Assembly: GCA_025463055.1 (NCBI GenBank)
Contig: JAOAPV010000040.1
Coordinates: 15,091-79,090 of the forward strand
Reading direction: 5' to 3'
Length of the DNA stretch: 64,000 nt
DNA from: Candidatus Acidiferrum typicum
Lineage (GTDB): Bacteria; Acidobacteriota; Terriglobia; Acidiferrales; UBA7541
Positions 1-64,000 of the stretch are shown here, one piece after another. The notes below the pieces were generated by a model. The model was not told the origin of the DNA, searched no databases, and saw nothing but the letters and a program-made list of their open reading frames with translations. The position numbers and the translations under genes are program-made. Numbering within the stretch: the first letter of the stretch is position 1; each line of letters starts with the position of its first letter.

Positions 1-404
1 ATTGAGCCGCGATGCTCCAGCTTCCGCCGCCACTCAGCGGCATTTGTAAGATTGCCGTTGTGCCCGAGCGCCACTTTACCCTTGTTGCAGTCGATCATGA
101 TGGGCTGCGCGTTCAGCAGCGCCTTATCGCCAGCGGTGGAATAGCGCGTGTGGCCAATCGCCAGATTCCCCGGCAGATTGGTCAACACCGGCGGCGTAAA
201 AATTTCCTCGACTTCGCCCATCGCACGATGCAGGTGCAGTTCCGTGCCGTCGCTGGAAACGATTCCGGCCGATTCCTGCCCGCGATGCTGCAGCGCGTAC
301 AAACCCAGATAGGTCAGTTTCGACGCCTCTTCATGCCCAAACACGCCGAACACACCACATTCGTCGTGAAAACGGTCGTCGGCGTAAGCGAGCTTTTGCG
401 TCAT
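1..404 (-). CDS. purF: amidophosphoribosyltransferase, N-terminal part (gene continues past left edge)
   Basis: Not in the ORF track because it is edge-truncated. My minus-strand translation from ATG 404..402 reads MTQKLAYADDRFHDECGVFGVFGHEEASKLTYLGLYALQHRGQESAGIVSSDG...IGHTRYSTAGD. It has a short propeptide plus catalytic Cys, and the LQHRGQES and GHTRYST motifs typical of PurF. It is adjacent to purL/purQ. Confidence 0.85.
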   Translation of the reverse strand, partial: MTQKLAYADDRFHDECGVFGVFGHEEASKLTYLGLYALQHRGQESAGIVSSDGTELHLHRAMGEVEEIFTPPVLTNLPGNLAIGHTRYSTAGDKALLNAQPIMIDCNKGKVALGHNGNLTNAAEWRRKLEHRGS

Positions 405-435
405 TTCCTCTTGACCGAGCCCTTTTGAACGAAGA

Positions 436-2784
436 TCAGCTAGCCTTGAGAGTGCGTTCCAGCGAATGGGCCCATGTGTCGTGCAGCTTGGCGACGGAAC
501 TGTCGATCACCGCCCTCCCCTTATATTCGATGCGAAAAGCACCGCCGCGGATGACCTGGCCGATCTGCTGCACCGGCACTCCACATTGTCTCGCAGTCTC
601 GAGAACGGCGGCAAGGGAACTTGGCGCGACCGATACAATGGCGCGCGCCCCTCGTTCGCCAAAGAGCGCATATTCAGCCGGGGAAGAATCATGTGGCAGG
701 TTCACCTTGGCCCCCAGTTGCGCCGTCGCACCTTGTGAAACGGCCGCAAAACAGGATTCGGCCAATGTGACGGCGATGCCGCCATCGCTCACGTCGTGCG
801 CCGAACGTACCGACTGGCTGCTCGCCAGCGAAACCAGGCATTCCTGCAGGCGCTTTTCGGCCCCCAGATCAATTGCCGGCGGTTCGCCTGCAACGATTCC
901 GGCAATCGTCTTGGAGTATTCGCTTGAAGAGAACTCCTGCTGGGTGCCTTGTAAGGGCGCAGCATGCTGCGCCCCAGCCACCGAGGTCGATCCATCGAGC
1001 AGGACAATCACGTTGCCCTCTTCGCGAAAACCAATCTTAAGCACGCGCGAAGCGTCTTCGAGAATCCCGAGCACCCCAATCACTGGCGTCGGATAAATCG
1101 ACTTCCCCAGCGTCTCATTGTAGAAGCTGACATTCCCGCCCGTAATCGGCGTGCCCAGTTCATTGCAAGCAACGGTCAAGCCGTCGATCGCTTCGCTGAA
1201 TTGCCACATTACTGCCGGCTTTTCCGGACTCCCGAAATTAAGGCAATTCGTAGCCGCCATGGGACGCGCGCCGCTTGCAGCCACGTTGCGAGCCGCTTCC
1301 GCAACGGCGTGCATAGCACCAACGCGCGGATTCAACTCGCACCAGCGGCCATTGCCGTCTGTCGCAAGAGCCAGCGCCCGCTTCACCGCTCCTGTCTGCG
1401 GATCCTTGATGCGAATCACGGCCGCATCGCTCGCCCCGGGTCCCGCAAGCGTGTTGGTGCGCACCGAGGTGTCGTACTGCTCCGTAATCCATCGCTTTGA
1501 CGCAATCGCAGGTGAACCCAGCAGTTTTGCAAAATTCTCGGTGAGGTTGGTGTCCTCGGCTGAAAACCGAAACCAGTCCACCGCCGTTTCGTTGCGCCTC
1601 GGTGGCTGCCCAATTGGCCGCTGATACACCGGCCCTTCAGCCAAAGGATGCGCCGGAATTTCCGCCGCCAACTTGCCGCGATCCCTCACGCGCAACAGTC
1701 CGCCGTCGGTTACCTCCCCAACAACTACGGCGTCGAGTCCCCACTTCTTGAACACATCCAGAACTTCGCGCTCGCGGCCGTCCTCAGCAACCAGCAGCAT
1801 GCGCTCTTGCGATTCGCTGAGCATGATTTCGTAAGGCGTCATGCCGGATTCGCGTTGCGGAACTTTCGCCAGATCGATTTCGATTCCAGTGCCGCCGCGC
1901 GAAGCCATCTCCGTCGTTGAACACGTCAGCCCCGCCGCGCCCATATCTTGAATCGCAACCACCGAGCCCGTCTGCATCGCTTCCAGACAAGCCTCAAGGA
2001 GCAGCTTTTCCATGAAGGGGTCGCCAACCTGCACATTGGGCCGCTTCTGCTGCGATTCTTCCGTAAACTCCGCGGAAGCTAGCAGAGAAGCACCGTGGAT
2101 TCCATCGCGCCCCGTCTTGGCCCCAACGTAAATCACCGGGTTCCCGGTTCCACGCGCCTTCGCGAAAAATATATCTTCTTTCCTGGCAATTCCCAGCGCG
2201 AGCGCATTGACCAAAGGGTTTTGCGAATAGCAGGGCTCGAACGCGACCTCACCGCCCACAGTTGGCACGCCAAAGCAATTTCCATAGTGCGCAACGCCGC
2301 GAATCACCCCATCGAGAATGCGGCGATTTTTTGCGGCCTCCTCTTCGCTTACGCCTTTGCCGGCGGTAATCGGGCCAAATCGCAGCGAATCGAGCACGGC
2401 CACCGGCCGCGCGCCCATCGTGAAAATATCGCGCAAAATCCCGCCCACACCGGTGGTTGCGCCCTGAAACGGTTCCACGTAACTCGGATGATTGTGCGAT
2501 TCGATTTTGAACGCCGCGACCAGCCCGTCGCCGATGTCCACAACGCCGGCATTCTCGCCCGGGCCTTGCACCACCAGTTTTCCGCGCGTGGGCAACCGCT
2601 TCAGATGCACTTTGCTCGATTTATACGAGCAGTGCTCGCTCCACATCACCGAGAAAATCCCCAACTCCGTGATGTTCGGCTCGCGCCCGAGGATCTGCTT
2701 CACTCGCGCGTATTCCTGCGCGGTAAGGCCATGCTCCGCCGCGATTTCCGGCGTGACTTTGATTTCAGTCGGTGCTGTCGCCAT
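436..2784 (-). CDS. purL: phosphoribosylformylglycinamidine synthase subunit PurL (FGAM synthase II)
   Basis: Track ORF 436..2919. Motifs present: [30 protein letters not shown]. Start moved to MATAPTEIK (ATG at 2784) because the 45 upstream codons read through an intergenic palindromic repeat. Confidence 0.93.
955..974. repeat. 20-bp perfect palindrome GGGCGCAGCATGCTGCGCCC inside the purL coding sequence
   Basis: Read directly. The same core recurs at 2804..2825. In purL it encodes ..[10 protein letters not shown].. in-frame. Confidence 0.9.
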
Positions 2785-2803
2785 GTTTGCGTCTAGACTC
2801 AAC

Positions 2804-2825
2804 GGGGCGCAGCATGCTGCGCCCC
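2804..2825. repeat. 22-bp perfect palindrome GGGGCGCAGCATGCTGCGCCCC in the purQ-purL intergenic spacer
   Basis: Read directly. Shares the 20-bp core with 955..974. Can form a hairpin in the polycistronic pur mRNA. Confidence 0.9.
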
Positions 2826-2854
2826 CCGAAGAGAATTCCCCTGTTTCAAAAATT

Positions 2855-3565
2855 TCAAGCAGTCGCCTTTGCCGCGCCCACCAAGGCTTCCACCATCGAC
2901 CGGAAAATGACCAAACCATCGGCGGAGTCCAGCGCAGACTCCACGGCGCGCTCCGGATGTGGCATCAGGCCGGCGACGTTGCGCTCGCGATTGCAGATTC
3001 CCGCAATGTTCGCGATCGAACCATTCGGATTCCCGGCCGCGTCATCCGTCCCATCAGGTGTGGTGTAACGGAAAATGACCTGCCGATTCCTTTCGAGCTC
3101 GGCGAGCGTAGCCTCGTCGCAAGTGTAATTCCCGTCGCTATGCGCGATCGGAATCTTCAGGATCTGCCCGTTGGAAGCAGCATTCGTGAACGGCGTATCG
3201 GTCTGCTCGACCCGAATGTGGACATGCCGGCAGATAAATCTCAAGCCGCTATTGCGCATCATCGCACCCGGCAGCAGACCGGCCTCCAACAAAATCTGAA
3301 AGCCGTTGCAAACGCCCAAGACCATCCCGCCGCTGTTCGCAAATTTGCTGACGGATTTCATTACCGGGGAAAATCGCGCGATGGCTCCGGTGCGCAGGTA
3401 GTCTCCATACGCAAACCCGCCGGGCAAAATAATCGCATCGCAATTGGCAAGGTCCTGCGATTGATGCCAAATAAACTCGACAGGTTTTTTCAGGATGTTG
3501 CTGATGGCGTAAAACGCGTCGTGATCGCAGTTGGAGCCCGGAAAGACAACTACTCCAAATTTCAT
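2855..3565 (-). CDS. purQ: phosphoribosylformylglycinamidine synthase glutaminase subunit PurQ
   Basis: 236 aa. Starts [16 protein letters not shown], has the catalytic Cys in GVCNGFQIL and a C-terminal MPHPER. Lies directly upstream of purL on the same strand. Confidence 0.93.
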
Positions 3566-3739
3566 GCGCTAATCGCTCCCTGGGGCATCTTGGGAACTTT
3601 TATTTTACCACATCCGCCGCGGGGAATTCTGAGTCTCAGCGGAAACTCTGGTTCAAGGCAACTGATCTGACCAGAACGATTTCGCAATGATTAGCGAGAC
3701 AAGGTTCTCGTGGGAGAAAAGCTTTTGCGTGCAGACGTT

Positions 3740-4120
3740 TCAGTGAGGAAAGTAAGTTTCGCCGCGGAGCAGAGCGCGTATCGCGTCCGGCAGGCACCAC
3801 ATCTCAGATTTAGGGCAGGCGCCCTTGATTCCGACTTTTCGCGCTTCCACCGCTAACTGTCCCGGCAGATGCACCGACAACATCAATATTGCGGCCTTCG
3901 GATGTTCCTTTAATATTTCGCGCGCGGCATCCAGCCCATTCATTTCCGGCATCTCGAAGTCCATTACGGTAACGTCCGGCAGCAAGTCACGAAACTTGCT
4001 GACGGCATCCTTGCCGTTCACCGCTTCGCCGGAAACCTGCCAGGAATCTTGCTGCTCCAGCAACCTAAGTGCTTGCTGGCGCATGAGTTGATTGTCATCG
4101 ACCACAAAAATGTTTGTCAC
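3740..4120 (-). CDS. single-domain CheY-like response regulator (receiver only)
   Basis: Sequence IFVVDDNQLMR...DVTVMDFEMPEMNGL...LMLSVH...KGACPK carries the DD / D / S / K receiver signature. A GTG start at 4120 is chosen so the acidic pocket is kept; the longer ORF to 4180 is possible. No output domain and no adjacent kinase. Confidence 0.75.
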   Translation of the reverse strand: MTNIFVVDDNQLMRQQALRLLEQQDSWQVSGEAVNGKDAVSKFRDLLPDVTVMDFEMPEMNGLDAAREILKEHPKAAILMLSVHLPGQLAVEARKVGIKGACPKSEMWCLPDAIRALLRGETYFPH

Positions 4121-4305
4121 GAAGGCTGCGATCCTCGCTTCGCCGCACGTATGCGAAAACTTACGCCGTTCTGCAACCAATGCAATACAGGATTGACTTG
4201 AGATTTACGGCCCGCGCCGAAGAAAACCCCGTGCCGCATATCCGGTCTTTACCTAATTGCACGATTTTGGCGCCTCGCTATGCTAACCACGGGGCTCGGA
4301 CTAAT

Positions 4306-4581
4306 ATGCTTTCACAATCCTACGACATTTTTAAACGCGACACGGGCGGGGAAGTCTGGGTCGAGGCAGTTCGCGACTTGGAGACTGCAAAGAGCCGGCT
4401 TATAGAGCTGGCCGCGGAAGCGCCTGGGCAGTACGTCATTTTCAGTCAGCGCAGCGGGCGAATGGTCAGCAGCGGGACGGTAGTCGCAAGCCCTGCGGCG
4501 CGTGCTACCAACAAGGAGTCGGAGAAATCGCCGGAGAATTGCGCCGTATCGAAGGCGGGTGGATCGGACACACTCTGTTAG
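4306..4581 (+). CDS. small hypothetical protein, paralog 1 of a tandem pair
   Basis: Internal ATG of ORF 4114..4581 gives MLSQSYDIFKRDTGGEVWVEAVRDLETAKSRLIELAAEAPGQYVIFSQRSG. It aligns with the next gene. Confidence 0.55.
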   Translation: MLSQSYDIFKRDTGGEVWVEAVRDLETAKSRLIELAAEAPGQYVIFSQRSGRMVSSGTVVASPAARATNKESEKSPENCAVSKAGGSDTLC

Positions 4582-4648
4582 AAATTTTTAGGAAGGCAGA
4601 AAGGTCTGCAGGAAGCGGAAGTGAGCGAAGGAAACGCTAAGGAGCCAA

Positions 4649-4879
4649 ATGGATAAAAGTCGCCGTTATGACATCGTTAGAAGGGAAAGCGAGAAAGCTG
4701 CGTTCTGGTTGGAAGGTGCGCCGGAACTAAGCGCCGCAAAAACGCGCGTGGAGGAGCTTCTTTCGTTTTGGCCCGGCGAATATCAGATCTTCGACTTGGA
4801 AACCAAGGAGGCCGTCCTCACAACGTCAGCCCTCTGCGCGGTACCGGGCGCGATGCCCGTCAGTAATTCCGCCGAATAG
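4649..4879 (+). CDS. small hypothetical protein, paralog 2 of a tandem pair
   Basis: 76 aa with a strong SD (AAGGAG, 6 nt upstream). Segment RYDIVRRESEKAAFWLEGAPELSAAKTRVEELLSFWPGEYQIFDLET parallels paralog 1 in the pattern YDI..R..W.E..L..AK.R..EL...PG.Y.IF. Confidence 0.6.
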   Translation: MDKSRRYDIVRRESEKAAFWLEGAPELSAAKTRVEELLSFWPGEYQIFDLETKEAVLTTSALCAVPGAMPVSNSAE

Positions 4880-5024
4880 CTAATCCTGCTAACTTGCCCT
4901 GTCCCTACAAGAGGGCTCGCAGCATCCCGCTGGCCTACGTGGTTCGATCGTCGGCTCGTCGGCTCCCGGGGTACGATTAGAGCAACCAAGAGGTCCCCTT
5001 GTCCGTCTAAGCTGCTACACTAGC

Positions 5025-5330
5025 GTGTGTAACCTTGGACAGATGCACTTCCTTAAGTTTATTTCCGGCAAACGCGCGTTAGCCATTTTAGGCTGCGTTG
5101 CGCTGTTGTATTTCGCCGGTGGAGGCGTTTTTGTCCACCATCATAGCGGCGCACCGGAAAGCGTTTGCCCTGTTTGCCAAGCGCTGCACATGCCGGCCTT
5201 GGCGGCTGCTGCTCTCGATCCGATCCCGCAAGCGCAGCAAGTAGCGTGGCATGCTGTTCTGCCCGATAATGTTTCGCCTTTAGACCCGTTCGCGCTGCAT
5301 CGCGCCTCTCGCGGTCCTCCTTCCGCGTAA
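5025..5330 (+). CDS. small membrane-anchored Cys/His protein (DUF2946-like?) upstream of a TonB-dependent receptor
   Basis: One N-terminal TM (ALAILGCVALLYFAGGGVF) followed by HHHSGAPESVCPVCQALH. Start may be MHFLKF at 5043. The family assignment is a guess based on architecture and position. Confidence 0.4.
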   Translation: MCNLGQMHFLKFISGKRALAILGCVALLYFAGGGVFVHHHSGAPESVCPVCQALHMPALAAAALDPIPQAQQVAWHAVLPDNVSPLDPFALHRASRGPPSA

Positions 5331-5454
5331 ACCCGATTTTCTGCTGATGTCGCTGTTCCTCGCGCGAGCACCACAATGCTCGCGCCGCCGCTTTTGCAAG
5401 CGGTTCCTATCCAACGCCAATCAACGCACATCCCATTTTCGGGTCGGAGGAAAA

Positions 5455-8091
5455 ATGTTACACGGAGTTCGCGGTTATGGATTGCTATTAAGTCTTAGTT
5501 TTTTGTTGAGCATAAGTTTGTTGCTTTTTGCAGTGCCTGCGCACGCTCAGTTGGGGAATTCGGGCTCGATCGAAGGTGTGGTGAAGGATCAATCTGGCGC
5601 ATCTGTGCCGGGAGCGAAGGTCGAGATTACCAATCCCGTCAGCCACTTCCACCGCGAAGCAACTACGGACAACGACGGCAACTTTCGCTTCACGAACGTG
5701 CCGTTTAATCCGTATCACTTGGTCGTTACCGCCCCGGGCTTTGGTTCAATCACTCAGGATGTAGACGTGCGTTCGACGGTTCCGGTGAATCTTCCAGTTG
5801 CCTTGAAGGTCGGTTCGGCAGCATCAACGACGGTTACGGTCGAGGCAAACGGCGGTGACCTGATTGAAAACGAATCCACGTTTCACACCGACGTGGACCA
5901 GGGGCTTATTGATCGGCTTCCTCTAGAAAGCCAATCCTCGTCGGTGACCTCGCTGGTCACTTTAGTGTCTCCTGGCGTAGCAGCGGACTCCAATGGGAAC
6001 ATGCATGGGTTAGGCGATCACGCGCAAAATTCGTTTTCGGTGGACGGCCAACAGATCACCGACCAGACCAGCAAAGTTTTCTCCAACCAAATTCCTGCCG
6101 ATTCCATCCAGTCGCTGGAGGTGATCTCTGGCGCGCCGCCGGCCGAATTTGGAGACAAGACGAGCTTGGTAATCAAGGTCACTACCAAGTCCGGCCTGGG
6201 AGTCACCAAGCCCACAGGCACCATATACAGCTCCTACGGCAGCTTCGGAACGGTCAACGCCGGCTTCGATCTAGCCTACGGAAACCAGAAATGGGGCAAC
6301 TTCATCTCCGCGAACGGCCTGAGGAGCGGACGCTTCCTTGACCCGCCGGAGTTTACGGCGATACACGACAAGGGCAATCAAGAGAACATTTTCGACCGTA
6401 TCGATTACCAGATCTCGCAAAAAGATACGCTCCACGGAAATTTTCAGTACACGCGTTCGTGGTTCCAGACGCCGAACACTTTTGACAATCTCGCTCAGTT
6501 CAATGGTAATCCGGCCGGCAGCACGGATGAGCGTTCCAAGATCGGGACCTTTAATATCGCGCCGGTGTGGACGCGCCTCATCAGTTCATCGGCAGTATTC
6601 ACCTTGGGCGCTTTCGTACGGCGAGACCAATACAACTACTATCCGAGCCCGAATCCGCTGGCCGATTTCGGTCCCATCAATGCGGAAACCATCGCGCAGG
6701 ACCGCAACCTGACCAACGCGGGCTTGCGTTCCGATATTTCTTACGTAAAGGGCATACACAACATAAAAGCGGGCGCGACCTATCAACACACCTTTTTGAA
6801 TGAGAATGACAGCTTGGGAATCGTCGATCCAAATCTTCTGCCGACTACGACGAATCCTGATGGCACCAATTGCTTCGAGGCCACCACGGGCGTCGCCCAA
6901 CCCGGAAGCCCATGCGCAACCCTACTTCCGTTCGACCTGACGCGCCCCGGCGGAGCGCTCTTCGCGTTTCGCGGTCATGCGGACGTCAAGGAAATCTCTC
7001 TATACGTTCAGGACACGATCACGAAAAACAATTGGTCGTTCAACCTGGGCATCCGTGGCGATATGTATCGAGGGCTTTCGTCGGCCAATCAAGCCGAACC
7101 ACGGTTGGGAATTGCTTACAACATCAAGCCAAGTAATACGGTGCTGCGAATCTCCTATGCACGAACGCTGGAGACTCCATTTAACGAGAATCTGATCATC
7201 TCCAGCAGGGGCTGCAATGTGGATGTAATCGCCGCGCTCATTCCGTGCGTTCCAGCGAGCGCGCCTGCGGGATTCAGAAATGAGTTTCACGCGGGCCTGC
7301 AACAAGCCTTCGGGAAATACCTGGTGGTCGATGCCGAGTACATTTGGAAGTACACGCACAATGCATTCGACTTCAGCATTCTCGGCAATACTCCGGTAAC
7401 GTTTCCAATCGTGTGGCACAACTCGAAAATCCCAGGATGGCTGCTTCGCGCCAGCGTGCCGAACTTCCATGGATTCAGCGCGCTGGTGGTTATGTCCAGC
7501 GTGGCCGCTCGCTATTTCCCGCCGCAGGTTGGTGGCTTGGGAGTAACCGTGGGGCAGAGCGGGTCTGTGTTCCGCATCGATCATGACGAAAAGTTCAACC
7601 AGACCACGCACTTGCAGTATCAGCCGTGGAGTCGAGGGCCGTGGCTAGGATTCAATTGGCGCTACGACAGCGGCTTGGTAGCGGGTGCTGTACCATTCGC
7701 GACAGATACAACAACGCCCGTGGATCTGACCGTCTTAACCGCAGACCAGCAGCTACAAGCGGGAATATTTTGCGGTAACCAGTTCCCCACGCTGACGTCG
7801 CCCCTTACAAGCTGTGCTCCCTCGCAACTCGGCGCAACCCGCGTATCGATTCCCGCGGCGGGAACCGAAAACGATGATCACAATCCACCGCGCGTCGCAC
7901 CACGTCATCTGTTTGATTTGGCGGTGGGTCACGACAATCTCTTTCATGGCGACCGCTATAAGTGGAGTCTGCGTTTCACAGTGGTCAACCTGACGAATCA
8001 AGAGGTGTTGTACAACTTCCTGTCCACGTTCAGCGGCACACACTTCGTAAGCCCGCGCTCGGAGTCAGTCGAGCTCGGCTTCCATTTCTAA
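5455..8091 (+). CDS. TonB-dependent receptor with N-terminal carboxypeptidase-regulatory-like domain
   Basis: Start set at MLHGVRGYG (ATG 5455, GGAGG SD). Signal peptide ends AHAQ. CarboxypepD_reg-like segment GSIEGVVKDQSGASVPGAKVEITN...TTDNDGNFRFTNVPFNPYHLVV. Long beta-barrel ends ..VELGFHF. Confidence 0.85.
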   Translation: MLHGVRGYGLLLSLSFLLSISLLLFAVPAHAQLGNSGSIEGVVKDQSGASVPGAKVEITNPVSHFHREATTDNDGNFRFTNVPFNPYHLVVTAPGFGSITQDVDVRSTVPVNLPVALKVGSAASTTVTVEANGGDLIENESTFHTDVDQGLIDRLPLESQSSSVTSLVTLVSPGVAADSNGNMHGLGDHAQNSFSVDGQQITDQTSKVFSNQIPADSIQSLEVISGAPPAEFGDKTSLVIKVTTKSGLGVTKPTGTIYSSYGSFGTVNAGFDLAYGNQKWGNFISANGLRSGRFLDPPEFTAIHDKGNQENIFDRIDYQISQKDTLHGNFQYTRSWFQTPNTFDNLAQFNGNPAGSTDERSKIGTFNIAPVWTRLISSSAVFTLGAFVRRDQYNYYPSPNPLADFGPINAETIAQDRNLTNAGLRSDISYVKGIHNIKAGATYQHTFLNENDSLGIVDPNLLPTTTNPDGTNCFEATTGVAQPGSPCATLLPFDLTRPGGALFAFRGHADVKEISLYVQDTITKNNWSFNLGIRGDMYRGLSSANQAEPRLGIAYNIKPSNTVLRISYARTLETPFNENLIISSRGCNVDVIAALIPCVPASAPAGFRNEFHAGLQQAFGKYLVVDAEYIWKYTHNAFDFSILGNTPVTFPIVWHNSKIPGWLLRASVPNFHGFSALVVMSSVAARYFPPQVGGLGVTVGQSGSVFRIDHDEKFNQTTHLQYQPWSRGPWLGFNWRYDSGLVAGAVPFATDTTTPVDLTVLTADQQLQAGIFCGNQFPTLTSPLTSCAPSQLGATRVSIPAAGTENDDHNPPRVAPRHLFDLAVGHDNLFHGDRYKWSLRFTVVNLTNQEVLYNFLSTFSGTHFVSPRSESVELGFHF

Positions 8092-8115
8092 TCTGCTACA
8101 GCTTCCGTAATCATG

Positions 8116-8147
8116 GGCGGACCGAGGCGGTCCGCCTTCGATTTTTG
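8116..8147 (+). terminator. rho-independent terminator after the TonB receptor gene
   Basis: Stem GGCGGACCG, loop agg, stem CGGTCCGCC (9 bp), followed by TTCGATTTTTG. Confidence 0.75.
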
Positions 8148-8581
8148 TAGACTCTTCTGGTCGTCCGTAACACGCCAGAGTCCGCCTGAAGGTGGAGGGT
8201 GTGACCGGTCTGTACCGTTGCCGTTGCACCCCCCTCCCCCGTTTTTGCATAAGTGTTCATTCTGCGGGTACTTAAAGTCCTTTGTTTTGACACACTTTCA
8301 CAAGTGTTGATTCTAAAGGGACTTATGTGGCGCTACGGAAAACTACTTTGGGATTGAAATTGACGTCACCTGCGCGATCATGCCGCCGCCGTAGCTAACG
8401 TCGCTGTCGTTGTTCTTGTAGCGAAGAGTAAACACAAATGTCTCGAGAAGGGAACGATTTGGGTTGTAAGGGAGTCTCGCGGAAGGCGAGGCGCACTACT
8501 CAACGGAAACAGTATACACGAATAGTAATTCACCGTTCAAGAGAAAATTTAAACGAGTTCGCTGGCGGCGACAGAGGGTGA

Positions 8582-9367
8582 CTAGAAAAGACGGTGGGGA
8601 AGGAGATATGTGAAACCGACGAAGGCTTCCCAGCGGGTGGATGTGCCGGTTAGTCCGCGGTTGAAGCCAACATCCAGCACAAGCGTTTTGCGCGCGGCGT
8701 AACTTACGGCCCACAGATTTCCTACCGTATTGCCGTGCAAGAACGGCTGTGTAAAATGCCAGATTTCGCCTGAGAGCGTGAATTTTCCCTTTAGCGGGTG
8801 TGAAATTGTGAGGCTCTGGCCAAACTGGGCTCTGCGGACGCTTCCTTCCGTGAGTTCGTTGAACATAGCATTCGCGTCGTAGTGAAATCCCTTCACATCC
8901 GCGCTGGCCAAGAGCACAACGGAATTTGCAGAGCTGCCGACGTCAAATTCCGGCGCGCCGCCGTCGTACATGCGATGAAAGTAGCTGACCGCGAGCGCAG
9001 GCTTCGTGCCCTCGCCCGGGCTGACGACTGCTTGCGCCCCTAAAAATACTTCGGCTACGCGGTTTGTGCTTTGTCCCGCGACACGGGAGTGGACGAAAGG
9101 TTCGCTGGACGCGAGAAATTCCAGCCGGGGGTGAATGGAAAATTTCATTATCTCGTTCGGCGCGAAGCGCGATGTAAATTCGGGAGAATGGCTCGCGGCG
9201 GTGAAGCCCGTTTCAAACTGCAAATACCCTGTCGGCGTGAGGGTCGCGGGAGTAGAAACCGTGGGACGACCTGGGTTTGCCTCTGGTGCTACACCCACAG
9301 GGGTCTGCGCGCGGGCTTTCGCCGCGAACAGCGCAAGCGCAGAAAATGCGATAAGAGCGCGATTCAC
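8582..9367 (-). CDS. outer-membrane beta-barrel protein (putative transporter/porin-like)
   Basis: Signal peptide MNRALIAFSALALFAAKARAQ, alternating beta-strand pattern, C-terminal ..LLPHRLF. GTG start overlaps the upstream stop (GTGA). Confidence 0.6.
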   Translation of the reverse strand: MNRALIAFSALALFAAKARAQTPVGVAPEANPGRPTVSTPATLTPTGYLQFETGFTAASHSPEFTSRFAPNEIMKFSIHPRLEFLASSEPFVHSRVAGQSTNRVAEVFLGAQAVVSPGEGTKPALAVSYFHRMYDGGAPEFDVGSSANSVVLLASADVKGFHYDANAMFNELTEGSVRRAQFGQSLTISHPLKGKFTLSGEIWHFTQPFLHGNTVGNLWAVSYAARKTLVLDVGFNRGLTGTSTRWEAFVGFTYLLPHRLF

Positions 9368-10980
9368 TTGATTTTGGACGCCGTGGCCAGGTAAGACTTG
9401 GCCTCGCTGAGCTCGGCGCGATCGGCTGACGGCGCTGAAGTCTCCATGAGCTTTGCGTAATAGGCGTTTGCAGCCGCAGCGTCGCCGGCCAATTGCGCGG
9501 CGTGCGCGGCTCCGTAGAGTGAATCGAATCGATGCGGGGAATTCTTCAGCGCGGCTTTGTATTCGGTGAGAGCTTCGGACGGGCGCTTGAGCTCGAGCAG
9601 CATGTCGGCGAGCATTTCGCGCGCGGGCATGGCCAGCGAGTCCACGCCGTCTGCATCTTCACGATCTGCCGCGGAGCGCAGCGTCTTCACCGCGTCGTCA
9701 GTTTTGCGTTCGGCCAACGCGACCCACCCTTCCACTTCCATTTGCTCGACACTCTTATCGGGAGTTTTGTTTCCGTGATGGTGTGATTTGCCCTGCTCCT
9801 CCGAGCTGATATCGACAAATTTTGCAAGGTTTTGGCGGGCGGCGCCGGCGTCACGCAAGTGGGCGGCGGCTATCGAGCGGACGCGGTAGGTTGATTCTTG
9901 CGACTCGCGCGGGACTTGCGGAATGGCCAACGCGGCGGCTTCTTTCCAACGGTGCGATTCGAATGCGTTGCGTGCAGCGAACCACGCTTGATGCTCGGCA
10001 ATCGATTCGTCGTCCGCGCCGGGCACATTCTCCAACTCTTTCACCATCTCGCGGGCCTTGGATTCTTGTCCACTTTGCAGGTAGGAATAATTCAGGAAGT
10101 CGAGGGCGTGGAATTGGTAGTGCGGCGCGGAGCGGTGTTCGTGGGTAGCTTTGGCGGCGGACGCAGAGGCGGCGATATTCGATGATATGGATTCTTGCCA
10201 CAGACCCAGGCGGACAAAAATGTGTGAGGGCATGTGCAGCGCGTGAGAAGAATCTGGAGCGATTTTGGAGTAGGCGCGAGCTGCTTCGAGCCCCTGTGGG
10301 GCAAATTCCGGCGTATCCGTCGCATGGATTAGGTAATGCGCGGGACCCGGATTATTCGGCGCCTTGCGGCACAGAGGCTCGAGGATAGCGATGGCGGCTA
10401 TGCGGTTTGGTTGCGCGTCGACCTCTTGCTGCTCTGCCAACGCGACGAGTGATAGCGCATAAAATGCCGCGGCATTCACATCATCGGCGTGTTTCTTGTG
10501 CAATTCCGCGAGAGCTGTGGAGTACGCTTGGACACGTTGTGTCTCGCTCAGTTTTGAATCTGCGAGGTAAAACGCCGCGGCTGCGGCGATGTAGCCGCGT
10601 TCGCGTTCAGTGGATGCGCCTGCCGCTTGGGCGTGCTGAATCTCCTCCGCACCATGTTTCAGCGACCTCTCCGAGGGAAATTCCCAGAGCTGCTCGTAAT
10701 GCGTCATGGCCTTGCCCCAATACGCGAGCGCGCACTTCGGATCGCGCTTGGCGGCTTCGCTGAAGCTTTGGTCAGCTTGCTTGTACTGAAACGAATGCAA
10801 GAGGGCGACACCGGTTTCCATGGAGGGCTGCGCTTCGGGGCCGCAGCTCGTGGGGAAATTGACCTGGCCTAGCCGTGGCGGAGGCGCCGCTACCTGGGAG
10901 CGTACAAGATTCGGAGCCGGGGTCCCCAGGCAAAGAAGGAAGGAAAGCAGGCCCACAATCAAGGGTGTGATACGCAACAT
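9364..10980 (-). CDS. secreted TPR-repeat protein
   Basis: 538 aa with a signal peptide and repeated A/Y/L-rich helical pairs (e.g. ALAYWGKAM, AAFYLADS, ANAYYAKLME). Translationally coupled to the downstream OMP gene. Confidence 0.65.
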   Translation of the reverse strand: MLRITPLIVGLLSFLLCLGTPAPNLVRSQVAAPPPRLGQVNFPTSCGPEAQPSMETGVALLHSFQYKQADQSFSEAAKRDPKCALAYWGKAMTHYEQLWEFPSERSLKHGAEEIQHAQAAGASTERERGYIAAAAAFYLADSKLSETQRVQAYSTALAELHKKHADDVNAAAFYALSLVALAEQQEVDAQPNRIAAIAILEPLCRKAPNNPGPAHYLIHATDTPEFAPQGLEAARAYSKIAPDSSHALHMPSHIFVRLGLWQESISSNIAASASAAKATHEHRSAPHYQFHALDFLNYSYLQSGQESKAREMVKELENVPGADDESIAEHQAWFAARNAFESHRWKEAAALAIPQVPRESQESTYRVRSIAAAHLRDAGAARQNLAKFVDISSEEQGKSHHHGNKTPDKSVEQMEVEGWVALAERKTDDAVKTLRSAADREDADGVDSLAMPAREMLADMLLELKRPSEALTEYKAALKNSPHRFDSLYGAAHAAQLAGDAAAANAYYAKLMETSAPSADRAELSEAKSYLATASKIK

Positions 10981-11393
10981 GGTTGTGAACTCCTGCTCGC
11001 GATTCTACGCTCGTGGGCAGTTGGCGTTCCATTTTGTTCTGGCCATTTTTGTTGGACGATGTCTGCTTGGACGCCAGTTTGCTCGACGTAATTGTGGTGT
11101 TGGGGCGAGGGGCGGGCAATTCCTGCTGGCATGCTGTTAGAATATGGGCCGGAGCGGTACTTCGAAGCAGGTGCGGGTACGAAAGCCATTTGAACCAATG
11201 GCGAATCTCTGAGGAGCTGCGGATAGTCATCCTGTGTGCACGGCCTGTCCCGCTGGCGTTCCGAAAATTTCGGGAAGCCAGCGGGGCAGGAAAGCCTAAC
11301 GGCTGGCTCGTGGCGCCCACTTAATTCAGAGGTTCATGGCCTAGTCCCCACGGCCGAGCAGTCCGCTCCATTTTTGTGTTTGGGGGCGCGGGA

Positions 11394-11774
11394 ATGTCTA
11401 ATCGGAGCGCGCGCGGAAAGCTCTGGATGGTGATCCTAAACGCGGCAGGCATAGCATCTTCGTTTACATGGTTTGGGTACATCGCTGCGGTTGAACATTT
11501 CGATGCTACCCGGCCCGTCAAGCCGGATTCCGTCAAGGGAACGGTCATTCCTCAAAACAATCACGGACATATCGTCTATCTGACGGAGAAGGAACAAGAA
11601 CAATTAGTCGCTTTGCAAAGAGTCTCGATCGGTCTCGCGTTAGTCGCTACCCTGGCCACGTATTTTTACAAGAACACGTATTTTTACAAGAACACGTATT
11701 TTTACAAGAAGACGACCGGAAAATTACCGAATTTGATGGCAAGCCCGTTCACAACCAGGAAGAGATTGCAGTAA
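11394..11774 (+). CDS. small membrane protein with in-frame YFYKNT tandem repeat
   Basis: ATG at 11394 (MSNRSARGKLWMVILNAAGIASSFTWFGYIAAV). A second hydrophobic segment is followed by YFYKNTYFYKNTYFYKKT. Confidence 0.5.
   Translation: MSNRSARGKLWMVILNAAGIASSFTWFGYIAAVEHFDATRPVKPDSVKGTVIPQNNHGHIVYLTEKEQEQLVALQRVSIGLALVATLATYFYKNTYFYKNTYFYKKTTGKLPNLMASPFTTRKRLQ
11658..11711. repeat. 18-bp direct tandem repeat x3 (ACGTATTTTTACAAGAAC)
   Basis: Read directly. Copies at 11658-75, 11676-93 and 11694-711; the last base of copy 3 differs. The repeat is in-frame within the CDS. Confidence 0.95.
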
Positions 11775-11790
11775 TTCGGTAGGTATAAGA

Positions 11791-12594
11791 ATGCGCGTAC
11801 TTTTTATTGGCGACATTGTGGGTTCGCCCGGGCGGCAAATTGTGCAGGACCGGCTGGTGGACATCGTCTCGCAGCGGCAAATCGATCTGGTGATCGCTAA
11901 TGGCGAAAATGCCGCTTCGGGTTTCGGAATTACACCGCGCCTTGCCGACGAGCTGCTTGGGATGGGCATCGAGGTTCTCACCGGCGGCAATCACAGTTGG
12001 GACCGCAAAGAAATTCTCGAGTACTTGCCACACCAGCCGAGATTGTTGCGGCCGGGCAATTTTCCAGAGGGCGTGCCAGGGACCGGCACTTACGTTGGGG
12101 TTGCGAAGAACGGCACTAAGTTTGCCGTCCTGAACTTGCAGGGTCGCGTGTTTCTGACCCCCATTGATGATCCTTTTCGCAAGGCCGATGCAGAACTTGC
12201 CAAACTGCCGGCGGACGTGGCGTTCGTTTTCGTCGATATGCACGCGGAGACAACCAGCGAGAAGATGGCTATGGGCTGGTACCTCGACGGCCGCGTGACT
12301 GCCGTGGTCGGCACACACACCCACGTAGCCACCGCAGACGAGCACGTTCTACCGCAGGGCACCGCGTACATTACGGATGTGGGCATGACGGGCCCGCACG
12401 GCGGGGTTATAGGGATGGATCGCGACGGAATCATCAAGCGGTTCCTCGACGGACTCCCCGCGCGCTTTGAGGTTGCCTCCGGCGACGTGCAGATGAATTG
12501 CGTGCTGATCGAAACGGATGACGCCGGGGAACGGAATGCGGCGGGGCGGCTACGAGCTCGTTCCATCGAGCGGCTGCGATTGCATATCGATTGA
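11791..12594 (+). CDS. ymdB: YmdB-family metallophosphoesterase (2',3'-cyclic-nucleotide phosphodiesterase-like)
   Basis: MRVLFIGDIVGSPGR...VIANGENAASGFGIT...GGNHSWD...DMHAETTSEK...GTHTHV. These are calcineurin-like metal ligands in the YmdB order. Confidence 0.85.
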   Translation: MRVLFIGDIVGSPGRQIVQDRLVDIVSQRQIDLVIANGENAASGFGITPRLADELLGMGIEVLTGGNHSWDRKEILEYLPHQPRLLRPGNFPEGVPGTGTYVGVAKNGTKFAVLNLQGRVFLTPIDDPFRKADAELAKLPADVAFVFVDMHAETTSEKMAMGWYLDGRVTAVVGTHTHVATADEHVLPQGTAYITDVGMTGPHGGVIGMDRDGIIKRFLDGLPARFEVASGDVQMNCVLIETDDAGERNAAGRLRARSIERLRLHID

Positions 12595-12681
12595 ACGGTG
12601 ATTGACCGGTCGCGCAACCTCGCGAGATTTAGTGACGTCTGAGTAGTCATCATCTTTGGTGCAAGAAAAGGCGGCACTTGC

Positions 12682-13674
12682 GTGAAAATCCCAGCGACTT
12701 TGTGTCTGCTCGCGTGCCTGGCAACCACTAGTTTCGCTCAAGATGAAGGCGAGCTGACGGCTAAAGCCCGCGTTCTCAGCACGATCGGGCCGGGATTGCG
12801 TTCGGTCCGAATCGGGGTAGATGGAAATACGTACGTACTGACCGCGCCGGCCGCCTATGTGTCTGTCTTTGGCAAGGATGGGAAGCTCCGAAAGAACATT
12901 CCGGACTATTCCGGGTCGGACGGGCCGCAAGCGGCAGAGCTCCGGGCCATTCGCTTCGGCGAAAGCATGGACGTCGACGCGTCCGGCACGGTTTATGTCG
13001 CAGACCGGGAGGCGAACGCGGTAAAAATCTGGGACGCAACCGGAAACGCGCGCATGGCTCAAGTGAGAGCCCCCCTATCGGTCGCCGCGCTGCCGGATGG
13101 CGAAGTGGCGGTCGCAACGTTGCGTGAGCCGCACCTGGTCATTGTCTTCGACAAACATGGACGGGACGTGCGCGAATTTGGTGACCCGGAACAAATCAGC
13201 GATCGCACCGATCTCAATAGATTCCTGAATGTTGGCCAGCTCGCTGCCGACGCAAAGGGCCATCTTTTCTATGGGTTCGCCTATACTCCGGAGCCGACCG
13301 TGCGTGAATATGACCGCTTCGGCTACGCTGGCCAGGACATGCAATACACGGCGCTCGAGGCAGCACCGGAGGCCCAGGCTATTCGGCGTGAAATCCGCCG
13401 GCAAGAGAAAAAAAGCGGCGGGCCGATTTTCAAACGGGTCCTGAACGCTATAGGCGTGGACCGCGAATCTGGCGACGTCTGGATGGCCGTGGGTAATGAA
13501 ATTTTTCGATTCGACAAAGAAGGCACGCGCCGGGGTGGATACAAGCTCTACACTCCGGAAGGCGCGCGACTCGAACCGAATATCGTTCTCGTGGAAAAAG
13601 ATCGTTTGATGATCGGCAGCGACCCTTTGGGCATCTATGTGTTCGAGCGGCCGGATAAAAAAAATTTACAATAG
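12682..13674 (+). CDS. secreted beta-propeller-like protein with NHL-like repeat(s)
   Basis: Signal peptide MKIPATLCLLACLATTSFAQ. DASGTVYVADREANAVKIWD resembles an NHL repeat. Confidence 0.5.
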   Translation: MKIPATLCLLACLATTSFAQDEGELTAKARVLSTIGPGLRSVRIGVDGNTYVLTAPAAYVSVFGKDGKLRKNIPDYSGSDGPQAAELRAIRFGESMDVDASGTVYVADREANAVKIWDATGNARMAQVRAPLSVAALPDGEVAVATLREPHLVIVFDKHGRDVREFGDPEQISDRTDLNRFLNVGQLAADAKGHLFYGFAYTPEPTVREYDRFGYAGQDMQYTALEAAPEAQAIRREIRRQEKKSGGPIFKRVLNAIGVDRESGDVWMAVGNEIFRFDKEGTRRGGYKLYTPEGARLEPNIVLVEKDRLMIGSDPLGIYVFERPDKKNLQ

Positions 13675-13796
13675 TCGGAGTTTTCCTCAGGTCTTGCTTG
13701 TGCATCTTTCAAAGAAGCGGCGTGCACCTTGTAATTTTTTCGCAAAATTCCCTTTCGAATCAGCGCATATCCAGTTGCGAGGCTGGTTTCTTGGCT

Positions 13797-14062
13797 TGTG
13801 GAAAAACTGTGCACGGCATGTGAACGCTCGCTAACTGCTTGGCGCACTTTTCACTTGCCCCGTGCGCTTCAATCGGCGACAATCCCGCGCTGTCTGATAG
13901 CAGTAAGGGAGAGGGCCGAGAATTTCGCAGTAACGCGCGAGGCTTCAGGGGCAATCGGGAAGCTCGGCGCGGGAAGACCCCGAAGTACTGAACAAACGAT
14001 AGAGCGGTATACTGAATTTTGCTTTCCACAACTTTTTCACATCTGTGGAAATAGCTAAGGTG
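13797..14062. promoter_or_regulatory. DnaA-box-like sites upstream of dnaA
   Basis: TGTGGAAAA at 13797-13805 (1 mismatch to TGTGGATAA). Inverted pair CTTTCCACA (14032-40) and TGTGGAAAT (14054-62), which is TTTCCACA-N13-TGTGGAAA, lies just before the dnaA ATG at 14077. Confidence 0.5.
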
Positions 14063-14076
14063 CATCTTTTTCTCTA

Positions 14077-15432
14077 ATGACAGCTGCTGCCAATACGGCG
14101 CGTGAGCGCGAACCAGTCAACGCATGGGACAAGTTCCTGGAACTCGTCAAGTCCAGGGTTAGCATTAACACCTACACTACCTGGTTTCAGCCTACCCGCC
14201 TGAACCGCGCGGATGGCGACACTCTGTACGTCCAGATCCCCAGCACGGTCTTCCGTCAGGTACTCACACGGACCTACGGCGACATCGTGAAGGCTGTTTT
14301 CCACCAACTGGGCACACCCAACTCAAAGGTTCAATACGTATGCACGGAAGAAGAGGCCGCGCCGGCTCCCGCTGCGGCACCTCCAAAGCAGTCGAGGCTG
14401 GATTTCGAGACTAACGACCACCAGCTCAATGCCCGGTACACGTTCGACAGCTTCGTCGTTGGCAAGTCCAACGAATTTGCGCACGCGGCGTCCCGCGCGG
14501 TAGCCGAGCAGCCTTCTAAGGCGTACAACCCGCTGTTCCTCTATGGCGGCGTGGGTATGGGCAAGACCCACTTGATGCACGCCATCGGACACACGATCAA
14601 GAAGCGCAATCCTGCCATGCGCCTGTGCTATGTGAGCGCCGAGAAGTTCACCATCGAAGTCATCAATTCACTGCGCTTCGACCGCATGATCACTTTCCGC
14701 GACCGTTTTCACACGGTGGACGTGTTGCTGGTGGACGATATTCAATTCATTGCCGGCAAAGAGCGCACGCAGGAAGAGTTCTTCCACACCTTCAACGCGC
14801 TCTATGAGCAGCAGAAGCAAATCGTGATCTCGTCCGACTGCTTGCCGAAAGATATCAATTCGATTGAAGAGCGGTTGCGCTCGCGCTTCGAGTGGGGTCT
14901 TATCGCGGATATTCAGCCGCCCGATCTTGAAACGAAGATCGCCATTTTGCAGAAGAAAGCCGAGAATGACCGCTTTCCTTTGCCCGACGACGTAGCCGAA
15001 TACATCGCCCGGGCCATCAAGTCCAACGTGCGCGAGCTGGAAGGCGCGCTGACCCGTCTGATGGCTTACGCTTCGCTTACAGGCGCTACGGTCTCGCTGG
15101 CCACTGCTCAACAAGTGCTGCGCAACATCATCGCTTCGCAGGAAAAGCGCGTCACGATTGACTTGATTCAAAAACGCGTCAGCGAACATTTCAATCTGCG
15201 CGAGCAGGATCTGAAGGTTCGCAGTAACACGCGCGCCATTGCTTTCCCGCGCCAGGTGGCCATGTACATAGTCAAGCAGCTCACTACCGCATCGCTACCA
15301 GAGATTGGCCGTCAATTCGGGGGCAAGCACCACACCACCGTGCTTCACTCAATCAATAAAATCGAAGAATTGCGCCGTTCCGACAAAGATCTCAATCGCG
15401 TAATCACTCGCCTGATGGACGCCCTGCAGTAA
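14077..15432 (+). CDS. dnaA: chromosomal replication initiator protein DnaA
   Basis: 451 aa. Walker A GGVGMGKTHL, the VDDIQF box, sensor/arginine-finger region, and the C-terminal DNA-binding helix ..GGKHHTTVLHSINKIE. Confidence 0.97.
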   Translation: MTAAANTAREREPVNAWDKFLELVKSRVSINTYTTWFQPTRLNRADGDTLYVQIPSTVFRQVLTRTYGDIVKAVFHQLGTPNSKVQYVCTEEEAAPAPAAAPPKQSRLDFETNDHQLNARYTFDSFVVGKSNEFAHAASRAVAEQPSKAYNPLFLYGGVGMGKTHLMHAIGHTIKKRNPAMRLCYVSAEKFTIEVINSLRFDRMITFRDRFHTVDVLLVDDIQFIAGKERTQEEFFHTFNALYEQQKQIVISSDCLPKDINSIEERLRSRFEWGLIADIQPPDLETKIAILQKKAENDRFPLPDDVAEYIARAIKSNVRELEGALTRLMAYASLTGATVSLATAQQVLRNIIASQEKRVTIDLIQKRVSEHFNLREQDLKVRSNTRAIAFPRQVAMYIVKQLTTASLPEIGRQFGGKHHTTVLHSINKIEELRRSDKDLNRVITRLMDALQ

Positions 15433-16072
15433 TTAAGTCCGCAGATATCCAGACATCGTCAGATTCGCGCTCCACGCCAGCAGCGTTGGTAATGCTGGCA
15501 TCTTGCAGGCGCGTGTCTTCCCACGAATCATCTGCCACGTTGCACTCCGCCAACTCCGCGCAATAAATCACCTGTCCGATCGACCTCACACCGCTAAATT
15601 GACCTGTGAACATCATCTGGGAATCGTTTGAAATTTCTGTTGATGACGTTGGATGAAAAGCGAGCTACTCGTGATGCGTGGATGAGCAAGGGGCACTTTT
15701 CCTCTGTTCGCACACTCCGCCACTGGGGAACACGCCTCGTATCCGACGCGGAACAAGTTAGTTGGAACGCTTTCCACTAATCCACAGCGATCATCACAAC
15801 AACAAGGGTCCATCGTTTCTAAAAATAGCTTTTGAAGAACTAAGTGTGTTGGATCTGTGATAGTGATTTTCGTTGTTGATAAAAATCCTTTGCGGCGGAG
15901 TGAGCGTCTCGGCGATGCGAACAAATACGTGAATGCAGCCAGACTGCATCGTGATCTCCACTCATTTCCACAGCCAGGAATCTTCCTTGGGACTTTCTAC
16001 TTCCTTGAAAAACGAGTAGAGTACGGCAGCAGTCGAGAACACCATTGACCGCTCCGCGGTCGCAAGGTAACA
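15433..16072. other. candidate oriC (dnaA-dnaN intergenic region with DnaA boxes and A/T-rich stretches)
   Basis: 640 bp with no convincing ORF. TAATCCACA at 15778-86 (1 mismatch) is preceded by TTTCCAC. ATTTCCACA at 15964-72. Weaker boxes near 15445 and 15675. A/T-rich stretches around 15816-15845 and 15862-15892. Confidence 0.45.
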
Positions 16073-16111
16073 ATGACAGCACCTGCAACCGTTCGTGAGG
16101 ATTATCAAGCG

Positions 16112-17224
16112 ATGGAATTCAGCGTCTCAAAGTCCGCGCTGTTGAATGAGCTCAGCACAACGCAAGGCGTGGTCGAGCGCAAGACCACCATTCCCATCCT
16201 CTCCAATCTTTTGGTCGAAGCCAAAGGCAACCGCCTCAACATCACGGCTACCGACCTCGAGCTCAGCATTCGCACCTCTTGCGAAGCGAAAGTGAAAAAA
16301 GAAGGCGCCGGAACTATCCCCGCCAAAAAATTGCTTGAGCTCGTGCGCCTGCTTCCGGAAGGCGAAATCAAAGTCAGGCTGCTGGAAAATCATTGGGTGG
16401 AAATAGTCAGCGACCGCAAAAAATACAAGCTGGTCGGCATGGCCAAGGAAAATTTCCCTGCACTGCCGGCGATGCCGCACACCTTGGTGAAAATTTCCGC
16501 GCCCGTCATGGAAAGCCTCATCGCGAAGACAAAGTTTGCGATTTCGATGGAAGAATCGCGCTACACCCTCAATGGCGGCCTGCTCATCTTGAAGCCGGAC
16601 TCGCTGGCCATGGTGGCCACGGATGGTCACCGCTTGGCACTTGCGGAGACCGATCAGAAGCTTGCCGGACTCAATGGCGAGATGAAAGTGTTGATCCCTA
16701 AAAAGGCCATGGACGAAGTCGAGAAGCTGGCCGCGGCGGCGGGCTCCGATGCGCAGATCGATTTCGCCAAAGACGAAAGCAATCTCTTCTTCCAGGTAGG
16801 GCATCGTTTGCTGATCTCGCGCATACTTACCGGCCAGTTCCCGAATTACGAAGCGGTGCTGCCACGCGACAACACCAAGACGGTCGTAATTGAGCGGGGC
16901 GAACTCACCGATGCCGTGCGCCGCGTTTCTCAACTCGCCGATCAACGCTCGCATGCTGTGAAGCTGGCCGTCTCGAAGGACGGCATCGAGATCTCCGCGT
17001 CCAGCCCGGAATATGGCGAAGCCAAGGAAAATATCGACAAGGAATATAAGGGCGATCCCATCGCCATCGGTTTCAATTCAACGTACATGCTCGATTTTCT
17101 TTCCGCGGCTGCCGATGGTCCCGTCAGCATCGAGTTAAAAGACGAGCAGTCCGCCGGGCAGATGCGTCCGCTCGCTGACGAGAGTTACCGCTACCGTTAC
17201 ATCATCATGCCCATGCGCATTTGA
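16112..17224 (+). CDS. dnaN: DNA polymerase III beta sliding clamp
   Basis: MEFSVSKSALLNELSTTQGVVERKTTIPILSNLL... is typical of DnaN, with a C-terminal ..YIIMPMRI. An upstream ATG at 16073 (13 extra codons) is possible. Confidence 0.95.
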   Translation: MEFSVSKSALLNELSTTQGVVERKTTIPILSNLLVEAKGNRLNITATDLELSIRTSCEAKVKKEGAGTIPAKKLLELVRLLPEGEIKVRLLENHWVEIVSDRKKYKLVGMAKENFPALPAMPHTLVKISAPVMESLIAKTKFAISMEESRYTLNGGLLILKPDSLAMVATDGHRLALAETDQKLAGLNGEMKVLIPKKAMDEVEKLAAAAGSDAQIDFAKDESNLFFQVGHRLLISRILTGQFPNYEAVLPRDNTKTVVIERGELTDAVRRVSQLADQRSHAVKLAVSKDGIEISASSPEYGEAKENIDKEYKGDPIAIGFNSTYMLDFLSAAADGPVSIELKDEQSAGQMRPLADESYRYRYIIMPMRI

Positions 17225-17256
17225 TTGATCAGCGATTGAAATCGAAACCGTGGTTT

Positions 17257-17284
17257 GGCTAAGCCGGTGGGCTTAGTCGTTTAA
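17257..17284 (+). terminator. weak hairpin/terminator after dnaN
   Basis: Stem GGCTAAGCC, loop ggtg, stem GGCTTAGTC (9 bp including one G-U), followed only by GTTT. Confidence 0.35.
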
Positions 17285-17423
17285 AGAACAGCTAATTTTT
17301 CACCTGTTCGTGCCCACCAAAAATGAAGTGGTAATTTTAGGCAAAGATCCGCCAGTCGCCTGCGTTAACTCTTCCAACCTACTGAAATTAAGCAACTTAA
17401 TTAACACCGCATGGCGTGAGTGC

Positions 17424-17452
17424 TTGAGAAAAGCAGCCTGATCGAGTATAAT
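17424..17452 (+). promoter_or_regulatory. near-consensus sigma70 promoter in the dnaN-gyrB gap
   Basis: TTGAGA (17424-29), a 17-nt spacer, then TATAAT (17447-52), read directly. About 390 nt of non-coding sequence follows before the gyrB ATG. Confidence 0.6.
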
Positions 17453-17846
17453 TTCTGAGTACCAAATCGTTGTTAGGTTTCCTCTCAATCGGCCCGTCCC
17501 CGCAGTCTGGGACACGTCCGCCAAGTGAATGCGTCGGCAGTTTTCGGCTCCGCGCCAGGAGCCTTGCGCCGCGTCCTTGGAACGAAAGCCTGGCGAACTT
17601 CGCAACAAGTTCACTGGGTACCAAGCCTTCGCCACGTCTCGCTGCGCGAGACGGGATGGAGCAGAAACCCTACGAGTTTCGGTCGCACGCGGCCGGGGCC
17701 AAAGGGTAAGGCGACGCACGGAGAGAAGTTCGCATCCACGCCTTCCCTCGATATGAGTTTGTAGTGATTTTGGAGCGATGCGCGCTGTTCGCGTCTAACG
17801 GCGAAGCCTAGCGAATGCTCTAAGCAAGTTTTTGTCAGGAGAATGA

Positions 17847-20270
<2,424 letters not shown>

Positions 20271-20287
20271 TCGATGGCGCAGAGTTG

Positions 20288-20548
20288 ATGGTCGAACCGA
20301 GCAAGGGATCAACCCGCGATGCCGTGCGTTGGGGTTTGCTGCTGGCGGCGATAGCCGTGTCAGGTTACCGCCTGCCGCGCGTGTTTCGTAATTTCGAGGA
20401 GTGGCGCGCCTCGCTTGCGGTCGATCCTTCCGCAGCCGCTCTTTACCGGACGACTTTCATGGTCGAAGCTGTGGGAATCACGGTTGTTGTAGCGGTGGGC
20501 GTCGGGATTTTCTATCTTCTGCGTCCGCGAGCGACGAAGCCGACATGA
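20288..20548 (+). CDS. small hypothetical membrane protein
   Basis: First ATG of ORF 20267..20548. Two hydrophobic segments (WGLLLAAIAVSGY; AVGITVVVAVGVGIFYLL). Its stop overlaps the next ATG (ATGA). Confidence 0.35.
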   Translation: MVEPSKGSTRDAVRWGLLLAAIAVSGYRLPRVFRNFEEWRASLAVDPSAAALYRTTFMVEAVGITVVVAVGVGIFYLLRPRATKPT

Positions 20549-20790
20549 TGTACCAGTTGGGCTGGAGCACTTTGCCAGGGCTGCGCGGGCTAGCTTGCAG
20601 TGATTTCCGCGCCACGCCAACGGCAGCGCCGGACAATCACGCGGGCGTTGCGGTGGAATTCGCCAGCGAAACGCAGCGTGACGAATTCCTGCGGCAACTG
20701 GAGAGGAATTTCGCGGTGCGCCGCTTCACAAACGCCGCCGACGCTTTCGACACTGTGAAAGCGTACGTTTTTGAGCATGCGAGGAAATAA
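20545..20790 (+). CDS. small hypothetical protein
   Basis: Internal ATG of ORF 20401..20790 that forms an ATGA overlap with the previous ORF. Product MMYQLGWSTL...EFASETQRDEFLRQLERNFAVRRF...; no family recognised. Confidence 0.35.
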   Translation: MMYQLGWSTLPGLRGLACSDFRATPTAAPDNHAGVAVEFASETQRDEFLRQLERNFAVRRFTNAADAFDTVKAYVFEHARK

Positions 20791-20791
20791 A

Positions 20792-20962
20792 TTAGTGAGG
20801 GTTGGGAATTTCCCAGGTTTCGATGTAAAGCTCGATGGCTTCACCAAGGTTAACGCGGGCACTCTCAACATTGCGACCTTGCGAAGTGATATTCAGCTCC
20901 GGGCAGCGGGCGAGGTACCAACCGTCTTCTTTGCTAATGATGGCAGAGAATCGGTAAGTCAT
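20792..20962 (-). CDS. hicB: HicB-like / UPF0150-family small protein (56 aa), not in ORF track
   Basis: My translation: MTYRFSAIISKEDGWYLARCPELNITSQGRNVESARVNLGEAIELYIETWEIPNPH. It matches the HicB N-terminal-domain pattern (..A.I.KEDDG.Y.A.CPEL....QG.T.EEA..NL.EA..LY.E). No HicA partner was found. Confidence 0.6.
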   Translation of the reverse strand: MTYRFSAIISKEDGWYLARCPELNITSQGRNVESARVNLGEAIELYIETWEIPNPH

Positions 20963-21050
20963 AAACCGATGCTAGCGGATGTGTACACCGCAAGCAAGGC
21001 TTTGCAGCAAAGCGTTTTACGCAGTCACCAATCACCTGTCACGAGGACAC

Positions 21051-23711
21051 ATGGCCGACGAAACAAATAAATCCATCCTGCTTCCCGTCGATATCGAAGC
21101 AGAAATGCGCAAGTCGTACCTCGACTATGCGATGAGCGTAATTATCGCGCGCGCTCTACCCGACGTGCGCGACGGCTTGAAGCCTGTGCAGCGCCGCATC
21201 CTTGTGGCCATGAACGATCTCGGCCTCGCGTCCAATCGGGGCTACCGCAAATGCGCCAAGATTTGCGGCGACACTTCCGGCAACTATCACCCGCACGGGG
21301 AAGCGGTCATCTATCCCGCGCTCGTCCGGCTCGCGCAAGATTTCAACATGCGCTACCCGCTTATCGACGGGCAGGGAAATTTCGGCTCCGTGGACGGCGA
21401 TCCACCGGCGGCCATGCGGTATACCGAAGCGCGCCTGGCGAAAATCAGCGAAGACATTCTTGCTGACCTTGAGAAGGAAACCGTCGATTTCATCCCGAAC
21501 TTTGACCAGACACGCGAAGAGCCTGTCGTGTTGCCGTCGCGCATCCCGAATCTGCTTGTCAACGGCGCGAGTGGCATCGCGGTTGGCATGGCCACCAATA
21601 TTCCGCCGCACAATTTGCGCGAAATCGTCGAAGCCGCCCTTCTGCTTATTGAACGACCCGACGCCACACTGAAAGAAGTAATGAAGCTTGTGCCCGGCCC
21701 GGATTTCCCGACTGGCGCGTACATCGCCGGGCGAGAAGGCATCGAAGCCGCCTACAAAACTGGCCGCGGCAGCTTCATGATGCGCGCTAAAGCTGCCATC
21801 GAAGATGTCGGCAAGGACCGCGAAAATATTGTCATCACCGAAATTCCGTATCAGGTGAACAAATCCAGGCTCATCGAACGCATCGCTGAGCTGGTGCAGA
21901 GCAAAAAAATAGAAGGCATTGCCGACGTGCGCGACGAATCCTCGCGCGAAGGCATGCGCATTGTGATTGAAATCAAGCGGGGCGAAGAAGCGCAACTTAT
22001 TCTCAACAACCTTTTCAAGTACACGCAGATGCAGGAATCTTTCGGCATGATCCTGCTGGCCATCGTCGCGGGACAGCCGCGCGAGCTCGGCCTCATCCCG
22101 CTGATCAAATTATTTATCGAGCACCGCGTCGAAGTCGTTCGCCGCCGCACTATTTACGAGCTGCGCAAAGCCCGCGAACGCGAACACATTTTGGTCGGCT
22201 ACCAGATCGCGCTCGACCATCTCGACGACGTCATCCGCATCATCCGCGGTTCCGCAAGCCGCGCCGAAGCCAAGGAAAACCTGCTCAAGTACTTCACCGA
22301 GCAGGACGTCACTATCACGGAGAACGGCAAGTCCAGGAAACTTGAAGGCGCCAAGCTCGACGGCCGCAAGTACAAGCTCGGCCCCATCGAAGGCGAAACC
22401 GCCGGACATGGCGCGACGCTCGGTCTCACACCGATTCAGGTCGACGCCATCCTTGAATTGCAACTCCATCGCCTGACGCAGCTCTCCGTCGACGAAATTC
22501 TCAAGGAACTGAAGTCCATCCGCGAGCACATCGCCGGCCTTGAGGAAATCCTTTCGAGCGACAAAAAGCTGAAGCAAGTCATCAGCGGCGAGCTCAAGGA
22601 AGTGCAAAAGTCTTACGGGGACGACCGCCGCACGCAAATCGTCGATAAGGTCGACGAAATCAAGCTTGAAGACTTGATCGCCGACAGCGAAATGCTGATC
22701 ACGGTGAGCCACAATGGCTACATCAAGCGGACTGCGGCCGACACCTATCGGCACCAGTCACGCGGGGGCAAAGGCCGCATTGGGGCGCGCACCAAGGAAG
22801 AAGATTTCGTCGAGCATCTCTTCATCGCGTCGGCGCACAGCTATATTTTGCTGTTCACTTCCAAGGGGCGCGTTTATTGGCTCAAGGTATACGAGTTGCC
22901 GGAAGCGGCCGCAGCAACCAGGGGCCGCGCAATTTCGAGCCTCGTGAAATTCCAAGAAGATGAAAAACTCACCGCGTTGGTAGCCGCGCGCAATCTCGAA
23001 GAGGTGGGCCAGTTCGTCTTCATGGCCACGCGCAACGGGACGGTGAAAAAATCCGCGCTCACAGAATTTTCCAATCCGCGCTCCACGGGCATCATCGCCA
23101 TCACTCTCGACGGCAAAGATGAATTGATTGGTGCAAAACTCACAGACGGAAAGAAGATGATTTTCTTGGCCAGCCACGAAGGCCAAGCCATCCTGTTCCG
23201 CGAGACGGAAGTTCGTCCGATGGGCCGCGGCGCTGGCGGTGTCAACGGCATGGATCTGGACACGGAGGACTACGTCGTCAGTATGGACGCCGTGCAGCCC
23301 GCGTTCGACATCATCGCAAAGGAACACAATCAGACTTCGCAAAATCTCGAAGAGCTGGAAAACGAGCAGATCAAGGATTCGCTTACGACGCTGATGCTTA
23401 CCGTGGCCGAAAAAGGTTTCGGCAAACGCACTCCGCTATCGGAGTACCGCATCACTTCGCGCGGCGGCAAAGGTGTCGTCAACATCAAGACTACCGACCG
23501 CAACGGCTCGGTCGTCGCCACTCTACAGGTCACCGAGGAGTCGGACGTGATGATCATCACGCACAACGGCAAAGTCATCCGCGTCCACGCCAACGAAATC
23601 CGGGAGGCTGGGCGCTCGACGCAGGGCGTTCGCCTGCTCCGCTTGGATGATGACGACTCCGTAGCTGCCGCCGCCGTCCTGCAGGACGATAACGGCGAAG
23701 AGAAGAAATAG
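21051..23711 (+). CDS. gyrA: DNA gyrase subunit A
   Basis: Start set at MADETNKS (ATG 21051, GAGGA SD). [28 protein letters not shown], the QRDR-like [16 protein letters not shown], and a C-terminal beta-pinwheel with repeats. Confidence 0.97.
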
Positions 23712-23828
23712 GGCACACCTCTCCGCCTATTCAAGTCTGCAAGGTTGCCGGGAAAAGCCTCATGCCCAAAAAACGGATCTGAGGTAGAACTGGGAAGATC
23801 GTGTATCGCAGGATTGGCGGTAACTTTC

Positions 23829-23856
23829 TTGCTCGACGCATCCAAGATGTTAGAAT
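23829..23856 (+). promoter_or_regulatory. putative promoter with extended -10 upstream of the lactonase gene
   Basis: TTGCTC, a 16-nt spacer, then TGT-TAGAAT. The -10 ends 9 nt before the ATG at 23866, which implies a very short leader or a leaderless mRNA. Confidence 0.45.
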
Positions 23857-23865
23857 CCTCGCCCC

Positions 23866-25056
23866 ATGACACCGACGCGTTGTTTTGTGATGAAGCTGCT
23901 GTTTATTGCCGCGCCCGCCCTCGTTTTTTCCGCCACCGCTGCGCCGCAGAAGCGCACTCCCAACAAGCCCTATTTCGTGTACGTTGGCACTTACACTAGC
24001 AAGAGTGTCAGCAAAGGAATTTACGTTTACAGTTTCGATCCAGGGACGGGCAAACTCACCTCACTGGGTGCTGCCGCCGAGTCCGAAGATCCTTCTTTCC
24101 TCGCCCTGCATCCCAGCGGCAAGTATCTGTACGCCGTAAACGAAATTGACCATTTCGGCGCGCAAAAAAGTGGCGCCGCGAGCGCTTTCTCCATCGACCA
24201 TAAGACCGGGAAGCTCACTCTCTTGAATCAAGCCGCAACGCGCGGGGCCAGTCCTTGCCACATCTCCTTGGACAAGTCCGGCAAGTTTGCCCTAGTCGCG
24301 AATTACGATGGTGGAAGCGTAACCAGTTTCCCGGTTCACGATGACGGTACTCTCGGCGAAGCCGCTGCCTTCGTCCAGCATCACGGCTCTAGCGTAAACA
24401 AGGAACGTCAGGAAGGTCCGCATGCCCACTGGATCGGAACCTCGCCGGACAATCGCTTCGCGCTCGCCGCGGATCTTGGACTTGATGAAGTTCTTATCTA
24501 TCGACTCAACTCCGCCAAAGGCACACTTACACTCAACGATCCTCCCTACGCCAAACTAAATCCCGGTTCTGGCCCCCGGCATGTTGCCTTCCATCCCAAC
24601 GGAAAATTCGCTTACGTGCTCACCGAATTGGAAGATAACGTCACCGCGTTTGCTTACAAAGCCACCAACGGTTCGCTCTCCCCGTTGCAAACAGTCTCTA
24701 CGCTCTCCACTTTGCGAAAGGATTACAAAGGTCCGAAGGAGGCCGCGGAGATCGCCGTGCATCCGAACGGAAAATTTCTTTACGCCTCGAACCGCGCCGG
24801 GATCGACACCATCTCCGCCTTCTCCATCAATCCCGCCAAAGGCACTCTTAGCCTTCGGGATGAATATCCGACCATGGGAAAGACTCCGCGCAACTTTGCC
24901 ATTGATCCCACCGGCAAATTCCTTCTCGCCGCCAACCAGGAGTCGAGCAACATCGTCGTTTTCCGAATCGATTCCACCACCGGCGCGCTGGCCCCCACCG
25001 GCGAAATCGTCGAGGCCCCCGCCCCGGTTTGCATCACGTTCTTACAAGTCCACTAA
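23866..25056 (+). CDS. lactonase family protein (7-bladed beta-propeller, 6-phosphogluconolactonase-like)
   Basis: Signal-like N-terminus, YVYVGTYT.., repeated G.GPRH / P.G.F.Y..NE..S..V blades (e.g. GSGPRHVAFHPNGKFAYVLTELEDNV; NQESSNIVVFRID). Start may be MKLLF at 23890. Confidence 0.8.
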   Translation: MTPTRCFVMKLLFIAAPALVFSATAAPQKRTPNKPYFVYVGTYTSKSVSKGIYVYSFDPGTGKLTSLGAAAESEDPSFLALHPSGKYLYAVNEIDHFGAQKSGAASAFSIDHKTGKLTLLNQAATRGASPCHISLDKSGKFALVANYDGGSVTSFPVHDDGTLGEAAAFVQHHGSSVNKERQEGPHAHWIGTSPDNRFALAADLGLDEVLIYRLNSAKGTLTLNDPPYAKLNPGSGPRHVAFHPNGKFAYVLTELEDNVTAFAYKATNGSLSPLQTVSTLSTLRKDYKGPKEAAEIAVHPNGKFLYASNRAGIDTISAFSINPAKGTLSLRDEYPTMGKTPRNFAIDPTGKFLLAANQESSNIVVFRIDSTTGALAPTGEIVEAPAPVCITFLQVH

Positions 25057-25134
25057 GCAGAAGTACTCCGACAATCGTTTTCACCCGTCCAATTCTTGAT
25101 ACAATCCGCGTTCGTCTCTGGCCAGGAGAAATAA

Positions 25135-28100
25135 ATGATTCGTCGCTGCCAAACGCATTTGCTACTTCTGTGTGCATCGATGCTCCAAGTTCTATTGTTT
25201 TCGGGGGCGGCCAGAGCCGATGAAACTGCGCCGGCGCGCGACCCTAAGCAGCCCGTCAACGAGGCGTACACCGCGAAAATAAAGAAGTACACGACCGCGC
25301 CCGCTTTCACCTCTCCTCTAGTCGATTATCTTCCCGCCTCCAAAAACGTGCCCACTCCCGAAACCGTCCTCGGCGATATCTCCGGGGCGCCCGGCATCCT
25401 CCCCTATGCCGAAGATGTCTACAAATACATGCGCCTCCTCGCGAAGGCAACCCCGCGTGTCAAGGTTTTCTCCATCGGCACGACCGAAGAGGGCCGCGAA
25501 ATGATCGCCGTCGCCGTCTCCTCCGAGGAAAATCTTAAGCACCTCGACGAAAATCGTGCCCGTCTCGCCAAGCTAGCCGATCCGCGCACCATAAAGCTGG
25601 ACGACGCGGAAGCCGACCGTATCCTGGCGCAATCCACGCCCATCTACTACATCACCGGCACGATCCACTCCCCAGAAACCGGCGCGCCCACCGCGCTCAT
25701 GGAGCTCGCCTATCGCCTCGCTGTAGACGACAGCCCTTACATTCGCGAGATTCGAGACGGCGTCATCACGTTGATCACTCCCGTCGTCGAAGTCGACGGC
25801 CGCGATCGCATGGTCGATATTTACCGCTGGCACCTCGCGCATCCCAAGGATTTTTATCCGCCGCTGATTTATTGGGGCAAGTACGTCGCGCACGACAACA
25901 ACCGCGACGCTATGGGCGTCACTCTCAAGCTCACCGAAAATGTTCTGAACACGTACGTCGGCTGGAAAGCGCAAGTCCTCCACGATCTCCACGAATCCGT
26001 CCCCTATCTGTACGACAACACCGCGGGCGACGGCCCCTTCAACGCCTGGGTCGATCCCATCCTGACCGACGAATGGGAAATGATTGGCTGGCGCAACGTT
26101 GCCGACATGACCAAGTTCGGCATGCCCGGCGTCTTCACCCACGGCGTCTTCGACACGTGGTCGCCCGGCTACCTGATGTTCATCGCCGCCATGCATAACG
26201 GCATCAGCCGCCTTTACGAAACTTTCGGTAATGGCGGCGCCGACACCGAGGAACGCACGCTCGATCCCCAGGAGTATTCCCGCACCTGGTGGCGCCAGAA
26301 TCCGCCATTCCCCAAAACGCTATGGTCTCAGCGCGACAATAACAACTATGAGGAGACCGGCCTGTTGACCTCGCTGCATTTTTTTAACGAAAACAAGCGG
26401 CTCTTTTTGAAAAACTTTTACCTGAAATCAAAACGCTCCATCACTAAGCCTACGGAAGAAGGTCCAGCCGCTTACGTTTTGCCGGCCGATGATCCGCGCC
26501 TCGAGCTCCAGACAGAATTGCTGCAGGTGTTGCAAAAACAGAAAGTCGAGATTTCTCGCGCTACGTCCCCCTTCACGGTCACTTTGCCCGCGAAGAAGAA
26601 CAAAAAAACCCGCAAAAAAGAAGACGTCAGCGACAACGAAAAGAAAAAAGACGCCGAGCCCACCTCGCGCGAATTTCAGGCGGGCAGCATTATCATCCGC
26701 ATGGACCAGCCCTATTCCCGGATCGCAGACGCGCTCCTTGATCACCAGTATTGGAGTCCTGACGATCCGCAAAAAACTCCCTATGACGATACCGGATGGA
26801 CCTTCGGTGCGCTCTTCAACGTCCAAGTTTTTCGCGTCAACGACCCGAAGGTGCTCGAAACCGGAATGGAGCGCGTCAACGAGGTGAAACCCGCGGGCGG
26901 CGTGCAAGGCGAAGGCGCCATCTTTGCCATCAAGAACAGCGCCGAACCCGCGCTAGCCACGCTGCGCTACAAGCTTCGTGACGCCGATATGCAGGCCGCC
27001 GAAGAGCCATTCGAAGGCGGCGGCAAAAAATTCAATCGCGGCTCGATCATCATTCGCGGGGTCGGGCGTTCCGATTTTGATCGCGCGGCCACTGAAAGTG
27101 GCCTGCACGCTACCGCTTTAAGCGCAGCGCCCACCGTGAAAACGCATCCCGTGCGTGCTGCTCGCGTAGCCTTCGTGCACACCTGGCTGAGCACGCAGAC
27201 GGAAGGCTGGTGGCGCATTGCGCTCGATAACCTGAAAATTCCTTACGACTACATCAGCACGCAAGTGGTCGCCAAGACCGACGATCTCAACGCGAAATAC
27301 GACGTGATCCTGTTTCCGCCGGTCGGCTACAATTCTTCAACCACGGCGATCATCAACGGGATGCCCATGAACTGGGGCAACCCGCTGCCATGGAAAAACA
27401 CACCGGAAACTCCCAACCTCGTCGGCAAAAACGATTCCACAGACGATATGCGTCCCGGGCTCGGCTGGGACGGCGTCGCGCACCTGCAATCGTTCGTCTC
27501 CAAAGGCGGCGTACTGCTCACAGCTACTGACACATCCCGCTTCGCTCTTTCCATCGGCTTGGCGGACAGCGTCAGCCTCGGCACCTCACAAAAAATGAAT
27601 ATCGTCGGCTCGGTCCTCGGCACTCGCGTAGTCGACGCCGCCAGCCCCATCGCTTACGGCTACGATGAAAAACTTTCCGTCTACTGCGACAATGGCCCTA
27701 TCTTTACACTCAGCAGCATCGCAGGCGGCCGTGGATTCCGCCGCTTGGGCGGCCACAGCACTTCTCGCCCCACGGGCAGAGGCACCGCCGACGATCCCGA
27801 CTTCACCGTCGGCCGCCCCGGAACCGAAGTCCCCGAGGAGCCTACTTCCGAGTTGTGGGAATATCCTCAAGTAAGCGACGAGCAAAAGCGCAACGGTTTG
27901 CGCGTAATCCCTCCGGCCGATCGCGCGCGCGTCATCTTGCGCTATGCCGACAATAAGGATCTGCTCGTGTCCGGTCTTCTCGATGGCGGCGACGAGATAG
28001 CCCAGCATCCGGCCGTTCTCGACGTCCCCGCGGGCCAGGGCCACGTCATCCTTTTCTCCATCAATCCCGTCTACCGAGGCGAAACCCGCGGCACTTACGC

Positions 28101-28167
28101 GCTCGTGCTAAACACAATCCTAAATTTCGACAGTCTCGATGCGGGTCGCAAAACCGCTGAAAAATAA
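25135..28167 (+). CDS. large secreted M14-family zinc carboxypeptidase-like protein
   Basis: 1010 aa with a signal peptide and AGGAGA SD. The zinc motif HxxE sits in YYITGTIHSPETGAP. A Lys-rich linker is KKNKKTRKKEDVSDNEKKKD. Confidence 0.65.
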   Translation: MIRRCQTHLLLLCASMLQVLLFSGAARADETAPARDPKQPVNEAYTAKIKKYTTAPAFTSPLVDYLPASKNVPTPETVLGDISGAPGILPYAEDVYKYMRLLAKATPRVKVFSIGTTEEGREMIAVAVSSEENLKHLDENRARLAKLADPRTIKLDDAEADRILAQSTPIYYITGTIHSPETGAPTALMELAYRLAVDDSPYIREIRDGVITLITPVVEVDGRDRMVDIYRWHLAHPKDFYPPLIYWGKYVAHDNNRDAMGVTLKLTENVLNTYVGWKAQVLHDLHESVPYLYDNTAGDGPFNAWVDPILTDEWEMIGWRNVADMTKFGMPGVFTHGVFDTWSPGYLMFIAAMHNGISRLYETFGNGGADTEERTLDPQEYSRTWWRQNPPFPKTLWSQRDNNNYEETGLLTSLHFFNENKRLFLKNFYLKSKRSITKPTEEGPAAYVLPADDPRLELQTELLQVLQKQKVEISRATSPFTVTLPAKKNKKTRKKEDVSDNEKKKDAEPTSREFQAGSIIIRMDQPYSRIADALLDHQYWSPDDPQKTPYDDTGWTFGALFNVQVFRVNDPKVLETGMERVNEVKPAGGVQGEGAIFAIKNSAEPALATLRYKLRDADMQAAEEPFEGGGKKFNRGSIIIRGVGRSDFDRAATESGLHATALSAAPTVKTHPVRAARVAFVHTWLSTQTEGWWRIALDNLKIPYDYISTQVVAKTDDLNAKYDVILFPPVGYNSSTTAIINGMPMNWGNPLPWKNTPETPNLVGKNDSTDDMRPGLGWDGVAHLQSFVSKGGVLLTATDTSRFALSIGLADSVSLGTSQKMNIVGSVLGTRVVDAASPIAYGYDEKLSVYCDNGPIFTLSSIAGGRGFRRLGGHSTSRPTGRGTADDPDFTVGRPGTEVPEEPTSELWEYPQVSDEQKRNGLRVIPPADRARVILRYADNKDLLVSGLLDGGDEIAQHPAVLDVPAGQGHVILFSINPVYRGETRGTYALVLNTILNFDSLDAGRKTAEK

Positions 28168-28198
28168 ATACAGTGAGAGCAGCGTGTGAGTTTGATTG

Positions 28199-28414
28199 CT
28201 ATTTCTGTCTTTCCCATGGGATTAGCACGGAAGCGAGGAATATCGCGACGAGGACCGTCACAAACACGGCGCGACCTGTTAGGCCCCAATAGTGCGCCCC
28301 GCTTCCAAGCAAAATCGCAGCGGCGACTGCAATCAGAAAGTGAGTTAAGCACCCACTCGCACACCCTTTGCTACCTTCTCTAAGAGCATTTCGGGCAGCC
28401 ATTTTGTCTTCCAT
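28199..28414 (-). CDS. possible small two-TM membrane protein
   Basis: Distal part of ORF 28199..28699 from MEDKMAARN. Segments ..CLTHFLIAVAAAILLGSGA..AVFVTVLVAIFLASVLI are hydrophobic. The upstream part of that ORF is antisense to the ABM gene. Confidence 0.3.
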   Translation of the reverse strand: MEDKMAARNALREGSKGCASGCLTHFLIAVAAAILLGSGAHYWGLTGRAVFVTVLVAIFLASVLIPWERQK

Positions 28415-28498
28415 GAAACGGTAGCCTGCGCAGGTCCAATTTCTTGCATAACTCCTAACCACTTTAATTCTGGCCAGCTTGGAGTACAATCCGCCACT

Positions 28499-28861
28499 AT
28501 GCCGAAGCCCAAAGCAAAGAGGCGCGCAGCGAAACGCAAATCGCCCCCAACCGCCTCCGCCAAGCTCCCGAAAAACGCCGTAACCCTGGTAGTGATCTTG
28601 CGCCCCAAGCCGGGGCAAGAAACCTTGCTCGAAGCCGAACTCCGCGCCCTCGTCGGCCCCACCCGCCGCGAAGAAAGCTGCATCACCTATGACCTGCATC
28701 GCGCCATCGAACCGCCCTGCGCGTTCCTACTCCACGAAGTCTGGGCCACGCGCGAGGATCATCGCCTGCACACGCAAACTCCACATTTCCTGCGCTGGCA
28801 CGCTCGCAAAGACGCCCTTCTAGCTTCCCGCGAAGTCAGCTTCTGGTCCCAACTCGTCTAA
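28499..28861 (+). CDS. antibiotic-biosynthesis-monooxygenase (ABM) domain protein
   Basis: VTLVVILRPKPGQETLLEAELRALVGPTRREESCITYDLHRA...FLLHEVWATREDHRLHTQTPHFLRW is a typical ABM ferredoxin-like fold. The basic N-terminal stretch MPKPKAKRRAAKRK may not be translated (alternative GTG start). Confidence 0.7.
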   Translation: MPKPKAKRRAAKRKSPPTASAKLPKNAVTLVVILRPKPGQETLLEAELRALVGPTRREESCITYDLHRAIEPPCAFLLHEVWATREDHRLHTQTPHFLRWHARKDALLASREVSFWSQLV

Positions 28862-28949
28862 CGAGAGCCTAGTTTCGCCCGGCCCGTATATTCGTTGCCA
28901 GGAATATTCCTTGACAAGAATATACGTGTTGGGCATATTCGCTTCCGCC

Positions 28950-29300
28950 ATGTTAGAGACCTTCCGAGCCTTGGCCGAGCCAAACCGTTTGCAAATCATC
29001 GAACTGTTGCTGAACGGTCCACGTCCGGTCGGGGACATGGTGGACCAGCTAGGCCTTCGCCAACCGCAAGTCTCCAAGCATCTCCGCGTGCTCAGTGAGG
29101 CCGGGCTAGTGGACGTTCGTGTCGACGCGCAGCGCCGAATCTATGCCTTGCGCCCAGCCCCACTGCAGGAGCTTGAGGCTTGGGTCGAAAAGTATCGGCG
29201 GATCTGGGAAGGCAATTTCCAGCGTCTGGACGCCCTGCTCGACGAGATGAAGTCTAGCGAGAAAAAACATGGACGTAAGAAGCTACATACCAAGCGATAG
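28950..29300 (+). CDS. ArsR/SmtB-family transcriptional regulator
   Basis: MLETFRALAEPNRLQIIELLLNGPRPVGDMVDQLGLRQPQVSKHLRVLSEAGLV. An ATG at 28911 is an alternative start. Confidence 0.88.
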   Translation: MLETFRALAEPNRLQIIELLLNGPRPVGDMVDQLGLRQPQVSKHLRVLSEAGLVDVRVDAQRRIYALRPAPLQELEAWVEKYRRIWEGNFQRLDALLDEMKSSEKKHGRKKLHTKR

Positions 29301-29312
29301 GAGAGATCACCG

Positions 29313-29819
29313 ATGACGAATGAAGGAAACCTGAAAGTAACGACGCGCGGCGATCGGGAAATCGTGATGACGCGCGCCTTCGACGCACCGCGTAAGCTGG
29401 TCTTCGACGCATTCACCAAGCCCGAGTTGGTCAAGCAGTGGCTGCTCGGACCGCCGGGCTGGTCTATGCCGGTCTGCGAGATCGACCTGAGAGTTAGGGG
29501 CACGTATCGGTACGTCTGGCGCAAAGCAGGCGTCCCAGATATGGGGATGGGCGGCGTCTATCGCGAAATCGTGGTGCCAGAGCGAGTCGTCGCCACGGAG
29601 AAGTTCGACCAAGCTTGGTACCAGGGTGAGGCCGTCGGTACGCTCGTCTTGATTGAGCAGGGCGGCAAGACCGCTGTCACGCAGACGATGGTGTACGAGT
29701 CGCCGGAAACACGCGACACCGTCCTTAAATCCGGAATGGAGAAGGGCGTGAAGGCAAGCTACGACCGGATGGCGGAGCTGCTGGCTCGAGGCCTGGAGAA
29801 AGGGGCGAGCAACTCATGA
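29313..29819 (+). CDS. SRPBCC-superfamily (AHSA1/START-like) protein
   Basis: REIVMTRAFDAPRKLVFDAFTKPELVKQWL...GTYRYVW is typical of Aha1-domain proteins, which commonly pair with ArsR. Confidence 0.8.
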   Translation: MTNEGNLKVTTRGDREIVMTRAFDAPRKLVFDAFTKPELVKQWLLGPPGWSMPVCEIDLRVRGTYRYVWRKAGVPDMGMGGVYREIVVPERVVATEKFDQAWYQGEAVGTLVLIEQGGKTAVTQTMVYESPETRDTVLKSGMEKGVKASYDRMAELLARGLEKGASNS

Positions 29820-30268
29820 GCGAAACACACTCCCCACGCCGCGTGCTTCGAAGCATCGGCGCCGTGCTCGCGGGCATGGTCGTCGGCATCGTCATCACCC
29901 TTGGCACAGACGAGTTGTTGCACGTCGTCGGCGTCTTTCCGCCTTGGGGCCAGTCTATGGTCGGCTTCGATGGCGCTTTGCTGCTTGCGACGGCATACCG
30001 TGTGGTCTACGGCGTCGCGGGCAGCTATATCATCGCGCGACTCGCGCCCAATCGGCCGATGCTGCACGCGCTCGTGGGCGGCGTTATCGGCCTTGTCGTC
30101 AGTGCTGTTGGCGCAGTTGCGACGTGGAATAGCGGTCCCGCGTTTGGGCCTCACTGGTATCCGCTCGCGCTCGTCGTCACCGCGCTTCCGTCCGCCTGGG
30201 CTGGCGGCAAACTCCGCCTTATACAGTTGCGTCAGCCAGCTCAGGTGAGCGCAGGCTCCACGTTATAA
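29816..30268 (+). CDS. hypothetical integral membrane protein
   Basis: 150 aa with four hydrophobic segments. ATGA overlap with the SRPBCC gene. Confidence 0.6.
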   Translation: MSETHSPRRVLRSIGAVLAGMVVGIVITLGTDELLHVVGVFPPWGQSMVGFDGALLLATAYRVVYGVAGSYIIARLAPNRPMLHALVGGVIGLVVSAVGAVATWNSGPAFGPHWYPLALVVTALPSAWAGGKLRLIQLRQPAQVSAGSTL

Positions 30269-30294
30269 CGATATTCCGAATGGAGGCTGTGGCG

Positions 30295-31845
30295 CTAATC
30301 TACTTTGCGTTTCAGCGGCTTGCCGATTGCTAGCAGAAAAATCGCGCTCTTCTCTTTCGCGTGCGGCGAAAAGAATTGCACTACCTCGTCATCGAAAAAC
30401 GTGAGCCCGCTCGCGCCCAGGCGCAGCGCATAGGCGGCCAAATACATTTTGCCGCCGATTGCGCCTGCTTCGAGTTGGACGGCTCGGTAGCCGCGGTTCC
30501 CGTATGCCTCCAGGAGGCGATTCAAATCGGCCAGGAAAAAAACGTCGACGCACGCGTCTGCCGGTAACTGCTGTTCCAGTCCGAGCCGGTAAGCCTCGGC
30601 GCGAAACTTCCCGGCCTTCAAGAGCTCGAGTGTTTTCCGCTCACGGTGAAAGAAGTAAACGCCCGGGGCGAGCCCCTCCACCGAATGCGCGATCAGGTAA
30701 ACATCGTTGAGCTGCGCGCCGGGCTCAAGAAAATCAGCCGGAAGGCCTCGCGTCGAGCGGTCGAGAATCGTTGAGAGTTGCGCCAGCGTAATCGATGCCG
30801 CCGCATCGAAAGTCCGCGTCGAGCCACGACGCGAGATCACTTCCTCGATCGTATCCGCGGGCTGCTTGTCTTCCGGTAGTGTCTGTAGCGGAACCTCTTC
30901 GCCAGCCGAAGACGAAGACGAGAGCACCAGTTTCCTCCCGCGCTGCCGCCATTGCGCCGCTTCCTCCGCGGATATTAGCGAGGACGCCACGTGCATCTCC
31001 AGCATCGCGGGGTACTCCACCTCACGTTCCGAAACCGGTATTGTCGCAAAGCCCAGCGGGGGAACGTCTCTCGCCTCCGGCACCGAACTCTCCGACGTCT
31101 TCCCGACGGGTACGACGCACAACGAAACCTCCCGCGGCGCATCGAGGTCGAGAAGTCGGTTTACCTCGGCGTCCACAAACCCCAGCGAGATTTCAGCCGG
31201 CAGCCCCGACGCCGCGGAAATCGCTAGCGTATTCGCCAGCAGCGTGCCGTTATCCCAACCGAAATGGCGATACGTGCGCGCCTGATACTTCCAAGCATTC
31301 CGCCAATACGTTCCGCTGCACACGATCATCGCGGGCGCATGAGCCACCGCAGGTTCCGTCGCGGTCGCTTGCGCCAGGTTCCCGCGAAAATCACCCTTTC
31401 GCAGCACCTCAAGCGACATGTCCGTCGGATTAAAGTGGTACACGCCGGCATCCAGTCCCTTCAGCTCACCCGTGACGACGTACAGCTCGATCTCATAGAG
31501 CGCGCCGGTGCAAGCGGCCGCGCGAAAATAAATTTCTCCGCCCGTATATTTGCGCTGTTTTGTAATTCCCGCCGAGAAGAAAAGAATGCGCGCCAAATCC
31601 GGCAAGTCAGGGATCGCATCGCCGTTCGCCGCGCCCACAGTCGCCGAGATTGCCGCCAGCGCCGCAACGCCCGTCTGCGGCACGTCCCGCGGCAACGCAA
31701 TTCGCTCGATGTCCGGATAAACCTTGAACGCCAGCGGCTGATTCGCCCAATCCAAAACGTGCCGATTGGAACGAATACTCTGATACGAGTGTTTCGTTCC
31801 GTCGTGATACGCCCAAGCCGCCGCAATGTCGCCGTTCTTCATCAC
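30295..31845 (-). CDS. SagB/ThcOx-family (tandem nitroreductase-fold) dehydrogenase
   Basis: 516 aa. The N-terminal AWAYHDGTKHSYQS...DWANQPLAFKVYP signature recurs in the second half (..EEVISRRGSTRTFD..). This is a two-domain nitroreductase-like layout. Confidence 0.7.
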   Translation of the reverse strand: MMKNGDIAAAWAYHDGTKHSYQSIRSNRHVLDWANQPLAFKVYPDIERIALPRDVPQTGVAALAAISATVGAANGDAIPDLPDLARILFFSAGITKQRKYTGGEIYFRAAACTGALYEIELYVVTGELKGLDAGVYHFNPTDMSLEVLRKGDFRGNLAQATATEPAVAHAPAMIVCSGTYWRNAWKYQARTYRHFGWDNGTLLANTLAISAASGLPAEISLGFVDAEVNRLLDLDAPREVSLCVVPVGKTSESSVPEARDVPPLGFATIPVSEREVEYPAMLEMHVASSLISAEEAAQWRQRGRKLVLSSSSSAGEEVPLQTLPEDKQPADTIEEVISRRGSTRTFDAAASITLAQLSTILDRSTRGLPADFLEPGAQLNDVYLIAHSVEGLAPGVYFFHRERKTLELLKAGKFRAEAYRLGLEQQLPADACVDVFFLADLNRLLEAYGNRGYRAVQLEAGAIGGKMYLAAYALRLGASGLTFFDDEVVQFFSPHAKEKSAIFLLAIGKPLKRKVD

Positions 31846-31966
31846 CGCACTACGTCAGACTAGCACCTGCTAGCTTTATGCGTACGCGATAACCCAGTTG
31901 CCTGGAGTCTGGAGCTACCCTGCAAGCCAACCGCCGCCCACGCTGTCCGGCAAACACAGAATTTAC

Positions 31967-31996
31967 TTGACACTATGGCGTGTCACGATATAGTGT
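31967..31996 (+). promoter_or_regulatory. padR promoter with overlapping inverted repeat (candidate operator)
   Basis: TTGACA (31967-72), a 16-nt spacer, then TATAGT (31989-94). Inverted repeat ACACTAT (31970-76) and ATAGTGT (31990-96) spans the promoter. Confidence 0.55.
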
Positions 31997-32022
31997 GAGC
32001 TGACGTAATACGAAACATCCTC

Positions 32023-32388
32023 ATGGCTCCGAAAACTTCCGTTCCCGAATCCAACCCGCCTCTGACACCGGCAATGTTTCACGTCCTCCTAGCGCTCGCC
32101 GGTGACGATCTCCACGGCTACGCCATCCTCAAAGAAGTCGAGCTGCGCACCGACGGAGAAGTAAAGCTCAGCACCGGCACTCTGTACGGCATTATCAAGC
32201 GTCTGCTCAATGACGGCCTGATCGTCGAGCGCCGCGAGCGTCCCGCTGCGCATGATGACGAGCGCCGCCGATACTACCGGCTAACGCCGCAAGGCCGCGA
32301 AGTAGCCGCGGCCGAAGCCGCGCGCCTCGAAAAAGTCGTAGCGATAGCCCGCGCTCGCCGCCTCCTGAAAAAGGCGCAGCCAGCATGA
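32023..32388 (+). CDS. PadR-family transcriptional regulator
   Basis: FHVLLALAGDDLHGYAILKEVELRTDGEVKLSTGTLYGIIKRLLNDGLIVE. Confidence 0.9.
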   Translation: MAPKTSVPESNPPLTPAMFHVLLALAGDDLHGYAILKEVELRTDGEVKLSTGTLYGIIKRLLNDGLIVERRERPAAHDDERRRYYRLTPQGREVAAAEAARLEKVVAIARARRLLKKAQPA

Positions 32389-32465
32389 CGCTCTTGTAGG
32401 GGTACGGCACTACCGTGCCCGCTCGATAAAGTGAGTGGCTCTTACCCAGACAATCGGAGGCAAAC

Positions 32466-35108
32466 ATGACCGAACCCGAACGTCGAGCCACAAACCGCTT
32501 CCGCATGCTCCTCCGCCTCCTTCCCGCTGAATTTCGCGGAGACTTTGGCCCGGAGATGGAGCAAGTTTTCGTCGCCCAGCGCGAAGAAGCCGCGCGCGAA
32601 GGAGGCAAGATGGGCATCTGGCGTCTCTGGTGGGAAACCGCCAAAGGAATTTTCACCGCCGCGCCGCGCGAGCACCTCTCCATGCTGCGCCAAGACTCCG
32701 CCTTCGCCCTGCGCATGATGCGCAAAAATCTCGGCTTCACGATCGCCGCGATAATCGTCCTCGGCCTCGGCATCGGCGCCAACACCGCCATCTTCAGCGT
32801 AGTAAACGCCGTCCTGCTCAAGCCGCTCCCTTATGAACACGGTGAGCGCCTTCTGATGCTCCGCGAGCGCTTGTCCCGCAGCGCCCCTGCCGGACGCAAC
32901 GTTTCCGTCCCCGAAATGTTGGACTACCGCCGCCAGAATCGCAGCCTCGACGCCATCGTCGAATACCACAACATGCAGTTCATCCTCCTGGGTCGTGCGG
33001 AACCAGAGCAGGTCGAAACCGGCGTAGTCTCCTGGAATTTTTTTGATGTCTTCGGCGCCAAGCCTCTTCTCGGCCGGAATTTTGCTCCTGAGGACGAAAA
33101 AGAAGGCGCGCCAGCGGTTCTACTTCTAAGCTACGAATACTGGCTGCGCAGCTTCGGCGGCGATCCCATTGTGATCGGCAAAGTTTTCCGGATGAACGAT
33201 AAACCCCACACCGTGATCGGCGTGCTTCCTCCGTTTCCTCAATATCCGCACGAAAATGACGTGTACATGCCTTCCTCCGCGTGCCCTTTCCGCTCCGGCA
33301 CGCACATGATTGCCAACCGCCAAATGCGCATGCTGCGCTTATTTGCGCGTATGAAGCCCGGCACGAGATCCACCGAAGCGGAGGCCGATCTCTCTACAGT
33401 TGCGGCGGCGATGCAGAAAGAATTTCCAAACGATTATCCGGACGACGCTCAACCCGGTGTCGAAGCCACTCCTCTTAAAGCCGAGCTCACTCGTGACGCT
33501 AAGCCCACCATGCTCTTCCTGCTCGCCGCCGCCGGATTTGTTCTCCTCATCGCCTGCGCCAACGTCGCCAACCTAAATCTCGCCCGCATGGTTCGCCGCG
33601 AACGCGAATTGGGCGTCCGCACCGCCATGGGCGCCAGCCGGGTCCGGCTGTTCCGCCAACTCGTCACCGAAAGTTCACTGCTTGCACTCCTCGGCGGCGC
33701 GCTCGGCCTTCTTCTCGCCAACGGCGGCTTGCACCTTCTCTCCGCCTATGTCGCCCGGTTCACCCCGCGTGCCCGCGAAGTTCACATCGACCTTGTTGTC
33801 CTCCTCTTCACGTTAGGCGTCGTGCTCTTCGTCAGCGTCCTCACCGGCACCGCGCCTGCCGTAGCCCGGCGCGAAAATCTCATCACCACATTAAAAGAGG
33901 GCGGCAGCCAATCCACTCTCGGTTTCGTGCGCGGCAGACTCCGCAGCGCGCTAATCGTCGCGCAAGTCGCCGTCTCCTTCCTCCTCCTAATCGGCGCCGG
34001 GCTAACCGTGCGCAGTCTCATCAATCTTCAGCGTGTCGATCCCGGCTTCCGCCCAGACAACGTGCTCACCGTTCAATTCAGCCTCGACTTCTCCCGCTAT
34101 ACCACCAACGAAAAAACGCTCGCCTTCTGGGAGTCTCTACTCCAAAAAGTGCAGTCCCTCCCCGGCGTCACAGCCGTAGCAGCCGCCGGCGATTTCCCGC
34201 TCGACAAATCTCCCGCCTTCAGCAATCAATTCCTAATCGAGGGCCACCAAGGTGACTCCACCGACGCCAAGCCCACCGCCGAGCTCAACGTCATCACGCC
34301 CGAATATCTCAGCGTCCTCGGCATTCCGCTATTCAGCGGACGCAATTTCATTCAGCACGATCATCCCGAAAGCCCAAAGGTCGCGCTAATCAACCAGTCG
34401 ACCGCCCAGCGCTATTGGCGCAACGAAGATCCCGTCGGCCGCCGCATTTCCTTCGACAACGGCAAAACGTGGACGCAAATCATCGGCGTAATCGGCGACG
34501 TCCACGAGCACGGCCTCGACGTCCCCGCTAACGACTTCATCTATCTTCCGTTCACGCAGTATCCGCAGAATGGCCCCGCGCTAATGGCGCGCACCCAGGG
34601 CGACCCCATGGCCGTAGCCCGCGCCGTAGTGCAGCGCCTCTACGAAGTCGACCCCAACCAGCCCGCCGGCCGCATCCAGTCCCTCGAGCAATATCGCGCC
34701 GACTCCATCGCCGCCCCGCGCCTCACCGCAAATCTTCTCGGCCTCTTCGCGCTTCTCGCCTTAGCCATCGCCGCCGCCGGCATCGGCGGAGTCATGGCCC
34801 TCGCCGTCAGCCAGCGCACGCACGAAATCGGCGTCCGCATGGCCATCGGCGCGCGGCCCGCCGAAATCGTCCGCATGATCCTCAGCCAAGGCATGGGACT
34901 CGCCTTAGTAGGAGTCGCCATCGGCGTAGCCGCCGCCTTCGCCCTCACCCGCGCCGTAAAATCTCTCCTCTTCGGCGTAACGCCCAGCGACCCCGCAACG
35001 TTCCTAGCCGTAGCCGCAGTCCTAGCCGCCGCCGCGCTCGCTGCCTGCTACCTACCGGCCCGCCGCGCCGCAAAGGTAGACCCGCTACGCGCCCTCCGCG
35101 CCGAGTAA
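32466..35108 (+). CDS. duplicated MacB-like/FtsX ABC permease (ADOP family)
   Basis: 880 aa. It has two modules, each consisting of an FtsX 4-TM unit preceded by a MacB-like periplasmic domain. The N-terminus ..FRGDFGPEMEQVF.. and C-terminus ..YLPARRAAKVDPLRALRAE are typical. Follows PadR, the classic acidobacterial arrangement. Confidence 0.88.
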   Translation: MTEPERRATNRFRMLLRLLPAEFRGDFGPEMEQVFVAQREEAAREGGKMGIWRLWWETAKGIFTAAPREHLSMLRQDSAFALRMMRKNLGFTIAAIIVLGLGIGANTAIFSVVNAVLLKPLPYEHGERLLMLRERLSRSAPAGRNVSVPEMLDYRRQNRSLDAIVEYHNMQFILLGRAEPEQVETGVVSWNFFDVFGAKPLLGRNFAPEDEKEGAPAVLLLSYEYWLRSFGGDPIVIGKVFRMNDKPHTVIGVLPPFPQYPHENDVYMPSSACPFRSGTHMIANRQMRMLRLFARMKPGTRSTEAEADLSTVAAAMQKEFPNDYPDDAQPGVEATPLKAELTRDAKPTMLFLLAAAGFVLLIACANVANLNLARMVRRERELGVRTAMGASRVRLFRQLVTESSLLALLGGALGLLLANGGLHLLSAYVARFTPRAREVHIDLVVLLFTLGVVLFVSVLTGTAPAVARRENLITTLKEGGSQSTLGFVRGRLRSALIVAQVAVSFLLLIGAGLTVRSLINLQRVDPGFRPDNVLTVQFSLDFSRYTTNEKTLAFWESLLQKVQSLPGVTAVAAAGDFPLDKSPAFSNQFLIEGHQGDSTDAKPTAELNVITPEYLSVLGIPLFSGRNFIQHDHPESPKVALINQSTAQRYWRNEDPVGRRISFDNGKTWTQIIGVIGDVHEHGLDVPANDFIYLPFTQYPQNGPALMARTQGDPMAVARAVVQRLYEVDPNQPAGRIQSLEQYRADSIAAPRLTANLLGLFALLALAIAAAGIGGVMALAVSQRTHEIGVRMAIGARPAEIVRMILSQGMGLALVGVAIGVAAAFALTRAVKSLLFGVTPSDPATFLAVAAVLAAAALAACYLPARRAAKVDPLRALRAE

Positions 35109-35276
35109 CCGCGCTCGCCCTCAGCATCTCTGCGTTCTTCTCCCGTTGTCATCGCGACCGGAGCGGCCCGGCTTTTTCCTGCGCTCGCCTTCTGAGCGCC
35201 GGGCCGCGTAGTGGAGGAACCTTGGCAACATCGATCGCCGCTAAACAACCAGAGCACTACTCAATTGGTGGTGCAT

Positions 35277-36488
35277 TCACTTCCCAGCCATCAGCTCCGC
35301 CAAATACTGCTTCCACACCGCGGCCCAAGTATGCGTCCCATGCCCATGCGTAGCATCGCTAACCGGAATCAGCACAAACCGCGCCCCCGCAACCCGCCGA
35401 ATCTCCCGCTCCGCAATCCCCAGCTCCGGTGGATTGATAAAATCGTCCGCCGAATTCACATACATCATCCGCGCACGAATTTTCTCCAGCCCCGCCAGCG
35501 GATCGTAATTCCGAGAAGCATTCACGGCATACAGCAAATCGTTCGCGTCCAATCCCGCCGACCGCGCAGCAAAATACTCGTCCAGATATTTGTCCGCCGC
35601 ATCCCGCGTAGGCTGCGCCTTCTGCATCGGCAGCGGCGCGCTACCCGCGATCAGCAGCAAATCCAGCGCCGTGCGCAATCCCTGCTTCGGCTCCGCCGTA
35701 TACTCCCCACCCTTCCACTCCGGGTCCTCGCGAATCGCGTCCATCACCATTTGCCGCCACACGCGATTCCGCCCCGCAATCTGCGCCGGCTGGCAAGCCA
35801 GCGGCATCAGCGCGTCCATAGACTCCGGATACGTCTCTCCCCACACAAACGAGTGCATGCATCCCATCGAAGTCCCCAGGATCAGCCGCAAGTGCGCGAC
35901 GCCCAGGTGCTGCAGCAGCGCATGCTGCGCCGCCACCATGTCGTCGTAGTCATACTGCGGAAATTTCGCGTGCAGCCCGTCGCTCGGCTTCGACGATTTC
36001 CCGTGCCCAATCCCGTCCGGCAAAATAATGTAGTACTTCGCCGCATCCAGCAGTTGCCCCGCGCGAAATAGTTCGTCCGCAAATTGCGGCGCCAAAAATT
36101 GCGCCCCAGTCCCGCCCGTGCCATGCAAGATCATCACCGCGTTAGTAACATGCCCCGCCGAATCGCGAACCGGCGTGCCGATCGTCCGGTAGTGCAACCG
36201 CAACTCCCCGATTTTCTCCCCATCCCGAAACGCAAAATCCTTAGCGACGAAATCGCCCTCAGTAACCGCCGGGCCGCTGACAGCGCCACCCTGTAGCTCA
36301 GGTTTACCCAGAACCTCGAAGGGTCCTTCTTTTGGACCCGACGCTTTTTCCTCCTCTGCCGCGGGTGCCCCACCCTCGATGTGTGAGGGTGGGATCTTCG
36401 CCTCCCCCAGGGAACGCCAATCTCCCGATTGGCCCGCCACCAAAACCATGCCCATCACCATAGCGATCGAAAATGTCCCTCGCGCCAT
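35277..36488 (-). CDS. secreted alpha/beta-fold hydrolase (MetX/homoserine-acetyltransferase-like fold)
   Basis: ILHGTGGTG...ILPDGIGHGKSSKP...LILGTSMGCMHSF (nucleophile elbow G-T-S-M-G) ...HGHGTH. Confidence 0.75.
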   Translation of the reverse strand: MARGTFSIAMVMGMVLVAGQSGDWRSLGEAKIPPSHIEGGAPAAEEEKASGPKEGPFEVLGKPELQGGAVSGPAVTEGDFVAKDFAFRDGEKIGELRLHYRTIGTPVRDSAGHVTNAVMILHGTGGTGAQFLAPQFADELFRAGQLLDAAKYYIILPDGIGHGKSSKPSDGLHAKFPQYDYDDMVAAQHALLQHLGVAHLRLILGTSMGCMHSFVWGETYPESMDALMPLACQPAQIAGRNRVWRQMVMDAIREDPEWKGGEYTAEPKQGLRTALDLLLIAGSAPLPMQKAQPTRDAADKYLDEYFAARSAGLDANDLLYAVNASRNYDPLAGLEKIRARMMYVNSADDFINPPELGIAEREIRRVAGARFVLIPVSDATHGHGTHTWAAVWKQYLAELMAGK

Positions 36489-36592
36489 TCAATATCCCCC
36501 TCTTCTCTTTCCGAACTCCGCGCCCTCTGTGCCCAAACTCCGTGCACCCCTGTTTACCCTGAGCCTCGAAGGGTGCTAAATCTTTCCCCGCC

Positions 36593-37090
36593 TCACCCCG
36601 TAATCTCCCGCAGTCGCCCGCTAGCCACATCGTAAACAAACCCGCGCACCGCCACCTCCTTCGGCACCCAAGGATGGGTGCGCAGCTTCTGCAATTGATG
36701 CCGCACGTTCTCCTCGATGTTCGCAAACGCATAAAAAAACGCCGGAGTCACCGCCGCCGTTCCCGCGCGGTTCTGGATGCGCGTGCGCAAATCCTCTTCC
36801 GTAGTGAGCATCAACCCGCAATCCGTGTGATTGATCACCATAAACTCTTCGGTGCCCAGCAAATAATGCGACACCACCAGCGACCGCAAGCTGTCCTCCG
36901 TCACAATGCCGCCCGCATTGCGAATAATGTGCGCATCGCCCGTCTTCAGCCCCAGCGTGCGAATCGATAACCGCGTGTCCATGCACGTCAGCACCGCCAG
37001 CTTCCGCTCCGGACGCGGCGTAAGCCGCCGCAACTCATGCGTCCGCGAATAAACCTCATTAGCCGCCAACACATCATCAATAACGCTCAT
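36593..37090 (-). CDS. beta-class carbonic anhydrase
   Basis: MSVIDDVLAANEVY...LAVLTCMDTRL...VINHTDCGL. The CxDxR and HxxC zinc-ligand motifs are present. Confidence 0.88.
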   Translation of the reverse strand: MSVIDDVLAANEVYSRTHELRRLTPRPERKLAVLTCMDTRLSIRTLGLKTGDAHIIRNAGGIVTEDSLRSLVVSHYLLGTEEFMVINHTDCGLMLTTEEDLRTRIQNRAGTAAVTPAFFYAFANIEENVRHQLQKLRTHPWVPKEVAVRGFVYDVASGRLREITG

Positions 37091-37140
37091 GCCCAGCAGC
37101 ATAACAAAAAGACGTTCCCACGCGCGCCACGCGCAAACCA

Positions 37141-37225
37141 GCGGGTCGGGCCTTCAGGTCCGACATTAAGCCGCCCCTTATAAAAATTGTCATCCCGAGC
37201 GCAGCCGAGGGACCTGCTTTTCGCC
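37141..37225. repeat. REP-like GC-rich element (hairpin plus CCCGAGCGCAGCCGAGGGACCT box)
   Basis: Hairpin GTCGG-gccttcaggt-CCGAC, then TCATCCCGAGCGCAGCCGAGGGACCTGC. Related copies at 37944-38052. Confidence 0.75.
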
Positions 37226-37269
37226 TCTACGCAGCGAGGGCTCTCCGCCCGTCAGCGCACCGCACCGCC

Positions 37270-37815
37270 TCAATACTCGCGGAACCATCCCTCCCGGCCA
37301 TCCTGCAATCGCACGTTGGACCACTCTTCTTTCCGTCCAACTTTCGTCACTTTGCCGCTGCATTTCTTCGAGCACCCATTGCCGTCTTGTTCGGTGATGA
37401 AGCTCCCGTCGAATTCTTTGTACCAGCGCCCTTTGATCCAAAAGTCCGCGAATCCTTCCCCCTCGACGGTGTAGCGCAAGATCGTGTCGTCCACCTTCAG
37501 CCCTAGTTGCGGCATTGCCGCTGTAATGGTGACCACATCAGGCTCGTAAACCACACTCAGCTTGCGCAAACCGCCCACAATCGTGCCCCGCGGCAGCTCC
37601 GCGATTTTCTTGCGCTCGGCTTTCCACGTTTCGTAAAGGGAAGTCGCCCGCTCAATCTTGAAGCGCTTCACAATCCAGTTTTCTTCCGCCGTAGCAGGCA
37701 GCGCCCGTTGCTGCGGCATAGGAGTACTCTGGTCCTGCCCAGCCAAAGTGCCAGCCAGCAGCACAAAAACAACAAGATGCATCACACAAACGCTGCGCAT
37801 AAGCGTTCCTCCCAC
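37270..37815 (-). CDS. hypothetical secreted protein
   Basis: Signal peptide MRSVCVMHLVVFVLLAGTLAGQ. No family recognised. Confidence 0.55.
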   Translation of the reverse strand: MGGTLMRSVCVMHLVVFVLLAGTLAGQDQSTPMPQQRALPATAEENWIVKRFKIERATSLYETWKAERKKIAELPRGTIVGGLRKLSVVYEPDVVTITAAMPQLGLKVDDTILRYTVEGEGFADFWIKGRWYKEFDGSFITEQDGNGCSKKCSGKVTKVGRKEEWSNVRLQDGREGWFREY

Positions 37816-37943
37816 TCATTCCCAAGCGTATCGCAGCCCTTTCAAACAAGCGGACCTTTGCCACCCACCGTTGTCGAGGAAATGAACGCCCCCGCGCAGC
37901 GAAATAGTCTTGTTGTAGAAGCCAGCGCGAGCGGCTCCCCCGT

Positions 37944-38052
37944 AGTGGCCGGGCTTCAGGCCGGCTCCCGAGCGAAAGCGAGGGATCTTAGCCGTCACGC
38001 CGTACGTAGCGGCGGTCTTCAGACCGGCGCCCGAGCAAAGCGAGGTCTCTTG
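37944..38052. repeat. two tandem REP-like units (CCGG-N-CTTCAG-N-CCGG hairpin plus CCCGAGC[GA]AAGCGAGG box)
   Basis: Unit 1: GCCGGGCTTCAGGCCGGCTCCCGAGCGAAAGCGAGGGATCT. Unit 2: GGCGGTCTTCAGACCGGCGCCCGAGCAAAGCGAGGTCTCT. Confidence 0.8.
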
Positions 38053-38120
38053 CCGTTTCTCTCTTCGTCCTCCCCATCCCCTTGCCTTCCCCCCTCCCAT
38101 CCGCTAAAACAAACTCCTCC

Positions 38121-38573
38121 ATGCCCTTCGACCCCGAACTCGTAGAAGCCCAATTAGCTCTCAACCGCATCGGCACTACGGACATGCCCAAACTCGCCTG
38201 GGACGCTCTCGAAGCCGGCCTCGACGGCCCCGCCACACGCCGCCTAGCCGCCCTGCATTTCCCAACGTTCTTTCAAGTGCGCGAAATTCTACCCAAGGTC
38301 TTGGACGAATGGCATCTGAAGCAAATTCCGAAGGCAGACGCAGCCCTGCGCCTCGCAAAGCGCCGCGCCCGCGAAATCCTGCAAAGCAACGAAGATCCGC
38401 TAAAGCACGCCAACGACTTTTTTCATTTGTGGGTAGAAGCGGACTTCTGCAAGGAACTCTCAAACTACGGAGAATTGGACGAAGAGGTCTACCGCGTCCG
38501 CCATTCCGGCCAAACCGACAACCAAATCCGCCCTTGGATCCTCGAAAAACTAAAAGCCCTAGCCGCCGTTTGA
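38121..38573 (+). CDS. hypothetical protein
   Basis: ATG 38121 (MPFDPELVEAQLALNRIG...). High-GC helical protein with no family recognised. Confidence 0.5.
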   Translation: MPFDPELVEAQLALNRIGTTDMPKLAWDALEAGLDGPATRRLAALHFPTFFQVREILPKVLDEWHLKQIPKADAALRLAKRRAREILQSNEDPLKHANDFFHLWVEADFCKELSNYGELDEEVYRVRHSGQTDNQIRPWILEKLKALAAV

Positions 38574-38758
38574 GGCAGGGTTACCCGGTCGTGGATGAGC
38601 TTCATCCGCCTGCGGAGTTGAGCTTCCCCTTAGCTTGTCATGTGGCCGAGCCCCGGGACCCCTGAGCGAGCCTTCCGCCCAAGGTTTCGTTGAGGCAACC
38701 GGCCCCAATTTGTTTTGTCCGGATTTAGATTGTTGATGTAAGTTCGTCCGAGAAAATA

Positions 38759-39211
38759 ATGGGCACCCGCCAAAAAGATCTGAACTTCTATACGCTAGGC
38801 TATCAACTGCATTCACCTATGACTCTTGTCCGCCTCCTAAAGGCGCAAAGGATCAGCGTCTTGGTGGACGTCCGTCAGAATCCGATCAGCAGGAAGCGCG
38901 GATTCTCAAAAAATCACTTGGAAAAAAGCGCGCGGCTTTCAGGGATAGACTACTTTCACGCTCCGCAGCTCGGAACCCCTCCCGCTATAAGGAAGCACTA
39001 CGCAAGTGGCGGCAACATTCAGGATGTATTGGAAGCCTACGAGAAACACTTACGCAGTTGTAGGCAACATCTCCGTTCTTTGTTAGAAGCAGTGACATCG
39101 CGAAGGTTTTGTTTACTATGTCTAGAAAGTGACTATACTTCCTGTCACCGTTCCATTATTGCAAAAGTACTTGCGGAGATGACAGGATGGCAGCCAATCC
39201 ACCTGAGATAG
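38759..39211 (+). CDS. DUF488-domain protein (island gene 1)
   Basis: 150 aa. FYTLGY....L..LLKAQRISVLVDVRQNPISRKRGFSKNHLEKSARLSGIDYFHAPQLG...RFCLLCLESDYTSCHRSIIA follows the DUF488 pattern (TiGhs..F..lL....I..lvDvR..P.S....f....L......gi.Y.....LG; C-terminal C.E......CHR). Confidence 0.75.
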   Translation: MGTRQKDLNFYTLGYQLHSPMTLVRLLKAQRISVLVDVRQNPISRKRGFSKNHLEKSARLSGIDYFHAPQLGTPPAIRKHYASGGNIQDVLEAYEKHLRSCRQHLRSLLEAVTSRRFCLLCLESDYTSCHRSIIAKVLAEMTGWQPIHLR

Positions 39212-39978
39212 GCTGGCAAGAAAAGACCGCACTCATTATTGGCCGGGCCTCCCCCGAGCCCAGTAAAACGCACGTCGAGACTGTTTGTACAGGCGGAATC
39301 ACAGAAAACGGGGAAGTGCTAAGGCTCTATCCGATTCCGCTGCGCTATCTGGAAAGAGAAAAGCGCTACAAACTGTGGACGTGGGCAAAATTCGACGTCC
39401 AGAAAAATCCGTCAGACAAACGAAAGGAGAGCTATAGAGTTCGTGACGACTCAATCCGTGTGCTGGCGGAAATAGAAAATCCTGCAGAGAAATTCTCGAT
39501 GCTGGAAAAGGCCATTTTCAAAGACAGAGAGACGCTAGACGAGCAATATCATAAGGACTGGACGAGCATCGGTGTGATTGAGATCGAATTCCTGGACTTT
39601 TATGTGGAGACTAGAGAAAAGGATTGGGAGCGGGACAAACCTTATATCAGGCAGTTCCTCCTGTACACCGAACGCAAAGCCTTAGAGCAGCTACCATTTG
39701 AAATGAGGTTGAAGTTCCGATGTAAAAACAATCCAAGCTGCAAAACTCACGATTCCTCACTCATCGGGTGGCAGTACATGGAGGCGTTTCGCAAATTCAG
39801 GCAAAAGTACGGTTCCGGCGATGGGGGCTTCATGGCTCTCGACCAGAAATTACGGTCATTTTTCAATGATCCGAACAAGAGAGCATTTGTCCTGATGGGA
39901 ACCCACTTTAAGTATGGCTCGTGGATGGTCGCGGAAATCTACTTCTTTGATAAAAATCTTCCTCGAAGGCTATTTTGA
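39187..39978 (+). CDS. uncharacterised 263-aa protein (island gene 2)
   Basis: ATG overlaps the DUF488 gene by 25 nt. Features: ..VETVCTGGITENGEVLRLYPIPLRYL.., the Cys/His cluster FRCKNNPSCKTHD, and a C-terminal ..GTHFKYGSWMVAEIYFF. No family recognised. Confidence 0.65.
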   Translation: MAANPPEIGWQEKTALIIGRASPEPSKTHVETVCTGGITENGEVLRLYPIPLRYLEREKRYKLWTWAKFDVQKNPSDKRKESYRVRDDSIRVLAEIENPAEKFSMLEKAIFKDRETLDEQYHKDWTSIGVIEIEFLDFYVETREKDWERDKPYIRQFLLYTERKALEQLPFEMRLKFRCKNNPSCKTHDSSLIGWQYMEAFRKFRQKYGSGDGGFMALDQKLRSFFNDPNKRAFVLMGTHFKYGSWMVAEIYFFDKNLPRRLF

Positions 39979-40064
39979 CAAGATAGAACAGCGCTGATGG
40001 CAAACGTCAGAACTCGCCTACTCCTTTTTCTCAGCTCCTATTTTCCCTGTGTCTTATTTTCTTC

Positions 40065-40514
40065 GTGCTGTTTGTCACGACGCATCGTCGACTTGCGACC
40101 ATCGCGCTTGCGGTCGGCGTTCTGGGCTTGGTTGGTTTGGCCGTTTACCTACGCTCAGTCAATCGGCTGGAACCTATCCTAGTGAAGGCATCTCTTGTCG
40201 AGCGTCACGATGCCGAAGCCATGGCATACATCGTCACCTACGTAATTCCCTTTCTGTCTATTCCGTTCAATGGATTACAACAAGGGATTGCCCAGTCTAT
40301 TTTTTTTGTTGTCCTTGGCATTCTCTACGTTAACTCCAACATGATTCACATCAATCCGATGCTGAACTTGGCGGGATACCACTTGTATGGCGTCACCCTC
40401 GAAGACGGCGGAACCCATTCCTTAATCGCGAGGCATCGGATTGTGCGCGGCCAACAAATCCGGGCAATAAAGCTGGCGGACGATATTCTCCTGGAGAAGG
40501 GCGATGAAAACTAA
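40065..40514 (+). CDS. kwaA: small multi-TM protein, KwaA-like by position (island gene 3)
   Basis: GTG start. TM segments: LATIALAVGVLGLVGLAVYL, AMAYIVTYVIPFLSI, IAQSIFFVVLGILYV. Soluble tail. Its 3' end overlaps the DUF4868-like gene by 11 nt. The N-terminus is uncertain (see findings). Confidence 0.5.
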   Translation: MLFVTTHRRLATIALAVGVLGLVGLAVYLRSVNRLEPILVKASLVERHDAEAMAYIVTYVIPFLSIPFNGLQQGIAQSIFFVVLGILYVNSNMIHINPMLNLAGYHLYGVTLEDGGTHSLIARHRIVRGQQIRAIKLADDILLEKGDEN

Positions 40515-41490
40515 GAAGTCGGCCCAGAAACAGCCGAAGGAGATTTTTGCCGAAATACTAGCTTCGGACCTAGACAAAAGTGCTTTGACAGTTTGTGTTG
40601 CATCAACGGGCAAAGCAGGTGTCGAGCCGAGTTTTCAAAAGCTCCAGTTGTCGACCGAACTTGCCGAAGAGTTTAGGTCCGTCGTGCAGTCAAGCCTAAC
40701 CAAGTATCTCGAGAAGTCGGCGGATGGCGATCTAAAGGTCTACCAATATGATGCTGGCAGTAAAGCTGATTCGCACGAAATCGAATATCTCGACCTAACA
40801 AAGCATGACGAAATCGGCAAACAATTTGCTCCCCTTTCCTCGCTAGCAGACGTCCTCCTCTTTACGGCTCAAGATGAGTTTGTTTCAGGGCTCCGCTTCT
40901 ACGTAATTATCGTGCAGCCCCAGCAAGGTTCCCCTATTTACTGCTTCCGTTCGTACACACCCAAAAAAAAATTGCGACGGTCGCCTCTTTTCGCAGCAAT
41001 CTTTGAAGATGGCACGTTTGATCGAATAGCGGAGCCCACCTTCCTGTTCGATAACCGAATCCATTGCATGGCTCATGGCACGTTTATGTTTGTCTTCAAC
41101 AAAGACAGCTTTCATAAGATCTTCCGTTTCTTTGATATGGTCCTAAAAACGGCTGAGAAAACACTCGAAAGTATAGGGAGTCGCGTTCCCATCGACAACT
41201 TTGAAGAATTCAGCGAGGCCTGCAAAGGACATTACCAGATGCAAGCAAAGCTGAAGAACATTGCAAATAAGCCCTATCTGAAGAATTTAACTATGGATGC
41301 GGTGAAAAAGGTCTTGGCCGAGTTGCCCCATCTGGGCGTTGAAATCATTATAAAAAACGGGGAGGAAATGCTCGTTTTCAACCCTAAGGATAAATGGGCT
41401 TTCCTCAGGCTCTTGGATGACGACTACCTCAAATCCTTAATGACCGGTGAGAACTATGAAGTCTCTGGTAAACGACCATACGAAGCTTAG
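40504..41490 (+). CDS. kwaB: DUF4868-like protein, candidate Kiwa KwaB (island gene 4)
   Basis: 328 aa. Its length and sequence flow are as I recall for DUF4868/KwaB: central ..GLRFYVIIVQPQQGSPIYCFRSY.., ..FLFDNRIHCMAHGTFMFVFNKDSFHKIF.., C-terminal ..LRLLDDDYLKSLMTGENYEV. This is recognition from memory, not a profile search. Confidence 0.6.
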   Translation: MKTKKSAQKQPKEIFAEILASDLDKSALTVCVASTGKAGVEPSFQKLQLSTELAEEFRSVVQSSLTKYLEKSADGDLKVYQYDAGSKADSHEIEYLDLTKHDEIGKQFAPLSSLADVLLFTAQDEFVSGLRFYVIIVQPQQGSPIYCFRSYTPKKKLRRSPLFAAIFEDGTFDRIAEPTFLFDNRIHCMAHGTFMFVFNKDSFHKIFRFFDMVLKTAEKTLESIGSRVPIDNFEEFSEACKGHYQMQAKLKNIANKPYLKNLTMDAVKKVLAELPHLGVEIIIKNGEEMLVFNPKDKWAFLRLLDDDYLKSLMTGENYEVSGKRPYEA

Positions 41491-41539
41491 GCAGGAAAGA
41501 GCCGACCAAAGGACGAGCGATGCGGGCCGGGAGGGCACA

Positions 41540-41857
41540 ATGCTGGATGGGGCGTTGACAGCCGAATTTGACCAAGCGATGTTCAGCATCTATCAGAGGG
41601 CCCTGCTGGAAGCGAACTATAAGGCCACGCGCTTTCTACATATGCTGCACGAACATGGCGGTCTTCAGACAGCAATAATCCTGATACGTTCGCCCAATAT
41701 CTCGGAGGGCTACGCTGCACTCTGGGAGCGCCGACGACTGGACCTAACCGTGGAAGCCGTCATTTACGACAACCCCAAGTGGCATCAGTTATTTGACAAG
41801 AACGACCTCGCAATCTGCGCCAAGCGGCTCAAGGCGTATGATTACCCCGGTGCTTGA
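41540..41857 (+). CDS. small helical hypothetical protein (island gene 5)
   Basis: ATG 41540 with GGGAGGG SD. MLDGALTAEFDQAMFSIYQRALLEANYKATRFLHMLHEHGGLQTA...RLDLTVEAVI... An upstream ATG at 41447/41456 overlapping kwaB is an alternative start. Confidence 0.5.
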   Translation: MLDGALTAEFDQAMFSIYQRALLEANYKATRFLHMLHEHGGLQTAIILIRSPNISEGYAALWERRRLDLTVEAVIYDNPKWHQLFDKNDLAICAKRLKAYDYPGA

Positions 41858-41865
41858 TTTCTCAC

Positions 41866-41894
41866 TTGACAAATAGTAACGGATGCGGTAATCT
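41866..41894 (+). promoter_or_regulatory. consensus-like promoter at the right edge of the island
   Basis: TTGACA (41866-71), a 17-nt spacer, then TAATCT (41889-94). It faces a ~750-bp non-coding stretch before the next gene. Confidence 0.4.
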
Positions 41895-41981
41895 TTAACT
41901 TAGGTTCTGCTGACAGTGTCCCCGTTTCGTCCCTTCTTCTTTCAGCCACCCGTACTGCACCCCGACAACGATCGATTTTTT

Positions 41982-42037
41982 ACTCCTTTGTTTTCAATAT
42001 CTTCTGAGTTGCTATTTTCGCAACTCCTTTGTTTTCA
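41982..42037. repeat. 15-bp direct repeat ACTCCTTTGTTTTCA x2 (41-bp period), member of a dispersed intergenic motif
   Basis: Copies at 41982-96 and 42023-37. A related AGTCCTTTGTTTTGA lies at 8276-8290 in another intergenic region. Confidence 0.8.
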
Positions 42038-42640
42038 CAACCATCTGCGTTGCCCCCTAGTGTGCGCGCACGCTCAGCGAGTATCGACCCGTAACCCGCT
42101 AAGTCCTTTACCTCTTACTACATCCCTGCAAACCCAGCAGCTTCATGCGATTACGCACTCTTTTGCACAACGGCACCGAGCTATCCCTCCCGTTTTCAAT
42201 CGGTTCCGCACTCTTTCTATCGCAACAGGGGTGTACCCCCCCCCAGGGCGACCACTGGCTTACCAGTTTTCGTTTCCGCGTCAGAACGAGACGTTCAGGC
42301 ATTCAAGCACTCAGCATTCCGACTCTTCCCGATCCGAAGGAGGTGACCGAAACAACACAAAGCCGCTTGCTACAGCAAACACCTGTGGCGCTCTACACTT
42401 TTCAGGTTATCGAGTACTAGTCGCCTGCCTGCTAGAGTGCCTCATCCTCGTTGCGACCCGCAGCATCTAAGGACATGCGGACGCCGCCTGGATGAGATTA
42501 CGGGGTGTTTTTCACAACCCAGCGGCTTGATTCTCCTGTTCCCGGCGCCAGAGAAATCGTACCTGCTGTTTCCCGCGCCACTTCCTCTGCAAGAGCCCTT
42601 GGGTAGTCACCACGAAGTCTCCCCTCCCAAGGAGCTTGCA

Positions 42641-44332
42641 ATGAACCGAACGGGCCGTTTTCGCAGTGTATGTGTAAGCGTCTATGCAGCAGCCGCGCTT
42701 CTTGTTGCATCCGGAGCGCACGCACAGCAGCACGTCGCACCGGCTGCAGTCGCTCCGCGGAAGGCCGCGCTAAAGAAATTCGTCGACGCCACAAACCAGC
42801 TTTCTCCCGAAGTGAGAAAGCATCTATCGCACGGCCTGCAAACCTATCTGCACTACGCCAACGCCGTAGTGAACGGCACCGCAACGAAGCCAATTGCTGA
42901 CGCAGCGCACAAGACGCCGTGGGCCAGCGGCGCAAGTTTTGCCGGCGGCGCAATCGCCGTATCGAATCCAGCGCTTGATCCGTCAAGCCAGGGCTACACG
43001 CAGAACACCACCTCGAGCGCCTGGTGCGGCAACAGCATCGTGGTCGGCTATCAAGATACCGGCGCATTTCTTCGCACCGACCCAAACGCGGCCTTTGGAG
43101 TTCCAAACAGTTTCGATGGGATTTCGTATTCTGCGGACGCCGGCAAGAACTTTAAGGACCTGGGAGCGCTGACCCCCGGAACTTTCTCGGCGAACGCGCT
43201 GATCGGTGACCCCATCGTCACGTGCTCCAGCCCGGCGCATTTCCAATACGCGTCGATCTTGAACACCATGGCGTCCGACGGCATCACGCCGCTCATCGGC
43301 CCGTCCGTCTCGTTTTCAACCGACGGCGGAAAGACGTGGAGCGAGCCGCTGCAAGTCGTTTCGCTCGATGGCAGCACCGAAGTGGCGGACAATCCATCGC
43401 TGGCAGTTGACCCGGCGAACCCGCGCCACATGTATTTGACGTATACGCATGCCTCGGCCTTGGCCTGCACCAACGTCGAGATGGTGCGCTCAACCGACGG
43501 CGGAAAGACGTGGAGCGCTCCGGCGGCGATTAATTCGGACTGCAACAATCCGAATATTCTGATGAACACAGGCTCCAGCCTTGTCGTTTCTCCGGGCGGC
43601 AAAATCTATGTGGCGTACGAATCCTTTCCAGTTCCGCCGGCCGGCACCAGTTTCGGCAAGACCGCAATTTTTTTCGTGCGCTCGCTGGATGGCGGAGCAA
43701 CGTTCGGCAAGCCGGTGAAGATTTCGGACGTCACGCCCGCTGGCGATGGCGTCTATCTCAATGGTCCGCTGCAAGCCAACGATTATCCGCAGCTCGCGGT
43801 AGATCGCACCAACCATTCATCGCGCGGCACGGTGTACATCACTTGGCCTGACGGCCGCAATCACGTTGTGCCGGAGCGCAATGCGCCGAGCGGGACCTAC
43901 GCGTACGCGGATGTCTTCGTCGCGAAATCAACGAATTTTGGCGCTTCGTTCAAAGTCCTTGGCGCGATCAGCCCGACGCCAAAGGATTTCCGAGGCGTTG
44001 GACGCGATCAATTCCTGCCGGCAATCGCGGTAGACAACGATAGCGAAGTGGCCGTGTGTTATTACGACCGCCGCAATGACCGTGCAAATCTGCGCGTGGA
44101 CCGATTCTGTTCGATCTCCGCGAATCAAGGGAAAACCTGGAAAGACCAGGAAGTTTCCGTCCTAAACTGGCTGCCGACTCCGAACACGGATCCGATCAGC
44201 GGCGGCGCGACTGCTGTGATCAGCGAATATGACGGGCTTACCTCAGAATTTCTGCTTCATGGCGATGGCTTCTTTGGCGCGTTCATAATCGAAATAAGCG
44301 GCAATCAAAACGTAGTAGCCACAAAGTTCTGA
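42641..44332 (+). CDS. secreted BNR/Asp-box repeat protein (sialidase-like beta-propeller)
   Basis: Start at MNRTGRF (ATG 42641, AAGGAG SD) with a signal peptide. Asp-boxes: FSTDGGKTWSEP, RSTDGGKTWSAP, SLDGGATFGKP, SANQGKTWKD. Confidence 0.8.
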   Translation: MNRTGRFRSVCVSVYAAAALLVASGAHAQQHVAPAAVAPRKAALKKFVDATNQLSPEVRKHLSHGLQTYLHYANAVVNGTATKPIADAAHKTPWASGASFAGGAIAVSNPALDPSSQGYTQNTTSSAWCGNSIVVGYQDTGAFLRTDPNAAFGVPNSFDGISYSADAGKNFKDLGALTPGTFSANALIGDPIVTCSSPAHFQYASILNTMASDGITPLIGPSVSFSTDGGKTWSEPLQVVSLDGSTEVADNPSLAVDPANPRHMYLTYTHASALACTNVEMVRSTDGGKTWSAPAAINSDCNNPNILMNTGSSLVVSPGGKIYVAYESFPVPPAGTSFGKTAIFFVRSLDGGATFGKPVKISDVTPAGDGVYLNGPLQANDYPQLAVDRTNHSSRGTVYITWPDGRNHVVPERNAPSGTYAYADVFVAKSTNFGASFKVLGAISPTPKDFRGVGRDQFLPAIAVDNDSEVAVCYYDRRNDRANLRVDRFCSISANQGKTWKDQEVSVLNWLPTPNTDPISGGATAVISEYDGLTSEFLLHGDGFFGAFIIEISGNQNVVATKF

Positions 44333-44461
44333 CGCGCGCCCTACGGCTTCGCTTCGGGCCGTTTTTGGCAGGACAGAGCCGCTGAATTCTCTGGAAGACA
44401 CGGAAAAGAAGAAATTTAGCTCTGTTGTATCGAAAGCACCCAGAGCCGCATCACATCTCCT

Positions 44462-44815
44462 GTGGACGTGGATCTACAGGAGGCGAATCCAATGGAACGG
44501 CAATACCCGGAAGTTGTCGGCGTGCGCCGCACCGGTTGGGCGGCTCTGGACCGCGATCCGCAGGAGGACAGGGTCGAGTACGTCTGTCCCCACTGCGGGA
44601 AACGGGGACAGAAGAATGCCCGCCGCGAGCGGACGCAATATCATTTCACGGATGGTTTTTTGCAAGATTTGCAGGGCGAGGTAACGAATTGCCGCGCTTG
44701 CGGGCAATCCTTGCGCGTGGTGCCCATAGTAATGTTGCACGATCAGGACGAAACCCGGCGATTCGAAGCGGTCTTCTCAGACGAGCTCGAAATCGCGCAC
44801 AAGCCCGCGGCCTGA
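44462..44815 (+). CDS. hypothetical zinc-ribbon protein
   Basis: CPHCG...CRACG (a four-Cys ribbon). The start could be MERQYPEV at 44492. Confidence 0.45.
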   Translation: MDVDLQEANPMERQYPEVVGVRRTGWAALDRDPQEDRVEYVCPHCGKRGQKNARRERTQYHFTDGFLQDLQGEVTNCRACGQSLRVVPIVMLHDQDETRRFEAVFSDELEIAHKPAA

Positions 44816-44910
44816 TCAGCTTTACGCTATCTGACGGTTTTTTACTGCGAAGCCCGCCTTAGCTGGTTACTCGCAAGCTAGAAATATTTGCGAACAGGAA
44901 TGTGCCGAAA

Positions 44911-44950
44911 AGAAGAGGCCGGGTTTTTTACCCGGCCTCTTTTCATTTTC
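44911..44950. terminator. bidirectional rho-independent terminator between convergent genes
   Basis: Stem AAGAGGCCGGG, loop ttttta, stem CCCGGCCTCTT (11 bp), with T-runs on both strands. Confidence 0.85.
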
Positions 44951-44988
44951 AGTTACCCAAGAAGCGCTTAGACAGGAAAGCGCTTAAT

Positions 44989-45465
44989 TTAGTCGTCGTC
45001 CCTGTCGCGATGACGACGCCGATCGCGGTCATAATCACGATATCGGCGGTTACGGTCGCTGTCGTTTCGATAATAGTAATTGCCGCGCTCGTCGCGATAG
45101 TAGCCGTTCTGGTCGCGGTAATATCCGTTCTGGTCGCGGTAATATCCATTGTCATCGCGTGAATAGCCGTTGCCATAGCAACGTTCATAGGCTTCGCGGC
45201 GTTCCTCACGCCAGTGATTAGCCTGGCGGCTGTTATAGCCATGATCCTCTATGGCTTCACCCAGCTCGTGTTCTGTTTTTGCAATGAGCCGCTGGCAATC
45301 GTCACGACCAGCAGCTTGTACGCTGGGAGGTGCCGCAAAGAAAAGGAAACCACTCAGCGCCGCGGTTGCGAACGCCACTTTACCGAACATAGGGCTAGAG
45401 AATGGGGCCTTACCGAACATAGTCGTAACAAAAGGGGATTTCCTCAGAAACGTATGCAGTTGCAT
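44989..45465 (-). CDS. secreted protein with two-Cys helical core and NGYYRDQ-repeat, R/D/Y-rich tail (paralog 1)
   Basis: AAGGAGG SD. Hydrophobic signal ..AFATAALSGFLFFAAPPSVQA. Core DDCQRLIAKTEHELGEAIEDHGYNSRQANHWREERREAYERCYG. Tail ..NGYYRDQNGYYRDQNGYYRDERGNYYYRNDSDRNRRYRDYDRDRRRHRDRDDD. Confidence 0.65.
   Translation of the reverse strand: MQLHTFLRKSPFVTTMFGKAPFSSPMFGKVAFATAALSGFLFFAAPPSVQAAGRDDCQRLIAKTEHELGEAIEDHGYNSRQANHWREERREAYERCYGNGYSRDDNGYYRDQNGYYRDQNGYYRDERGNYYYRNDSDRNRRYRDYDRDRRRHRDRDDD
45104..45145. repeat. 21-bp tandem repeat x2 (plus degenerate flanking copies) encoding NGYYRDQ
   Basis: CCGTTCTGGTCGCGGTAATAT at 45104-24 and 45125-45. Confidence 0.9.
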
Positions 45466-45615
45466 ACATCCTCCTTGGGCGCCTCCCTGGTGCTGGTTGG
45501 GGTTTTTGCGTCCTTACAGAAGAAACCCGTGGGCACGGAAAATGTCGCGGCGAGATAAAACTTAAGCAAGGCAAGAGGGTAGGGAAGCCGACGAGTAGTT
45601 TCGAAAGAGTAAGCG

Positions 45616-45655
45616 CTAAATGAAAAGAGGCGCAGTGCTCACGCTGCTTCGCCTC
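45616..45655 (-). terminator. imperfect hairpin plus T-run after paralog 2
   Basis: GAGGCGCAG-tgctcacg-CTGC(ttc)GCCTC. On the minus strand it is followed by TTTTCATTT. Confidence 0.4.
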
Positions 45656-45689
45656 GAAAACCTTGACACTGCGAGAAGGATCGCTTGGG

Positions 45690-46052
45690 CTAGCGTGGCG
45701 GGCGATCGCGGTCACGATCTCGATCGTAGCGATCGTGATCGTGGTCATCCCAGTCGCGCTCGGAGCGCCACCGATGGCCGTCTTCGTCCCACCAACGATG
45801 ACTGTGGCCCCAGCAATATTCGCGCGCTTGGCGTAGTTGATGGCGAGCGTTATCCGCCTGGCGACTCTCGCGTCCGTGATGCTCGATGGCTTCATGAAGC
45901 CGATGATCCGCTTTCGAAATTCGCTTTTGGCAATCGTCGCCATCGGCCCGCAAAGTTGGGGCACCGGTGAAGAGCAAAAATCCCACCAACGCCGCACCGG
46001 CCAACGTTACTTTTCCGGCACCAAACATTCTCGACTGAAATTTTGTCTGCAT
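45690..46052 (-). CDS. secreted protein with two-Cys helical core and R/D/H/W-rich tail (paralog 2)
   Basis: Start MQTKFQSRMFG (ATG 46052, GAGGAGA SD). Core DDCQKRISKADHRLHEAIEHHGRESRQADNARHQLRQAREYCWG. Tail HSHRWWDEDGHRWRSERDWDDHDHDRYDRDRDRDRPPR. Confidence 0.65.
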   Translation of the reverse strand: MQTKFQSRMFGAGKVTLAGAALVGFLLFTGAPTLRADGDDCQKRISKADHRLHEAIEHHGRESRQADNARHQLRQAREYCWGHSHRWWDEDGHRWRSERDWDDHDHDRYDRDRDRDRPPR

Positions 46053-46192
46053 CCGGTTCTCCTCTAGTTTGAATTGAGACCTAAGCAGGGTTAAAGGAAA
46101 AGTACCACCGCGCGGCACAAGCCTACATACTGAAAGTTCCGCGATAAAGCGAGGGAATGCCTGTATCCGAAAATGCAAGCATGCTGAAAATT

Positions 46193-47062
46193 TTACAGGT
46201 CGGAGGTGAGCTCCATGTGGTATTTCTCGAGACCTTCGCGGATACGACTAAAGGCATCGTCCACCGTATCGGCGAACTGCAGCATTTTGTACTCATCTTG
46301 ATTGATCATGCCCCAGCGCACCATGGCGCGGAAGTTCAGGACTTCATTCCAATACTTGCGGCCGTAAATGATGATGAGGTTGTTGCGCGGCAGCTTGCCG
46401 GTTTGCAACAGCGTGAGCATTTCCCATAGCTCGTCCATGGTGCCGAAGCCGCCAGGAAAAACGATGAGAGCTTTGGCAATCTGCGCGAACCAAAGTTTGC
46501 GCATGAAGAAATAGTGGAAATTAAGGCTGAGCTCGGGGCTGATGTACGCGTTAGCGAACTGCTCGTGAGGCAATTCGATGGAGAGGCCGATGGATTTTCC
46601 GCCGGCTTCGGAGGCCCCGCGATTGGCAGCTTCCATGATTCCCGGACCACCGCCGGAGCAGATGACAAAGCGGCGCGGTCGCGGACCGAGGGTGAGCGCC
46701 CAAGTAGTAATGCGGTGCGAGAGCTCACGGGCTTCCTCGTAGTAACGCGACATTACCAAAGCGCTTTTTGCGTCGCGCAGGGCTTCGCGATGCTTCGCGC
46801 GTTCGGCGCCTTTCAATTTCGAAGTGGGCGTTTTCTTGAGACGCGTGAGGCGACCCTGCGCGGTTTCGTGGGATTCAATGCGGGCGGAACCGAACATCAC
46901 GATAGTGTCGCCGATACCTTCGTTTTTCAATTGCACTAAAGGATGTAAGTATTCAGCTAGGATGCGTATCGGCCTGGCCGCAGTACTTTCCAGGAATTGA
47001 GGATCTTGGTGTGGAGCTTTGGGTGCGTGCTGGGGCTTGAGCTTGAGGTGCCCTGAGGACAT
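46193..47062 (-). CDS. LOG-family (TIGR00730-type) nucleotide 5'-monophosphate nucleosidase-like protein
   Basis: ..VMFGSARI..., ICSGGGPGIMEAANRGA, and the PGGxGTxxE motif in FPGGFGTMDELWE. Confidence 0.85.
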   Translation of the reverse strand: MSSGHLKLKPQHAPKAPHQDPQFLESTAARPIRILAEYLHPLVQLKNEGIGDTIVMFGSARIESHETAQGRLTRLKKTPTSKLKGAERAKHREALRDAKSALVMSRYYEEARELSHRITTWALTLGPRPRRFVICSGGGPGIMEAANRGASEAGGKSIGLSIELPHEQFANAYISPELSLNFHYFFMRKLWFAQIAKALIVFPGGFGTMDELWEMLTLLQTGKLPRNNLIIIYGRKYWNEVLNFRAMVRWGMINQDEYKMLQFADTVDDAFSRIREGLEKYHMELTSDL

Positions 47063-47170
47063 TCGAACTCTCCAAGAGACGAACCTCCATTATGAGAATT
47101 GCGAGGCTTGGCAGCAACGTCTGAGGGCGCGGTTGCGTCGAATTGGATACACTGGGCACGGAGGCCCGCC

Positions 47171-48307
47171 ATGCATAAACCGCTCTTACTGTTCCCCTTG
47201 CTCGCGGTCCTTGTGGGCGCGTGCCTTCTTTCCGCACAGTCTCCTACGGGGCCGATTGCGCCAAAGCCGGGCGCACCGATTCAGCAGGCTCCTCCACAAA
47301 GCAAAATTGTGGCGGGCGTAACGCTGGTGCACACGCCGGTGACGGTGAAGGACGGGCGCGGACAGCTAGTGGACACGCTGGACGCAAAGGATTTCCAGGT
47401 CACGGATAACGGAGTTCCGCAGCAGATTGCGCATTTCGATCTGGGCGGCGATCCGCTTTCCATCGTGTTTCTGGTGGAAACGAGTACCAGGATTACGCCG
47501 CTGCTGCCGCAGATTCAGAAGGCTGGGATCGTCCTGGGGGAAACGGTGATGGGCTCGGACGGCGAAGCAGCCGTAGTGGGGTTCAACGACGCGGTGGACA
47601 AGCTCCAGGATTTCACGACCAACCGGGATGCGGTTGAGAAAACTTTGACGAAGCTAAACACGGTGGGGACCCAGGGTTCAAAACTGTTTGACGCGATGGC
47701 GCTAGGTGTGGAGATGCTGAGCGGACGCCCGCTGCCCACCGCGGACGCTCCGGGGCGGCGACGAGTGATGCTGATATTGTCCGAAGCCACGGACGTGGGC
47801 AGCGAAACAAAATTGGGGGCAGTGCTGCGGCGCGCGCAGCTTTCGAATGTGACGATTTACTCCGTGGGATTGTCAACAACGATGGCGGAATTGAAAGCGC
47901 CGCCCAAGGACACTACGCCACACGTGACTCCCCCAGGGACTTTCGGACGGCCCAGTCCGCCGGGCGTGCCGCAAACGCCGGATACGCAAGCGGCGCAGTA
48001 CGGGACCGGGAATTTGATGGAACTGATGGTGTGGGCGGTGAAGCACGTCAAGGACAAGATCACGGACCACGCGTTGGAGCTGGCCGCAACGGCAACTGGC
48101 GGAGAGCATGTGCCCACATTTAAGAATCACTCCATCGAAAATGCGATCGATGAAATTGGAGGCGAGCTGCACTCGCAGTACTCGCTGAGCTACATACCTA
48201 GCGGAACGAATGAGACGGGATACCACGAAATCAAAGTGACCGTGAAGAAGGAAGGATTGAAAGTGCGAGCGCGGCCGGGCTATTACATAGCGGGGCCGGA
48301 GAGCTGA
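47171..48307 (+). CDS. secreted VWA-domain protein (acidobacterial VWFA-related type)
   Basis: Start MHKPLLLFPLLAVL (ATG 47171). VTVKDGRGQLVDTLDAKDFQVTDNGVPQQIAHFD..LSIVFLVETS... C-terminal ..GYHEIKVTVKKEGLKVRARPGYY. Confidence 0.75.
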   Translation: MHKPLLLFPLLAVLVGACLLSAQSPTGPIAPKPGAPIQQAPPQSKIVAGVTLVHTPVTVKDGRGQLVDTLDAKDFQVTDNGVPQQIAHFDLGGDPLSIVFLVETSTRITPLLPQIQKAGIVLGETVMGSDGEAAVVGFNDAVDKLQDFTTNRDAVEKTLTKLNTVGTQGSKLFDAMALGVEMLSGRPLPTADAPGRRRVMLILSEATDVGSETKLGAVLRRAQLSNVTIYSVGLSTTMAELKAPPKDTTPHVTPPGTFGRPSPPGVPQTPDTQAAQYGTGNLMELMVWAVKHVKDKITDHALELAATATGGEHVPTFKNHSIENAIDEIGGELHSQYSLSYIPSGTNETGYHEIKVTVKKEGLKVRARPGYYIAGPES

Positions 48308-48342
48308 GCCCTCGCTTCCGGGCCGATTGTTTCCGGAACTCG

Positions 48343-48840
48343 TTAACCTAGCCTTGTCTGGCGCCGACCCAATCGGCTGAAGCCTGGATGAACGCCGGGA
48401 GTCAGGCCTTGCTCATCGGCAATCCGCTGAAGAAATCCGGTCAGCTGCTCACGCTCGCGCTGAGACAGCGCTGCGCAGAGTGATTCGTTGTGTTCCTGTC
48501 CGACGCGACTTATATCACGGAGTGCCACCTGCCCTTTGTCGGTCAGGTGGAGCTCATATGTGCGCCGATCCGCTAGGCTGTCCCGCCGCTTCACAAGCCC
48601 CCGCTCCTCCAACTCGTCGATGATCGCCACCAAACCGCTCGGGTGCATATGGAGCGCCTCCGCCAGTCCTTGTTGGCTGAGCCCTCCGGATTTCCGGAGC
48701 ACCCTGAGAATGCCCGCATGCGGTGGCGAAAGTCGCAAAGGAGCAAGCCGCTCCGCGAATTTACGAGCAGCGTGCGACCCTACCTGGGCGAGCAGGAACG
48801 CCGCAGAAGAAGGCCGTTGAGTTTCACTGGGATTTGCCAT
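48343..48840 (-). CDS. MarR-family transcriptional regulator
   Basis: LSPPHAGILRVLRKSGGLSQQGLAEALHMHPSGLVAIIDELEERGLVKRRDSLADRRTYELHLT. Confidence 0.9.
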   Translation of the reverse strand: MANPSETQRPSSAAFLLAQVGSHAARKFAERLAPLRLSPPHAGILRVLRKSGGLSQQGLAEALHMHPSGLVAIIDELEERGLVKRRDSLADRRTYELHLTDKGQVALRDISRVGQEHNESLCAALSQREREQLTGFLQRIADEQGLTPGVHPGFSRLGRRQTRLG

Positions 48841-48942
48841 GGCTGACCATGATTACACATAATAATCGTTTTTCACGTAAATGATTGTGCTGTGAAATTA
48901 ATGGGCTAGCGCCAACGTATAGGAGAAGAGGAGGGTTAGACC

Positions 48943-49179
48943 ATGACTATCTATTCCACCGTTCTCTTCATTCACGTAGTTTCTGCGATCGGGCTGTTCA
49001 TTACGTTGGCAGCGGAAGGCGCGATTGTCCTTCGCATTCGCTCCGCCCAAACCGTCGAGCAGGCGCGATTTTTCATTCGGGTATTTCAACGCCTTCGCAT
49101 AGTTGCCATTCCCTCTTTTCTCGGCGTTCTGGTTGGTGGACTGAAAATGATGCGTCAATCGAAGCGCTATCGGCTATGA
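48943..49179 (+). CDS. small membrane protein (first gene of the MarR-divergent operon)
   Basis: AGGAGAAGAGGAGGG SD. MTIYSTVLFIHVVSAIGLFITLAAEG.. plus a second TM. Its stop overlaps the next ATG (ATGA at 49176-79). Confidence 0.6.
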   Translation: MTIYSTVLFIHVVSAIGLFITLAAEGAIVLRIRSAQTVEQARFFIRVFQRLRIVAIPSFLGVLVGGLKMMRQSKRYRL

Positions 49180-49433
49180 CAAAAGACACTGCACTCTTGC
49201 TCTCGTATGGATTGCGCGTTGGACTGGGCCTCGGAATCGTATTCCTAATGACAGCAAAACCGGACTTGCGCGGCTCGCTGGGCGCTCTAGGTGCCGGATG
49301 CGGTGCGGGGTTGCTCGGTGCTGCGTGGATGCGCCGAGCTTCCAATCGAATCGGAACCGTCCGCTGTCTATGGAGTCAAACGCGACAGCTTAAGGCGGGA
49401 CAGAAAGCTCGCTTCGAGGAGGCACAGCTATGA
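49176..49433 (+). CDS. small membrane protein (second gene of the operon)
   Basis: MTKDTALLLSYGLRVGLGLGIVFLM...GALGAGCGAGLLGAAWM. ATGA overlaps at both ends: 49176 with the previous gene and 49430 with the SDR gene. Confidence 0.5.
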   Translation: MTKDTALLLSYGLRVGLGLGIVFLMTAKPDLRGSLGALGAGCGAGLLGAAWMRRASNRIGTVRCLWSQTRQLKAGQKARFEEAQL

Positions 49434-50176
49434 GTTCCCTGTCAGGCAAGATTGCAATCGTCACCGGCGGATCGCGTGGAATTGGCGCCGCTATCGCAAC
49501 TCGGCTGGCCGCCGATGGCGCCGCCGTTGCCGTGAACTATGTGAGCCATCAGGCGGATGCCAACGATGTGGTCCAAAAAATCATGCAAGCCGGCGGAAAG
49601 GGCATCGCTATCCAAGCCGATGTCTCGAAGAGTGAGGACGTCCGCCTTTTATTCAACGAGGTAGTCGAACGGTTCGAGGGATTGGACCTGCTCATCAACA
49701 ACGCAGGCGCTACACACATTCGCCCCATGCCAATCGCCGATGCGACGGACGAGACTTACGACTGGACGTTTGCTGTCAATACGAAGGGGACATTTCTGTG
49801 TCTTCGTGAGGCAGCAAAGCATATGCGTAATGGTGGACGAATCGTCAATCTGTCGTCCACAGGCGTATTTAACGCACATTCCGGATACGCCATTTACAGC
49901 GCGGCAAAAAGTGCCGTAGAAGTCTTCACGCGGGTCCTCTGCAAAGAGCTCAAGGGCCGGAACATCACCGTTAACTGCGTTGCACCTGGCGCAACAGCGA
50001 CGGAGCAATGGCTCAAGGGCAAATCGGAAGAACTGCGGCAAACCATCGCCAATCTATCGCCATTGAACCGCTTGGGCACACCAGAAGACATAGCTGGCTT
50101 GGTTGCGTTTCTCGTGAGTCCGCAGGGCGAGTGGGTCAATGGTCAAATCATTCGCGTCAACGGTGGTTTTGCCTAG
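49430..50176 (+). CDS. SDR-family oxidoreductase (FabG-like)
   Basis: TGGSRGIG, NNAG, and catalytic YSAAK. 248 aa. Confidence 0.92.
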   Translation: MSSLSGKIAIVTGGSRGIGAAIATRLAADGAAVAVNYVSHQADANDVVQKIMQAGGKGIAIQADVSKSEDVRLLFNEVVERFEGLDLLINNAGATHIRPMPIADATDETYDWTFAVNTKGTFLCLREAAKHMRNGGRIVNLSSTGVFNAHSGYAIYSAAKSAVEVFTRVLCKELKGRNITVNCVAPGATATEQWLKGKSEELRQTIANLSPLNRLGTPEDIAGLVAFLVSPQGEWVNGQIIRVNGGFA

Positions 50177-50421
50177 TGCAAGGTCAACGTTCTGGTATGC
50201 CCTACCCATCGAAAACGTCGTTTTCTAGCGGGACGTGAATCTCCCATTTTGGAAACCGCTGGAGCGGCCACTTTATTCCCGCTTCTTGCCACTTTCACGC
50301 ACACGCCAAAAAAAACAAATACGCAAATTTGGAATACGGCGGCCGCTGTTGCGGTCGACAAGAGTGTAAGCGTCGCGCGTTAAAGGCGCGCGGAAAGAAT
50401 CAAAGAAGAAGGAGAAACGCG

Positions 50422-50886
50422 ATGAAACTGTTTTGTGGAGTGATGGCGCTGGCCTGCGTGCCAGCGGCTGTGTCAGCAAATAACGTGCCTTATCCCAAAG
50501 AAAAGGTGGCCGAGTTTGTTGTCGAGAAGTTGGATGTCACGACGCTTCCGTCTGCGATCCGGCCGAAGCCAGAAAAAGGAAAGAAAACATTCGGTGAATA
50601 CGGCTACGTGACGCGGCAACTGGACGACAACGACGTGCTCGAGGCCGGGCCGGGGAACTCGCAAATTAACATCAAGGTTCTGGAGCAAGAGCCGGCTGGA
50701 ATTTACGTTTGCGTCGACGGTCAGGCGAAGAACGGGGACAACGACCGAATCCAGCGCGTGTTCCTGCTCAAGATGAAAAATGCCAAGGGCTTTCTGAAAG
50801 GCAGAGAGTCTTGGAAGGAATTCGAGGGTTGTCCGGTAATCGGCGGTGCCGACTCTGACTCCGCGGCAGACGCGTACGGAGGATAA
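50422..50886 (+). CDS. hypothetical secreted protein
   Basis: ATG 50422 with AAGGAGA SD and signal peptide MKLFCGVMALACVPAAVSA. Confidence 0.55.
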   Translation: MKLFCGVMALACVPAAVSANNVPYPKEKVAEFVVEKLDVTTLPSAIRPKPEKGKKTFGEYGYVTRQLDDNDVLEAGPGNSQINIKVLEQEPAGIYVCVDGQAKNGDNDRIQRVFLLKMKNAKGFLKGRESWKEFEGCPVIGGADSDSAADAYGG

Positions 50887-51008
50887 CATTTCGCGAATGC
50901 AATATTTCGCGTATGCAAGACAGCATTGGGGCGGCGTATCAGTCCTCGACGAATTTGCGAAGGCGACAGAGGGCGCTGTCCCACTGTTTTGAGATTAAAG
51001 GGTGGCCG

Positions 51009-52841
51009 CTAGCGGGTTTCTTGGCTGGCGCGGATTTCTTGCCAGCGGCGCGGGCGGCGGTTCGCTTGCAGGATTTTTTTGCGTAGGCGTATGGACTTCG
51101 GCGTGATTTCCACGAATTCGTCGTCGGCTATGAATTCGATCGCCTGCTCCAGGCTTAGTTCCTTATGAGGGATGAGGCGAATGGCTTCATCGGCGCTTGA
51201 GGAGCGCATGTTGGTTTGCTTTTTTTCCTTGGTGACATTGACGTCCATGTCTTGCTCGCGGGAGTTTTCGCCAAGGATCATGCCTTCATAGACTTGGATG
51301 GCCGGGCCGATGAAGAGTTCGCCGCGCTCTTGAATATTCCACAACGCGAACGCAGTGGAGACTCCGGCACGGTCGGCGACGAGCGCGCCGGTCGGGCGCA
51401 GGGCCATTTCGCCGGCATAGTCCATCCAGCCATCGAAAATGGAGTGAATCAGGGCGGTGCCGCGCGTGTCCGTGAGCAACTGGCTGCGCAAGCCGATCAG
51501 TCCGCGCGAGGGGATTTTGAAATCGAGGCGCACGCGGCCGGAATTGTGATTGCTCATTTTGAGCATTTCGCCGCGGCGGCTGCCGATGGTTTCCAGAATG
51601 ATGCCAATGAAGTTCTCGGGAACGTCGATCACCAGGCGCTCGACAGGTTCGAGCTTGCGGCCGTTTTCGCTGCGCACCACGATTTCGGGTTTGCCGACCA
51701 TCAATTCAAAGCCTTCGCGGCGCATGGTTTCAATCAGAATGGCGAGCTGCAGCTCGCCGCGGCCCAGAACGCGGAAGGATTCCGGCGTGTCTGTATCTTC
51801 CACGCGGATCGAGACATTGGTGAGCAGCTCTTTTTGCAGGCGATCGAGGAGGTCGCGCGAAGTGAGATAGCTGCCTTCTTTGCCGGAAAGCGGGCTGCTA
51901 TTGACGGTGAAAATCATGGCGAGGGTGGGCTCGTCGATCAGAAGGGGCTCGAGCGGCTGAGGATTGGCGAGATCGGTGATGCTTTCACCGATTTGGATGC
52001 CTTCGACTCCCGCGATAGCTACGAGGTCGCCGGCGAAAACGCTTTCGGCCTCGTCGCGTTCAAGTCCACGAAACGTGTAGAGCTTGGTGATGCGCGTGGA
52101 ATCTAGCTTTCCGTTGAGCTTGCTGATGCCTACATCGGTGCCGCGCTTGATGGTGCCGTTGAAGACGCGGCCGATGGCGATGCGACCGAGAAAATCGCTG
52201 TAATCGAGATTCATCACCTGAATTTGCAGTACGCCTTCGGGATCGCCTGGCGGAGCGGGGATGGATTTAACGATGGTCTCAAAGAGGGGAAGAAGATCTT
52301 TGGAATCGTCGCCGATTTTGCGATGGGCTACGCCGTCGCGGGCGTTGGTGTAGACGACGGGGAAATCGAGCTGGTCCTCGGTGGCGTCGAGATCGATGAA
52401 GAGGTCGTAGATTTCGTCCAGGACTTCCTTGGGGCGAGCGTCGGTGCGATCGATTTTATTCAGGACGATGACGGGAGGAAGCTTGGCGGCAAGGGCCTTT
52501 TGCAGGACGTAGCGGGTTTGGGGGAGCGGCCCTTCGCTGGCGTCGACGAGTAGCACGACGCCGTCGACCATGCGCAAGGCGCGCTCGACCTCGCCGCCGA
52601 AGTCGCTGTGGCCCGGCGTGTCAACAATGTTGATCTTGGTGTCGTGAAAAAAAAGCGCCGTGTTTTTGGCGAGAATGGTGATGCCGCGCTCGCGCTCGAG
52701 GTCGTTGGAGTCCATGACACGCTCGATTACGGCTTCATTGGCGCGGAAGATACCGGATTGCTTGAGCATAGCGTCGACGAGGGTGGTTTTGCCGTGGTCA
52801 ACGTGGGCGATGATGGCTATGTTGCGAATGTTTTGGGTCAT
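51009..52841 (-). CDS. typA: translational GTPase TypA/BipA
   Basis: [36 protein letters not shown]. 610 aa with the EF-G-like domain order. Confidence 0.97.
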
Positions 52842-52951
52842 GGTGCTTGCTTGCGTCGTTGTCGAATTGCTTGGTCCAGCATCGAGCTGAGCGCTGGTTT
52901 ACAGATAGCTTGTAAGAGCAGAGGCACAAGTGCCTGTGCTACCTGGCGCAG

Positions 52952-52981
52952 ACAAAAATAGCTGCTGGTGCAACCAGCAGC
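52952..52981 (-). terminator. rho-independent terminator after the 53083..53862 gene
   Basis: Stem GCTGCTGGT, loop gca, stem ACCAGCAGC (9 bp). On the minus strand it is followed by TATTTTTGT. Confidence 0.75.
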
Positions 52982-53082
52982 CCGGACGAATCTCCCTTGA
53001 TTCTCAGGTGCGGTCTAGCAAGACAATTGTAACAGACAGACGGACGGAATTGCAGCCCGAGCGCTGGACGGGTGGCGAAAGA

Positions 53083-53862
53083 TCAATTCGGGGATTGCGA
53101 CTCCGACGCAGGGAGCTCGGTCGCTTTGCGTAAGTCTATTAGCTTCGAGCCGCTGGGCAATTCGAACAGTTTCGGGTCTGGCTGGCCGACAACGATGTCT
53201 GAGAGCTCGAAGTTCTGTGTGCCGAAGCGCGGGTCCGAACGCTTACTGATCAAATTGACGCCGAGCTTTGGCGCATACCAGAATTCGCGCTTCGCCAAAA
53301 TAGGACGGTCATTGCCAATGGCGCCCGTCTCGATCAGCATAGTGTCCCGCGCGCCAATCGTCTCCAACCCACCTATGGTTTGTTTGCCGAGATCTTCGGG
53401 ACCTGGCGAACCGGGCTTGCGGTCTGCGGCGGATACCGGAGAGACCGCAGCCTCAGGGGCGGAAAAGGTTTCCACTTGGCAAACCAGCTCGTTGGGCACG
53501 CAAATATAGAATGCATGTGAAACGGGATCGCTAATTTCAATCTGCGTGACGGGCGAATCGTGCTTACCGTCGTTGGGAACAAGCAGACGTCGCTCCTGGA
53601 AGATGCGGCCCGCGGCATCGCGGGCGATTGCGCGATGATTTACAAGGGTGATCGTGCTGCCGTCCGCGAGTTGCCGAGCCCATTCCGTATTTACAGTTGC
53701 GGTAAATGGTGCGTTGGCCAGCGATGGGATGAGGATGCTAACCAGGACCTCGCGAGTACCACCATCGGGCGGACGCTGGGCCTCACGGCGTGCTTGTGGA
53801 TTTGCAGGGAAATTGATGAACATGAGAAATACGGCGGGCAGCAAAAGACGCGGCAGGTTCAT
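53083..53862 (-). CDS. hypothetical secreted protein
   Basis: Signal peptide MNLPRLLLPAVFLMFINFPANPQA. No family recognised. Confidence 0.55.
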   Translation of the reverse strand: MNLPRLLLPAVFLMFINFPANPQARREAQRPPDGGTREVLVSILIPSLANAPFTATVNTEWARQLADGSTITLVNHRAIARDAAGRIFQERRLLVPNDGKHDSPVTQIEISDPVSHAFYICVPNELVCQVETFSAPEAAVSPVSAADRKPGSPGPEDLGKQTIGGLETIGARDTMLIETGAIGNDRPILAKREFWYAPKLGVNLISKRSDPRFGTQNFELSDIVVGQPDPKLFELPSGSKLIDLRKATELPASESQSPN

Positions 53863-53956
53863 ACGTCACCTTCTACAAACAATGATGCCAGATTTGCAGG
53901 AGGGCAGGGAGGGGCTCTTAGGATAGAACCACGCACAAGTGCAGAATTCGGGCGGC

Positions 53957-54409
53957 CTATTCGACGATGATGCGGTCCGCCCATTCCACCAGCGAGACGA
54001 AGATTGCCGGGTTGCCGAACTTGGCTCCCCATTGATTCAAATCGGTTTCCGTGACCCCACGGGCCCGGGAACAAGCGCCTCAAGCAAAGACGGGGATGTG
54101 CTTGTCGACGACTTTTTGGAGCGTTTCGCTCAGCGGCGGCCACCCTACCGGAAAAATCGCGCTTACCATGGATTTGCGCAGCAACGACGTGGCCTCGGCA
54201 AGAAGGAAAATTTGGACGTCGTGGCCAGCCTCGGCAAGCACGAGTCCGTGCGCGAAGGGAAATGCAGCCCTGGTGGGGTCATCGGGTCCCCACGCGCTTT
54301 TCATCATGATCTTGAGCTTCTTTGGCGGGGCTTGCGCTTGTGCTCGCGTCGCGCCCAGTGCGAAAAACGGCAAGCTGGCGAAACGAGAGAGAAGAGACCG
54401 TCGCATCAT
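53957..54409 (-). CDS. DsrE/DsrF-family protein with in-frame TGA (candidate selenoprotein, or pseudogene)
   Basis: Track ORF 54080..54409 ends ..VVDKHIPVFA at TGA (54082..54080). My read-through in the same frame continues GACSRARGVTETDLNQWGAKFGNPAIFVSLVEWADRIIVE to TAG (53957), which completes a normal-length DsrE-like domain. The TGA sits where the family has Cys (..V.VC..C...RG..). Confidence 0.5.
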
Positions 54410-54549
54410 GTGTTCCTCCGCCGAAGAGAAACTAAACTTCCCACATCTATACCATCCCTATTACGTATAGCCAAGCTAAAGGTGGCGACTGTGCTATGTC
54501 GACTGGAGGACTCGGAAGCAAGCAAACAGAATGATAGACTTCAGCCACT

Positions 54550-55212
54550 ATGAGGAACCGAGTGGGTGCCGCTTGCGTGTTTGCGCTGGGATGCTTTTGC
54601 GTATCAATCGCTCAAGAGCGACCAGAAATGATGACGAAACTCGAAGTCCTGTTACAGAGCCCAGATGTTCCAGCCGGAAGTTTTGCAGCCAAGCCGAAGG
54701 TCATATACCGCGCGGGTAACCGATACTGCCGAATCGAGGAACAACCTGACGCTGAGCGGGGAATTCAAGGATTGCTGATCGTCAACGAACCGGACTATTG
54801 GATGGCCAATCTTCTGACCAAGACGGCCCAACACGGGGTAGATAGTGGCCCTACTTTTGTGTGTCATATGCCGATGTTCGTGGATGGAGACAAGCCGGCT
54901 GAGGGCGCGGCGGATGGACTTGGAAATCTCGAGTTCGGACTAGAGTTCGAATACTTCAAGGGCAGGAAGGCCGCCGCGCAAAAAGGGCCCATCCTCCAGG
55001 GCAAACAGACTACCTCTTATCCCGTAAAAGTAGGCACCGCGGCATTTTCTCTATTCACCTATGGGACACCAGAACGTCCGCTGGCTGTGGCGCGGGTCCA
55101 GGGAGACAAGAACGAGATTTACTGGTACAGCGGTTACGGACACGTGCCATTTGACCCCAGGCTCTTCGCAAAACCCACAGGCTTGAAGATTGAAGAGTCG
55201 AAATCGCAGTAG
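54550..55212 (+). CDS. hypothetical secreted protein
   Basis: Signal peptide MRNRVGAACVFALGCFCVSIAQ. No family recognised. Confidence 0.55.
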   Translation: MRNRVGAACVFALGCFCVSIAQERPEMMTKLEVLLQSPDVPAGSFAAKPKVIYRAGNRYCRIEEQPDAERGIQGLLIVNEPDYWMANLLTKTAQHGVDSGPTFVCHMPMFVDGDKPAEGAADGLGNLEFGLEFEYFKGRKAAAQKGPILQGKQTTSYPVKVGTAAFSLFTYGTPERPLAVARVQGDKNEIYWYSGYGHVPFDPRLFAKPTGLKIEESKSQ

Positions 55213-55266
55213 TTTGCGAGATTCTTATCGAAGCAGGGTTTCTCGTGTGTGCCAAGGAGCGTGTAA

Positions 55267-57153
55267 ATGCGTCTTGTGCGATCCGGTGTGACTTCGAGAG
55301 TGCTGATGTTAGCTGCGTTTGCCGCGCTGGTGGTGGTGCGGACAGGCTATGCGCAGGAAGGCGAGGAGAAGGGCAAGGATTGGTCGCTGCTGTTTGACAA
55401 GACCGACGTGATGATTGTGTCGCGGGATGGAGTGAAGCTGCATACGGAAATTTATGCGCCGAAGGATACGAAGGACGCACTTCCGATCGTGCTGGAGCGC
55501 ACGCCTTACGGATTGAATGACGACGAGAAGGGATTCAGCCGCAAGCTGGGGCGCTATGCGGAAATGATCCCGGACGATTACATTTTTGTGTTTCAGGATA
55601 TTCGCGGGCGGTACGGGTCAGAGGGCAAGTTCGTGATGAACCGGCCCGTGCGCGATGCGAAGGATGCAAAGGCCGTCGATGAGGGTACGGATACGTACGA
55701 CGCAATCGATTGGCTGGTGAAAAATGTTCCGAGGAACAATGGGCGCGTGGGGCTGCTGGGGATTTCTTACGGCGGATGGCTGACGGTTATGGGCATGCTG
55801 GAGCCGCATCCAGCTTTGAAAGCTGTTTCGGAGCAGGCTTCGCCGGCAGATATGTTTCTGGGCGACGATTTTCATCATAACGGTGCGTTTCGGCTGAGCT
55901 ATGGATTCGAATACTCCACGATGATGGAGACGGACAAAACCAATTTCAAATTTCAGTTTGACCGCTTCGATACATATGACTGGTATCTGCGGCTGGGTCC
56001 GCTTTCGAACGCGAACGCAAAATATATCCACGGGACGCTGCCGACCTGGAACGATTTCGTGGCGCATCCCAACTACGATGCGTTCTGGAAAGCGCAGGCA
56101 ATGCCGTATTTGCTGAAGAAGCCGACAGTGCCGAACTTGAATGTGGCGGGCTGGTGGGACCAGGAAGATTTTTACGGTCCGATGAAAATTTATGAGCTGC
56201 TGGAGAAGAACGATTCGGAACATCTGAATTATTTGGCCGCGGGTCCATGGAATCACGGCGGTTGGGGCGGCGGGCGCGGCGATTCCCTGGGAGCGATTCC
56301 GTTTGGCAGCGACACGGCCCTGTATTTTCGGCAGAAGATCGAGGCGCCGTGGTTCGCATTTTGGCTGAAAGACAAAGGGAAGCTCCCGGTGAAGGAGGCG
56401 GTGTTGTTTCAAACCGGAAGCGACAAGTGGGTGCAGTTTGATTCGTGGCCGCCGCGAGAGGCGAAGAAACGCGACCTGTATTTTCGGGACGATGGAAGGC
56501 TTTCTTTTGAGGCGCCGGTGTCTGGCGGCGGTGAAGCGTTTGACAGTTATGTGAGCGACCCGGCACATCCGGTTCCGTACCGGCACCGACCCATCGATAT
56601 GACGTATCCGGAGGATCATCCGGGTGGGTGGTACACGTGGCTGGTTCAAGATCAGCGTTTTGTGGACCACCGGCCGGACGTTTTGAGTTGGCAGACTGAG
56701 GAGTTGAAGGACGATGTGACCTTGGCCGGCGACGTGACAGCGAGACTGTTTGCTTCGACGACAGGAAGCGACAGCGACTGGGTGGTGAAACTGATTGACG
56801 TTTACCCGGAGAAATCTGAGCAGAAATGGCAGCTCTCGGGATACGAGCTGATGATCGCGAACGAAGTGTTTCGCGGACGATTTCATAATTCATTCGAGAG
56901 GCCCGAGCCGCTGACCCCCGGCGCGGTGACTCCGTTTACGATTGATTTGCACACGGCAAACCATGTGTTCAAGAAGGGGCATCGCATCATGGTGCAGGTG
57001 CAGAGCACGTGGTTCCCGATCATCGACAGGAATCCGCAGAAATTTGTGCCGAACATTTTTGAGGCGCGGGAAACGGATTTTGTGAAGGCTACGCAGAGGA
57101 TTTACCGATCGAAGCGATATCCGTCGAGCGTCGAGATCTCGATTGTGCAGTAG
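55267..57153 (+). CDS. CocE/NonD-family hydrolase (S15 X-Pro dipeptidyl-peptidase-like), copy 1
   Basis: ..LERTPYG.., FVFQDIRGRYGSEG, nucleophile GISYGG, and a C-terminal jelly-roll ..HVFKKGHRIMVQVQSTWFP.. Confidence 0.88.
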   Translation: MRLVRSGVTSRVLMLAAFAALVVVRTGYAQEGEEKGKDWSLLFDKTDVMIVSRDGVKLHTEIYAPKDTKDALPIVLERTPYGLNDDEKGFSRKLGRYAEMIPDDYIFVFQDIRGRYGSEGKFVMNRPVRDAKDAKAVDEGTDTYDAIDWLVKNVPRNNGRVGLLGISYGGWLTVMGMLEPHPALKAVSEQASPADMFLGDDFHHNGAFRLSYGFEYSTMMETDKTNFKFQFDRFDTYDWYLRLGPLSNANAKYIHGTLPTWNDFVAHPNYDAFWKAQAMPYLLKKPTVPNLNVAGWWDQEDFYGPMKIYELLEKNDSEHLNYLAAGPWNHGGWGGGRGDSLGAIPFGSDTALYFRQKIEAPWFAFWLKDKGKLPVKEAVLFQTGSDKWVQFDSWPPREAKKRDLYFRDDGRLSFEAPVSGGGEAFDSYVSDPAHPVPYRHRPIDMTYPEDHPGGWYTWLVQDQRFVDHRPDVLSWQTEELKDDVTLAGDVTARLFASTTGSDSDWVVKLIDVYPEKSEQKWQLSGYELMIANEVFRGRFHNSFERPEPLTPGAVTPFTIDLHTANHVFKKGHRIMVQVQSTWFPIIDRNPQKFVPNIFEARETDFVKATQRIYRSKRYPSSVEISIVQ

Positions 57154-57221
57154 AAAGGCTTCGGATCAGACACAGAAGCCCAAGAGGCGAGAGCACAAAG
57201 CTACAGAAATTACGGAGAAAC

Positions 57222-59123
57222 ATGCGAGTTAGCCACAAACGAATTGGAGTATTGCTGGTGTGTGTTTGCGCAGTGGTGCTGGTTGTGCCGGCGTTTCATG
57301 CGGCAACGCAGGCGCCGGTGAATTATGCAAGCTTGTTCGGGAAGAGCGAAATGATGATTCCGATGCGCGATGGCGTGAAGTTGCATACGGAGATTTATGC
57401 GCCGAGAAATGCGACGGAGGCGGCGCCAATCTTGATGACGCGCACGCCTTACGGCATTTCGAACCCCGACAAGGGCGTGAGCAACATGCTCTACCGCTAT
57501 GCGGACATGGTGCCGGACGGATACATTTTCGTGTTTCAGGACATTCGCGGGCGGTACGGCTCGGAGGGAAAATTCCTGATGCTGCGGCCGATCCATGACG
57601 CTAAGGACCCCAAAGGCATCGACGAGAGCACGGACACGTACGACACCATCGATTGGCTGGTAAAAAATGTGCCGCACAATAATGGGCGCGTCGGGCTAGA
57701 CGGGACTTCCTACGATGGATTTCTTGTGACCATGGGCATGATCAACCCGCATCCGGCGTTGAAGGCCGCTTCGGAGCAGGCGTGCATGGCGGATACCTGG
57801 CTGGGCGACGATTTTTTTCACAACGGAGCGTTCCGGCTGAGCTACGCGTTCGAATACGCGCCGCTTCTGGAAACTTCGGCGGAAAATTACGCTTTTCCGT
57901 TTGATCGCTTTGACCTTTACGACTTTTTCCTCCGGTTGGGGCCGCTTTCGAACGCGAACGCAAAATATTTTCACGGGAAGATTCCGAGCTGGAACGAATT
58001 TGCCTCCCATCCGAATTACGATGAGTTTTGGAAGCGACATGCGATTGCTTACGGACTGAAAGAGCCAAGCGTGCCGAATTTGAATGTGGCGGGCTGGTGG
58101 GACCAGGAAGATTTTTACGGGCCGGTCGCGACCTACGAGCGGCTGGAGAAAGTGGACAAGCAAAATCTCAACTTTTTGACGGCAGGGCCGTGGAACCATG
58201 GCGGTTGGGGGCACGGGCCGGGGAAATCGTTGGGAGAGATTCCATTCGGCAGCGACACCTCGGTTTATTTTCGGCAAAAGATCGAAGCGCCGTGGTTCGC
58301 GTACTGGCTGAAAGACAAAGGGAAGCTGCCGCTCAAGGAAGCACTTCTGTTTCAAACTGGCAGCGACACTTGGACTTCGCTCGATGCTTGGCCGCCGCAG
58401 GAGGCGAAAACGCGCAGCTTATATTTTCACGAGGGCGGCAAGCTGTCTTTCGAAGCGCCGGAATCGAGCGCGGCAGACGCTTTTGATTCGTACGAAAGCG
58501 ATCCGGCGCATCCAGTGCCGTATCGACATCCCCCGGTGGACATGACGTACCCCGAGGATCATCCGGGAAGCTGGTACACGTGGCTGGTGCAGGACCAAAG
58601 ATTTGTAGATGAGCGGCCAGACGTGCTGACGTGGCAAACCGACGAGATCACTGACGATGTTACGTTGGCCGGGCAGGTCACGGCGAAGCTCTTTGCATCG
58701 ACTACGGGAAGCGACAGCGACTGGGTAGTGAAGCTGATCGATGTTTATCCACAGAAGTTTCCGCAGGACTGGAAATTATCCGGGTACGAACTGATGATCG
58801 CGGATGAGATTTTCCGCGGGCGGTACCGGAATTCGTTTGAGAAACCCGAACCGATCACGCCAAATGCGGTGACGGCGTTTACGATCGATTTGCACACAGC
58901 CAATCACGTTTTCAAGAAGGGACACCGCATCATGGTGCAGGTGCAGAGCACGTGGTTTCCGTTATACGACCGTAACCCGCAGAAATTCGTGCCCAATATT
59001 TTCGAGGCCAAGCAGAGCGATTTTCAGGTAGCGACGCAGCGCGTCTATCGTTCGCAGCGTTTTCCTTCCAGCGTGGAGATTTCCGTTCTGCCAAAGGCGG
59101 CCACTCAAACTGCAACCAATTAG
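57222..59123 (+). CDS. CocE/NonD-family hydrolase, copy 2 (tandem paralog)
   Basis: Collinear with copy 1, sharing long identical runs: IFVFQDIRGRYGSEGKF, VPNLNVAGWWDQEDFYGP, TIDLHTANHVFKKGHRIMVQVQSTWFP. Nucleophile GTSYDG. Confidence 0.88.
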   Translation: MRVSHKRIGVLLVCVCAVVLVVPAFHAATQAPVNYASLFGKSEMMIPMRDGVKLHTEIYAPRNATEAAPILMTRTPYGISNPDKGVSNMLYRYADMVPDGYIFVFQDIRGRYGSEGKFLMLRPIHDAKDPKGIDESTDTYDTIDWLVKNVPHNNGRVGLDGTSYDGFLVTMGMINPHPALKAASEQACMADTWLGDDFFHNGAFRLSYAFEYAPLLETSAENYAFPFDRFDLYDFFLRLGPLSNANAKYFHGKIPSWNEFASHPNYDEFWKRHAIAYGLKEPSVPNLNVAGWWDQEDFYGPVATYERLEKVDKQNLNFLTAGPWNHGGWGHGPGKSLGEIPFGSDTSVYFRQKIEAPWFAYWLKDKGKLPLKEALLFQTGSDTWTSLDAWPPQEAKTRSLYFHEGGKLSFEAPESSAADAFDSYESDPAHPVPYRHPPVDMTYPEDHPGSWYTWLVQDQRFVDERPDVLTWQTDEITDDVTLAGQVTAKLFASTTGSDSDWVVKLIDVYPQKFPQDWKLSGYELMIADEIFRGRYRNSFEKPEPITPNAVTAFTIDLHTANHVFKKGHRIMVQVQSTWFPLYDRNPQKFVPNIFEAKQSDFQVATQRVYRSQRFPSSVEISVLPKAATQTATN

Positions 59124-59138
59124 TAGATCCGTTGCCCG

Positions 59139-60137
59139 TTAGTTGAGGGCGGCTGCGGATGATACGGAGGTAGGTGGGACTCGGCGCTTGGCCGGTAATG
59201 AGCTTAGGCGCGCGATGCAAGCCGCTCCCGTGTAACGGACTTCGTCTTTGTCATCGTCCAGCGACGGAGCGACCTTGGGCACAAGCGAGCGGTCGCCGCG
59301 TTCCGCGATAGCTTCCAGGGCGGCTACACGGACGAACGAGTTTGTGTCTTGCGTCGCGGAGACGAGAGCTTTGGCGGTGACGGGATCGGGATCGTGAGCC
59401 AACTTTTTCGCTGCCGCGGCGCGAGCGGGAGAATTATCCGACTTGACTAAAGTTTTCACCATGCCATAGCCCAGACCACCATAAGGGATGAAGCCCACGC
59501 CTTGCTCGAGGCCGAGTTCCGCGATTTTCTTTTTGTCGTGCAAAAGTTTTAGTTGTTCCTTTATCTGCTCTTTGACTACACCGTTGTTAGTGCGCATCGT
59601 TCCGGTCAATACGCCGTAATAAACGTCATACGCAAAATTTGTGTCTTTGAGCAGCATCAACGAGTTTGCAGCCGCGAGCACTACGGCGGGTTCGCTGTCA
59701 TCGAGTGCGGCTTCGAGCGGGGCTTTGGCTCGCTTTGCTTGCATCGTTCCGAGCGCGTTCGCAGCCGCCGCACGCACGTCGCCCTTACTGTCTTTCAGAG
59801 CGTCGGTTACTAATTTTTCCGCTTCCATATTGCCCTTCATCAAGCCGAGGGCGGTTATCGCTTTTACGCGCTTTTCTGTGCCCTCGAAAGCCAGCCCAGC
59901 GTGAAGAATTTCCCAAGCCCGATCGCGCAGTGAGAGCGTGCGCGCGGGCTTCACGGGAGCCTCCGCTTCAGTCTTTTTGGACGATGGAGCTGCTTCATCG
60001 GTGTGGCGAGGTGCCGCAGCATCTTGGGAAGCACTGGAGCTTGGCGCGGATTGCGCGGCAATGCCCGGACCGTTGTAGGTGAGTAAAGAGAAAAGACAGA
60101 TCGCGCAAACCCCTTTGGGCGACGCCGAAATCACCAT
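59139..60137 (-). CDS. secreted HEAT-repeat protein
   Basis: Repeated D..VR.AAA.ALG-type helical pairs: DSKGDVRAAAANALGTM, DSEPAVVLAAANSL, DTNSFVRVAALEAIAERGD, DKDEVRYTGAACIARL. Confidence 0.7.
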   Translation of the reverse strand: MVISASPKGVCAICLFSLLTYNGPGIAAQSAPSSSASQDAAAPRHTDEAAPSSKKTEAEAPVKPARTLSLRDRAWEILHAGLAFEGTEKRVKAITALGLMKGNMEAEKLVTDALKDSKGDVRAAAANALGTMQAKRAKAPLEAALDDSEPAVVLAAANSLMLLKDTNFAYDVYYGVLTGTMRTNNGVVKEQIKEQLKLLHDKKKIAELGLEQGVGFIPYGGLGYGMVKTLVKSDNSPARAAAAKKLAHDPDPVTAKALVSATQDTNSFVRVAALEAIAERGDRSLVPKVAPSLDDDKDEVRYTGAACIARLSSLPAKRRVPPTSVSSAAALN

Positions 60138-60330
60138 GTGTAATCCTCGGTGGGCGGGAAACGTGTAACCAGTTAACGCAAGATCCCGCTACGAAGCGAT
60201 ACACGCAAAGCCTTATAGCTTTGCTCTTTTGACCGGAGGAAGCCGTAGAGGAGAGCAGCAGATAACCGGAACCGCAGGCTCCCATAAACTCCCCAGGGAG
60301 AACGCGTCTGGTAAACGCTGCGGACAAGGT

Positions 60331-61266
60331 CTACTGCGAGGAATGTTTGCGCGTGTAAGTGAAGTCGTATTCGATATTCCAGGTTTTGCCACCATCGGTG
60401 GAACCGCGGCTGAACTGGCGAACCTTGTCGGGGCCCATGGGGATGAATTGCAGATGTCGCTTGAGCGCGGGACCGGCGGTTTGCGGAATTTCGTCCGTGT
60501 AGTAATCCATCACGCCATCTTTGAGCCCGCCGTAGAAAAAGATGTTGCCGCTGACGTTGTCGACCCAGTATTGCTCCCAGCGCTTCTGCGCCTGATCGTA
60601 AATGTTGTAGCTCTTGCCGGAGTACGGCCTGTTCTGGCTTTTCCAGTTTTCCTGCACGACGCAGTCCTCGAGGATCAGTTCAATCCTGCTGTCGCCCGCG
60701 GGAATGCCGCCTTGCGTGGTGGCCACGCTCCATTCGCCAAGCCAGAAATCAAATTGACGGTTTTCGACGCTGTACGCGCACGGACGCTGATTTTTCTTGG
60801 CTTGCTCGACGAGTTTGGCAAACCGTAGATCGCTTCGCAGCGAGGCTAGATTGGGATCGCTGCTCAGCACGTCTGGCTGCGCGTAACCTTGCTGCACGGC
60901 TTTCGCGAGGTGCTCGAAAGCCTTATCCGGTTGCTTCATCGCAGTGTAAACAGCAGCTTCGCCGTACTCCCCGAAGACCGCGCCACCGGCGGCGTTCGCC
61001 TTTTCAAAAGCCGCCAGCGCGTCTTGGTATCTGCCCAGTTCGTGCAGAGACGCTCCGAGCCGCAGCCAAACTCGCGGCGGAGCTTCGGGCGACTGCGAAA
61101 GCTGTGCGTAGAGCCTTGCAGCCTTAGGCCAATCTTTTGCATCGTAGGCGGCGCCAGCTTCCGTAGACACCGCATTGCCGGCAGGATCGGTTTGATGAGC
61201 GGCCGGGGCGTTCCACATTAGAGCGGTAAGCATAATGGTTAGGATCACCACTCGAATGCAGTTCAT
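60331..61266 (-). CDS. secreted TPR-repeat protein with uncharacterised C-terminal domain
   Basis: Signal peptide. TPR-like segments AAYDAKDWPKAARLYAQL.., LGRYQDALAAFEKA.. C-terminal ..FDFWLGEWSV... Confidence 0.6.
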   Translation of the reverse strand: MNCIRVVILTIMLTALMWNAPAAHQTDPAGNAVSTEAGAAYDAKDWPKAARLYAQLSQSPEAPPRVWLRLGASLHELGRYQDALAAFEKANAAGGAVFGEYGEAAVYTAMKQPDKAFEHLAKAVQQGYAQPDVLSSDPNLASLRSDLRFAKLVEQAKKNQRPCAYSVENRQFDFWLGEWSVATTQGGIPAGDSRIELILEDCVVQENWKSQNRPYSGKSYNIYDQAQKRWEQYWVDNVSGNIFFYGGLKDGVMDYYTDEIPQTAGPALKRHLQFIPMGPDKVRQFSRGSTDGGKTWNIEYDFTYTRKHSSQ

Positions 61267-61321
61267 TCGTTCTCTCCCGCCAACCTTGCTGAAACGGGAC
61301 GTTACATGCTTAGACGGGGCT

Positions 61322-61356
61322 CATGAAAAAACGAGGGAACTCCGAAAAGTTCCCTC
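61322..61356 (-). terminator. rho-independent terminator after the TonB receptor gene
   Basis: Stem GAGGGAAC, loop tccgaaaa, stem GTTCCCTC (8 bp). On the minus strand it is followed by GTTTTTTC. Confidence 0.8.
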
Positions 61357-61390
61357 TTCGGTTACGCCAGCTCACGCCGGCATGTGAGCA

Positions 61391-64000
61391 TCACCAGATG
61401 AATCGCAGGCCCAACTCGATCGTGCGGCTGCCGCCGTCGAAGCTGAACTTATTAAGGAAGTTCGGCGACGTGACAAAGATATAGCCGGCATTCAAGGGGT
61501 TTGTGTTGGTGTTCTGATCGATGGAGCCATTGTTGGTCGGCAGACCTACGCTGAAACTTCGATGATTAAAGGTGTCGTAGGTCTCGAACCGGAACTGCAC
61601 AGAAGCGCGTTCCGTAAGTTTGTTGGTTTTCAGGACGGACATGTTCCAGATGTTGAGTCCCGGCGAATTTACAGTGTTGCGGCCTACATTCGCACGAGCG
61701 CCTACGCCCGCTTGAACAAAGCGAGCATTCGGGTTCACCGCGACATAGCCAACCGTATTCGCGGCGGTGCAATTCTTTGGAGTCACGATGCTGGTGGCTC
61801 CGCCTGCACCGCTGTTGCAGACCGCGTTAACCGTCGTACCGGTGAGACCTACTCCAGCAGGGTTAAAGATAGTGCGATCACCGGCGGTATCGCCGTTGAA
61901 GTTGGAGTCGACGCCGGAAAGAGGCGTGACTGGCTGGCCGGACTCGGCTAGATAGCTGCCACTCAGCTCCCAACCGTGCGCCACTCCGCGCAAGAAGCGG
62001 TTTTCCGTCCTCACGTTCGGCAGATCGTAAACCCAGGTCATCGCGAACTTCTGCGGAATGTTAAGCGCCGAGAGCCCACGCTCGCCGGGAAAGTTGTAGC
62101 CATCCTGCGAACGCCGCGGGTTGACGAAACTGCTGAACAGTTCGTTGGTGGCATTGTCGATGTTTTTGGAGAACGTATAGTTTGCGCGGAAGTACAGGCC
62201 GCGCGCGAAGCGGTGCATAAAGTCCGCTGATACGGAGTGATAGATCCCCGATCCAAGCGGCGGGAATGTGGTCATTACGCCCAGGAATCCATCCACACTG
62301 AGCGGCGCATGATTAAATGCTTGGATTTGTGCGAGCGTCTCGGAGGGGTTAGGAACGGCCGCCGGGACGTCGCTGGTCTTGAAGTACGTTGGTAGCGGAG
62401 CGAGACCCCCGCCTGGAAATCTGGGATCAAAGGCCGAAGCGGAGTTCAGGCGCTGCTGCACCGGCAATTCGAGGCTGCGCGTTCCGACGTACCGGACCTC
62501 AAGACTGGTGTCGCGGAACAATTCATGTTGCACACCGAGCGACCAGCTAATCACCTTCGGATCAACCTGGTCCGGGATGATATTCCCGGTTGCCGCTCGG
62601 GCGTCGGCCTGCGTGGTTGGAGGGACATTTACTTGCAACAAGCCGCCGCCTACGAGGAATCCTGGTCCGTTAGGGCACCAGGAAGGCGGATTGCTTAGCG
62701 AACAGGTGATTGCTGGGTTCTGCTCGGTCTGCAGCTCCGGTGGCAGGCTGTTGATGGCGAAGTTGTTTGGGATTACATCGTAGGCGATCTGCGCGCCGCC
62801 ACGGACAGACCACTTGCCCCGGCCAGTAGGATCCCAGGCAAAGCCCACGTGCGGGCCGAGATTATTAGTGTCAGATTTGGGCTTGCGGAAGATCAACCCG
62901 AACGTCGGATCGTTGGCAATGGCATTGAGCGCCTGCTTGCCTTCGTCACGCGGAACGCCGGACCATTCATAGCGGAGTCCGAGGTTCAAGGTAAGGCGCG
63001 AGGTCACTTTCCAGTCGTCCTGAACGAACCAATACAGGGCGTGATAGTTGTCGGCGGTGCTGCCGGTTCCGGCGCCGCGCAACGCGCCATTGGCGCCATC
63101 AGGTATCTGGTCATTGAACAACCTGCTGAGCGTTGCATAGTCCCACTCACCGCGAGCTCGCGGTAGATTGTTGGTAGGAGCAATGTAATTGCGTCCTTCG
63201 ATTCCGGCTTTGAAGGTGTGCTTGCCGCGAATGTAACTAATGGCGTCGGTTAGCTGATACACGTTCTGCGTGTAGCCTTGGGGCGCCAAGCTGTACGGAC
63301 CAACGTTGCTGCCAAATTCGTCGATCTCGATATTCGGGAAATTCGCGAATTGCGTGGGTGCAACGAGGTTCGGACCGTTCAGACGCGAGAACGATGCGCG
63401 GAAGTCGTTGATGACACGGCTGCTGGCACTCCAGGCGTCGGTGAAGATGTACTTGCGAGCGTCCGATTCGTTTGTGCCCGTGAACTGAGGCTGTGGCTGA
63501 ATGGGATTGACCTGGGGTGCGCGAAAGCGGTCATAAAGCACGCGGCTGCGCAACTGGTGTTTGCCCAAACTGAGATCGGTGTTTACCGAGAAATCGTGCT
63601 GGTTGGAGAAGTTTGGTGCTGTCGACGAAAATGTGCCCACGTCGATCGCAGTACCGTTAACGCAAGCCAACTCCTTTTGCGTGTCTCCGGGCCCCGTGGA
63701 GCAATGAGCCAGACCATTCGACGATGGCGCGGCCGGAAACTGTTTCAAGGCGGCGGCCACGGCAGAATTGGGGCCGAGCGCGGCAAGTTGCGCGAGGCCT
63801 GCGACCGTCGGCATGGTTACGGTTGCACCGAGAGAGCCCAGACCGTTGTTCTGAAACTCGTAGGCGCCATAAATGAACAGCCTGTTCTTCAGGATGGGCC
63901 CGCCGGCGCTCGCCCCAGCCCGGTTGTAGTCATACCGGTTCTTGATATCGGACGACCCGGTGTTGTTAACTTTTTCCTGGTTGGTTGCGGCATTGAAGTC
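61391..64000 (-). CDS. TonB-dependent receptor, C-terminal ~870 codons (gene continues past right edge)
   Basis: The frame stays open upstream of the track's Met at 63814; my translation of 64000..63815 reads DFNAATNQEKVNN...GGPILKNRLFIYGAYEFQNN. The long beta-barrel ends ..IELGLRFIW. Confidence 0.85.
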   Translation of the reverse strand, partial: DFNAATNQEKVNNTGSSDIKNRYDYNRAGASAGGPILKNRLFIYGAYEFQNNGLGSLGATVTMPTVAGLAQLAALGPNSAVAAALKQFPAAPSSNGLAHCSTGPGDTQKELACVNGTAIDVGTFSSTAPNFSNQHDFSVNTDLSLGKHQLRSRVLYDRFRAPQVNPIQPQPQFTGTNESDARKYIFTDAWSASSRVINDFRASFSRLNGPNLVAPTQFANFPNIEIDEFGSNVGPYSLAPQGYTQNVYQLTDAISYIRGKHTFKAGIEGRNYIAPTNNLPRARGEWDYATLSRLFNDQIPDGANGALRGAGTGSTADNYHALYWFVQDDWKVTSRLTLNLGLRYEWSGVPRDEGKQALNAIANDPTFGLIFRKPKSDTNNLGPHVGFAWDPTGRGKWSVRGGAQIAYDVIPNNFAINSLPPELQTEQNPAITCSLSNPPSWCPNGPGFLVGGGLLQVNVPPTTQADARAATGNIIPDQVDPKVISWSLGVQHELFRDTSLEVRYVGTRSLELPVQQRLNSASAFDPRFPGGGLAPLPTYFKTSDVPAAVPNPSETLAQIQAFNHAPLSVDGFLGVMTTFPPLGSGIYHSVSADFMHRFARGLYFRANYTFSKNIDNATNELFSSFVNPRRSQDGYNFPGERGLSALNIPQKFAMTWVYDLPNVRTENRFLRGVAHGWELSGSYLAESGQPVTPLSGVDSNFNGDTAGDRTIFNPAGVGLTGTTVNAVCNSGAGGATSIVTPKNCTAANTVGYVAVNPNARFVQAGVGARANVGRNTVNSPGLNIWNMSVLKTNKLTERASVQFRFETYDTFNHRSFSVGLPTNNGSIDQNTNTNPLNAGYIFVTSPNFLNKFSFDGGSRTIELGLRFIW

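Follow-up and report, generated by a model that had tools for sequence, protein, structure and literature searches.

Within a stretch of 64,000 nucleotides from Candidatus Acidiferrum typicum, the whole of which we refer to as the window, a short gene of the DUF488 family and a gene for a 263-aa protein overlap each other directly upstream of what resembles a Kiwa defense pair. This locus raises the question of whether the two genes form a unit of their own, what their products might do together, and whether the adjacent Kiwa genes take any part in it.

The gene pair and its low-GC island

The following features were assigned to the locus (coordinates are those of the window):

38759..39211, + strand: DUF488 gene (PDC-M19A), 150 aa from an ATG; short form without N-terminal extension
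39187..39978, + strand: M19B gene (PDC-M19B), 263 aa from an ATG; predicted tandem OB fold and CCCH cluster
39187..39211, + strand: overlap of the DUF488 and M19B genes, 25 nt
38600..42250, no strand given: low-GC island with DUF488-M19B, KwaA, KwaB and a 136-aa ORF, delimited from the GC profile and the ORFs; all genes on the + strand and tightly packed

A preliminary description of the locus had placed the start of the 263-aa ORF 25 nt inside the 3' end of the DUF488 gene, and the shared segment was found exactly there; a GGAG is present 11 nt upstream of the M19B ATG, within the DUF488 gene. The same overlap was found again at five other loci (L024, L027, L028, L032 and L033, each with the M19B start at 10001 and the DUF488 end at 10025). 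Because these relatives are just 55–75% identical to the window pair and nevertheless share the same 25 nt, the overlap is conserved and is not a chance ORF artifact. Both start codons are backed by the lengths of homologs, which are 263 aa in nearly all of the 120 M19B relatives listed and 150 aa in many of the DUF488 partners. M19B is translationally coupled to the DUF488 gene.

Both proteins match the PADLOC models of PDC-M19, namely PDLC04505 (1.5e-32) and PDLC04504 (2.1e-21) of PDC-M19A for the 150-aa protein, and PDLC04508 (3.5e-34, residues 13–243) and PDLC04507 (6.4e-32) of PDC-M19B for the 263-aa protein. In the window, the genes lie next to each other on the same strand and in the catalogued order A>>B, and the membership of the cassette does not differ between PDC-M19 and the window. 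The locus is therefore an instance of an already catalogued candidate cassette, and the earlier view of it as an unrecognized two-gene module had to be given up. PDC-M19 is one of 145 phage defense candidates whose source genes lie inside BREX, DISARM or type I RM loci, and it is entered there as cassette CAS_00089 (FAM_02799>>FAM_02993) beside the figure 174, which we read as an occurrence count (Payne et al. 2024, bioRxiv 10.1101/2024.01.29.577857); we assumed that FAM_02799 and FAM_02993 correspond to A and B, respectively. That source gives no fold or mechanism for PDC-M19, and the text and supplements consulted do not mention three elements described below, namely a tandem-OB/CCCH assignment, ParB-HTH-DUF488 fusions in archaea and a placement in prophages. 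New here are these elements, the conserved adjacency in three gene arrangements with one natural fusion, and the range of genomic contexts. The existence of the Pfam family PF22557 ('DuOB') suggests that Burroughs & Aravind 2023 or a sister study may already describe the dual-OB partner. Our literature search found no paper mentioning PDC-M19 and no experiment on this cassette or on any DUF488 protein; an apparent mention of 'DUF488' in a review of SGNH hydrolases was a false text match to DUF4886.

The GC content is 0.46–0.51 over about 38.6–42.2 kb, compared with 0.58–0.63 in the flanks, in keeping with the earlier characterization of the island as foreign-looking. The Kiwa-like pair reported directly downstream was likewise confirmed, as KwaA (PADLOC, 9e-23) and KwaB (Pfam KwaB, 3.4e-21); KwaA has an apparent frameshift within 39997–40070. 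DUF488, M19B, KwaA, KwaB and the 136-aa ORF share one strand with gaps of ≤86 nt, and the + strand of the island has no terminator-like site before 42006–42026, a layout that would suit an accessory role of the pair in a four- or five-gene variant of Kiwa. Such a variant is highly improbable, however, as KwaA and KwaB were found by tblastn in none of 33 other pair loci; the flanking unknown ORFs are also absent from these loci, and the same holds for the pair loci annotated later. Since KwaA and KwaB adjoin the pair at none of the other loci, the adjacency, which had been offered as a functional hint, is no evidence of linkage. Kiwa is a mere neighbor of the pair, and PDC-M19 and Kiwa are two unrelated defense-type cassettes stacked in one small low-GC island of the window.

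No convincing att-like direct repeats were found around the island (one 14-nt exact pair, with a chance probability of about 0.08), and the 64-kb window contains no tRNA genes. A promoter candidate at 38733–38760 is treated as a consensus match only, because its –10 hexamer and the start codon of DUF488 overlap. The 163-aa ORF upstream of the pair (38082–38573) was considered as a detached form of the N-terminal extension present in longer DUF488 partners and was rejected, as no similarity was found; it lies outside the low-GC island and was found at none of the 33 other pair loci.

Predicted folds of the two proteins

Within the coding sequences, the following segments were assigned:

39119..39151, + strand: putative active-site loop of DUF488, C121-L-E123-x5-C129-H130-R131 (conservation in 38 homologs, AF2 secondary structure)
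39214..39471, + strand: predicted OB domain 1 of M19B, residues about 10–95 (strands 11–21, 32–38, 44–50, 65–73 and 82–95, AF2)
39568..39951, + strand: predicted OB domain 2 of M19B, residues about 128–255 (AF2 secondary structure, whole-length alignments)
39721..39750, + strand: C179-x5-C185-x2-H188 hairpin of M19B, invariant in the close group

The naming of the first ORF as DUF488 was upheld by Pfam (PF04343, 9.5e-27, 94.5 bits against a gathering threshold of 22.2). The protein also passes the threshold of DUF488-N3a (PF22751; 33.3 bits, threshold 27), and its score for DUF488-N3i is below threshold (20.7 bits, threshold 27). Its AF2 model (pLDDT 93.2) places the loop between strand 117–121 and helix 130–142, at the strand-to-helix position equivalent to that of the phosphatase P-loop. 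Of the 16 positions that are invariant across 38 DUF488 homologs, five (C121, E123, C129, H130 and R131) belong to this loop, and the C-x-E...CHR motif is retained in phage, archaeal and plasmid DUF488 partners. DUF488, with a pI of 10.0, is a putative small basic enzyme with a predicted Rossmann-like fold and an Arg/Ser/Lys-rich pocket.

Structure comparison gave weak matches to this fold (best E 2.7e-3, TM about 0.5; none with E < 1e-3), and a PDB sequence search gave noise only. The best phosphatase match was DUF442 (3gxg; E 3.5e-3, TM 0.49, also weak), other weak matches to Cys phosphatases were VHR, KAP and Cdc14, and further weak matches were to methylase lobes of the tetrapyrrole/diphthine type. 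The superfamily of Burroughs & Aravind 2023 reportedly unites these very Cys-phosphatase and diphthine/tetrapyrrole-methylase-type folds, and a role in DNA-end processing within virus-host conflict systems has reportedly been predicted for some members of the clade. The window enzyme passes DUF488-N3a, the 'active DUF488-N3 subclade', and its weak fold matches agree with such a placement; however, the canonical C-x5-R(S/T) P-loop is absent from the protein, in which the corresponding segment reads C121-L-E-S-D-Y-T-S-C-H-R131, that is, C-x9-R or C-H-R, within the C-x-E-x5-C-H-R loop. For the related DUF4326, a role in processing ADP-ribose derivatives at their terminal phosphates has been proposed (PMC9503650).

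For the second protein, the claim that it belongs to no family that can be named held in part: neither Pfam nor NCBIfam, including their SSB, RPA and tRNA_anti-codon families, gave a match, but PADLOC PDC-M19B does recognize it. The family is large, with 314 close homologs (55% mean column identity in the close-group alignment) and 1,719 representatives of 50%-identity clusters. A PDB profile search returned 0 matches at E up to 10. From its AF2 model (pLDDT 87.3, pTM 0.86), M19B is confidently predicted to be a tandem OB-fold protein that resembles LEF-3, TEBP, CST and RPA; the model shows a barrel of five strands in which a helix separates strands 3 and 4, and the predicted second domain carries a long helical insert at 195–226. 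The top Foldseek matches are all OB-fold ssDNA binders, including LEF-3–ssDNA, TEBP-alpha–ssDNA, RecO-N and SSB; those to LEF-3, CTC1, TEBP-alpha, Teb1 and RPA have E values of 3e-5 to 9e-4, with a probability of 0.99–1.0 for LEF-3, CTC1, TEBP and Teb1. Single-domain matches were obtained with the Rim1 SSB (TMt 0.63), PriB and RecO-N, and whole-length alignments to two-OB proteins span about 280–300 columns. The beta-rich N-terminus noted previously (VETVCTGGITENGEVLRLYPIPLRYL, residues 30–55) was upheld by the predicted fold. The aromatic C-terminus that had been described is also present; aromatic residues make up 14% of the protein, whose pI is 9.0.

The most conserved residues among 142 distant members lie in OB1 (E31, C34, R46, P49, R53, D77, R79, E81 and S82). 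They map to strands 2 and 3 and to the L45 loop of this domain, the usual ligand face of OB domains; Q156 is a further conserved polar residue. Because the conserved acidic residues E31, D77 and E81 on OB1 are unusual for a generic ssDNA binder, the ligand could be other than ssDNA. The C-x5-C-x2-H cluster of the preliminary description was located at C179, C185 and H188 (FRCKNNPSCKTHD, residues 177–189) and is conserved family-wide together with Cys34, the tetrad Cys34/Cys179/Cys185/His188 being retained in 114 of the 142 distant relatives. Judged from this sequence conservation, C34 and C179/C185/H188 are candidate ligands of a CCCH site that probably binds zinc.

In RPA70 DBD-C and archaeal RPA, a Cys/His metal cluster is tied to an OB domain, and the putative cluster of M19B is likewise placed by an OB domain. 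M19B would share the two-OB architecture with LEF-3, Oxytricha TEBP-alpha/Pot1, CTC1 (CST) and RPA according to the model; however, there is no sequence similarity to these proteins and the global TM is low (0.22–0.38). The M19B family further differs from them in its conserved acidic/polar residues E31, D77, E81, S82 and Q156, in being paired with an enzyme gene (at 41 of 42 loci) and in being a non-essential accessory gene. With Pfam DuOB, the window protein has no match at E up to 0.1, weak sub-threshold matches were obtained for 3 of 53 diverse M19B-family members (best E 1.3e-4), and the Saccharolobus homolog scores 20.4 bits against a threshold of 27; M19B is at most a remote relative of DuOB.

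Conservation of the pair and its genomic contexts

DUF488 adjoins M19B in 41 of the 42 distinct loci that could be evaluated, which come from bacteria, archaea, plasmids and phages. This adjacency persists despite three gene arrangements (DUF488>M19B, M19B>DUF488 and convergent, the last in five lineages), and one natural fusion (P0332) joins DUF488 and M19B in a single protein. In all of these settings, DUF488 and M19B accordingly form a single conserved functional unit, which bears out the earlier suggestion of a functional pair. A pattern-limited scan with one genome per species, covering 185,579 species, yielded 23 pair loci.

Adjoining M19B homologs, DUF488 is also fused to DNA-related domains: in plasmids of Saccharolobus and Haloquadratum the fusion is with ParB_N and HTH_ParB, and in Streptomyces only it is with an Xre-HTH. 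An archaeal ParB-DUF488-HTH fusion binds CTP (bioRxiv 10.1101/2025.10.10.680097). The Sulfolobus plasmid pSOG2 has an M19B-like gene and no DUF488 anywhere on the plasmid; its downstream gene was rejected as a DUF488 candidate (hhalign probability 0.5%). The product of that gene, a 163/168-aa Sulfolobales protein, was considered as a PD-(D/E)xK nuclease, and this label stays a motif-level guess, as Pfam gives nothing in its support.

The pair travels as accessory cargo, often in defense or mobile-element contexts. In one locus (L011), DrmA-DrmB-DrmC-M19B-DUF488-DEDDh are encoded on a single strand, which places the pair with a DISARM core; locus L012 and several large neighbors had been taken as the source of the DISARM matches of the bulk scan, and the core is actually in L011. 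A second locus (L049) is a chromosomal defense island with SLFN/AlbA_2, PDDEXK, DUF499, a DUF1156 MTase, SNF2 and UvrD, and a third (L033) contains IS elements and an MTase. The pair adjoins TraG and TrbC in L026, and 11 of the 25 plasmid matches are conjugative. Its neighbors on a Sulfitobacter plasmid are ssb, two radC genes, DUF932 and DUF6878, a set like that of leading regions; on Rhizobium pRL8, DUF1419, a large helicase and a primase-like DUF3991-toprim gene are nearby. Two IMG/VR phage contigs have the pair inserted within the block of tail genes, and in the temperate Gordonia CZ1 phages it is flanked by the immunity repressor on one side and the integrase on the other. Housekeeping-looking contexts were found for 4 of about 13 annotated close-group loci (L027, L028, L030 and L048).

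The Gordonia placement is shared by prophage-encoded exclusion cassettes that adjoin the repressor in actinobacteriophages, such as CarolAnn gp43/44 and Sbash gp30/31 (PMC6426606), although their proteins are unrelated to DUF488 and M19B. CarolAnn gp43/44 was proposed to consist of a membrane ion channel and a cytoplasmic partner, and in that work Nymphadora, in which the pair is gp42/43, was used solely for challenge (PMC6426606).

Possible roles of the pair

The hint of a nucleic-acid-directed or defense-related activity in the preliminary description is borne out by circumstantial evidence, namely the OB-fold matches, the ParB-HTH and Xre-HTH fusions, and the DISARM, defense-island and prophage-repressor contexts. 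We propose, with a probability of roughly 0.45, that the PDC-M19 pair is a horizontally mobile cassette of an OB protein and a DUF488 enzyme that acts in anti-phage or anti-plasmid defense. On the invading replicon, the OB protein would bind a DNA end or single-stranded nucleic acid, and it would deliver or activate the Cys/His/Arg enzyme DUF488 at the nucleic-acid terminus, where the latter might perform phosphate or sugar-phosphate chemistry. This modification of the terminus would block replication of the invader and thereby confer defense. In archaea, the fused ParB CTP-clamp and HTH domain might tether DUF488 to DNA.

A bolder form of this proposal, which we consider doubtful, is that the pair is an ancient immune or conflict effector of bacteria, archaea and viruses, in which a zinc-braced, RPA-like reader of ssDNA or DNA ends would position a Cys/His/Arg enzyme of the phosphatase-like superfamily; this enzyme would covalently modify or de-modify nucleic-acid termini by a chemistry new to defense. 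Possible reactions include phosphotransfer, removal of 3' or 5' blocking groups and the processing of adducts that DNA forms with a protein or with ADP-ribose, and in archaea a CTP-dependent ParB clamp might load the DUF488 enzyme onto DNA.

The pair could instead serve the mobile elements themselves as a counter-defense or establishment factor. The OB protein would coat or cap the incoming or replicating ssDNA of the element, DUF488 would process the ends of the element or strip a modification imposed by the host, plasmids and phages would thus be shielded from host immunity, and chromosomal copies would be remnants of such elements. Leading regions are rich in anti-defense genes, and several plasmid contexts of leading or establishment type consequently favor this explanation: the Sulfitobacter set, the primase-like gene and helicase near the pair on pRL8, the TraG/TrbC neighbors and the conjugative share of the plasmid matches, to which the insertions in phage tail-gene blocks can be added. 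However, plasmids commonly carry defense systems as cargo, and the pair was catalogued for its embedding in BREX, DISARM or RM loci. It follows DrmABC on the same strand in one locus and lies in a chromosomal defense island in another, the island in the window has no mobility genes, and the location beside the Gordonia repressor is on the side of lysogenic expression, which is typical of prophage-encoded exclusion. We therefore regard a counter-defense role as unlikely.

Two further explanations have less in their favor. Small, overlapping and translationally coupled genes with a patchy, mobile distribution recall toxin-antitoxin or addiction modules, in which DUF488 would arrest growth and the OB protein restrain it, or the reverse, the main role being to stabilize the carrier DNA and any effect on phages arising through abortive infection; the Streptomyces fusion has an Xre-type HTH, as in many antitoxins and autoregulators. 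Yet the convergent genes of five lineages uncouple expression, which is unusual for type II systems, neither window protein has a DNA-binding antitoxin domain (no HTH or RHH in Pfam), and both exceed typical antitoxins in size and, by a wide margin, in conservation, as the mean column identity of M19B illustrates. Phage annotators guessed 'toxin' for Nymphadora gp42; its 'HipA' label is wrong, since gp42 is a DUF488 protein. An addiction module is accordingly improbable. Also improbable, in our estimation, is a cellular accessory of DNA repair or end processing without a role in conflict, in which the OB protein would act as a sensor of ssDNA gaps or ends and DUF488 as the enzyme that unblocks termini. 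The predicted fold is like that of the repair and replication OB proteins RecO and RPA, and some loci do have housekeeping neighbors (the isc operon, PBP/AIRS/UvrC/Fpg and an Lhr helicase pair), but no conserved linkage to any repair gene was found, the distribution in the species scan is sporadic, and the pair occurs on phages and plasmids, in archaea as well as bacteria, and in a low-GC island in the window.

For the preferred reading, that of a defense cassette, the analysis turns an HMM label, PDC-M19, into a testable model for a domain that is widespread in prokaryotes, with a partner predicted to have an ssDNA-binder fold, a putative conserved metal site and candidate catalytic residues. 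DNA is suggested as the target by the natural fusions with ParB-CTP clamps and HTH domains, and a tractable experimental system is available in the temperate CZ1 phages of Gordonia terrae, which carry gp42/gp43 in the lysogeny module. If the pair acts on nucleic-acid ends, it would represent a new effector chemistry in prokaryotic immunity and would provide a function for DUF488.

An overlapping gene pair in a low-GC island

ORF calling in the window recovered the two coupled genes of the preliminary description, which overlap by 25 nt:

38759-39211, plus strand: DUF488 protein, 150 aa
39187-39978, plus strand: M19B, 263 aa

The first protein matched Pfam DUF488 (9.5e-27) and DUF488-N3a (33.3 bits, above the cut-off of 27), and M19B matched nothing in Pfam or NCBIfam. 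Both were found in PADLOC-DB, as PDC-M19A (1.5e-32) and PDC-M19B (3.5e-34), respectively. Both models trace back to Payne et al. 2024 (bioRxiv 10.1101/2024.01.29.577857), who clustered genes embedded in BREX, DISARM and type I RM loci into cassettes and curated them into 145 'phage defence candidate' systems, termed untested by the authors; in their supplement, CAS_00089 (FAM_02799>>FAM_02993) is marked 'Assign as candidate PDC-M19' and carries the figure 174, apparently a count. A literature search found no mention of PDC-M19 and no experiment on any DUF488 protein; one preprint describes E. coli YeaO as DUF488-like and places the domain near prophages and defence islands. Parts of the idea are probably already contained in the Aravind-lab literature. 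The earlier reading of a candidate two-gene module was real and essentially right, and M19B indeed lacks a Pfam or NCBIfam family, but the module is not a nameless one: the pair is a new instance of the catalogued candidate PDC-M19, which is experimentally uncharacterised.

The surrounding island, described earlier as foreign-looking, has a GC content of 0.46-0.51 over ~38.6-42.2 kb compared with 0.58-0.63 in the flanks. Downstream of the pair lie KwaA (PADLOC 9e-23; NCBIfam 88.9 bits, under its cut-off of 100) and KwaB (Pfam 3.4e-21), the two Kiwa genes. The KwaA ORF begins at a GTG (40065) and has ~24 N-terminal residues fewer than the PADLOC models; its frame is open upstream to ~39984 without any start codon, and an ATG in another frame (39997, 19 nt past the M19B stop) leads into a transmembrane-like peptide. 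The region 39984-40070 thus looks like a 1-nt frameshift by the T-run at ~40024-40029, from an assembly error or a pseudogene.

Two further ORFs had no match in Pfam, NCBIfam or PADLOC and were absent from all other loci carrying the pair. One (136 aa, 41447-41857) shares 44 nt with the end of KwaB and could be an island-specific Kiwa accessory gene or a separate small gene. The other (163 aa, 38082-38573) lies immediately upstream of the island in sequence of normal GC, and showed no relationship to the extra N-terminal segments on long DUF488 partners. At its right edge, the island carries two pairs of imperfect direct repeats (41982-42012/42023-42053, 84% identity; 42142-42163/42195-42216, 82% identity) and the earliest plus-strand terminator-like hairpin (42006-42026). 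An exact 14-nt direct repeat, GGCGGTCTTCAGAC, at 38011-38024 and 41657-41670 roughly flanks the island; it is unconvincing as an att site because its chance expectation in 6.5 kb is ~0.08 by a rough estimate.

Pairing and genomic contexts across replicons

We pooled loci from reference genomes, public assemblies, plasmids, phages and IMG/VR, and screened the whole set using a profile for each protein. DUF488 adjoined the M19B gene in 41 of 42 distinct evaluable loci (L010 was left out of this count because its contig is cut), which bears out the functional pairing first suspected from the overlap. The order DUF488>M19B with an identical 25-nt overlap was shared by the window and its close relatives in Acidobacteriota, Verrucomicrobiia and Ignavibacteria; the same order occurred in a Gemmatimonadales MAG, a Sulfitobacter plasmid and one phage contig. 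The reverse order was found in Planctomycetota, Calothrix and a second phage contig, and a convergent pair in an Armatimonadetes MAG, Pseudomonas, Rhizobium and Streptomyces plasmids and Gordonia phages.

DUF488 also occurs fused, to M19B or to DNA-binding domains. The 409-aa homolog P0332 joins DUF488 (residues 14-131) to M19B (152-390). On archaeal plasmids, the neighbour of M19B labelled 'ParB/RepB/Spo0J' consists of ParB_N, HTH_ParB and DUF488 (2.4e-21 in Saccharolobus and 5.5e-12 in Haloquadratum); according to one preprint, an archaeal ParB-CTPase-DUF488-HTH fusion binds CTP. The Streptomyces DUF488 bears an Xre-type HTH. The sole real exception to the pairing was Sulfolobus pSOG2, where an M19B-like gene occurs with no DUF488 across the whole 26 kb plasmid, and an integrase sits where the related pBEU9E1 has ParB-DUF488. 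Directly after the M19B-like gene, two Sulfolobales plasmids encode a conserved protein of 163/168 aa (L043, 4852-5343; L037, 5840-6346) without a significant Pfam match, whose 'EID...FEAK' pattern resembles a PD-(D/E)xK nuclease; archaeal versions of the cassette may include it as a third component.

Conflict or mobile contexts were frequent among the loci inspected, for example:

L011: DrmA-DrmB-DrmC-M19B-DUF488-DEDDh exonuclease, on one strand
L049 (M19B 74% identical to that of the window): UvrD, SLFN/AlbA_2-TPR and PDDEXK genes upstream; DUF499, DUF1156 methyltransferase and SNF2/NOV_C genes downstream
L033: flanking IS1 and IS1595 transposases, N6/N4 methyltransferase
L026: conjugative region with TraG and TrbC
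L024: transposase and RHS toxin
L047: resolvase and DprA
L032: GIY-YIG and HD-type gene

PADLOC, run in bulk on 196 neighbouring ORFs, also gave type II RM, reverse-transcriptase, Cas1 and PDC-S15 matches, pooled over loci.

Phages carry the pair as well. In two IMG/VR phage contigs it is an insert among tail genes. M19B homologs were matched in five temperate Gordonia terrae CZ1 phages (Nymphadora, BatStarr, Eviarto, TimTam and Herod; seven records), adjoining the repressor gene, gene 44, in 7/7 records. In Nymphadora, the CZ1 genome inspected gene by gene, the start of gp43 (an M19B homolog; hhalign E 6.6e-18) coincides with the stop codon of the immunity repressor gp44, and gp43 converges with gp42, with an integrase nearby. 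The interval between repressor and integrase is a classic position of prophage-expressed exclusion genes. The public label of gp42 (L035, NC_031061, 4846-5298, minus strand), 'HipA toxin, toxin-antitoxin system?', is misleading, as the protein is clearly DUF488 (hhalign probability 99.85%, E 1.1e-30). In the CarolAnn study (PMC6426606), these CZ1 phages served only as challengers.

Predicted folds of the two proteins

The M19B family is large and tightly conserved. Its 314 close homologs carry no Pfam domain and, with few exceptions, measure 263 aa; an exhaustive profile search at E <=1e-3 gave 1,719 cluster representatives (50% identity; 980 at <=1e-10), almost all stand-alone proteins of 255-290 aa. 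The AlphaFold2 model (35 sequences; pLDDT 87.3, pTM 0.86) predicts beta-barrel units at ~10-95 and 128-255 with two helices between them. In the Foldseek structure search that the preliminary description had proposed, all 13 PDB matches at E <=1e-3 were OB-fold single-strand DNA binders, led by baculovirus LEF-3 with ssDNA (3e-5) and including CTC1 of CST, Oxytricha TEBP-alpha with ssDNA, Teb1 and Pyrococcus RPA; RecO-N, Rim1 SSB and PriB ranked lower as single-domain matches. In the viral library, eleven LEF-3 proteins came first, ahead of single-domain matches including a phage ssDNA-binding protein. Global TM scores were low (0.2-0.4), as would be expected of two domains oriented differently relative to each other, and a PDB profile search returned no solved structure with sequence similarity; we therefore assign a predicted OB fold at the fold level only. 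Independent support comes from weak, sub-threshold matches to Pfam PF22557 ('DuOB, Dual OB-containing domain') in 3 of 53 diverse members and in a Saccharolobus homolog.

The motifs quoted in the preliminary description lie at M19B residues 30-55 and 177-189. Among 142 distant members, P23, S26, E31, R46, P49, R53, D77, R79, E81, S82, S127, Q156 and W195 are near-invariant; most would map to strands 2 and 3 of the first OB domain and the loop preceding strand 5, which form the usual ligand face of OB folds. C34, C179, C185 and H188 are retained as CCCH in 114 of the 142 and probably constitute a zinc site linking both domains. M19B is basic (pI 9.0) and rich in aromatic residues (14%). Many members terminate in ...LF (RLF, TLF, SLF; window 39970-39975) behind a low-confidence tail, recalling the C-terminal docking tip of bacterial SSB, although the M19B tail is not acidic; it may be a partner-docking peptide.

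In 38 DUF488 homologs, G14, Y15, R39, S44, K46, G48, F49, Y65, G72, P74, C121, E123, C129, H130 and R131 are invariant. The model (pLDDT 93.2) predicts a small alpha/beta sandwich in which C121-x-E123-x5-C129-H130-R131 would form a loop from strand 117-121 to helix 130-142. Foldseek gave no match under E 1e-3; weak matches (TM ~0.4-0.5) were Cys-phosphatases (DUF442, VHR, KAP, Cdc14, a plant glucan phosphatase), whose classical C-x5-R motif the window protein lacks, and lobes of tetrapyrrole/borosin-type methyltransferases. The related DUF4326 has been proposed to process terminal phosphates on ADP-ribose derivatives (PMC9503650).

Two variants were observed. In L024 (7181-10025, Acidobacteriota lineage), the DUF488 gene encodes 301 aa, of which ~150 form an unannotated extension at the N-terminus, and is preceded on the same strand by genes for a Trypsin_2-like protein (288 aa) and a 350-aa protein without annotation, which may be a larger cassette variant. 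In a Terriglobia lineage (L003, 4300-4746; L030, 8732-9427), a divergent second DUF488 paralogue (31% identical, 231 aa called) lies just upstream of the pair, straight after an isc Fe-S operon.

Possible functions of the pair

The pair is a conserved two-protein mobile unit present in bacteria, archaea, plasmids and phages, often in conflict contexts. The folds suggest that M19B is a binder of single-stranded nucleic acid or of DNA ends, and that DUF488 is an enzyme whose Cys/Glu/Cys/His/Arg loop and basic pocket would suit phosphate groups; the fusions suggest that it acts on or at DNA. In the model we favour, with a probability of roughly 0.45, the OB protein would recognise ssDNA or the ends of an invading replicon and present them to DUF488, which would alter the terminus and thereby block replication.

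Some plasmid contexts resemble leading or establishment regions, for example those of Sulfitobacter (ssb, two radC genes and DUF932) and Rhizobium pRL8, and therefore keep alive an anti-defence or establishment role, although we consider it unlikely. A toxin-antitoxin-like module is more doubtful, and housekeeping end repair slightly more so again; the surroundings were housekeeping-like in four loci. The adjacent Kiwa genes had been taken as a hint to function, and the pair might be a Kiwa accessory. However, KwaA and KwaB were absent from every other locus carrying the pair; the pair shows no linkage to Kiwa, and such a role is very improbable. Beyond the catalogue entry, the analysis offers a concrete structural and comparative account of the pair, together with a tractable test system.
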